Below, piece by piece: positions 1 through 27,880 of a DNA stretch of 27,880 bases. The translations under genes were made by a program, and so were the position numbers. The notes below the pieces were generated by a model. That model worked only from the letters and a program-made list of their open reading frames with translations. It ran no database searches and was not told the DNA's origin. Within the stretch, counting starts at the first letter, position 1, and the number at the start of each line of letters is the position of its first letter. Origin of the DNA: an uncultured Candidatus Bathyarchaeia archaeon. GTDB taxonomy: Archaea; Thermoproteota; Bathyarchaeia; Bathyarchaeales; Bathycorpusculaceae. The stretch spans positions 1 through 27,880 of the forward strand of contig CAZHZB010000002.1 in assembly GCA_964537045.1 (NCBI GenBank), given 5' to 3'.

Positions 1-2
1 GA

Positions 3-1598
3 GGGCGAGAAGCTCTACACACAAACATCGAAGCTGCAAGAATAGTGGCTGAGAGTGTTAAGAGTTCTCTCGGACCAAAGGGCATGGACAAGATGCTCGT
101 TGACAGTTTTGGCGATGTCACAATAACAAGTGACGGTCGCACCATTCTGGACGAGATGGACATTCAACACCCAGCAGCCAAAATGATGCTTGAAGTTGCT
201 AAGACTCAAGACAACGAAGCTGGCGACGGAACAACAACAGCTGTAATAATAGCAGGTGAACTGCTGAACAAAGCTCAAGAACTGATTGAGAGAAACGTTC
301 ACCCCACAATAATAATCGACGGCTACAAGAAGGCTTCAGAAAAAGCATTGGAAGTACTTGAGAACATCGCCATAAAGATCGACCCGCAGACCACTGAATA
401 TCCAAAGAAGGTCGCAATGACCTCGATGGCGAGCAAACTGGTGGCGGATCACCGAGAATATTTGGCGGACATCGCTGTCAAAGCCATGTTAGCAGTTGCT
501 GAAAAAGACGGCGACAGATACAAAGCAGACGTGGACGACGTGAAAGTTGAGAAGAAACCAGGGGAATCAATAGGCGAAACAAGACTCATCCAAGGAATTG
601 TCCTCGACAAAGAAATCGCACACTCAGGAATGCCCAAACGCGTTGAAAAAGGAAAGATCGCTCTGCTCGATTGCCCACTGGAAATCGAGAAAACAGAGTT
701 TGACGCTAAAATAAGCATTGAAAGCCCTGAACAGATGGAAGCATTCCTCAAACAAGAAGAAGACATGTTGCGCGACATGGTTGAAAAAATAGCCAAGACC
801 GGAGCAAACGTTGTCATGTGCGAAAAAGGCATCGACGACATGGCTCAACACTTCCTAGCTAGAAAAGGAATAATCGCAGTTAGAAGAAACAAAAAATCAG
901 ACATGGAAAAACTAGCCAAAGCTACAGGCGGAAAAATAGTAACGAACTTAGACAGCCTGACATCAGACGATCTAGGCTATTGTGCACTCGTTGAAGAACG
1001 CAAGATAGGCGACGATAAAATGACCTTTGTAGAAGGATGCAAACACCCCAAAGCAGTTACCATACTCATCCGAGGCGGAACTCAACGTCTGGTCGACGAA
1101 GCAGAAAGGTCAGTACACGATGCTTTATGCGTAGTCAGAGACGTAATAGAAGAACCCAAAATCGTCGCGGGAGGAGGAGCACCCGAGCTAGAAGTCTCAC
1201 GCATGCTAAAGAAGTACGCAGAGACGTTACCTGGAAGAGAACAGTTGGCAGTAAGAGCGTTTGCAGAAGCTCTTGAAGCCGTACCGACCACACTCACGGA
1301 GAACGCTGGACTAGATCCAATAGATGTACTATCTGAATTGAGAGCAAGACACGAAAAAGGCGAGATATGGGCAGGAATAGAAGTAAACAACGGAAAAGTA
1401 CAGGATATGTCCAGAGCAGCAGTTTACGAGCCCTTGTCAGTCAAGAAGCAAATAATCAAATCGGGCACAGAAGCTTCAACGATGATACTGAAAATCGATG
1501 ACGTTATTGCAGCAGGAAAATCGAGAACTCCCCCGATGCCCCCAGGAGGACCAGGTGGTCCTGGAGGCGGAGGATACCCAGGGATGGGGGAGTACTAG
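3..1598 (+). CDS. ths: Thermosome (group II chaperonin) subunit, 5'-truncated by the window edge
   Basis: Frame is open from nt 3 ([34 protein letters not shown]). Motifs GDGTTT (ATP binding), TILIRGG and ILKIDDVI. Gly/Pro/Met-rich C-terminal tail. Alpha vs beta subunit not resolvable here. Confidence 0.97.
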
Positions 1599-1601
1599 AA
1601 C

Positions 1602-1862
1602 ACGTCTGAACAGAACAAAGTCACAGTGGGACCACCCAAAATCACCCGTTTCGAAAAGGCAAGAGTAGTGGGAGCTAGAGCTCTACAGATCTCAATGGGC
1701 GCACCTATACTGGTCGAAGTGTCAGAAGGATTAACTAGCCCGATTGAAATAGCATTGAAAGAACTAGGTGCCGGCATACTGCCGATGACCATCAGAAGAA
1801 CACTGCCAGACGGCACGTATCAGGACATTCCATTGAAATGGCTCTTGGAAGAGCACCAATAA
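1602..1862 (+). CDS. rpoK: DNA-directed RNA polymerase subunit K (Rpo6/omega-like); start uncertain (ACG 1602 or GTG 1626)
   Basis: [26 protein letters not shown] and [18 protein letters not shown] are the Rpo6/RPB6 signature. Confidence 0.95.
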
Positions 1863-1863
1863 A

Positions 1864-2352
1864 TCACTCTTTCTTTTTTGATTTTTCTACAATCTCGTTA
1901 GCCTTGCGAAGAGTATTTCTAATCTTGTCCCAATGGGCACCTTGCCAATAGACTTGCCCACATTTGGGACATTGCCAAAACTCTTTGTAATGATTAAGTG
2001 TGTTTTTTTCAATCTTCTCAGCAACTTCATCCATGGATATTGGCTTGACAACAGAATTGCATTTTGGACATCGCGAAGAGGCCATATCTATCTTAAGTGG
2101 GATGTTGAATCTTTGGGCAAGCTCCGCCAACTTCTCCTCGCCAGTCTGTCCTTCAAAATAGAACGCTGTGATTCCTCTGCTAACGGCCCTTTGATACAGC
2201 TCAAAATCTCTTGTAAGCAGAATTTTGTCATCTTCTTTCGCGATCGTAAGCAGTTGCGAATCTTCCATATTGTTTGAGTACTCAACGTCTTGCCCAAGCA
2301 TGCGAAGCCAGCGCGTCAGCTTTCCCAACATGCCGTCGGCTATGAACTTCAA
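1864..2352 (-). CDS. Mut7-C family RNase domain protein with C-terminal Zn ribbon
   Basis: KFIADGMLGKLTRWLRMLG, ILLTRD, RCPKCN and FWQCPKCGQVYWQGAHW. Likely TTG start at 2352 with GGAG upstream. Confidence 0.9.
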   Translation of the reverse strand: MKFIADGMLGKLTRWLRMLGQDVEYSNNMEDSQLLTIAKEDDKILLTRDFELYQRAVSRGITAFYFEGQTGEEKLAELAQRFNIPLKIDMASSRCPKCNSVVKPISMDEVAEKIEKNTLNHYKEFWQCPKCGQVYWQGAHWDKIRNTLRKANEIVEKSKKKE

Positions 2353-2356
2353 AAAC

Positions 2357-3694
2357 TTACTCTCTCCGAAGAATCTTGCCGCTTCCGGCCTTGGTGACAA
2401 TTTCTCCTTCGTCCATTACAAGTTGACCACGGACAAAGGTTTTTACAGGTTTGCCCTCGACCTCGCGTCCATCGAACGGGGAAAATTTGGCTTTTGATTT
2501 GAACTTTGAAGAATCAATCTTGAATTTTCTGCGAAGATCTACAACTGTCAAGTCCGCGTGGTTTTCTTCTCTCAATTGTCCCTTGCCCTTCATGTTGAAG
2601 ATTTGCGAAGGTTTCTCAGACAAAAGTCTCACGATGTCTCCGATGGAAAGTCGCCCACGCTTGACCTCTGTGAGCAGAAGCGGCAACGTTGTTTCAAGAC
2701 CTGGAACACCGACTTTGACATCCCACACTGACCCATCTTCCTTCTCTTTCAACGTATGAGGTGCATGGTCGGAAGCAATTATGTCGATCCAGCCGCGTTC
2801 TATGCCGTCCCACAAGGACGCAACCTGTGCTCTATCCCTAGTAGGAGGCATCGTTAAGCCTAAAGTACCGATCCTCTTCAGATCGTCTGAGGAAAGCAAG
2901 AGATTGTGCGGAGTCGCTTCGCACGACAATCGCATCTCAGATTTTGCTTCAACGATTGTGTCTAGGGCTTCTCGAGTGCTCACATGACAGAAGTGTAGAT
3001 GCATCGCCGTCTGTTTGGCAACACTCAGTATTCGTTTTGCCGCTTTCAGTTCGACATCTGGGGAGTGAGCTTTTAGAAAAGCTGCGAGGTCATTCTTCCT
3101 GTCATGCTTGAACTGATCCTCCGCTTTTTTCAAGGTTGTCATGTCTTCGGCGTGGACAGCTGTGGAAAGTCCGAACTTGCCCACGATTCTGAAAGCTTCT
3201 AGCAAGGCTTCGTCATCGTCAACATCAACTCCTCCAACCTGATCGGCCATGAAAAGTTTGAAACCAAACGCGCCTTCCTTGACGATTCCTTCTATCTCAC
3301 GAAGGTTTCTAGGAAATTCTGACCGGAATCCTACATCAACGAGGATTCGTCTCTCCGCTATTCTCATACGGTTTCTAAGGGTCGCAGCACTCATTGTCAC
3401 CGGCTCGTTGTTAGGCATGTCAACGACCGAGGCGAAACCGCCTGCGGATGCCGAGGCCGTTCCAGTGAAAAAATCTTCCTTGAACGCTTTGCCCTCGTCA
3501 CGAAGGTGAACGTGAACATCGATCAACCCCGGCAGAACCAACAGATTCTTCAAATCAAATCGGACGTCTGACTTAGGCATGCTCACCTCTTTGCCGATCT
3601 TGAAAATCTTGCCTTCGTCAATAGCTATGCTGCATTCAGTCACAGCATTTCTCATGTAGGCTTTGGCATTGACCATGACTGAGTCGACGATCAA
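2357..3694 (-). CDS. pyrC: Dihydroorotase (amidohydrolase superfamily)
   Basis: LPGLIDVHVHLRD, DMPNNEP, HAED, HFCHVST, EATPHNL, SDHAPH, SKAKFSPFDG. GAGGT RBS before TTG. Allantoinase-type relatives cannot be fully excluded. Confidence 0.85.
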   Translation of the reverse strand: MIVDSVMVNAKAYMRNAVTECSIAIDEGKIFKIGKEVSMPKSDVRFDLKNLLVLPGLIDVHVHLRDEGKAFKEDFFTGTASASAGGFASVVDMPNNEPVTMSAATLRNRMRIAERRILVDVGFRSEFPRNLREIEGIVKEGAFGFKLFMADQVGGVDVDDDEALLEAFRIVGKFGLSTAVHAEDMTTLKKAEDQFKHDRKNDLAAFLKAHSPDVELKAAKRILSVAKQTAMHLHFCHVSTREALDTIVEAKSEMRLSCEATPHNLLLSSDDLKRIGTLGLTMPPTRDRAQVASLWDGIERGWIDIIASDHAPHTLKEKEDGSVWDVKVGVPGLETTLPLLLTEVKRGRLSIGDIVRLLSEKPSQIFNMKGKGQLREENHADLTVVDLRRKFKIDSSKFKSKAKFSPFDGREVEGKPVKTFVRGQLVMDEGEIVTKAGSGKILRRE

Positions 3695-3879
3695 CTGACT
3701 ACCTCTTTTCAGTGAATAACGTGGGACGGAACTGTTAAAAGCTTACTCAAGAATGCAGGTCACAAAACGGATTGTCGAAATGCGAATCTAGGAGAGGTGA
3801 ATAACAGCGCGCGCTAAATGGAAAAAGCTAGGCGATATGTTCCAAGCCATGGGTCGGCGCACATCACGGTCAGAGGCCG

Positions 3880-4788
3880 CTAAGCCAAGATCTTGAAGAA
3901 GTCTCTTTCAGTCAGGATGCCAACCAAGGTTCCGTTCTTCACGACTGGAACAGCGCCTATGTCCTTCTCTCGCATCTTTTTGGCCGCTTGACCAACATCC
4001 GTCTCTGGTTCAACGGTTGAGACGTTTTTGGAAGCTATTTCGAGACAAGGCGTGTTCAACACCTGAGTTATTGTTCCCGAACGCAAGTGCCTGAACACGT
4101 CGCCGCAACCGAAGAATCTTATGACGTCCATTGTGGTGACTATGCCCATGATTTTGCCGTTAGACACTATCGGCAACCTTCGAAAGCCTTGAGACACCAT
4201 CGTTTTTTCAGCCTCGAAAATCGTTGTCTTAGGCAAGGCCGTAACTACTTTCGCTGACATGAGTTGGGCTACAGTGACACCGCTTGTCCGGTCGGCGAAG
4301 AGAAGTGCTATGTCACGTTCTGTTACTATCGCTTTTATGCTGCCTTTTTCATCCACGACAGGCAGACCGCCGAGATTGGATTCCTTCATCTTCTCTATTG
4401 CTTCACCTATCTTTGCTGAGGTTTTGATCGAGGTTACCTTCTGAGTCATAATCAGCTTGATGGGCTCGTTCAACGCTTGGAAAAAGTTGCCGCCAAACCT
4501 TTGCTGAATGATCTCAAACCTGTTCCCGCCACCCAAGTAATCCACGATATCCGTTGCCGTGACAATCCCTTCGAGATGCTTAGTGCCTGGGTTTGCTATC
4601 GGCAGACGGCGGAACCCTTCTTTTGCCATTTTCTGAATGGCGTCATAGATCGGCGTTGTTGGTGCGATCATCACAACGGGGCTTTTCGCGATCGTTAGGA
4701 TTTCACCCTCGCGCTTCTTGCTTGGATGAGACTTCAAATCAAGAGGGCCCGACCCCCGCAATGTTCTTCTATAACTTTCTCGGCTCAT
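3880..4788 (-). CDS. Four-CBS-domain (two Bateman modules) adenylate-binding protein, MJ1225-like
   Basis: Four CBS repeats (RRLPI..GIVTATDI; GGLPVV..IVTERDI; RRLPIV..GIVTTMDV; GAVPVV..GILTERDF). DYLGGG...NF..ALNEPI segment resembles M. jannaschii MJ1225 as recalled. Confidence 0.9.
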   Translation of the reverse strand: MSRESYRRTLRGSGPLDLKSHPSKKREGEILTIAKSPVVMIAPTTPIYDAIQKMAKEGFRRLPIANPGTKHLEGIVTATDIVDYLGGGNRFEIIQQRFGGNFFQALNEPIKLIMTQKVTSIKTSAKIGEAIEKMKESNLGGLPVVDEKGSIKAIVTERDIALLFADRTSGVTVAQLMSAKVVTALPKTTIFEAEKTMVSQGFRRLPIVSNGKIMGIVTTMDVIRFFGCGDVFRHLRSGTITQVLNTPCLEIASKNVSTVEPETDVGQAAKKMREKDIGAVPVVKNGTLVGILTERDFFKILA

Positions 4789-4800
4789 TCACTCTCGCTC

Positions 4801-5586
4801 CTAACCAACGACAAGTCTTGCAATGTCTTCCCGATCGACAATGCCAAGCAGTTTTCCATTCTTGTCTATCACCGGGACTCTTCCGACATCTTTGGAAACC
4901 ATTACCTTAGCAACGCGGATTGCCTTTGTCGACGGTGCTACTGCGACCACGTTCGTCTGCATCACTGAAGAAATTCTTGGTGAGTCTCTAAAACGTCCTT
5001 TACTCGACTCAAAGCCAGGCAGAACCTTGCCAGTTCCAAGAAGATCCTTCTGTGTGACTATTCCAACCAACTTCCCACCTTTCACAACAGGAAGTCCAGC
5101 AAAACGCGTTTCGTTCATTAGACGCCATATATTGTCAACATCATCGTCCGGAGAACAGGTCACAACATCTTCTGTCATGATCTCAGATACATCTTTCACG
5201 AACCGTTCGGGACTGTTCTTGATCAAAGTTCCGATAAAACTCTCGAGACCCACAACTCCTCTATAGGTTTGGTCCTCGCTTGAGGCCACAACAGGAGCGT
5301 ACCAAACATCAACCCGAAGCATAGCCCTGAAAGCTGATGTAACATCATCATCTGCAGTGGCAACATGCTTCGCAGGTGTCATTATGCCTTTCACTTTCAT
5401 AGCCGATACAGATGACGTAATCGTCATCATGTCACGGCGTGAGATTTTCCCAAGAAGTTTTTTGTTGACATCTGTTACAGGAATGATTCTGAGGTTCAAA
5501 TCTCTGAGCAGCGCACGTGCCTTGGTGGCTGGCTCATCTTCATAGATTGACGGATGCTTCTGATCCATGATCTCCTTGACACGCAA
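4801..5586 (-). CDS. Four-CBS-domain protein
   Basis: CBS repeats (IIPV..LLGKISRRD; AGLPVVKGGKLVGIVTQKDL; GRVPVID..LLGIVDREDI). Probable TTG start at 5586 behind GAGGAG; alternative GTG at 5601. Confidence 0.9.
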   Translation of the reverse strand: MRVKEIMDQKHPSIYEDEPATKARALLRDLNLRIIPVTDVNKKLLGKISRRDMMTITSSVSAMKVKGIMTPAKHVATADDDVTSAFRAMLRVDVWYAPVVASSEDQTYRGVVGLESFIGTLIKNSPERFVKDVSEIMTEDVVTCSPDDDVDNIWRLMNETRFAGLPVVKGGKLVGIVTQKDLLGTGKVLPGFESSKGRFRDSPRISSVMQTNVVAVAPSTKAIRVAKVMVSKDVGRVPVIDKNGKLLGIVDREDIARLVVG

Positions 5587-5597
5587 ACGATCTCCTC

Positions 5598-6182
5598 TCA
5601 CTCTTCACTTTCAAGTTCTACTTTGCAGTCTTCACAGAGAAATTCACCGTTGACTTCGGTCAAGTTCTCAGAATAGACACCGCAGTGATCACAGTTCCCG
5701 GTCAGAGGCGCGGATTCCTTCGTTGCCTCCTCACTCATTTTTTCTCCTTCGATCAGTGCTTCTTGTTGCATCGTTTCCAACAGTTCCGGCATCACATGAA
5801 GAACATCTTTTCCAGACACTATTCCAACGAGCTTTCCCTTGTAGATGACGGCCAAACGTCGAATGTCTAGCCGACTCATTCTCTTCGCCGCGTCGGTTAT
5901 TGTCGCGTCGGGTTCGATCGTCATAAGCGGGGTTGTCATCACTTTCTTGGCCTTGATGTTATCCGGTTTTATGTTCTTCGCTAAGACACGTACCACGAGA
6001 TCTCTTTCAGTTATTATTCCAAGCGGTTTTCCGTCTTTTGTGGTCACTATTATGCAGCCGTAATCGTGTTTGTCCATGAGTGCCGCGACTTTATTGGCAA
6101 GGAGATTCTCGTCAACGGTCAAAGCTGGGCTACTCATGATATCCTTGACCAGCATTTTAGATCTCAATCCAATTTCAGCCAT
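5598..6182 (-). CDS. Two-CBS-domain protein with C-terminal C4 zinc ribbon
   Basis: GCIIV..PLGIITERDLV and RRLAV..LVGIVSGKDV CBS pair. C-terminal CDHC-x16-CEDC. ATG at 6182 preferred over GTG 6194. Confidence 0.9.
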   Translation of the reverse strand: MAEIGLRSKMLVKDIMSSPALTVDENLLANKVAALMDKHDYGCIIVTTKDGKPLGIITERDLVVRVLAKNIKPDNIKAKKVMTTPLMTIEPDATITDAAKRMSRLDIRRLAVIYKGKLVGIVSGKDVLHVMPELLETMQQEALIEGEKMSEEATKESAPLTGNCDHCGVYSENLTEVNGEFLCEDCKVELESEE

Positions 6183-6354
6183 AGTTTTCCCCACGCGGGT
6201 GAAGACTACAATTACTCGAATTTATCTTCACACAAGTCAAGGCAAACGCCCTAATTTAAAACTTGCCATATTCCTGCAGAACAAAGAAGCCAAAGCTGTG
6301 GTCAAGTTTTATTAGCGCTAGTGTCCAAATGCAAGAGACAGTGAGGCACGCTAA

Positions 6355-7251
6355 ATGTTGAAAACCAACGAGGACAAGCTCGTAAGAATCTCCGTCGTCG
6401 GAGAAGTTGCCAGTCCCACTCTGAGAGATGTCTACAGAATCTCAGCTCAAGGCAACCCTGTTGTGCTTCCTGGCGTAGGGGGAATAACGTATAACATCAG
6501 AGTCGGCGACCCAGCCTGTGGATGGGAAGCGGATCACGTTGAGCCTGGAGTGAGCACTGAAAACAAAGAGAACGACCCAAGGTCAGGACAAGCCGCGAAC
6601 AATGCCTTCAACGTGCTTTCATGTGTTGGAAACGAGGCGATCGTGACAACAGGCGAAGCAAAAGGAGCTAAAGGAGTGGTAACTGGCAAGCATGGTGGCA
6701 TAGAGCACGTGCTTATTGACGTGCAGCCCGAAATCATGAACAAGCTCGTTATCGGAGACAAATTTCTAGTAAAAGCATACGGAGTAGGTCTGAAACTGCT
6801 GGACGCTCCCGAAGTTAAAGTCATGAACCTTGATCCCGCATTCCTTAGAGCTATGAAACCTAAGGTTCTAGGTGGAAAACTGGAAGTACCCGTTACGCAT
6901 TTAGTCCCCGCTGCAACGATGGGGTCAGGTCTGGGCGCGAACCAGTGTTATTCTGGCGATTATGACATTCAACTTTTTGACGACGATATGAGAAAGCAGT
7001 ATGAACTTGATGACATCAAACTTGGAGATCTAGTTGCCATAATCGACGCAGATCACACGTTTGGCAGAATATACAAGCATGGAGCTATATCCGTTGGCAT
7101 TGTGGTTCATACTAACTGTGTCTTAGCGGGACACGGACCCGGAGTTACGACATTGTTCACGTCAACGGCTGGAAAAGTAGTTCCGAGAATCGACAAAAAA
7201 GCGAACATCGCATCCATCCTCAAGCTTAGAAAGGATTTGTTGAGTCGCTGA
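6355..7251 (+). CDS. DUF4438 family protein (TM1086-like), function unknown
   Basis: LKTNxDKLV, PGVGGITYN, GWEADHVEPGVS, GKHGGIEHV, DADHTFGR and AGHGPGV match the DUF4438 pattern as recalled. Confidence 0.8.
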   Translation: MLKTNEDKLVRISVVGEVASPTLRDVYRISAQGNPVVLPGVGGITYNIRVGDPACGWEADHVEPGVSTENKENDPRSGQAANNAFNVLSCVGNEAIVTTGEAKGAKGVVTGKHGGIEHVLIDVQPEIMNKLVIGDKFLVKAYGVGLKLLDAPEVKVMNLDPAFLRAMKPKVLGGKLEVPVTHLVPAATMGSGLGANQCYSGDYDIQLFDDDMRKQYELDDIKLGDLVAIIDADHTFGRIYKHGAISVGIVVHTNCVLAGHGPGVTTLFTSTAGKVVPRIDKKANIASILKLRKDLLSR

Positions 7252-7381
7252 GGAGACCCTGACCGCTCAAAACGCCAAGTCTTTCAGCAATCATCCAATG
7301 GCATTCTCCGTGACACGAGAACAGATATATATTAGGCAATTCGAATTGTTTGAATGAATGAAAGTTTAGGAGTAAGAACGA

Positions 7382-7675
7382 TTGCCATCCAAGAGAAAAA
7401 GCCGTGGAAGATCAAAAGGCGGTAAAGGTAGCAGCGGAGTCATTCAATGTGCTGGTTGCGGGTCAATGGTACCTCGTGACAAAGCCAAGAAAGTCACAAG
7501 AAGACACTCGATAGTAGATTACCAGCTCGCAAAAGAGCTTCGAGCAAAAGGCACTTATATTGAAGCGCCGTCGACCACCAAGTATTACTGCGTATCTTGC
7601 GCAGTGCATCGCGGCGTCGTGAAAGTAAGGGCCGAGAACGAGCGCAGAATGCGTACGCGCCCGAGAAGATTCTAG
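7382..7675 (+). CDS. rps26e: 30S ribosomal protein S26e (eS26)
   Basis: MPSKRKSRGR, CxxCG..VPRDKAKK, YYCVSCAVH..VVKVR. TTG start with GGAG RBS and upstream TATATATT. Confidence 0.96.
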   Translation: MPSKRKSRGRSKGGKGSSGVIQCAGCGSMVPRDKAKKVTRRHSIVDYQLAKELRAKGTYIEAPSTTKYYCVSCAVHRGVVKVRAENERRMRTRPRRF

Positions 7676-7677
7676 CT

Positions 7678-8292
7678 TCAGCCAGCCACCTTTTTCTTTA
7701 ATCTAGCGTAAACGTAGATACCTCTCTGCAACACAGTAAGATTTGTGAGAATGGCGAGAATCACCAGAGCAATGGTCATAACAGTCGTAGGTTGAAATTG
7801 CCAAGCTACCAAACTCGAAACCACAATAATCAACATTCGCTCAGCTCTTTCTGCAAGACCAATTGATTCCATTTTGATTCCAGCCGCCTCAGCTCTTGCG
7901 CGACTATAGCTTACAAGCAGTGAGCCAATTATCGCCAACATTCCCCAGTAGCTGGGACTGCAGAGGCCGCCTAGGATGATACCCACGTATACTGCGGCGT
8001 CTGCATATCTGTCAAGTAGAGAGTCAAAGAAACCGCCGAAGACTGTGGCCTGTTCGTAAATTCTGGCAACAACACCGTCCAAAGCATCGCAGAAACCAGA
8101 AAGCAACAACAGAAAGGTTGCCAGCAATAGAAAAAACTGGTTGTACTGCCACATCGCGTACACCGCTGCCGAAAGAAAAGCCAAGATCAGTCCGATTATG
8201 GTTATTCCGTTGGGCGTCAATCCAAGCTTGTGCGCTGCTCTTGCTTCAGCTACCAGCATGCTTTGAATTTTCTGTTTCAGCCTCGTCAGCAT
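7678..8292 (-). CDS. pgsA: CDP-alcohol phosphatidyltransferase, probable archaetidylinositol phosphate synthase
   Basis: Signature DALDGVVAR...FGGFFDSLLDRYAD, TPNxIT, VSYSRARAEA, GLAERAER; several TM helices. Confidence 0.88.
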   Translation of the reverse strand: MLTRLKQKIQSMLVAEARAAHKLGLTPNGITIIGLILAFLSAAVYAMWQYNQFFLLLATFLLLLSGFCDALDGVVARIYEQATVFGGFFDSLLDRYADAAVYVGIILGGLCSPSYWGMLAIIGSLLVSYSRARAEAAGIKMESIGLAERAERMLIIVVSSLVAWQFQPTTVMTIALVILAILTNLTVLQRGIYVYARLKKKVAG

Positions 8293-8360
8293 GGGAACTG
8301 CCTTCAGCAATTTCTATTTAAGCGTGGATATGCTCTGTTTGAAGTTAAAAGGTGTTTGCC

Positions 8361-8654
8361 ATGATCAGCGTCACGACACTCAGAGTTGATGGAAAAAGTT
8401 TCATGGGATTGCGCACCGATCTGCCCGATAGCCCACCATTATTGCTCATTATGGGCGAAAAAGGATTCGTGATGTGCGGATTCCTGAATGTAGAAAGCGC
8501 AGAAAAACTCGGTGTGACCGCTGCAGTCGTCAGCGGTGTCAAGACCTTCGACGATGTGCTAAATGGACAGGTGAAAGCAGTAACGTCAAAAGCCAAGAAT
8601 CTAGGTATTGAAGTCGGAATGAAAGGAGCCGACGCCCTGAAACTTATGGGCTAG
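8361..8654 (+). CDS. YunC/DUF1805 family protein
   Basis: PPLLLIMGEKGFVMCGFLN, AAVVSGVKTFDDVL, GIEVGMKGADAL. Confidence 0.85.
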   Translation: MISVTTLRVDGKSFMGLRTDLPDSPPLLLIMGEKGFVMCGFLNVESAEKLGVTAAVVSGVKTFDDVLNGQVKAVTSKAKNLGIEVGMKGADALKLMG

Positions 8655-8701
8655 AACGACGCCAGAGTAAATTGAAGATCAACGCAGACGTGGGTTATCT
8701 G

Positions 8702-9304
8702 ATGTCGTCCAACAAGGAACTACTCGACAATGTAGCTACAGAAGTTGTGGTTTGCACAAAATGCTGCCTCTGGAAGGGCCGCAAAAAAGCAGTACCTGGA
8801 GTCGGTAACCCTGAAAGCAAACTGATGCTAGTAGGGGAAGCGCCTGGACGATCAGAAGACATCCAAGGGGAGCCTTTTGTTGGAGCAGCCGGAAAGCTTT
8901 TGGACACGTTGTTGTCTGAGATCGGCTTTTCGAGAACACAGGTGTTCATTACTAACGTTGTGAAATGCAGACCACCAGAAAATCGTGATCCGTTGCCAGA
9001 CGAAATCGAGATGTGTACTCCTTACTTGAACAGGCAGATAGGCATCATTCAGCCCGCAATGATAATCACACTTGGCAAGCACTCGACTGCTTGCGTCCTT
9101 AATAGAGCGAATTTGCCCTTCCGTAGCATCACGCAAGAGCATGGTAGAGTGCACGAAGCCGTCATTCTGGGCGTGGAGACTGTGGTTTTCCCGACGTTTC
9201 ATCCCGCTGCTGCTCTATACAACGCACAGTACGAGAACCAGATACGAGACGACTTCCAAATGGTAAAGAAAGAGCTGCTTAAGAGAGAGCCGGTCACACG
9301 ATAG
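8702..9304 (+). CDS. udg: Family 4 uracil-DNA glycosylase (4Fe-4S)
   Basis: CxxC, VGEAPG..ED..GEPFVGAAG, TNVVKCRPPENRDP...C, TFHPAAALY. Confidence 0.95.
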   Translation: MSSNKELLDNVATEVVVCTKCCLWKGRKKAVPGVGNPESKLMLVGEAPGRSEDIQGEPFVGAAGKLLDTLLSEIGFSRTQVFITNVVKCRPPENRDPLPDEIEMCTPYLNRQIGIIQPAMIITLGKHSTACVLNRANLPFRSITQEHGRVHEAVILGVETVVFPTFHPAAALYNAQYENQIRDDFQMVKKELLKREPVTR

Positions 9305-9309
9305 TGACG

Positions 9310-9331
9310 TTCTTTTATTCGTAGAAAAGAA
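9310..9331. terminator. Putative bidirectional terminator hairpin between convergent udg and XRE regulator
   Basis: TTCTTTT (9310-9316) and AAAAGAA (9325-9331) are reverse complements, giving T-rich tracts on both strands. Confidence 0.45.
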
Positions 9332-9360
9332 ATTTCCGGAATTTGCCTTGTGCAGCACCT

Positions 9361-10131
9361 TTACGCACTTACTGGTGGCGGAGGACGAACAGATCTTCCT
9401 AGTTTTCTGCGCAGTGCGATCCGGTACAATTTTCTCATAGATTTCACAAGTCGTTCAACGCTGGGTAGGTTAGAGTACATCAATGGGATGCCGTCGTACT
9501 CTGCAAGTCTTATTGAGTAATCGTCCGGTTGCGTTCCGTGGAAAATGACGACTCGCGGTTTCAGACTGCTGACGCGGACAATGAGCATAGGGGAAGTTCC
9601 TCCATCTATATTCGTGAAAATCAACGCCCGCTCGGTGGTGGCACCAAAAAGCTGACTGAACTCGTGTCCCGAAAGAGTCTCAACAGCTCGTTGATTGTCC
9701 ACCACGGTGTAGCCGTTGATCTCCCGTACGCATCTTTCGGCGCACGCCACGATTTTTCCGTCTATTGCTTTGCACAGGTATTCTACCCTCACGGGCAAAG
9801 GAAACTCGCGAAGGTCTACGATGGCGTTGCTCGGAGAGCTAGTAAGCTTCGCAAACTCGTGTGTGAAGCGGCTACCGTGCTCTTCATCAAGCTTCAACAA
9901 GGCCCAGACGAATCTTCTGACGAACCTTGCGCCAGGACTCGGGCGTCGTCCGCTCTCGTAGTCACTGATGACTGATGAAGAAACGACCATCTTGTCTGAC
10001 ATGCTCATCTGAGAAATCGCGAAGAGCTCGCGCCACTTCCTCATAGTCGCCCCTGGCTTGCTTGAAAGAATTATCTCGCCAGCGATTCTCCTGGCAAGAA
10101 CAGATTCGCGAGCGCTGAGAGATGCAGCCAT
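9361..10131 (-). CDS. XRE-family HTH transcriptional regulator (COG1709-like) with DRTGG-like C-terminal domain
   Basis: RIAGEIILS..PG.TMRKWRELF.ISQ...SSSVISDYESGRR.SPG. C-terminal ALIFT...SPM...KPRVVIFHG...AE..GIPL. Confidence 0.85.
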   Translation of the reverse strand: MAASLSARESVLARRIAGEIILSSKPGATMRKWRELFAISQMSMSDKMVVSSSVISDYESGRRPSPGARFVRRFVWALLKLDEEHGSRFTHEFAKLTSSPSNAIVDLREFPLPVRVEYLCKAIDGKIVACAERCVREINGYTVVDNQRAVETLSGHEFSQLFGATTERALIFTNIDGGTSPMLIVRVSSLKPRVVIFHGTQPDDYSIRLAEYDGIPLMYSNLPSVERLVKSMRKLYRIALRRKLGRSVRPPPPVSA

Positions 10132-10210
10132 GTAATTGCGACCTTGATTGTCAGGCAATTTCCCCTAAAAGAACACGTAATATAAAAACCTAATCGCGCC
10201 ACGTGAAGTG

Positions 10211-11110
10211 CTAGAACATGAAAAGGAGAAAGATACCGAGCACGATTATTATTGTTCCAGCCACGTTTCTAATCGTGATTCGCTCTTTCAAGAATATCAT
10301 GCCCGAAACAACGGCAAAGAGAGGCGTCGTTGAAGATATGGGGACCGCCTGAGCCTCGGGAATGTAGAGAAAACTGTACGTCAAGAGGAACCAACCCAGT
10401 CCGAGTGCAACTAGACCTCCCAATGTCAACAATGCGAGAGACTTTCGCTGAATCTTGGCGAAACTGAATTTCCGGTCTGTCAAGGGCGTGGAAGCGAGTA
10501 GGAAAACGGCGACCGACAAGACTCTGATTGTGTTGAGAACCAGAGCACTGTCCAAAGTACCAGTTTCCGGAAGAGTCACGGCCGAGTTTATCATTGCTAT
10601 GCTTAAAGCCCAAAAGACTGCCGCTCCCAGAGCGAATAATCCGCCTCTAATTCGAAAACCTGCTTGCGCCATTCCTTCACTGGACTCTGGTTCTCTCGTG
10701 AGTAACCAGATTCCAAAGACTATTGCGACAGCCGCAACTATCACTTCGAAAGCAACGGTTTTAGGCTGAATCACCAAAGCCGGGAGAAGACTGAACAGAG
10801 GATAGGTACAGCTTATCGGAACAGCTCGTGAAACACCTATTTGCTTCAAGCTTACCATGTACAATGTGTCTCCCAAACCCAAGCCGATCAACCCGCTTAG
10901 AGACGAAAGAACCACGGAGTAGACGGGCAAGCTTGAGAAAACTGACAACTTGCCGATCAATGCTACAAATCCCATCAGAACTAGACTCGTGCAACCAAGA
11001 CGTACGATATTTGCCTGCAACGGTTTTGTGTTTGAGAGAGCCCTTCTGTACAATACTGCAGATACCGTCCACGAAATCGCAGTACCTAATGCCGCAAGTT
11101 CACCTAACAT
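10211..11110 (-). CDS. EamA/DMT family transporter (about 10 TM)
   Basis: Two EamA repeats; GVSRAVPISCTYPLF and AVPISSTTPLFAVVSGMIFLKERIT. Confidence 0.92.
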   Translation of the reverse strand: MLGELAALGTAISWTVSAVLYRRALSNTKPLQANIVRLGCTSLVLMGFVALIGKLSVFSSLPVYSVVLSSLSGLIGLGLGDTLYMVSLKQIGVSRAVPISCTYPLFSLLPALVIQPKTVAFEVIVAAVAIVFGIWLLTREPESSEGMAQAGFRIRGGLFALGAAVFWALSIAMINSAVTLPETGTLDSALVLNTIRVLSVAVFLLASTPLTDRKFSFAKIQRKSLALLTLGGLVALGLGWFLLTYSFLYIPEAQAVPISSTTPLFAVVSGMIFLKERITIRNVAGTIIIVLGIFLLFMF

Positions 11111-11190
11111 CTTTCCACGCGGTTCATGAGAAAAGGGCTTGAAGTTGTTAAATACCTAACGGTGCATAAGCTCCGAGCGGTGCATCAACG

Positions 11191-11892
11191 ATGCAGATCA
11201 AAGTCGAATGGAGTCAAGAAGTGAGTCAGAAATTTCCTGAACTAGCCATCTGCGTCGGCATGATTCAAAACATCAAGGTCAAAAAAGAAAACGAACAAAC
11301 CAAAATTCTCAAGAAGAAAGCCTGCGAAGAAGCCAGAGCCAATTATGACGCTGAAACCTTGAAAGATAACCCGACTGTAAGAGCCTACAGGGACATGTAC
11401 TGGAAACTGGATATCGACCCTACCAAGACAAGACCATCAGGCGAAGCTTTGCTACGGAGAGTCCTGCACCACAGCGATTTGCCCACCATATCCACAGCCG
11501 TTGACGCCTATAATTTGGCTTCTATGAAGACAATCGTACCAATAAGCGGATTCGACTATGAGCGTCTCACTCCACCATTTCAAGTCAGATTCGCTCGCGG
11601 CAATGAAAGATTCGCAGGAATAGGTAAGACAGAACCTATTCCTCTTGAATCGAAAATGCTGGTTTTTGGAAACGGAAAACAGGTCCTCTGCATTTACCCT
11701 TACCGTGATTGCGATCACACAAAGATCACGTTGAAGACTCACACTGCCATGATAGTCGGATACGGGGCTCCAGGAATATCTCCCGCCCAACTGCGGGAAG
11801 CCGTCGAGACAACATTGTCATTTATCAAACAGGTTTCGGGCGGCGAGATAGAAGCAGTAGAAACCTTTCAAAGTCCTACAGGAAAACAATAG
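11191..11892 (+). CDS. Stand-alone B3/4 domain protein (PheRS-beta editing domain-like, putative aminoacyl-tRNA deacylase)
   Basis: VRAYRDMYWKLDIDPTKTRPSGEALLRR, AVDAYNLAS, D.D, ICIYPYRDC.HTKIT. No other PheT domains present. Confidence 0.88.
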   Translation: MQIKVEWSQEVSQKFPELAICVGMIQNIKVKKENEQTKILKKKACEEARANYDAETLKDNPTVRAYRDMYWKLDIDPTKTRPSGEALLRRVLHHSDLPTISTAVDAYNLASMKTIVPISGFDYERLTPPFQVRFARGNERFAGIGKTEPIPLESKMLVFGNGKQVLCIYPYRDCDHTKITLKTHTAMIVGYGAPGISPAQLREAVETTLSFIKQVSGGEIEAVETFQSPTGKQ

Positions 11893-11897
11893 TCCGA

Positions 11898-12332
11898 TCA
11901 GGTTAGGTTACTGGTTGCGTAATAGAGAAATGGCAAGGCAAGAAGGATCGTGTTGCGTCCTTTGCACGTAAGCGAGTAGCCCACTCGGAGCGGAGGCCCC
12001 TGATCAACTGATCTCTTGATGAAACCGTAGCGATTCAGGATTTTCAGTTTGTCGGATAGAGTTCGTGAATTCACTCTGAGAATCTTCTTAAGTTCCCCGA
12101 ACCCTGTGGTTTCTCTGAGAAATAGTATGTAAAGAATCTGAAGGTTCCATTTTTGAGACAAAAGATCGAAGCTTTCTTCCAAGCTTTTTATCGTTTCTCT
12201 AAGCTCCTCCAAGCCGAGTTTTTGAGTTCCGAATATCTGCCTCAGTGTTTGTTCTATGCCTTCGATGTTGCTTTTCATTCGGGATTCTACTAGCTTGCGA
12301 AGTTCATTGCTCAACACTGCTTGGTGGTTCAT
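11898..12332 (-). CDS. HxlR-family winged helix-turn-helix regulator
   Basis: LSQKWNLQILY, FGELKK..VNSRTLSDKLK.L...GFIKR....PPLRVGYSLT.KG. Confidence 0.88.
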   Translation of the reverse strand: MNHQAVLSNELRKLVESRMKSNIEGIEQTLRQIFGTQKLGLEELRETIKSLEESFDLLSQKWNLQILYILFLRETTGFGELKKILRVNSRTLSDKLKILNRYGFIKRSVDQGPPLRVGYSLTCKGRNTILLALPFLYYATSNLT

Positions 12333-12502
12333 ACTCTGTCTCCAAGTTTATGATCTGTTGGGTTTAACTTTTAAATCTAGTGTAGAAAATACACCAACGT
12401 ATATGGAGCAAAACAAGATAGAAACGCGCTCTGTCCTCTCAGCTTTGAAGACAAGCAAAAGGGTTTTTAGCTCTGCGCACAAATGGAGAGAGGTGTCCGA
12501 AT

Positions 12503-13273
12503 TTGCCTTTCCGTAACAAAATCGACAGGCTCGCAAAAGAAAAGGACTCTAGAATAATCCTCGCTTTTGATTTCCCATTCGAAAAACCAGCAAACAGACA
12601 AGCACTTTTCAACAAAGCAGAGAAATTGCTGAAAGCGATCCATCCGTACGTCTGTGCCGTCAAATTCAACCATCACCTGATCCTTCCATTGGGCACCTTT
12701 GACGGTGTCCAGAAACTTGTCACGGAAGCACATGACGAAGGATTGGTTACTATTGTGGACTGCAAAGCCAACGACATAGGCTCCACAAATCAAGTCATTG
12801 CTAAGTACTACTACGCCGCTGGTTTTGACGCCATCATAGCTAACCCTTTCATCGGATGGGAGGAAGGTTTGAAGCCTATCTTTGACGTGGCCGGGCGATT
12901 AGATCGTGGAGTGATTCTCCTTGTCTACATGAGCCACAAAGCATCGTTTGAGGGATACGGGCAAACCATAATTGACCCTGACAGTGGCAAAAAAGTGCCA
13001 CAGTACATCTCTTTTGCGAAGAAGGCCCTTAAGTATGAGGCAGATGGTGCAGTAGTCGGCGCAACCTATCCAGAAAAGATAAGGGAAGTGTATAAAATTC
13101 TATCGAAGAGAGTCCCGATATATTCACCGGGAATTGGAGCACAAGGCGCTACAGTCGAACCAGCGGTCAGGTCTGGTTCTCGCTATTTGATCGTCGGAAG
13201 AGAAATAACGCTTTCAGAGAACCCCGCAGAAGTGGCAAAGAGAACCAGAGACGCGGCGCGATCCGTCAAATAG
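12503..13273 (+). CDS. pyrF: Orotidine 5'-phosphate decarboxylase
   Basis: IILAFD, AVK, catalytic DxKxxDIxxT (DCKANDIGST), GAVVGAT, SPGIGAQG, IVGREI. Confidence 0.95.
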   Translation: MPFRNKIDRLAKEKDSRIILAFDFPFEKPANRQALFNKAEKLLKAIHPYVCAVKFNHHLILPLGTFDGVQKLVTEAHDEGLVTIVDCKANDIGSTNQVIAKYYYAAGFDAIIANPFIGWEEGLKPIFDVAGRLDRGVILLVYMSHKASFEGYGQTIIDPDSGKKVPQYISFAKKALKYEADGAVVGATYPEKIREVYKILSKRVPIYSPGIGAQGATVEPAVRSGSRYLIVGREITLSENPAEVAKRTRDAARSVK

Positions 13274-13311
13274 AATCTCGGTGAATATTCCTTCATCACG
13301 AAGTTCGAGAA

Positions 13312-13464
13312 TTACCTTCCGCGTCTTTCCCATAGCTCTTTTTTCAACAGGTCTCTCACAGACGACCTGATCGCTGAGCTTCTGCTCGGATACATGTTCG
13401 CTCTAACAAGCTCGTCCAACCCTTCAAGATAAGCTTCGGGTAGTAATACTGTCACCAGTTTCAA
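13312..13464 (-). CDS. Ribbon-helix-helix (CopG/MetJ/Arc) DNA-binding protein, CdrS-like, 50 aa
   Basis: MKLVTVLLPEAYLEGLDELV...YPSRSSAIRSSVRDLL: beta strand plus two helices with the RSxAIR motif. TTG at 13464 behind GAGG. Confidence 0.85.
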   Translation of the reverse strand: MKLVTVLLPEAYLEGLDELVRANMYPSRSSAIRSSVRDLLKKELWERRGR

Positions 13465-13499
13465 ACCTTTTTCCCTCAGACATGTCCAGAGTATAACAT

Positions 13500-13522
13500 G
13501 CGTCAAATATAAGATTTGACGC
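13500..13522 (-). promoter_or_regulatory. Perfect 9-bp inverted repeat (GCGTCAAAT-N5-ATTTGACGC) overlapping the RHH gene TATA box
   Basis: Arms at 13500-13508 and 13514-13522. The minus strand reads CTTATATT across the centre, about 45 nt upstream of the TTG start. Confidence 0.6.
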
Positions 13523-13677
13523 TGCTAGCTACCGGTTCTCGAACTCTACTTGTCACGTCACGACTTCAAGGAGCCTAGTGGCCCAAATAAACGCACTTTA
13601 GAGGCATCAGTGCAGAACGGACAAATACAAAAGTCATAAAACTACGGACTCACTAAAAGAAGTGCGAGGCAGTCACT

Positions 13678-14880
13678 TTGGAAACCTTTGACCCCAAGAA
13701 GTTTGTAGACAATGCAATTGCTGAAACTAAGAAAAGTATAGGGAACGAAAAGGCGTTAGTCGCCATTTCGGGTGGGGTCGACAGCACAACATGCGCTGTC
13801 TTGACTCACAAGGCGATCGGTGATAACCTTATCTGCGTAATCTTGGACGATGCATTCATGAGACAGGATGAACCTGAACACGTGGCGAACACTCTTTCAA
13901 AACCGCCTTTCAACGTTCCGACCAAAATTGTCAACGTTCGAGAACGCTTCTTGAAGGCAATGAAAGAATTAAGTGATGCCGAAGAAAAACGCAAGATGTT
14001 CAGAGAAACCTTCTATCAGGTACTTGCTGATACGGCTAAGAAAGAGAAATGCAAGATTCTCGTGCAAGGCACAATACGTGCAGACATACTAGAGACGGTC
14101 GGCGGTGTGAAAACCCAGCACAATGTTCTGGAACAGATGGGCATTAACCCCATAGAGCGGTTCGGGTTCAAAGTAGTAGAACCTCTTCTGCCTCTGTTTA
14201 AAGAACAAGTCAGAATGCTGGCGAGACTGTTTGGTTTGCCACCTGAATATGCTGAGCGACAACCTTTCCCTGGGCCTGGCCTTTCGGTTCGTGTGGTCGG
14301 TGAAATCCGCCCTGAAAAACTGGAGACTTTGAGAAAAGCAACAGCAATTGCCGAGAGTGAACTCAAGGATCTCAGACCAGCGCAATACTTTGCGATTATC
14401 ATGGACAATGAAGAAAACACGCATCTATCGACAGCTTTGAGAGTTCAAGAGACTGCAGCACGTCTTCTCAACGTTCCGTCAAGAAACGTGAACGTCAAGA
14501 TCTTCAAACACAAGGCTACAGGCGTGGAGGGCGGCAAAAGACGCTACGGGGAAGTGGTCGGCCTGAAAGTGCAGACCATGAACGGCAGGCTTCATCAAAC
14601 ACCCTTGCAGAACATAGTTTCTCTGCAAGCCAGAATAATCACGGAAAACCCCGAAGTTGCACGAGTATTCTATGCAATCGAAGATTCGCCGGAAAAGAAG
14701 CCCTACGTCATCGGCATACGTTCGGTTGAAACCAAGGATTTTCTAACCGCAAAGGTCTCGGAAATACCATGGACAACCCTTGAGAAAATAGCTGAGGACA
14801 CGATGAAAAAGTGTCCCAACGTGTCAACCGTCTACTATGATCTTACACCAAAACCTCCAGCCACGATTGAAATGGAGTAA
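13678..14880 (+). CDS. guaAB: GMP synthase subunit B (ATP pyrophosphatase + dimerisation domain), extended form
   Basis: PP-loop SGGVDS, LVQGTI, KTQHNV, RQPFPGPGLSVR, YDLTPKPPATIEME. No glutamine amidotransferase domain. Confidence 0.93.
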   Translation: METFDPKKFVDNAIAETKKSIGNEKALVAISGGVDSTTCAVLTHKAIGDNLICVILDDAFMRQDEPEHVANTLSKPPFNVPTKIVNVRERFLKAMKELSDAEEKRKMFRETFYQVLADTAKKEKCKILVQGTIRADILETVGGVKTQHNVLEQMGINPIERFGFKVVEPLLPLFKEQVRMLARLFGLPPEYAERQPFPGPGLSVRVVGEIRPEKLETLRKATAIAESELKDLRPAQYFAIIMDNEENTHLSTALRVQETAARLLNVPSRNVNVKIFKHKATGVEGGKRRYGEVVGLKVQTMNGRLHQTPLQNIVSLQARIITENPEVARVFYAIEDSPEKKPYVIGIRSVETKDFLTAKVSEIPWTTLEKIAEDTMKKCPNVSTVYYDLTPKPPATIEME

Positions 14881-14954
14881 AATAGAAGAGAGGCAGATTG
14901 ACTCCAGCCCGAAATCTATAAAGCCTCTATAGACTTCTTGAGTAATGATGAACC

Positions 14955-15281
14955 ATGTTTCGCGTACGCGTAAACAAGATCGAATCTATCCGAGACGTAG
15001 ACGGCAACCTTGGGAAACGGATAGAGCTCATTGAAGATCGACGAGTCCCTCAAATGGTCATTAGACCACAAACAGAGGAAGCCAAAGTCGTGCAAGACGT
15101 GCTTCAGACCCTGCAGCAACAAATGCCCATTTTCCAAGGGAGAATGGATCTAGCGATCCCGAAGATAATTCTGTTCCTGACCGAACAAGAATATGAAATG
15201 CTGGGAATTGAATTTGACGTTAATCAGATCTACGAGGTCAGACTTGAAAATCAGGCCGTAAAGTTTACGAGAATTCCGTGA
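14955..15281 (+). CDS. Arcadin-1-like protein
   Basis: Pattern D.DG....IEL.E...P...Q.EEA....V...PKIILFLTEQEYE.LG..FDV..IYEV.LEN.A matches Pyrobaculum arcadin-1 as recalled (PRITLWLTEEE...IDVGDVIEI.IENGAI). Not verified by search. Confidence 0.7.
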   Translation: MFRVRVNKIESIRDVDGNLGKRIELIEDRRVPQMVIRPQTEEAKVVQDVLQTLQQQMPIFQGRMDLAIPKIILFLTEQEYEMLGIEFDVNQIYEVRLENQAVKFTRIP

Positions 15282-15600
15282 GCTCCTTTCTGATACCCCT
15301 AAGAGCTGAATGCTTCGGGTGGAAAGACAGCACAAACATCATGTTCTTCAGTTTTGTGCATATCTCTTCTACGTTTGACTGCTTTTCGCTGACGCAAAAG
15401 ATCGGAACAGGCTCGTCGTCACCGTTCGCGTAATACACGTAGATAGGGGCAAACTTTTTCCTGAAAGTCTTGACTTCAAAGCCAAGCTTCAAACGTCTGG
15501 CCATTTTCTCTGTGGCCGCGCGGACTGGTTCTAGGCGTCTTCCTCGAGACGCGAAGCTGGAGGCATAAACGAACAGTTTGCCGTTACAGTTTTCCAGCAT
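15265..15600 (-). CDS. Hypothetical protein (about 111 aa, alpha/beta)
   Basis: Clean ORF with protein-like composition, own upstream TTAAAA box, fills a gap. No family recognised. Confidence 0.65.
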   Translation of the reverse strand: MLENCNGKLFVYASSFASRGRRLEPVRAATEKMARRLKLGFEVKTFRKKFAPIYVYYANGDDEPVPIFCVSEKQSNVEEICTKLKNMMFVLSFHPKHSALRGIRKELTEFS

Positions 15601-15715
15601 CTCAAATCCCAATATCAACCTTCAAGAAGACACCTTTTAAGAAGAGTGATGAAACAACCTAACCATGCAGAAGAGAGATGAGTTTAAGTGAACGGTTGGG
15701 AGGAGTGGAGCAATT

Positions 15716-15988
15716 ATGAAAATCAGGGTTCGAGTCTTCGTCAGTGGAAGAGTTCAGGGCGTTTTCTTCAGAGAAGAAACAACGTGCCGAGCAAAAGAAC
15801 ATAACGTTGCTGGTTGGGTTCGAAACCTGTCTGATGGCAGAGTTGAAGCTGTATTTGAGGGAGAAGATAGAGACGTGACAAAGATGATAGAATTTTGTAG
15901 ACGTGGACCACCTGCTGCTAGAGTGACGTCGGTTGAAGTTCGGGAGGAGCCTTATTCTGACGAATACGTTGATTTTGAAGCAATATGA
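15716..15988 (+). CDS. acyP: Acylphosphatase
   Basis: VSGRVQGVFFR, GWVRNLSDGRVEAVFEG, GPPAARV. GGAGGAG RBS. Confidence 0.96.
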   Translation: MKIRVRVFVSGRVQGVFFREETTCRAKEHNVAGWVRNLSDGRVEAVFEGEDRDVTKMIEFCRRGPPAARVTSVEVREEPYSDEYVDFEAI

Positions 15989-16014
15989 GATGTTTTCAAG
16001 AAACGATGATGAAA

Positions 16015-16455
16015 CTAGGCTCCGCTCTTTGGAACTTTGAAATGTGACGCTTTTCCAGCGCTTACGTATTCTCCGCCGGCCTGGCGCACCGCGGACGCAA
16101 TTTTGGAGAAGTTGTCAGAACCCAAGAATTGACGTGGCTTGATAATCACATAATCGTCCTTTTCCTCAAAACTCAACAGGTTCTCCAAGTCCTCAGGGAA
16201 CAACGCCTTGACATCTTCAAGGGCTTTTGATCTCTCAGCGACGCGAGGTGCTCCAGCCACTGCTCCAGAGACAGTTCCAGGTTGGCCCAAAGACAATGGT
16301 GGTGGTGCTGCGACGGGTTGAGTGATCTGTTGGACGGCTAATGATTTCAACGAAGATGTGACTTGTCTCAAGTCTCCGGTGACATCGTTCAGGATTGCCA
16401 CGAGTTCTTCAACTTTCTTGATGAGGTTGTCAATCTTCACTTTATCGGCGCTCAT
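16015..16455 (-). CDS. Hypothetical protein: N-terminal coiled coil, Pro/Ala/Gly linker, small C-terminal alpha/beta domain
   Basis: Heptad-like IDNLIKKVEELVAILNDVTGDLRQV, low-complexity linker, compact FPEDLE...GGEYVSAGKASHFKVP domain. GAAGG RBS. Confidence 0.75.
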   Translation of the reverse strand: MSADKVKIDNLIKKVEELVAILNDVTGDLRQVTSSLKSLAVQQITQPVAAPPPLSLGQPGTVSGAVAGAPRVAERSKALEDVKALFPEDLENLLSFEEKDDYVIIKPRQFLGSDNFSKIASAVRQAGGEYVSAGKASHFKVPKSGA

Positions 16456-16547
16456 GAGCCTTCAACCTTCCAAATCCTTAATACGACGGCCTTTTATTAA
16501 TTGTTTCCGACCTTTTCAACGAGCCAAAAACAGGAGCCAAGTCGCGT

Positions 16548-17594
16548 TTGATCGAGATTGACGGCAGCAAAAAAGGAGGAAGCGGCACAATCCTCAGGGT
16601 GTCCGTCGCTCTGTCAGCCATAAAGGGCCAACCACTTCACATATACAAAATCAGACACAACAGGCCACAACCCGGCCTGAAACCTCAACACCTAGAAGCC
16701 GTTCTGACGGCTGCAAGGCTTTGCGATGCTAAAGTTGAAGGTGCAAAAATCAATTCGCAGGAACTGTGGTTCGATCCGAGAGAAATCAGAGGCGGAAAAG
16801 TCGAAGCTGAAATAGGAACTGCGGGAAGCATCTCCATGCTTTTGATGACAGTCCTGCCCGTCTGTGCTTACGCAAAGAACTCGGTTGAGCTGCACGTTAC
16901 CAAGGGCGGAACAGACGTTTCACACGCACCCACAATCAATTACCTGCGCTTCGTACTTTTGCCAATACTCAAGAGAATGGGGTTGAACGCGACCATCAAC
17001 GTGCGCAAGTATGGCTATTACCCAAAAGGGAACGGTGAAGTAATAGCGACAGTCGAGCCTGCGAGAAATTTGAAAGCTCTGCAACTGGAAAGTCACGGAA
17101 ACATAAAGACCATCAAAGGAGTATCGGTCTGCACGTTCCTTGCTGAAAGGAAGGTCGCTGAAAGACAAGCGAGGACGGCGGAAGATTATTTCAGAAAAAA
17201 AGGTTTCAAGCCGGACATTCAGATAATCAACGACATGTCCAACCCGCTGCAGAAAGGCAGTTCACTTGTGCTCTGGGTTGAAACCGACACCGAAGTGATC
17301 CTTGGCTCGGACGCAATCGGCGAATTGAAGAAGACAAGCGAAAGAGTTGGCGAAGAAGCTTCCCAGAAGCTTTGGGAGGAAATCTCTGCAAAACCAACCG
17401 TCGACGCACATCTGGCTGATTTGATCCTTCCGTACGTGGCCTTGGCTCCAGGCGAATCAGTATACCTGACGCGGACGATGTCAGAACATCTGGAAACGAA
17501 CATTTGGCTGGCCGAAGAGATACTAAAGGTCAAATTCAAAACCGAAAAGACAGATGGGCTATACAGAATTGAAAAAGTTGGCAATACCGAATGA
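16548..17594 (+). CDS. rtcA: RNA 3'-terminal phosphate cyclase
   Basis: IEIDGS..GGxGTILR, RPQPGLKPQH, GTAGSI, GGTDV..AP, GYYPKGNG, VDAHLAD (catalytic His). Confidence 0.95.
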   Translation: MIEIDGSKKGGSGTILRVSVALSAIKGQPLHIYKIRHNRPQPGLKPQHLEAVLTAARLCDAKVEGAKINSQELWFDPREIRGGKVEAEIGTAGSISMLLMTVLPVCAYAKNSVELHVTKGGTDVSHAPTINYLRFVLLPILKRMGLNATINVRKYGYYPKGNGEVIATVEPARNLKALQLESHGNIKTIKGVSVCTFLAERKVAERQARTAEDYFRKKGFKPDIQIINDMSNPLQKGSSLVLWVETDTEVILGSDAIGELKKTSERVGEEASQKLWEEISAKPTVDAHLADLILPYVALAPGESVYLTRTMSEHLETNIWLAEEILKVKFKTEKTDGLYRIEKVGNTE

Positions 17595-18385
17595 GCGATA
17601 CCAGTCGGAAGAAGCTAATCCAGGAGTACTATTCTGCTAGGGCAAACGATTATGATCGACAGAAAAACAGAACCTGGAAGTCGAGTCGAGGTTTTGGAAA
17701 AGAGGTATTCAAGGAAATATTGCGAGGGCTCAAGAACTGCCAGAAAAAGCTGCTGCTGGAAGTCGGCGTTGGAAGCGGCAGAAATGTAAAACCAGTCCTT
17801 GAAAATATCAATCTGTATCTTGTCGGACTTGACCTCTCAAAAGAAATGTTAAGAACCGCTAGAACCAAGTTGATCCCTCACAAGCAAAGCTTCGACCTGA
17901 TTCTTGGCGATGCGGAACACTTGCCGTTCGTTGACGAAACGCTTGACGCGATTCTATGCATGAGCACAATGCACTATTTCACGAACCAAGAGAGAATCCT
18001 TGGCAACTTCAGACAACTGCTAAAAAAGAACGGGGTTTTCATCTATGGCGATTTGTCGCCACAAGAGTCAGATGACGAAGAGTTTTTGGAGACTCTGGAA
18101 AGAACAATCTCAAAAGCACATGCAAGATACTACAAAGCTTCAGAAATCAACTGGTTAATGGAAAAGAATGGATTTCACGTCAACAGAACAAGAACCATCG
18201 ATTACCGAAAAAGCTATGATGCATTAATCGAAGACAAAGGAATATATTTCGGTGTCGGAACCGACGAACTCCAAAGGCTGACACATGCAGCTACCCCAAA
18301 AGCGAAAAGACAATACAGCCTGACAGACACTGAAATGACCCTATTATACACTGTTATCAATGCAACCAAGGAGAAGATCATGTGA
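17591..18385 (+). CDS. Class I SAM-dependent methyltransferase (UbiE/Methyltransf_11-like), substrate unknown
   Basis: LLEVGVGSG (motif I), GLDLSKEML, GDAEHLPF.DETLD, LKKNG. ATGA overlap with rtcA. Confidence 0.88.
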   Translation: MSDTSRKKLIQEYYSARANDYDRQKNRTWKSSRGFGKEVFKEILRGLKNCQKKLLLEVGVGSGRNVKPVLENINLYLVGLDLSKEMLRTARTKLIPHKQSFDLILGDAEHLPFVDETLDAILCMSTMHYFTNQERILGNFRQLLKKNGVFIYGDLSPQESDDEEFLETLERTISKAHARYYKASEINWLMEKNGFHVNRTRTIDYRKSYDALIEDKGIYFGVGTDELQRLTHAATPKAKRQYSLTDTEMTLLYTVINATKEKIM

Positions 18386-18389
18386 TCTA

Positions 18390-19457
18390 ATGTCAAAACA
18401 AGCCATTTGCCTCAAAATTCCAAAACTGCAGGGCCAGAAAACCCTCGTTCTAACAACCCGGCTCAGACTCGTCGACAGAGAACTGGAAATCGAGGAAAAC
18501 GGCAACTACCTCAACATTCCCCTTGCCAATCAACCTTCTCCCAGCGACTTCGAAACGCTCAAGAAAGAAGGAATCAATTTCGAGGTCTCAACTCAACTGT
18601 TCAAGCAAAGAAAGAAAAAGCCCTCACTTCCTGAGCTACTAGAATCTGAATTACCTATTAGTCTGATGGCGAGTCTACCGCATGCTGCAGACTTCATAGG
18701 TGAAATAGCCATAATTGAAATACCGCCCGAACTTGAACCCCATGAAAAAATCATCGGTAAAGCATTTCTAAGAGTACACAAAAATGTTCGCACAGTTCTA
18801 GCAAAAGCAGGTGCCGTCAGTGGAGCTTACCGATTGAGAGAATTCACTGTGATAGCCGGAGAACCCTCGACCGAAACGGTTCACAAAGAATCCGGATGTC
18901 TATTCAAGGTAGACGTTGCGAAGGCCTATTTTTCACCAAGACTGTCGAACGAACATAACAGAATCGCAGCTCTCGTTAGAGAGGGAGAAACGGTTGTAGA
19001 CTTGTTCGCAGGTGTCGGCCCATTCGCAATACTCATAGCCAAAACCCATGAAAGCGTGAAAGTCTACGCCGTGGACGCCAATCCCTATGCAGTGGATTAT
19101 ATGAAGACCAACATTCGACTCAACAGAGTGATGAACAAAGTCCATACTCAACTAGGAGACGCTCGGCAAATCACGAACGAGAAACTATCAGGCGTTGCTG
19201 ATCGCGTCATAATGAACCTGCCAGAGAAAGCCATCGAATTCGTCGATGTCGCATGCCGAGCATTGAAATCGAGTGGAGGCGTGATACACTTCTACACTTT
19301 CGTCGACGTGTCCAGTTCAATAGAGAACAAGAAACGCGATTTCAAAGAGGCGGTTGAGAAATCAGGAAGGAAAATCGAAGAGTTTCTATCTTTCAGAGTG
19401 GTCCGCGAGACAGCTCCTTATGAGTGGCAGGCTGTTGTCGACGCACAGATTCGTTAA
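18390..19457 (+). CDS. trm5: tRNA (guanine-37-N1)-methyltransferase Trm5 (aTrm5b/c-like, with N-terminal D1 domain)
   Basis: IGEIAII, G.YRLREF.VIAGE..T.HKESG..F.VD...YFSPRL..E..R, DLFAGVGPFAI, RVIMNLP. Confidence 0.92.
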   Translation: MSKQAICLKIPKLQGQKTLVLTTRLRLVDRELEIEENGNYLNIPLANQPSPSDFETLKKEGINFEVSTQLFKQRKKKPSLPELLESELPISLMASLPHAADFIGEIAIIEIPPELEPHEKIIGKAFLRVHKNVRTVLAKAGAVSGAYRLREFTVIAGEPSTETVHKESGCLFKVDVAKAYFSPRLSNEHNRIAALVREGETVVDLFAGVGPFAILIAKTHESVKVYAVDANPYAVDYMKTNIRLNRVMNKVHTQLGDARQITNEKLSGVADRVIMNLPEKAIEFVDVACRALKSSGGVIHFYTFVDVSSSIENKKRDFKEAVEKSGRKIEEFLSFRVVRETAPYEWQAVVDAQIR

Positions 19458-19888
19458 GTTCTTGCGATCAAGGTAATTCTGACTTTCTGGTTGGGATTCC
19501 TTGATCGGTTGACAAGTTCTCTTGACAGTTCATTTGCAGCTTTGTCCGCATGAATCGCCAACGTCCGGTTGCATACGTACCCACTTTTTCTGACAATAAT
19601 ATCGGTTGGATGCATAAGGGCTAAACGAGAATTTCCAATAGCAGTCACGATTTCAGTGACTCCGTTCGCTTCGATCAAGACAGTGATTTTCGCACCGTCC
19701 TTGCGAAGGTTCTCTTTGAACTCGGGGCTGAGGTCATCTAGCGCTTTGTTTGCACCCACTGCGATGATGCAATCGCCATCTCTTGACAGGTGAGTTTCTT
19801 TTGTAATTTCGAACGTTGTTCTATGCGTAGCGGTTACATTCTCATGTCCGTGGGCAATGATTGTTTCTCTCAGTTCGGTTGGACACAA
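19454..19888 (-). CDS. DUF371 family protein
   Basis: AHGHENVTATHRTTFEITKE.HLS..GDCIIAV.A and IIVRKS.Y...RTL.I.ADKAA. Confidence 0.88.
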   Translation of the reverse strand: MCPTELRETIIAHGHENVTATHRTTFEITKETHLSRDGDCIIAVGANKALDDLSPEFKENLRKDGAKITVLIEANGVTEIVTAIGNSRLALMHPTDIIVRKSGYVCNRTLAIHADKAANELSRELVNRSRNPNQKVRITLIART

Positions 19889-19889
19889 G

Positions 19890-20855
19890 CTACTCCAAGA
19901 CCTCTATCGAGTCAACTTTTCCGTCGCCGTCTAGATCGAATCCTTGAATGACCTTGGCGAAGGTTTCATCCCCGTGGTAGTTTTTCAGGGTTCTACTCCA
20001 GAAATTGGTCAGAGCCAGCACACAAGCTTTTGTGCCTACAGCCTTGTTCCCTGCGAGCACGATGATCCGTTTGTTGCTGTCCCAAGGGTTGACGATCTTC
20101 GCCACTAACCCCATATTGTCTGCCGTGTACACAGCTGAAGTTCTTTTGGAAACTAGTCCCCCGAATAGAAAACCTTCGTTTGAAGAATGCATGTCAAACC
20201 TGATCGGTAAGTGTTCGTTTACTTCCTGTGTCAACAGGTTAGTGCCAGGACCGCCGACGAGTATTAGATTGTTCTTCTCTTCTTTTTCTGCTTTGACGTC
20301 GACGTCGAGTTTTATCGCAAACTCGTCAGGCATTCGAACAAACTGACCCAGGAAGAAGGCTAGATGAGAGGCGTAGTGGCCGTCTCTGGCGCTTGTTTTG
20401 AATGGCCCGTGGGGTGTTGGGCTGCCTACGACTATTTTTCCATCAAAAGTGTCGTCTTCTTTGATTAGTTCTCTGAAAAAAGTGTGTACTTTGTCTTCCA
20501 TACTCAAGAGTGAGAGCTTTTTTATCGGTCTGTATCCTTGTGGAAGATCAATTCCAAAAGCCGATGAGGCGGCTCTGAAGTATTTTGCAGTGGCACCTTT
20601 TTTCACTTCTTCTCTCGTTACCACTATTGCGCCTGCCTTCTCGAGTTTTCTTATGTGATAGTAGACTTTCTGTTCGTGAATGTGCAGAACCTTTGCAATT
20701 TCAAGAGGATACATTTCTTTTTCAGAAAGCATCCGCAGAATCTTCCAACTCAGTTTGTTGAATATCAGTTTCAGCCGCTGCGGATCCTCCACTAACATGA
20801 TTTCCTTGACTTTCTGGGTTTTTCCATCATCCTTTAAGAGCAGTTTCTTGTCCAA
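19890..20855 (-). CDS. ArsR-like HTH regulator with C-terminal putative ligand domain (NLILVGGP..N) and terminal DxDxDG motif
   Basis: N-terminal WKIL..LSEKEMYPLEIAK.L..HEQKVYYHIRKLEKAG.I. C-terminal IVVGSPTPHGP...ARDGHYA, NLILVGGPGTN, GFDLDGDGKVDSIE. Confidence 0.8.
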   Translation of the reverse strand: MDKKLLLKDDGKTQKVKEIMLVEDPQRLKLIFNKLSWKILRMLSEKEMYPLEIAKVLHIHEQKVYYHIRKLEKAGAIVVTREEVKKGATAKYFRAASSAFGIDLPQGYRPIKKLSLLSMEDKVHTFFRELIKEDDTFDGKIVVGSPTPHGPFKTSARDGHYASHLAFFLGQFVRMPDEFAIKLDVDVKAEKEEKNNLILVGGPGTNLLTQEVNEHLPIRFDMHSSNEGFLFGGLVSKRTSAVYTADNMGLVAKIVNPWDSNKRIIVLAGNKAVGTKACVLALTNFWSRTLKNYHGDETFAKVIQGFDLDGDGKVDSIEVLE

Positions 20856-20893
20856 GATTCATCCGTGCCAAAGGATTAGAAATGAAAAGAACC

Positions 20894-20906
20894 TTTATAA
20901 CTTTTT
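20894..20906 (-). promoter_or_regulatory. BRE/TATA promoter of the HTH regulator
   Basis: Minus strand AAAAAG-TTATAAA about 40 nt upstream of TTG 20855. Confidence 0.5.
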
Positions 20907-21072
20907 TATTAATGCCCAAGAAAAATCATGAAGAAAAATCGTTTATCGATGTTGCCATTTGAATAATAGATCTAAGATTTCTGTTAGAACTCAGGTTTAA
21001 GTATTAACAATGCTTATTACCGAAAAACTGTTTCCATGGGACTTACTGCAACGAGAAATTGAGGCACTCTTG

Positions 21073-22902
21073 ATGTGTGGAATATTCGGCTGCATCCTGG
21101 AAGAAAAGAACGCTGCTCCGATCATACATGCAGCGCTGAAAAGACTTGAATATCGAGGCTACGATTCCGTTGGAGAAGCCACGCTACACGAAGGAAAACT
21201 CCACGTAAAAAAGGATCAGGGAAAAATCGACGATGTCCATAGACTGCGCAACCTAGATGACCTCCCTGGAAGCATCGGTATCGGACACACAAGATGGGCA
21301 ACGCACGGCGCCCCCCTCCAAGTGAATTCACATCCCCACACTGACTGCAACGAACAAATAGCAGTTGTCCACAACGGAATCATTGAGAATTTTGATGAAC
21401 TGCGCACCGATCTTGAGAATCACGGTCACACTTTCAAATCCAAGACGGATACGGAAGTTGTACCTCATCTTATCGAAGAGATTCTGAGAAACAATCCTTC
21501 TCTTGGTTTGACTGGCGCCGTTGCCGAGGCTGTGAAGAAGCTCCAAGGATCCTACGCCATCGCTGTCATCTCGTCAGAGGAACCAGACAAGATAGTCTGT
21601 GTTCGAAACGAAAGCCCGCTTGTCATCGGAGTCAACGAAAAAGACGTTTTCTTCTCTTCAGATATTCCAGCCTTTCTTCCCCTGACTAACAAAGTATTGA
21701 TAGTTGAAGATGGCGAAATCGTGACAATTTCGCTGGGAAAAGCTGAGATTAGGAAAATAGCGGACTCAAGAATTGTCTCACGAGAACCTAAAGCCGTTGA
21801 TTGGAGCCCAGAAATGGCAGTCAAGCAAGGCTACCCGCATTTCATGATAAAAGAAATTCACGAACAACCTGACTGCCTGCGCAACACTCTCAGGGTTCAA
21901 GAGCACTATGCAGATCTCATGTCAACTTTCTTAGATCGTGCTCGAGACGTTTACATGGTAGCTTGCGGGACATCTTATCACGCGTGTTTAGCGGCATCAT
22001 ATATGTTCTCAAAACTCGCTTTTCTACCCACTTACCCAATAATAGCATCCGAATTCGTAGAACAATGCGGAAAATCAGTCAACATCGACAGCACCATCCT
22101 TGCAGTGAGCCAATCGGGAGAAACCGCAGACACTCTAGCCTCCGTCAGCACTGCACGCGAGCGAGCAGCCACAATTCTGGGATTGACCAACGCAATTGGC
22201 TCAACTTTGACAAGGGTTTCGAGAGTCTACATCGGCCAGCAGTCTGGACCAGAAATAGGTGTTGCAGCAACGAAAACCTTCACTTCGCAGCTTTCGGTAA
22301 TGGCCCAACTGGCATTGAGGCTCGCAAAGAAACGCGGCAAGGTTTCACAGGATGAGATGGACTACCTCGCTGAAAAAATGAAAAAACTTCCAGACATAGT
22401 CCAAGAAATTATCCTCAAACAAGAGGAAAAGACGAAGCAAATGGCTAGGAAGTACAAGGACGCAAAAGCTTTCTTCTTCCTTGGCAGAGGCATAAATACT
22501 GCGACGGCATATGAGGGCAGACTCAAGCTGATGGAAATCGCCTATATACCTGCCATAGCCTTTCCTGCAGGAGAGAGTAAGCACGGGCCGATCAGCCTTG
22601 TAGAACCAGGTTTTCCAGTGGTTTTCGTATGTGCAAAAGATGGAACTCACAAAACGCTGATTGGAAACATAATGGAAATGAAGGCTAGAGGTGCTTCAAT
22701 AATCGCCATTGTGGAAGAAGGAGATGAAGAGATCAAGAAACTGGCGGACGACTACATTGAAGTGCCGAAAGACATCCCGGAAGTTCTGTCACCCGTACCG
22801 TTCGTCGTCCCATTACAGATGCTGGCATACTACATGGCCGTGGAGAGAGGCCTCAACCCAGACAGACCCAGAAATCTAGCCAAATCAGTAACGGTCAAAT
22901 AG
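21073..22902 (+). CDS. glmS: Glutamine--fructose-6-phosphate transaminase (isomerizing)
   Basis: N-terminal nucleophile MCGIFG, RLEYRGYDS, GHTRWATHG, HNGIIEN, SQSGETADT, VAATKTF, KHGP, DRPRNLAKSVTV. GAGG RBS before ATG 21073. Confidence 0.97.
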   Translation: MCGIFGCILEEKNAAPIIHAALKRLEYRGYDSVGEATLHEGKLHVKKDQGKIDDVHRLRNLDDLPGSIGIGHTRWATHGAPLQVNSHPHTDCNEQIAVVHNGIIENFDELRTDLENHGHTFKSKTDTEVVPHLIEEILRNNPSLGLTGAVAEAVKKLQGSYAIAVISSEEPDKIVCVRNESPLVIGVNEKDVFFSSDIPAFLPLTNKVLIVEDGEIVTISLGKAEIRKIADSRIVSREPKAVDWSPEMAVKQGYPHFMIKEIHEQPDCLRNTLRVQEHYADLMSTFLDRARDVYMVACGTSYHACLAASYMFSKLAFLPTYPIIASEFVEQCGKSVNIDSTILAVSQSGETADTLASVSTARERAATILGLTNAIGSTLTRVSRVYIGQQSGPEIGVAATKTFTSQLSVMAQLALRLAKKRGKVSQDEMDYLAEKMKKLPDIVQEIILKQEEKTKQMARKYKDAKAFFFLGRGINTATAYEGRLKLMEIAYIPAIAFPAGESKHGPISLVEPGFPVVFVCAKDGTHKTLIGNIMEMKARGASIIAIVEEGDEEIKKLADDYIEVPKDIPEVLSPVPFVVPLQMLAYYMAVERGLNPDRPRNLAKSVTVK

Positions 22903-22928
22903 ACAAAACAAGCGTAACAGAGCGCTTC

Positions 22929-23186
22929 CTATCGGCGCCTCCCACCAAAAGCCATTCCTTGCCTCAGCGTCCCAGTCACATTGTTCTTGAGCTCTTCAAA
23001 ACAAACGCTCAGACGCTCAGCGTCTTCCTTTGACATACCGGCAATCATGAGTTGTCTCTCGAAAGCTCTTCTTGCTTTTCGCACTCGCCTGCCTAGAGTG
23101 AGATACGTGTACAATAGACTCAGGGACGCGCGAGCAAGGTAAGGAGATCCTTTGATCAGATCGGCAACCGTTGACGCTGCACTCAA
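22929..23186 (-). CDS. Hypothetical protein (85 aa; hydrophobic helix + basic patch + shared helical motif)
   Basis: ORF 11 nt downstream of the previous gene's stop. Shares an ungapped motif with 23198-23545. Confidence 0.7.
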   Translation of the reverse strand: MSAASTVADLIKGSPYLARASLSLLYTYLTLGRRVRKARRAFERQLMIAGMSKEDAERLSVCFEELKNNVTGTLRQGMAFGGRRR

Positions 23187-23197
23187 TGCTGATCATC

Positions 23198-23545
23198 TCA
23201 CAATTCCTGTTCCATTTTTTCACGGACTTTTCTTTTGACTTCTTCGACGACATCTCCGCTTCTTTCGGAAGATATTCTGCTGCCTCTCATCATATCACCA
23301 ATGTTTGTGAAAGTTCGCATATAGTCTTCGGTCAACTTCACGGCTACTTGTTCAGGCAACCCCCCTGCTTTTAGTTCCTTGTAGTACGCTGCTGCAGCTT
23401 TACCCATGTTCTTTCCAGCCTCTTCGGAAAAGACCGTGGAGAGCAGGTTCTTTATTAGTCCTGGAACCTCTTCTGAAACCACTTTCAGTATTTCTTTGAC
23501 GTCCTCCGGCCTTTCCCTCTCGTGTTTCTTTTCTTCGTCAACCAT
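23198..23545 (-). CDS. Hypothetical helical protein (115 aa)
   Basis: Strong RBS GGAGGTGA. Motif GKAAAAYYKELKAGGLPEQVAVKLTEDY. Confidence 0.8.
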   Translation of the reverse strand: MVDEEKKHERERPEDVKEILKVVSEEVPGLIKNLLSTVFSEEAGKNMGKAAAAYYKELKAGGLPEQVAVKLTEDYMRTFTNIGDMMRGSRISSERSGDVVEEVKRKVREKMEQEL

Positions 23546-23566
23546 TCATTTCACCTCCATATCTAT

Positions 23567-23761
23567 CTACAATAGGTTCAGATTGAACCGCGATCGTGCC
23601 CAAGCGACTTCTGGACTTGCCTGTGCTTTTGCGATTCGAGCACGCTCTATCATTTGGACAGTAACTATGACTACTGGCTTAGTTGATCTTGAACTCAGTT
23701 CTACTACAGGAGCAAGTATATCATTGCCTGTACTTGTGTTTTTTACGTGTCCATATTTCAT
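23567..23761 (-). CDS. Small hypothetical protein (64 aa)
   Basis: ATG 23761 preceded by GGAGG. Fills the gap between the wHTH gene and the 115-aa gene in the same orientation. Confidence 0.5.
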   Translation of the reverse strand: MKYGHVKNTSTGNDILAPVVELSSRSTKPVVIVTVQMIERARIAKAQASPEVAWARSRFNLNLL

Positions 23762-23831
23762 GTTTTTCCACGCCTCCAAACAGACATAGGAGTGGTCACT
23801 GCAGTTAGGTATTCTGTGCAAAAATGACCAG

Positions 23832-24278
23832 TCACTGACCATTCTTCTCGACAAGCTCATACGTTGGAACTCTCCCTTCTGTCTTCAACAAAATACCTTT
23901 CGCCAACAATTGTTTCACTCTTTCTCTTATTATCCGTCTGCTTGATTTCCCTCTCATTTGAGCCACTTGCCGTGTTATTGCAGAAACGTTCAGCGGACCC
24001 TTGACAGCCAATGCTTGCACAATACATCTTGAAATGTCATCTTGAGCGATTGGTTTTTGACGGAGATAGCTCTCCGCGTTTTTCAGACGCGAAGCGAGCT
24101 TAAGCGGTTCACCGTACATGCCTATGCCCATTTTCGTCAACCGCAAGGAAGTTGCCAATCCCTGATACTCTGGTTTTTCAAGAATCAACTCTTCTAGAAG
24201 ATCGAGTCGCCGAATTATCTGGTCCAACTTCTTGCATAGCTCCTCTGTACTCGAACCAGAATTCTGTTCGTTACTCAA
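23832..24278 (-). CDS. Coiled-coil + winged-HTH putative transcription regulator (148 aa)
   Basis: N-terminal [21 protein letters not shown] coiled coil. C-terminal [18 protein letters not shown]...[16 protein letters not shown]....YEL wHTH. TTG 24278 with GGAAGAGG, and TTTAAAT box about 50 nt upstream. Confidence 0.75.
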
Positions 24279-24458
24279 ACCTCTTCCGACTTCCTGCTCA
24301 GTTGCTTTAGATTGAAGCTTCAGATTTAAATGGTTGACTACAGCTGATTCTGCCCTTGAAAATAGAGACCGCGAAACAGCTCCGAGTGATTCTAGGTTCA
24401 ATTCCTAAATTCAAATGCGTTAATAACCAGTAACCATTGTTTATCTTCGGTGCATCTC

Positions 24459-25136
24459 GTGGAAGCAAACGAATGGGAAAAACTGGTCCAAAACCTAGTA
24501 AAAGAAGGCATCCTTCGTTCTCCAAAGGTCATCGAAACGATGCGCAAAGTTCCCCGCGAGAAATTCCTACCGGAAAACATGCGATCATACGGCGCGGTCG
24601 ATACACCTCTTCCAATAGGTTTTTCACAGACGGCTTCCGCACCGCACATGGTCTCAATAATGAATGAAGCCCTGCAACTCGAGGTCGGCCACAAAGTGCT
24701 GGAAGTAGGCGCGGGTTCAGGGTGGCACGCTGCCACGATAGCTGAGTTGGTGGCACCTAGGACGGCACCGCGAAGCGAGTGGGGACACGTTTACACAATA
24801 GAGATTGTGCAGGGCTTGGCTGATTTTGCCAGAAAAAACATCATGAACAATGGTTACGGTGACAGAGCTTCGATAATTCATGGAGATGGTTCAATGGGCT
24901 TTCCCGAGAGAGCTCCTTACGATCGAATCCTCGCGACTGCTGCGGCACCGAGTGTTCCTAAACCACTCGTTGAACAATTGAAACCGGGAGGAACTATGTT
25001 GATTCCGGTTGGCAGCCTATCGCTGTTCCAAAACCTGATCAAGTTGACTAAGGGCAGTGATGGCAAGACAAAAGAAGAGAATCTGGGCGGAGTGGCCTTT
25101 GTCCCGTTGACCGGGAAATATGGCCACCAGTTCTGA
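24459..25136 (+). CDS. pcm: Protein-L-isoaspartate O-methyltransferase
   Basis: VPREKFLP, QTASAPHMV, VLEVGAGSGWHAA, HGDGSMG..APYDRI..AAA, QLKPGG...PVG, VAFVPL. Start could be 24450. Confidence 0.95.
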   Translation: MEANEWEKLVQNLVKEGILRSPKVIETMRKVPREKFLPENMRSYGAVDTPLPIGFSQTASAPHMVSIMNEALQLEVGHKVLEVGAGSGWHAATIAELVAPRTAPRSEWGHVYTIEIVQGLADFARKNIMNNGYGDRASIIHGDGSMGFPERAPYDRILATAAAPSVPKPLVEQLKPGGTMLIPVGSLSLFQNLIKLTKGSDGKTKEENLGGVAFVPLTGKYGHQF

Positions 25137-25148
25137 TGGATCAGTCAC

Positions 25149-26450
25149 CTACGAAATCTGCAGTTTCTCCTTGTAAGCCTCTAGATCCAGCCAGCCATGG
25201 CCGCTGATGTTCATGCAAATGGTTTTCTCTTTGCCTGCTTTTTCGGTTTTCAGAGCCTCGTCTATACCTGCGCGAAGCGCGTAACTGGATTCTGGTGCAG
25301 CCAGCCATCCTTCAGTCTGCAGGAAGAGTCGTGCTGCTTCAAAGATGACTTTTTCATTTTCTGGGTACGCGACGGCTTTGATTATGTTATGTTTACGAAG
25401 CAAGCTGATGATGGGGCCAGCAGCGTGATATCGCAGTCCATCTGCCTTGATCGGATTCATCTTGGTTTTGTGACCCAGAGTGAACATTTTCAAGAGTGGA
25501 GTATGTTCAGCTACATCTCCAAAATCATACTTGTACTCTCCCTTCACGAGGTTTGGAGCCGCCATAGACTGCGAAGCCAAGAACTCGCACTCTCTTTTGC
25601 CTTTCAACACTTCACCGATGAATGGAAGAGCAATACCGCCAAAGTTTGAACCGCCACCCAAACAACCTACGATTAGATCTGGTTTTTCATCAATCATGTC
25701 AAACTGCTTGATGGTTTCAAGGCCTATTACCGACTGGTGCATCATTACGTGATTCAGAACTGAACCTAGACAGTAAACGGTGTTGTCATGTGTCTCAGCA
25801 TATTCCAAGCCCTCAGATATCGCAATACCGAGTGAACCGGGACTCTTCGGATCCTTTGCCAGTACATTCTTGCCGAACTTGGTCTGCTTGCTAGGTGAAG
25901 CGTGGACCTTCGCGCCAAAAAGGTTCATCAGAGCTTTTCTGTCACTCTTCCAGTCGTAGACTGATTTGACCCAGAAGACCACGCACTCAAGCTCCATGAG
26001 TGAAGCTGCATAAGAAAGCGCGGTTCCCCACTGACCTGCACCGGTTTCGGTGCTCAGGGTCGTCTTTCCTTCTTTCTGAGCGTAATAGGCTTGTGCGATG
26101 GCAGTGTTCGTTTTATGTGAACCGGTGGGCGACAAGTCCTCGCGCTTGTAGTAGAGCTTGACTTTCTTCAATCCAAGACGTTTTTCCAACCGTTTCGCAC
26201 GGTAAAGCGGTCTTGGCCTTCCCATGTGAATATAAAGTTCGCGTATTTCCTCAGGAATATTGACCCAGCGTTCAGTCGACATCTCCTGCCCAAGACACTC
26301 TTTGACCATTGTCTTTGCCAAGTAGTCCATGCGGGATGGACCTTTTTCAGGCTCCTTTGGCGGAGGAAGCGGCTCTGGCAGGTCAGGTATGATGCTATAC
26401 CATTTTTTGGGGAATTCGTCTATCGGGAGCGCGATCTGGTCTTTCTCCAT
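25149..26450 (-). CDS. trpB2: TrpB2 (tryptophan synthase beta-like, PLP-dependent; outside a trp operon)
   Basis: PKKWY.I.PDLPEPLPPP, YYKREDLSPTGSHK (PLP Lys), ETGAGQWG, GSLGIAISE, GGGSNF, GLRYH, APESS. GGTGA RBS before ATG 26450. Confidence 0.93.
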   Translation of the reverse strand: MEKDQIALPIDEFPKKWYSIIPDLPEPLPPPKEPEKGPSRMDYLAKTMVKECLGQEMSTERWVNIPEEIRELYIHMGRPRPLYRAKRLEKRLGLKKVKLYYKREDLSPTGSHKTNTAIAQAYYAQKEGKTTLSTETGAGQWGTALSYAASLMELECVVFWVKSVYDWKSDRKALMNLFGAKVHASPSKQTKFGKNVLAKDPKSPGSLGIAISEGLEYAETHDNTVYCLGSVLNHVMMHQSVIGLETIKQFDMIDEKPDLIVGCLGGGSNFGGIALPFIGEVLKGKRECEFLASQSMAAPNLVKGEYKYDFGDVAEHTPLLKMFTLGHKTKMNPIKADGLRYHAAGPIISLLRKHNIIKAVAYPENEKVIFEAARLFLQTEGWLAAPESSYALRAGIDEALKTEKAGKEKTICMNISGHGWLDLEAYKEKLQIS

Positions 26451-26536
26451 AGGTGTCACCATTTCGTGAAACGTATAGTATAAGAGAATGTGGATTAAAG
26501 ACTTGCGCAACCAACTGTTAAGCTGGGAACTGTGCA

Positions 26537-27571
26537 CTACCCGAACCATTTTTCGAGTGTGGTCTTTCCCTTTTCCTTTGCGATTCCTGTCTGCATCTTC
26601 TCCAAGGCTTTTCGAACACGCTCTTCTGAGAAGTCCCTTTCTCTGACGATGAAATCAACCGCACTCGTGACATCTGGGGGGTTCCATTCGAGCGTGTAGT
26701 TGGAAGTCACCTCGGGATGGAGAAAAATCTCTCTGATTCTTTGAGGTTCAACAGGAAACTCCGCGTTTTTCACATGTGGAACCGCTTTCTCCAAGGTTTC
26801 ATGCTCTTTTATCAGTTTCAAGGCGGTTTTTGGTCCTAACCCCTTGATCCCGTCAGGATTGAAGTCTGTTCCAATCAGGATTCCTACGTCAATCAATTGT
26901 TCGTAAGTTATCCCCAGCTCTCTGAGAACTTGCTCTAACTCGAAAAGTTCTGGAATTACTTCAATGTATATGTTCTTGCTGGGGAGTTTCCTACGCCCTG
27001 AAATGGTTATGTTTCTAACAAACTTGGGAGCTCCGAAAAGAAGGCTGTCATAATCCTGACTTGCGCAGTAGTGAGCGTCGCCCTTCTTGGTCATATGTGC
27101 AGCTTGAGCTTCACCTTCACTGGGTGCCTGAATCCAGGGAACACCTATCAGATCAAGGAGCTTTTTGCTGTCTTCAGCCATGTAATCTTTCAGATGCGAA
27201 GTTGCCTGAGCGTAGACACGTGCCTCTTCGACTTTTCCTTCCTTCAACGCCCGCTCATAGAGAACTAGAGCTTCCTCTTTCACTCTCTTTCGTCTTTTGA
27301 TCTCAACTTCCTTAAGCGTAGGCGGAGCCCCGTCGAATACGTAAATCGGTTTGATGCCCAGCTCCACCAGATTGCTTGTTCGATAAAGCAAACCGCTCAG
27401 GTGACTGGTAACTCTGCCTGAGCTGTCCTTCAACGGAGTACCATCTGGTTGACGGATTATCGCCAGAAATTGGTAAAGTGCGTTGTACGCATCTATGGCA
27501 ATGATCTTCCCGCTCAAATCCTCGAGCCTGATCGTTGTTTTCGGCACAAGATCGCGAAGGTCGACTCCCAA
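26537..27571 (-). CDS. fen: Flap endonuclease 1
   Basis: MGVDL, AIDAYNALYQFLAIIRQPDG, YVFDG.PP, QAPSEGEAQAA, SQDYDSLLFG, GTDFNPDG.KGLGPKTA, C-terminal PIP-like TTLEKWF. TTG start at 27571. Confidence 0.97.
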   Translation of the reverse strand: MGVDLRDLVPKTTIRLEDLSGKIIAIDAYNALYQFLAIIRQPDGTPLKDSSGRVTSHLSGLLYRTSNLVELGIKPIYVFDGAPPTLKEVEIKRRKRVKEEALVLYERALKEGKVEEARVYAQATSHLKDYMAEDSKKLLDLIGVPWIQAPSEGEAQAAHMTKKGDAHYCASQDYDSLLFGAPKFVRNITISGRRKLPSKNIYIEVIPELFELEQVLRELGITYEQLIDVGILIGTDFNPDGIKGLGPKTALKLIKEHETLEKAVPHVKNAEFPVEPQRIREIFLHPEVTSNYTLEWNPPDVTSAVDFIVRERDFSEERVRKALEKMQTGIAKEKGKTTLEKWFG

Positions 27572-27817
27572 AAGTAACCCCTTTTTCACTATTGGCCGGC
27601 AACTGAAATAATAAAGTTCCGCAAAAACCATGCATCTCAATGTTCGCACCGTGCACAAAAACACAACACATCAAGCGCGGATTTCAATTTGCTGCATTTG
27701 AAGGAAGATGGATGTTGACGAGTGCCAGCTTTGATAGGTTGCCGGTTGACAAAGCAATAAGGCTCCCCGCGAGCAGGTTTTTTGGCGTAATTTCAACCAA
27801 AACACCCCCTACCCCCC

Positions 27818-27880
27818 CTAGGTAGGTAGGCCACGGAGGTTCTCTTTTTTCTGAGGTATGACGTGGTCGATATCTAGTGC
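27818..27880 (-). CDS. Possible 3' end of a gene entering from the right edge (...ALDIDHVIPQKKENLRGLPT*)
   Basis: 20 open codons ending in TAG at 27818-27820, in the same orientation as fen1. Too short to identify. Confidence 0.3.
   Translation of the reverse strand, partial: ALDIDHVIPQKKENLRGLPT

Follow-up and report, generated by a model that had tools for sequence, protein, structure and literature searches.

Archaea draw on UDP-GlcNAc for N-glycans, S-layer glycoproteins, pseudomurein, and further polymers of the envelope. Few bacterial genes are regulated as elaborately as glmS, which is controlled by a ribozyme, by the small RNAs GlmY/GlmZ with RapZ, by NagC, and by GlmR; in these examples, the signal that feeds back on glmS is usually GlcN-6-P or UDP-GlcNAc. 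Our literature searches found no regulator of an archaeal glmS. The closest described DNA-binding relatives of the protein reported here are PH1932 of Pyrococcus horikoshii (PDB 1ULY/2CWE), an ArsR-like archaeal DNA-binding protein that shares its N-terminal ~110 residues, and Phr of P. furiosus (PDB 2P4W), also ArsR-like, whose winged helix matches its N terminus. A beta-hairpin, a winged helix, and then a helix are common to all three, whereas the part of PH1932 and Phr (chains of ~190-200 aa) that follows the winged helix was unmatched to the C-terminal domain of our protein in both sequence and fold searches; in its place, the latter has an alpha/beta domain of 190 aa that resembles the S-layer anchor, bears PHGP and ARDG motifs, and includes a DxDxDG loop. 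The described relative of that domain is the anchor of Methanococcales and Thermococcales S-layer proteins (PF05124, 9FSA), which has the motifs IVVGS, LDxEV, LILVGGPxxN, and VxAGxxxxT and the fold in common with it, and which in the Methanococcus S-layer lattice forms a two-fold dimer (PMC11410804), as a winged-helix regulator requires. In S-layer proteins, however, the anchor domain is extracellular, its two halves are set apart by ~400 residues of lattice domains, and neither PHGP/ARDG nor the terminal loop is present, whereas the copy described here is cytoplasmic, runs without interruption, and is joined to a DNA-binding domain. For the loop, the nearest likeness is the calcium blade of integrin-type beta-propellers (Rigden et al. 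2011, PMC3123361), in which the motif lies between two beta-strands and an extra acidic ligand stands two residues past the motif Gly, as it does here; the present loop, in contrast, lies outside any propeller blade, in a single copy, at the C terminus of an alpha/beta domain. In its predicted logic, a DNA-binding domain and a sensor domain encoded beside the controlled sugar gene, the protein resembles archaeal TrmB and bacterial NagC and NagR/DasR, but its sensor domain has no homology to any of these, nor to the glmS ribozyme, GlmY/GlmZ-RapZ, or GlmR/YvcK systems.

The gene was found in a window of 27,880 nucleotides from an uncultured Candidatus Bathyarchaeia archaeon, in the following setting:

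19890-20855, minus strand: regulator gene (ORF list, translation, homologue searches)
19454-19888, minus strand: DUF371 gene, one base past the regulator stop (Pfam DUF371, 1.8e-49)
21073-22902, plus strand: glmS, glutamine-fructose-6-phosphate aminotransferase, the predicted target (Pfam GATase_6/7 and two SIS domains, MCGIFG start)

The ORF list and translation give an open frame of 321 aa with a TTG start and a TAG stop (19890-19892), and the placement of the start codon agrees with the homologues (MxKKLLL...). Hydrophobic runs do not exceed 8 residues, which argues for a soluble cytoplasmic protein. Searches returned 3803 homologues at E<=1e-3, and the relatives at E<=1e-30 fall into 163 clusters at 50% identity. 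Several family members carry the GenBank name "S-layer protein," an NCBI label that is often a misnomer here, and no publication on the family was found in literature searches. Our best explanation, which comparative sequence analysis makes somewhat more credible than not, is that the gene product belongs to a large, widespread, and uncharacterized archaeal family of one-component transcription regulators, acting as a dimer on hexosamine (UDP-GlcNAc) synthesis through glmS and probably holding a structural cation site.

The DNA-binding part of the protein is encoded by the following segments:

20556-20783, minus strand: winged helix-turn-helix, residues ~25-100 (Pfam, phmmer, Foldseek)
20619-20744, minus strand: Pfam HTH_20 match, residues 38-79
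20643-20678, minus strand: recognition helix HEQKVYYHIRKL, within the winged-helix part

The first-pass annotation of this DNA had described an HTH protein resembling a transcription factor, and this description is backed by several matches. The protein belongs with the ArsR-type, PH1932-like winged helices by its scores against Pfam HTH_20 (4e-11, 43.1 bits against a cut-off of 27) and HTH_5 (6e-7, 29.6 bits, cut-off 22); phmmer aligned PH1932 (PDB 1ULY) with residues 17-128 (5.9e-12), and Foldseek returned 1uly (8e-8) together with Phr (2p4w), CadC, and SmtB. Residues Q62, Y66, and L71 are near-invariant among the relatives. Membership of the ArsR/SmtB metalloregulators is not indicated, the score against NF033788 HTH_metalloreg being 22.9 bits for a cut-off of 55, and no Cys/His metal-site motifs appear at the conserved positions of the HTH. 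Nor does the protein fall within the TrmB family, because PF01978 reaches 21.6 against a cut-off of 25.6, over residues 42-92 (the HTH) only, and no Pfam match to the sugar-binding domain TrmB_C was found in the regulator.

That glmS diverges from the regulator gene had been seen at first pass; the conserved MCG at 21073 marks where glmS truly begins and leaves a spacer of 217 bp. Among 80 Bathyarchaeia loci, glmS is present in 76 and DUF371 lies directly downstream in 78, in a fixed order, and the DUF371 gene is probably co-transcribed with the regulator, although this neighbor is absent at the regulator loci of the other lineages examined. A full-length regulator occurs in 53 Thermoproteota genomes, and the 45 of these with a true glmS serve as the denominator for synteny: the two genes are divergent within 320 bp in 34 and within 700 bp in 36, lie 1.2-2.4 kb apart in six more, and could not be resolved at contig ends in three. 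The pairing persists at 33-45% identity in Caldarchaeales, including Ca. Caldarchaeum subterraneum (CSUB_C1439), in the cultured Nitrososphaera viennensis (AIC15044.1), in the Heimdall/Hodarchaeota and Baldr/Odinarchaeota of the Asgard group, and in Aenigmarchaeota (DPANN). The locus search, seeded with 11 sequences, gave Bathyarchaeia only, so that the distant contexts come from separate contig and genome searches, and the synteny among close relatives is partly a matter of inheritance. The functional link between regulator and glmS that had been suggested earlier gains strong support from this conservation across Thermoproteota, Asgard, and DPANN, and the link is the strongest result of our analysis. 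Because it stands back to back with glmS in many archaeal lineages, the protein is a strong candidate for a regulator of archaeal envelope-sugar synthesis.

It is also conceivable, if unlikely, that the protein is a transcription factor for which glmS is not the main or specific target, its role being broader or purely autoregulatory and the pairing reflecting a long-lived bidirectional promoter without direct control. Members are indeed kept in genomes that lack glmS, namely in family f32 and in f24, which has no glmS of any kind and where the regulator lies beside ADH, RACo, and DHDPS genes; the neighbors in Thermoplasmata, DUF7839 and a PQQ protein, are likewise unrelated, and the co-transcribed partner in Bathyarchaeia, DUF371, is no amino-sugar gene. 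What speaks for glmS as the target is that the adjacency is kept at the low identities given above in three or more archaeal superphyla, with every other neighbor replaced, and that the substitute for glmS is repeatedly another gene of the UDP-GlcNAc pathway. The regulator of f32 lies beside a GlmU-like NTP_transf_4+Hexapep gene, and that of a Diapherotrites MAG beside glmM and a hexapeptide transferase rather than glmS. In f30 and f37 (G130), in contrast, as in f24 and Thermoplasmata, no hexosamine gene adjoins the regulator, the neighbor being a GNAT gene.

If the regulator does act on glmS, its site would be expected in the shared spacer, which we aligned with those of relatives (60 Bathyarchaeia regulator-glmS spacers in all):

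20856-21072, no strand assigned: regulator/glmS control region, 217 bp, with conserved blocks in the 60-spacer alignment
20893-20900, minus strand: likely TATA box of the regulator, TTATAAAG, in a conserved block ~40 nt before the start codon
20971-20988, no strand assigned: candidate operator, a TCTAA-N8-TTAGA dyad between the two core promoters, aligned with the dyads of relatives
20996-21020, plus strand: glmS core promoter block, TTTAAGTA with conserved GTATTAACAATGCTTATTAC, putatively BRE and TATA box
21061-21065, plus strand: ribosome-binding site GAGGC, 8 nt before the glmS ATG, with GCCTC conserved in this position in almost every one of the 60 spacers

The glmS promoter block is the most strongly conserved block of the spacer, with the consensus CTCCTAAAAATGCTTATTA on the glmS strand; one copy of CTAAAA/TTTTAG falls inside it. 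The candidate operator is weak in the window itself, where its arms are 5 bp long, but it aligns to the CTAAAAA-N-TTTTTAG dyads of relatives, whose arms reach 12 bp in one spacer (L059). Across the 60 spacers, CTAAAA/TTTTAG occurs 101 times compared with 36 +/- 6 in dinucleotide shuffles, a count inflated by relatedness and by the promoter-block copy. A dyad lies between the divergent promoters in each lineage, being of the CTAAAAA..TTTTTAG type in Bathyarchaeia and centered on ACCGGT in Caldarchaeales, whose proteins combine this other dyad with another recognition helix (SKQLVSLHVERM versus HEQKVYYHIRKL); the dyads of two DPANN loci are AAAATGGT/ACCATTTT. No one motif recurs across lineages as a universal operator would, and the candidate dyads are clade-specific and A/T-rich. 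A AAGAAAAATC direct repeat at 20918-20940, also considered as an operator, lies in a non-conserved part of the 60-spacer alignment. Elsewhere in the same genome, on contig C4, a GTCTAGT-N27-ACTAGAC repeat surrounds the TATA box of the glmM-glmU operon, but this repeat resembles the TCTAA/TTAGA half-sites too loosely for a claim of a shared site.

The remainder of the protein consists of the S-layer-anchor-like domain:

19893-20468, minus strand: C-terminal alpha/beta domain, residues 130-321 (~190 aa) (Pfam, AF2, Foldseek, profile)
20403-20426, minus strand: GSPTPHGP, with conserved core residues
20373-20390, minus strand: ARDGHY, with conserved core residues
20238-20270, minus strand: NLILVGGPGTN, a strand-loop-helix motif common to S-layer proteins (profile alignment, conservation)

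The regulator scores 30.5 bits against Pfam PF05124 S_layer_C (cut-off 23.9), which places the domain in that family. AlphaFold2 (AF2) modeled the full protein with a pLDDT of 94.2 and the C-domain alone with 94.5, and the top PDB fold match of the C-domain is 9FSA, the M. voltae S-layer protein (Foldseek E 4e-5, TM 0.64), the sequence of which is also matched in a profile search (E 8e-8). At the level of sequence and predicted fold, the C-domain is thus confirmed as a homologue of the dimer-forming Methanococcus S-layer anchor domain. The first-pass annotation had related the middle of the protein to S-layer proteins, on the strength of NLILVGGPGTN as a motif of their C-terminal domains, and had pointed to polar residues in PHGP/RDGHY; all of this was borne out. 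NLILVGGPGTN aligns on LILVGGPVAN of the M. voltae anchor, with G201, G202, and N206 conserved in at least 90% of relatives, and in the GSPTPHGP/ARDGHY core, H149 is invariant and G144, P146, G150, and D158 are conserved at 90% or more. In the 9FSA alignment, the GSPTPHGP/ARDGHY stretch (20373-20426) corresponds to TAAAADVVSAANVAAKV, the Methanococcus S-layer protein lacking both motifs. A fold search with the C-domain for a Ca-sensor or sugar-binding fold gave, beyond 9FSA, weak matches only (query-normalized TM <=0.54), which included the flavodoxin-like domain of BcsB, accessory domains of GH67/GH115, and MogA, none of which names a ligand. The C-domain most likely supplies the homodimer that the winged helix would need for reading a dyad-symmetric site, and the conserved PHGP and ARDG motifs, added to the anchor domain, may form a pocket for a small-molecule effector. 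The same domain, with a PHGP motif and a DxNxN..D loop, also ends a 1904-aa and presumably secreted subtilase; because motif and loop occur together in this non-regulator protein, both may be purely structural, in which case they would mark no effector pocket.

The protein closes on the loop named in the first-pass annotation:

19902-19937, minus strand: DxDxDGxxD cation-binding-type loop DLDGDGKVDSIE, residues 307-318, in a beta-hairpin four residues from the C terminus (coordinates, conservation, AF2)

The 13-mer DLDGDGKVDSIEV satisfies what we take to be the PROSITE PS00018 EF-hand pattern. In the open frames of at least 100 aa of the whole genome (521,550 residues), this pattern has 7 matches and D.[DN].[DN]G..D has 2, so that a single occurrence could be due to chance. 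Its conservation among 118 full-length relatives (29-55% identity) shows that it is not: D1 is found in 116, D/N/S3 in 111 (D/N3 in 107), D5 in 109, G6 in 112, I/V8 in 111, and D9 in 110 (93%, with E in 5), G305 just before the loop is invariant, and 97 of the 118 match D.[DN].[DN]G..D. Position 12 is more variable, with E in 76 (64%), D in 11, K in 15, and R in 6, and is acidic in 87 (74%). AF2 places strands at 299-306 and 316-319 on either side of the loop, with a pLDDT of 96-98 there. Of what had been said of the loop at first pass, the coordinates proved exact, the acidic positions, the conservation of which had been set as a check, are conserved, and the flanks are beta-like as described, so that DxDxDG motif is, as had been proposed, the better name. 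The accompanying phrase "canonical EF-hand-type" did not hold, given the strand flanks, a position 12 less often acidic than position 9 is Asp, and an EF-hand_1 score of 13.9 against a cut-off of 25.4. In EF-hands, Glu at position 12 is an essential and invariant bidentate ligand; the present loop fits the linear pattern but sits outside any helix-loop-helix, and EF-hand_5 also stays below its cut-off (11.9 versus 25.9). A dockerin is rejected as well, with Dockerin_1 at 13.0 versus 22.9 and one loop only, without duplication. The loop has the sequence of the Dx[DN]xDG class of Rigden and Galperin, with an extra acidic residue, D9, nearby. With its variable position 12 and predicted beta-strand flanks, the loop is a DxDxDGxxD hairpin of 9 residues that belongs to the calcium-blade type rather than to the EF-hands.

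As judged from its sequence, this hairpin most likely accommodates a divalent cation, either Ca2+ or Mg2+, in a site that is probably structural and a legacy of extracellular forms of the domain; the subtilase copy, with PHGP and a DxNxN loop, makes such an inherited site a simpler reading than a Ca2+ signal. A true regulatory sensor of Ca2+ or another divalent cation, the idea of the first-pass annotation, the occupancy of which would alter DNA binding so that glmS and the making of envelope sugars tracked the intracellular cation or envelope state, seems quite unlikely to us, even though the loop is among the best conserved parts of the regulator across phyla, occupies the extreme C terminus of a cytoplasmic DNA-binding protein, and appears to be an addition, because the domain as found in the Methanococcus S-layer lacks it. 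Sites of the Dx[DN]xDG class can serve regulation as well as structure (PMC3123361). In the subtilase copy, however, which closes with a like loop and PHGP, structural Ca2+ is the usual reading, and no Ca2+ transporter or Ca2+-related gene was linked to the locus in the lineages examined. Free Ca2+ is low in the prokaryotic cytoplasm, and structural and regulatory roles are inseparable by conservation alone. That the protein is an S-layer or envelope-associated structural protein and no regulator, as the GenBank name of several members and the above-cut-off S_layer_C match would have it, is very improbable, because it has no signal peptide or membrane segment (longest hydrophobic run, 8 residues), a winged helix with a conserved recognition helix is confidently assigned to its N-terminal third, its score for TIGR01564 S_layer_MJ (18.1) stays below the cut-off of 25, and its 321 aa do not include the lattice-forming domains that split the anchor domain in real S-layer proteins.

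In the dimeric one-component regulator that we favor, the N-terminal PH1932/Phr-like ArsR-type winged helix would bind DNA, and we predict that the protein binds the spacer shared with glmS and thereby controls glmS, which encodes the first committed step toward UDP-GlcNAc, along with the regulator gene itself and the probably co-transcribed DUF371, the site and the direction of this control being putative. As to the effector, our guess would be a metabolite of the hexosamine pathway, e.g. GlcN-6-P or UDP-GlcNAc. A bolder version, which we offer as a long shot, is that the family supplies the feedback switch still missing for the synthesis of envelope sugars in archaea, present from DPANN to Asgard and built from a winged helix and an S-layer anchor, in which the loop cation would bridge the (di)phosphate of GlcN-6-P or UDP-GlcNAc like the DxD of glycosyltransferases, or would report Ca2+, so that cation and hexosamine status jointly set glmS transcription. 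The family offers a concrete and widely distributed candidate for a regulator of archaeal glmS, and its presence in the cultured ammonia oxidizer N. viennensis as well as in Asgard and DPANN archaea should make ordinary biochemistry feasible. Its recognition would also mend a recurrent database error, the naming of family members as "S-layer protein." From an evolutionary point of view, the protein would represent an unusual domain recruitment, in which an extracellular lattice-anchor domain has been put to new use, for dimerization and sensing, in a cytoplasmic transcription factor.

The strongest evidence of our analysis is the genomic context of the regulator. Its gene is an open frame with a credible start, because close homologues share this start site and open with MxKKLLL, and the divergent gene is glmS, encoding a GATase and two SIS domains (Pfam). 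Translation of glmS truly starts at 21073, with the conserved MCG that bears the N-terminal nucleophile, so the shared spacer spans 217 bp; the ORF list gives an upstream ATG at 21010, and an automatic annotation from there would be wrong because both the ribosome-binding site and the conserved promoter block lie within the 63-nt "extension" (21010-21072). Conserved blocks were mapped to the window from an alignment of 60 Bathyarchaeia spacers.

Features of the locus and of the regulator
19454-19888, minus strand: DUF371 gene (Pfam), beginning 1 base past the regulator stop codon
19890-20855, minus strand: regulator, open frame, 321 residues, TTG start
20856-21072: spacer
20893-20900: TTATAAAG, conserved block for the regulator gene
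20971-20988: candidate dyad TCTAA-N8-TTAGA, weaker in the window than in relatives
21001-21020, plus strand: very conserved block, consensus CTCCTAAAAATGCTTATTA on the glmS strand, read as BRE/TATA
21061-21065, plus strand: GAGGC, conserved block, glmS ribosome-binding site
Regulator residues 38-79: HTH_20 and HTH_5 (Pfam; HTH_20 4e-11)
Regulator residues 180-284: S_layer_C (PF05124; Pfam, 30.5 bits, cut-off 23.9)

Among the 80 nearest species-level relatives, all Bathyarchaeia at 70-91% identity, the order glmS, divergent regulator, DUF371 and convergent Trm5 is fixed, with glmS at 76 and DUF371 at 78 of the 80 loci. DUF371 lies downstream of the regulator in Bathyarchaeia, not in the other lineages examined, and is probably a clade-specific operon partner. 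Because gene order within Bathyarchaeia alone could be inheritance, more distant lineages were surveyed, one phylum (Thermoproteota) being evenly sampled and the other phyla represented by single examples. A profile search of 301 Thermoproteota genomes, with E<1e-80 taken as a full-length copy, found the regulator in 53 genomes from at least 12 families, and a true glmS is present in 45 of these 53. The two genes are divergent with a gap of at most 320 bp in 34 genomes and of at most 700 bp in 36 (cumulative); 6 further genomes have 1.2-2.4 kb inserted, and in the remaining 3 the genes lie at separate contig ends. In one genome (G125:C30:2712-4347) the regulator-adjacent glmS is split between two open frames (residues 1-139 and 241-609), either by a frameshift or deletion or through misassembly.

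The same pairing is found in Caldarchaeales at 41-44% protein identity, for example in the complete genome of Ca. Caldarchaeum subterraneum (CSUB_C1439, annotated "hypothetical protein"), in the cultured Nitrososphaera viennensis (CP007536, 160-bp gap), in Heimdall/Hodarchaeota and Baldr/Odinarchaeota, and in an Aenigmarchaeota genome (CP066684, locus L111, 98-bp gap). At this last locus (L111 415-3902), a CofD/YvcK-like gene and a nucleotidyltransferase gene (NTP_transferase) lie downstream of glmS on its strand. In Bacillus, YvcK (GlmR) binds UDP-GlcNAc and activates GlmS, and the Aenigmarchaeota CofD/YvcK-like protein is possibly an archaeal GlmR-like partner. A phosphoglucosamine-mutase-type gene and a hexapeptide acetyltransferase are the divergent neighbours in a Diapherotrites MAG, and in family f32, which is without glmS, the regulator adjoins an NTP_transf_4+Hexapep GlmU-like gene. 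Across Thermoproteota, Asgard and DPANN, the regulator is thus paired repeatedly with one or another of three enzymes of a single pathway, a pattern that is hard to explain except by function.

Other contexts exist. No glmS was detected at E<=1e-40 in G017, G025, G033, G137 (f24), G262 and G286 (f32), which have a full-length regulator with the loop intact; either hexosamine is made or acquired differently in these two families or the regulator has another target. The regulator adjoins ADH, RACo and DHDPS genes in family f24, which lacks glmS, DUF7839 and a PQQ protein in Thermoplasmata, and a GNAT acetyltransferase in family f30 and one f37 genome, and the PHGP motif and the loop are kept in all of these. 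At one f30 locus (L093 4336-7348) the regulator, divergent from the GNAT gene, is followed by a SIS-domain protein; this could be an alternative amino-sugar module with GNA1-like acetylation.

Between the two promoters, many relatives carry a clear dyad, CTAAAAA-N(0-5)-TTTTTAG, with arms of up to 12 bp (ACTGCTAAAAGA/TCTTTTAGCAGT in the relative's locus L059). Dyads of at least 8 bp occur in 12% of the 60 spacers versus 1.3% of shuffles, a figure inflated by relatedness, and the hexamer CTAAAA/TTTTAG was observed 101 times against 36 +/- 6 expected, again inflated by relatedness and with one copy within the promoter block; these statistics are modest. Caldarchaeales, whose spacer is only about 70-100 bp, have an ACCGGT-centred dyad at the same position, and their recognition helix reads SKQLVSLHVERM in place of HEQKVYYHIRKL, a change for which a matching operator change would be expected. 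Two DPANN loci have the dyad AAAATGGT/ACCATTTT, also at this position. We tentatively regard the lineage dyads as candidate operators rather than established sites. The exact direct repeat AAGAAAAATC (20918-20940) was rejected as an operator, since this stretch is not conserved among the 60 related spacers. Elsewhere in the same genome (contig C4, about 9674-12300, minus strand), a glmM-like gene precedes a GlmU-like gene (nucleotidyltransferase plus hexapeptide), and upstream of them a 7-bp inverted repeat, GTCTAGT-N27-ACTAGAC, brackets a TTTTTAAATA box; loosely similar to the TCTAA/TTAGA half-sites in the glmS spacer, this repeat may be another place where the regulator binds.

In an AlphaFold2 model of the regulator built on 118 relatives (mean pLDDT 94.2), a beta-hairpin at the N terminus is followed by a winged helix, then by a linker helix (112-126) and last by an alpha/beta domain; the acidic loop lies between the final two strands of this domain, 299-306 and 316-319. 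The N-terminal half belongs to the PH1932/Phr group of archaeal ArsR-like proteins, with residues 17-128 matching Pyrococcus horikoshii PH1932 (1ULY, 5.9e-12) by sequence and both PH1932 and Phr retrieved by Foldseek against the PDB. The C-terminal half falls within the PF05124 family, and for it Foldseek returned 9FSA, taken from the S-layer protein of Methanococcus voltae and named its "cell wall anchoring domain"; modelled separately (residues 128-321, pLDDT 94.5), it had 9FSA as sole fold match below E 1e-3 (E 4e-5, TM 0.64), with the BcsB flavodoxin-like domain, GH67/GH115 accessory domains and MogA trailing as weakly similar folds. The 9FSA domain, built from S-layer protein residues 24-75 and 484-576, is described as the portion of the anchor that forms a two-fold dimer (PMC11410804). 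Profile alignment to its sequence (E 8e-8) showed IVVGS, LDxEV, LILVGGPVAN and VVAGG..AT to be common to both, and NLILVGGPGTN, which the first-pass annotation had named as an S-layer motif, indeed aligns with LILVGGPVAN. The S-layer protein is without GSPxPHGP, ARDG and the terminal loop, and on this alignment the polar motifs and the loop are additions to the classical S-layer domain. The regulator is not itself an S-layer protein: TIGR01564 is below cut-off, and a secretion signal and lattice domains are lacking, so that the GenBank name "S-layer protein" for several family members is most likely wrong. With a longest hydrophobic run of 8 residues, the protein has neither a signal peptide nor a membrane segment and should be cytoplasmic.

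The translated C terminus ends ...VIQGFDLDGDGKVDSIEVLE, and the loop D-L-D-G-D-G-K-V-D-S-I-E (residues 307-318) maps back to 19902-19937, as first reported. The open frames of the genome (521,550 residues) hold 7 matches to PS00018 and 2 to D.[DN].[DN]G..D; the loop pattern is rare in the genome but not unique, and conservation is what makes it significant. The family is large, with 3803 matches in a word-indexed search and, among 50%-identity representatives searched exhaustively, 703 at E<=1e-3, 163 of them also at E<=1e-30. Conservation was scored in 118 full-length representatives (29-55% identity to the query, mean column identity 33%).

Residues at loop positions among the 118 representatives
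Position 1: D 116
Position 3: D 93, N 14, S 4
Position 5: D 109
Position 6: G 112
Position 8: I/V 111
Position 9: D 110, E 5
Position 12: E 76, D 11, K 15, R 6

The acidic positions, on whose conservation the first-pass annotation had made its proposal depend, are thus retained among the 118 relatives, and an invariant G305 precedes the loop by two residues. Its assignment to the EF-hands did not hold. An EF-hand requires a helix-loop-helix and an acidic bidentate ligand at position 12; here position 12 is variable and there is no helix-loop-helix. At the C-terminal loop, the Pfam models EF-hand_1 (13.9, cut-off 25.4), Dockerin_1 (13.0, cut-off 22.9) and EF-hand_5 all fell below cut-off. In the alignment and the model the conserved unit is nine residues, D-x-D-x-D-G-x-x-D, with a strand on each side, which is the geometry described for calcium blades; these have an extra ligand two residues past the motif (Rigden et al. 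2011, PMC3123361) and sit in a propeller, whereas the regulator C-domain is not a propeller. We place the loop in the broad Dx[DN]xDG class and outside the EF-hands and dockerins, and it is likely to bind a divalent cation.

The same domain occurs on other proteins. In a sister lineage (L113 23-5734, plus strand), an anchor-like domain closes an ORF of 1904 aa that also has a Peptidase_S8 (subtilase) domain; this copy carries ...SDPHGP..., LDTD, IGGPGIN, GDGTRAA and a cation-type loop, WIDSNNNAKVDADD (also given as DSNNNAKVDADD). A stand-alone copy of 230 aa ends in VDEDNDGVQDD. PHGP and the cation-type loop are therefore features of an anchor-domain sub-family, which is found also on large, presumably secreted and surface-attached proteins. 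This occurrence favours an inherited structural cation site over a newly evolved Ca2+ sensor; a regulatory role is the less probable reading, and the cation would on balance be structural rather than a signal.

In function, the protein comes closest to one-component regulators that sense sugars (archaeal TrmB; bacterial NagC and NagR/DasR) and to the various feedback devices that bacteria use on glmS; its sensor part is homologous to that of none of these. A full-text literature search found no paper on the regulator family or on any archaeal glmS regulator. The protein combines a PH1932-type winged helix, a C-domain homologous to a domain dimerising in S-layer lattices and a conserved DxDxDGxxD hairpin, its gene almost always stands back-to-back with glmS or with partners of the glmS pathway, and it is very probably a DNA-binding regulator. 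We propose that it would dimerise via the C-domain and bind the dyad in the shared spacer, controlling glmS and its own operon as either an activator or a repressor: activation could come from a site lying upstream of the BRE/TATA of glmS, and repression from the half-site that overlaps this block. The effector would act via the C-domain, where ARDG(H)Y and PHGP, conserved in the transcription-factor copies, are the obvious pocket candidates, and the loop would most likely carry a structural divalent cation. Bacterial systems suggest, by analogy, that a metabolite of the pathway, for example GlcN-6-P or UDP-GlcNAc, might serve as effector, a tentative and rather doubtful identification. There is good reason to expect that the regulator controls glmS or the hexosamine pathway, and a winged-helix protein encoded divergently would most naturally act by controlling the transcription of that pathway and of its own gene.

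Follow-up and report, generated by a model that had tools for sequence, protein, structure and literature searches.

What do four small genes, arranged in a row in the genome of an uncultured archaeon, do together? They lie in a 27,880-nt stretch of DNA from a Candidatus Bathyarchaeia archaeon (GenBank assembly GCA_964537045.1, contig CAZHZB010000002.1, positions 1 to 27,880), which is called the window here. Bathyarchaeia are abundant, uncultured archaea of sediments and wetlands whose gene regulation is essentially unknown. An initial annotation, made from the letters and an ORF list alone, had read the genes as one unit behind a single TATA box and interpreted them as a self-regulated small-protein system, such as a membrane-associated hetero-oligomer, a stress module or an atypical toxin-antitoxin. 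The observation of the locus was confirmed and its interpretation is partly supported. The features, from the O1 promoter to the end of O4, are the following.

24324..24330, minus strand: TATA box of O1, TTTAAAT, part of a wider conserved box (from sequence)
23832..24278, minus strand: O1, 148 aa, TTG start (ORF and homologue alignment)
23793..23841, minus strand: control element with three boxes (88 distinct copies aligned)
23762..23792, minus strand: CTCCTATGTCTG box and GGAGG RBS, downstream part of the element (conserved alignment columns 58-90)
23567..23761, minus strand: O2, 64 aa (ORF; lineage-specific insert)
23198..23545, minus strand: O3, 115 aa (ORF and homologues)
22929..23186, minus strand: O4, 85 aa, TTG start (ORF and homologues)
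22910..22927, minus strand: terminator-like hairpin and T-rich tail directly after the O4 stop codon (consensus scan; a pattern match, with 2 sites found vs about 1.3 expected by chance)

All four ORFs are co-oriented on the minus strand in the ORF list of the window, and the spacers O1-O2, O2-O3 and O3-O4 measure exactly 70, 21 and 11 nt, as first described. The mechanical O1 frame extends to 24401; the TTG at 24278, chosen in the initial annotation, is where the alignment of 55 O1 homologues begins. TTTAAAT was found at 24330..24324, 2 nt off the position given before, within a box (AGTCAACCATTTAAAC; conserved form AGTCAACCATTTAAA(C/T)) about 50 nt upstream of the O1 start that is kept in many relatives. 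The ribosome-binding sites, previously called clear, are of the GGAGG type before O2 and O3, but O4 has a weaker GAGATGA before its TTG start. A scan of the window for bacterial-type sigma-70 promoters was set aside because the host is an archaeon.

The ORFs are not chance open frames, since the homologues of O1, O3 and O4 run into the hundreds and all three genes are under purifying selection, with dN/dS values of 0.09, 0.14 and 0.18, respectively. Scans of all four proteins against Pfam, NCBIfam and PADLOC yielded sub-threshold noise only, in line with the catalytic motifs reported as absent. O3 and O4 are adjacent in 88/88 sources, O4 directly following O3, and O1 lies upstream of the pair in 82 of the 86 Bathyarchaeia loci with upstream DNA. 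The neighbourhood is broadly syntenic in the closest relatives; the PCMT and GlmS flanks of the window are common to only about one quarter of the loci, and most flanks are unrelated. Across three different gene orders, and in several distant lineages, O1, O3 and O4 remain adjacent. Distant archaeal triads were recovered from six loci (L100, L102, L107, L109, L112 and L115), and in L089 the order is O3-O4-O1-ABC-2. The module occurs in 136 GTDB species genomes, and nearly all of the 80 listed are labelled Bathyarchaeia. It was also found in other archaeal contigs and, as the O3/O4 pair, in bacterial contigs, the taxonomy of the non-Bathyarchaeia contigs being assigned from gene content alone. 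A later profile-based homologue search recovered close Bathyarchaeia sequences only.

Transcription is supported by metatranscriptome contigs that span O3, O2, the element and the 3′ end of O1, but these data are unstranded and may contain DNA; O3 was also seen in metatranscriptome assemblies. RNA contig ends at 23771-23776, considered as a transcription start, are adjacent contig breaks. The locus matches no characterised operon, and a literature search aimed at it found no description of the module. We conclude that O1, O3 and O4, together with the element, form a real, undescribed three-gene module that is widely conserved in archaea.

O2 is not part of this conserved unit, so that the proposed four-gene unit holds as a set of real ORFs but reduces, as a conserved entity, to O1, the element, O3 and O4. 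Homologues of O2 occur in 22 distinct loci and analogous ORFs of 60-89 aa in others, and about 25 loci have none. In the closest, near-identical relatives (L005/L006) O2 is cut off after codon 10. Its dN/dS is 0.54, and the interval from the element to O3 holds an open frame in 26 of 35 long spacers. Judged from these sequence comparisons, O2 is a fast-evolving, dispensable, lineage-specific insert between the element and O3, outside the conserved core.

The element itself, a conserved non-coding stretch between O1 and O2, had been overlooked before. It is about 50 nt long, opens inside the last codons of O1 and carries three TGRYCA hexamers. Box 1 (TGGTCA, 23841-23836) is followed by a 5-nt spacer containing the TGA stop of O1, box 2 (TGGTCA, 23830-23825) by a near-invariant core, ATTTTTGCACAGAATACCTAACTGCAG, and box 3 reads (G)TGACCA (23798-23793). 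Past box 3 stands the CTCCTATGTCTG box, with the consensus CCTATAWTG, and then the GGAGG RBS of the next gene, which gives the order box1-N5/6-box2-~26 nt-box3, CCTAT-type box, SD and start codon. Box 2 is followed by a conserved T-run that might serve as an archaeal terminator. Essentially every related locus has the element, and its DNA is conserved regardless of coding status. Distant archaeal loci have the same architecture; in high-GC loci (L100, L102, L107 and L109) the boxes are retained within the O1 coding tail, and in loci with O3 as the first gene they lie upstream of O3.

A scan of the whole window found a single copy. In three other loci (L033, L042 and L064) extra copies precede MFS_1 genes, and in other genomes they also precede class-I SAM-methyltransferase genes; this placement before transporter and methyltransferase genes fits an operator or promoter on which O1 acts. 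Some O3-O4 copies carry the element but have no O1 beside them, one of them being a second copy in a MAG with O1 elsewhere (L031 and L025), and their occurrence apart from O1 fits a trans-acting factor. That one TATA box serves all four genes is not secured: the box of O1 is conserved, but O1 is separated from the small genes by a second, strongly conserved regulatory element, which in other genomes stands alone before other genes. An operator of the form TGRYCA-N5/6-TGRYCA...TGRYCA was not met in the literature search, which was aimed at the locus and not at the motif.

O1 consists of a helical, coiled-coil-like N-terminal domain and a C-terminal winged helix-turn-helix (wHTH). A plain sequence search gave no PDB match, which appeared only when a profile was used: the profile of 55 homologues aligned with the wHTH of the archaeal Lrp/AsnC-type proteins PH0140 and PH1519 (E 5e-5, residues 74-138 only), and the wHTH of PF0864 likewise aligns with the DNA-binding domain. 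No Pfam HTH model matched O1 at threshold; distant orthologues gave weak ArsR/SmtB, MarR and BlaI-type HTH matches, all below family thresholds. The HTH contains a conserved MRGKASRR insertion. The N-terminal domain of about 75 aa is helical and without similarity to the RAM domain, and no ligand- or metal-binding motif was identified in O1.

The two small proteins were said to share a motif, and this proved to reflect homology, as profile iteration merges the families and hhalign aligns 48 columns at E 2.5e-4, with a modest probability of 43%. O3 is acidic (net -3) with four helices, and the core of its family is a helix-GGxP-helix hairpin; its AF2 model has a pLDDT of 80, with 98 in the core. 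O4 is basic (net +9) and consists of an N-terminal hydrophobic or amphipathic helix, the stretch RRVRKARR and a helical hairpin, modelled by AF2 with a pLDDT of 83 and helices at residues 15-48 and 53-83. Homologues numbered 834 for O3 and 56 for O4, and O3 relatives form 285 clusters at 50% identity among 1.8 billion proteins. By sequence, O3 and O4 are classed as paralogous helical-hairpin proteins of opposite charge. A PDB sequence search with O3 returned nothing, and Foldseek of both models against the PDB gave nothing better than E 0.9; weak recurring Foldseek matches to the N-terminal helices of EF-Ts and the dimerisation helices of P5C reductase were dismissed as generic helical hairpins. 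Pfam scans of 61 diverse O3 relatives produced sub-threshold noise only, and a 720-aa protein with apparently five repeats of the O3 domain turned out to be a CLIPPER-repeat surface protein and thus a false match.

Of the membrane anchor suggested for O4, the hydrophobic helix followed by RRVRKARR is present, but the hydropathy (maximum 19-residue Kyte-Doolittle window) is 0.82 here, below the usual transmembrane threshold of 1.6. Among the orthologues, 21/82 reach at least 1.6, and five distant ones (L071, L083, L089, L112 and L115) have clear transmembrane-like helices with values of 2.3-2.5. The basic stretch after the helix is conserved.

In bacterial-type contigs, the pair has a different partner. 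All informative ones carry genes for a sigma70-ECF factor and a zf-HC2 anti-sigma factor directly upstream, the O3/O4 relatives taking the +2/+3 positions. The sigma factors match Sigma70_r2/r4 and TIGR02937 above cut-off, and the O4-like matches are weak (E 1e-4 to 2e-3). ABC-2 transporters lie near these genes in L116/L117. The archaeal window holds no sigma factor. Profile comparisons found no relationship between the N-terminal domain of O1 and the bacterial anti-sigma factor, nor between O3/O4 and either of these.

We propose that the locus encodes a dedicated regulator and, under its control, a membrane-proximal pair of small proteins that is an output or a modulator of a stress response, and we put the probability of this reading at about one half; the stress or efflux theme derives from the gene neighbourhood in a handful of loci. 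O1 would dimerise via its N-terminal helices and bind the TGRYCA boxes, its predicted sites, and would from there control a promoter (or read-through) driving O3-O4 and, in other genomes, genes for exporters and methyltransferases. The acidic O3 may pair with the basic O4 through their hairpins, and the N-terminal helix of O4, probably a true transmembrane helix in many lineages, would keep the complex on the cytoplasmic side of the membrane. There, the pair could act as the conserved output of a response to envelope or xenobiotic-type stress, or as a feedback modulator of that response. The response would be wired per lineage, by a winged-helix protein in archaea and by sigma and anti-sigma factors in bacteria, and O2 would be an optional small ORF added between the element and O3.

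Alternatively, the pair could be part of the switch itself, with O4 tethering O3 or O1 at the membrane and releasing it on envelope perturbation; on the bacterial side, the pair would help the zf-HC2 anti-sigma factor in the way that YxlD helps YxlC for SigY. O3/O4 are always encoded with a dedicated regulator (directly behind sigma and anti-sigma in bacteria), the N-terminal domain of O1 has no assigned ligand, and O4 is probably transmembrane in many lineages, all of which speaks for a switch. There is also a precedent, as SigY of the ECF31 group needs both YxlC and YxlD (PMC7826278). However, the pair would have to work with two partner types, the O1 N-terminal domain and the zf-HC2 anti-sigma factor, that have no profile similarity, and the same element also precedes genes for transporters and methyltransferases, and these have the look of outputs. 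We regard a role within the switch as rather unlikely. A further reading, in which O3/O4 act as a two-domain sensor pair of the membrane or envelope state that signals to each lineage's own dedicated transcription regulator, is speculative and has a low probability. If it were true, O3/O4 would be a new class of signalling adaptors common to Archaea and Bacteria, and O1 with its three-box operator a new family of archaeal regulators.

Our preferred reading treats the element as a DNA operator; it might instead act as RNA, that is, as a cis-regulatory leader, an intercistronic structure or a protein site on the mRNA. It contains two inverted repeats, box1/box2 and box2/box3, that exclude each other and are about 90% pairable, RNA contigs continuous with O1 and O3 cover the element, and it stands directly upstream of the SD. 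However, the alignment of 88 copies contains no compensatory changes for either candidate hairpin, and both were rejected on this ground: those middle bases that vary in the three boxes do so independently, central pairs are broken in 17-26 of the 88 sequences, and pairing in helix 1 does not exceed that of shuffled columns, with helix 2 only marginally better. Furthermore, in distant clades box 2 repeats box 1 in direct and no longer in inverted orientation, the element can also precede a first gene, and an Rfam scan of the locus gave a best match of E 0.3, below gathering. An RNA function is distinctly improbable.

Very improbable, too, is that O1 and O3/O4 are unrelated neighbours, the element combining the terminator of O1 with a constitutive promoter for housekeeping genes O3/O4. 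The T-run resembles an archaeal termination signal, and the synteny among the closest relatives would suit such an arrangement, but the adjacency outlasts complete turnover of the flanks, a plain terminator or promoter would not have three repeated hexamers at set distances, and the element recurs before other genes. Less probable still is an atypical toxin-antitoxin or defence module, with O1 as antitoxin or regulator and O3/O4 as toxic parts: small genes do sit beside an HTH gene, and basic, partly hydrophobic O4 superficially resembles membrane-active toxins, but the module is passed on with the genome throughout an archaeal class under strong purifying selection (dN/dS 0.09-0.18) and is not patchy or mobile, no toxin-antitoxin or defence family was matched in Pfam or NCBIfam and the best PADLOC hit (E 0.027) is spurious, the bacterial relatives belong to ECF sigma operons with their sigma/anti-sigma context, and O3-O4 copies occur apart from O1.

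Returning to a dedicated regulator with a small-protein pair under its control, O1 and the TGRYCA three-box element constitute a concrete candidate regulator-operator pair that is amenable to work with recombinant protein and 60-bp DNA, and its regulon is readable by genome scans for the element. The O3/O4 family comprises at least 285 clusters at 50% identity, has no annotation in any library searched and is tied to dedicated regulators in archaea and bacteria. Many "hypothetical" genes would therefore gain an annotation if the role of the family were solved in a culturable bacterium that carries the ECF arrangement; this may also show how control of a common stress output was switched between sigma factors and winged-helix proteins.

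Among known systems, the SigY operon of Bacillus subtilis (ECF31: sigY-yxlC-yxlD-yxlE-yxlFG) likewise encodes a dedicated regulator and, beside it, two or three small proteins of helical or membrane type, and an ABC-2 type transporter is a further likeness in some O3/O4 loci (L089, L116/L117). [quoted passage not shown] In contrast, the window is archaeal and without a sigma factor, its regulator being a winged-helix protein; O3/O4 have no sequence relationship to YxlC, YxlD or YxlE (NCBIfam and Pfam gave none), and the anti-sigma factor of their bacterial relatives is of the zf-HC2 type.

The Psp system (PspF; PspA, PspB and PspC) is similar in logic, joining a transcription factor to small, partly membrane-anchored helical outputs that react to stress of the envelope and exert feedback on that factor. 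The layout of O4, with an N-terminal hydrophobic helix, a basic stretch and cytoplasmic helices, recalls PspB. However, the PspA/IM30 domain and the PspB/PspC families were unmatched in Pfam and NCBIfam and O1 is not an enhancer-binding protein, so that the resemblance is architectural only. Archaeal Lrp/AsnC-type (FFRP) and other winged-helix regulators with repeated operator boxes are a further comparison: the boxes of the locus follow one another at about one helical turn, the usual distance for dimeric wHTH proteins, and the DNA-binding domain of O1 aligns with the Lrp/AsnC-type wHTH. In O1, the wHTH is C-terminal, after a helical domain, rather than N-terminal, and the RAM effector domain, by which Lrp/AsnC proteins are defined, is absent. 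Finally, efflux repressors of the MarR/PadR/ArsR type resemble O1 as a small wHTH protein, with its putative operator before MFS exporter genes in three loci and an ABC-2 exporter next to the module in L089. In contrast to these repressors, the invariant partners of O1 are the O3/O4 pair and not a pump.

The locus consists of four minus-strand ORFs, as the initial annotation had proposed: the regulator O1, the 64-aa ORF O2 and the small proteins O3 and O4, flanked by genes for GlmS and a protein-isoaspartate methyltransferase (PCMT).

Features of the locus in the window
21010..22902, plus strand: GlmS gene, one flank
22929..23186, minus strand: O4, 85 aa, TTG start
23198..23545, minus strand: O3, 115 aa
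23567..23761, minus strand: O2, 64 aa
23841..23793, minus strand: conserved element, the sole such site in 27.9 kb
23832..24278, minus strand: O1, TTG start
24330..24324, minus strand: TTTAAAT, the TATA box of O1
24450..25136, plus strand: PCMT gene, other flank, intact, 228 aa

The TTTAAAT box was found as described, and the spacers O1-O2, O2-O3 and O3-O4 measure exactly 70, 21 and 11 nt. The start assigned to O1, rather than that of the longer mechanical ORF, is where an alignment of 55 homologues begins. O2 and O3 each possess a GGAGG-type ribosome-binding site and O4 a weaker one (GAGATGA). None of the four matched Pfam, NCBIfam or PADLOC above noise. Beyond GlmS, a 321-aa protein matching HTH_20 and, weakly, S_layer_C (19890..20855, minus strand), followed by a DUF371 gene, is kept in the closest relatives (homologues in loci L001-L021). 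In many related metagenome-assembled genomes (MAGs) the PCMT gene appears as two ORFs that overlap and differ in frame (L001-L004, L010, L013, L015-L019, L021, L037, L038; e.g., L002: 2455-2961 and 2951-3163). This was seen across assemblies of different projects and in one complete chromosome; a genuine split, a programmed frameshift or an error repeated between assemblies could account for it.

A collection of 5.8 billion proteins contained 834 homologues of O3, all "hypothetical" and, where named, mostly from Candidatus Bathyarchaeia; O4 had 56 homologues. Scanning the GTDB species genomes gave 136 matches, with 80 loci kept, nearly all labelled Bathyarchaeia or Bathyarchaeota. When profiles were iterated over the ORFs of 87 loci and the window, O3 and O4 adjoined in this order in 88 of 88 sources, and 82 of the 86 sources with upstream DNA had an O1 homologue there, on the same strand. 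Only about one locus in four has the PCMT and GlmS flanks, and the neighbours elsewhere are unrelated; the linkage is therefore not residual synteny. Purifying selection is strong, with dN/dS values of 0.09 for O1, 0.14 for O3 and 0.18 for O4 (Nei-Gojobori, 22 distinct loci). The proposed self-regulated small-protein system is partly supported, and its four-gene outline needs redrawing: the conserved trio is the regulator, an operator-like element and the paralogous pair O3/O4. The finding is real, and we found no description of this module in the literature or family libraries searched. Some genomes carry two copies of O3-O4 with the element (L025/L031 in MAG CAWIRG01, L070/L086 in MAG CAYLSJ01), the second copy at L031 being without an adjacent O1.

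O2, counted as a member in the initial annotation, is a fast-evolving (dN/dS 0.54) and dispensable insert outside this core, missing or replaced in many loci. Recognisable homologues occur in 22 distinct loci, with conserved ends (MKYGY..., ...RLHLNLG) and a very variable middle; other loci hold unrelated-looking ORFs of 60-89 aa with a similar C-terminal helix, and in about 25 the O1-O3 gap is only 6-90 nt. The closest relatives, with 95% O3 identity and the same flanks, have lost about 160 nt (L005:3965-4091 and L006:2231-2357 vs window 23546..23831), which cuts O2 after codon 10 and leaves O3 125 nt from O1. Of 35 distinct long spacers, 26 keep one frame open, only moderately above chance; translation of O2 as a small ORF is probable.

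For O1, a profile of 55 homologues aligned with the winged helix of PH0140 and PH1519, archaeal regulators of the Lrp/AsnC type (E 5e-5); the match is confined to residues 74-138. The N-terminal half of O1 is helical and highly conserved, and matched nothing in the profile search; distant orthologues gave weak BlaI, ArsR or MarR-type HTH matches. The TATA box of O1 lies within a AGTCAACCATTTAAAC box (window 24315..24345) kept in many relatives.

Inspection of the spacers revealed the element, about 50 nt long, which begins in the last codons of O1, whose TGA stop codon belongs to box 1 in many genomes. Its consensus, TGACCA-N5/6-TGGTCAC-TTTTGCNCAGAACACCTAACT-NNN-GTGACCA, contains three TGRYCA hexamers (boxes 1 to 3) and is followed by a CCTATAWTG box, GAGGTGA and the next start codon. 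An action at the RNA level could be suspected from two possible hairpins, each about 90% pairable, but covariation gives it no support: neither hairpin covaries among 88 sequences, the middle two bases of the hexamers (TG-RY-CA) vary independently, and central pairs are broken in 17-26 of the 88. In distant clades box 2 repeats box 1 directly instead of in inverted form, and Rfam gave no match at the element. The conserved T-run that follows box 2 may serve as a weak TATA box, given its likeness to the GTCA-ACCA-TTTAAA layout of O1 itself, or equally as a terminator. Conservation of AGTCAACCATTTAAAC reaches well past the TATA hexamer, and the box resembles box 2 and the T-run (GGTCAC-TTTTTGC), a hint that both may be BRE/TATA-type sites of different strength.

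Additionally, the element recurs before other genes. Nine loci (L036, L046-L048, L051, L052, L057, L061, L068) hold a class-I SAM methyltransferase gene between O1 and O3, where others hold an O2-like ORF, and carry two copies, one before the methyltransferase, in a variant form (TGCCCA...CAGAAGCCACAAATT...GTGACCA), and one before O3. These methyltransferases are small (about 172-180 aa, Methyltransf_31/11) and accompany the module in a subclade; in L041, L045, L055, L056 and L065 the gene follows O4. Further copies precede MFS_1 transporter genes (L033, L042, L064). O3-O4 copies without an adjacent O1 keep the element, one being a second copy with O1 elsewhere in the MAG, and in L089 it lies upstream of O3, which there opens an O3-O4-O1-ABC-2 cluster. 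Distant archaeal loci (O1 37-41% identical) retain the layout, with TGGCCA boxes within the coding tail of O1. This recurrence points to a role at the DNA level, as a putative operator/promoter for a trans-acting factor, for which O1 is the obvious candidate; O1 would then bind the TGRYCA boxes.

The locus is present in sediment metatranscriptome assemblies, at depths comparable to or exceeding those of adjoining genes, and one contig (23361-23928) extends from O3 across O2 and the element as far as the 3' part of O1; these contigs are unstranded and may include DNA, and thus show presence rather than transcript boundaries. Another (RNA run X26, depth 24.5) joins window 23417 to 24314, and the database protein P0178 has this join too: mid-O3 is connected to the stretch immediately before the O1 start, leaving out O1, O2 and some 40 initial codons of O3, with a 16-nt piece between the sides. 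The join represents a natural deletion variant or else a chimeric assembly.

O3 and O4 are paralogues by profile comparison: iteration from either draws in the other, and hhalign of separate alignments gave E 2.5e-4 over O3 42-89 / O4 30-77. The AlphaFold model of O3 (pLDDT 80, core 98) has four helices, including a hairpin (H41-60, GGLP loop, H65-88), and that of O4 (pLDDT 83) comprises helix 15-48, an AGMS loop and helix 53-83. For neither model did Foldseek give a PDB match below E 0.9. The two proteins are oppositely charged, O3 acidic at net -3 (family median -5) and O4 basic at +9 (median +8.5). The N-terminal helix of O4 has a hydropathy of 0.82 in the window copy vs a transmembrane threshold of ~1.6; in distant orthologues it reaches 2.3-2.5 and is clearly transmembrane-like. 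Close to the membrane, O3 and O4 may form a complex in which the acidic and basic hairpins pair. One apparent relative, P0324 (L088:5001-7163, 720 aa, five O3 matches), is a CLIPPER-repeat surface protein and was rejected as a false positive of single-sequence searching.

An exhaustive HMMER search (E up to 0.001) yielded 285 clusters at 50% identity sharing the core VSE..P.L...LYS.EAG...GKAVG.FYKEL...G.P.E.A..M...Y. Among 21 metagenome loci and several look-ups, two contexts were found. Archaeal-type contigs showed O1-O3-O4 (L100, L102, L107, L109, L112, L115) or O3-O4-O1-ABC-2 (L089). Bacterial-type contigs had, in every informative case, an ECF sigma factor (Sigma70_r2/r4; TIGR02937 above cut-off), a zf-HC2 anti-sigma factor and O3-like and O4-like genes, in this order (L091, L093, L094, L098, L099, L101, L103, L105, L106, L113, L116/L117), with ABC-2 transporters also near in L116/L117. 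The pair thus accompanies dedicated regulators in both domains.

The main rival is a switch in which O3/O4 is the dedicated binding partner of the regulator; against it, the two regulator types are unrelated, and profile comparison found no similarity between the N-terminal domain of O1 and the anti-sigma factor. Because the pair goes with two such mutually dissimilar types, we favour O3/O4 as a conserved output or feedback modulator. The atypical toxin-antitoxin module also considered initially is unlikely, given vertical inheritance, the purifying selection, the lack of a family match and bacterial relatives within sigma-factor operons. As an output or modulator, the pair would belong to a stress-type response, with exporters and a methyltransferase among the genes that its regulon can include. 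For the bacterial O3/O4-like pair there is a precedent of extra small proteins in ECF control: in the ECF31 SigY operon, control needs YxlC and YxlD, additional small proteins at +1/+2 (PMC7826278).
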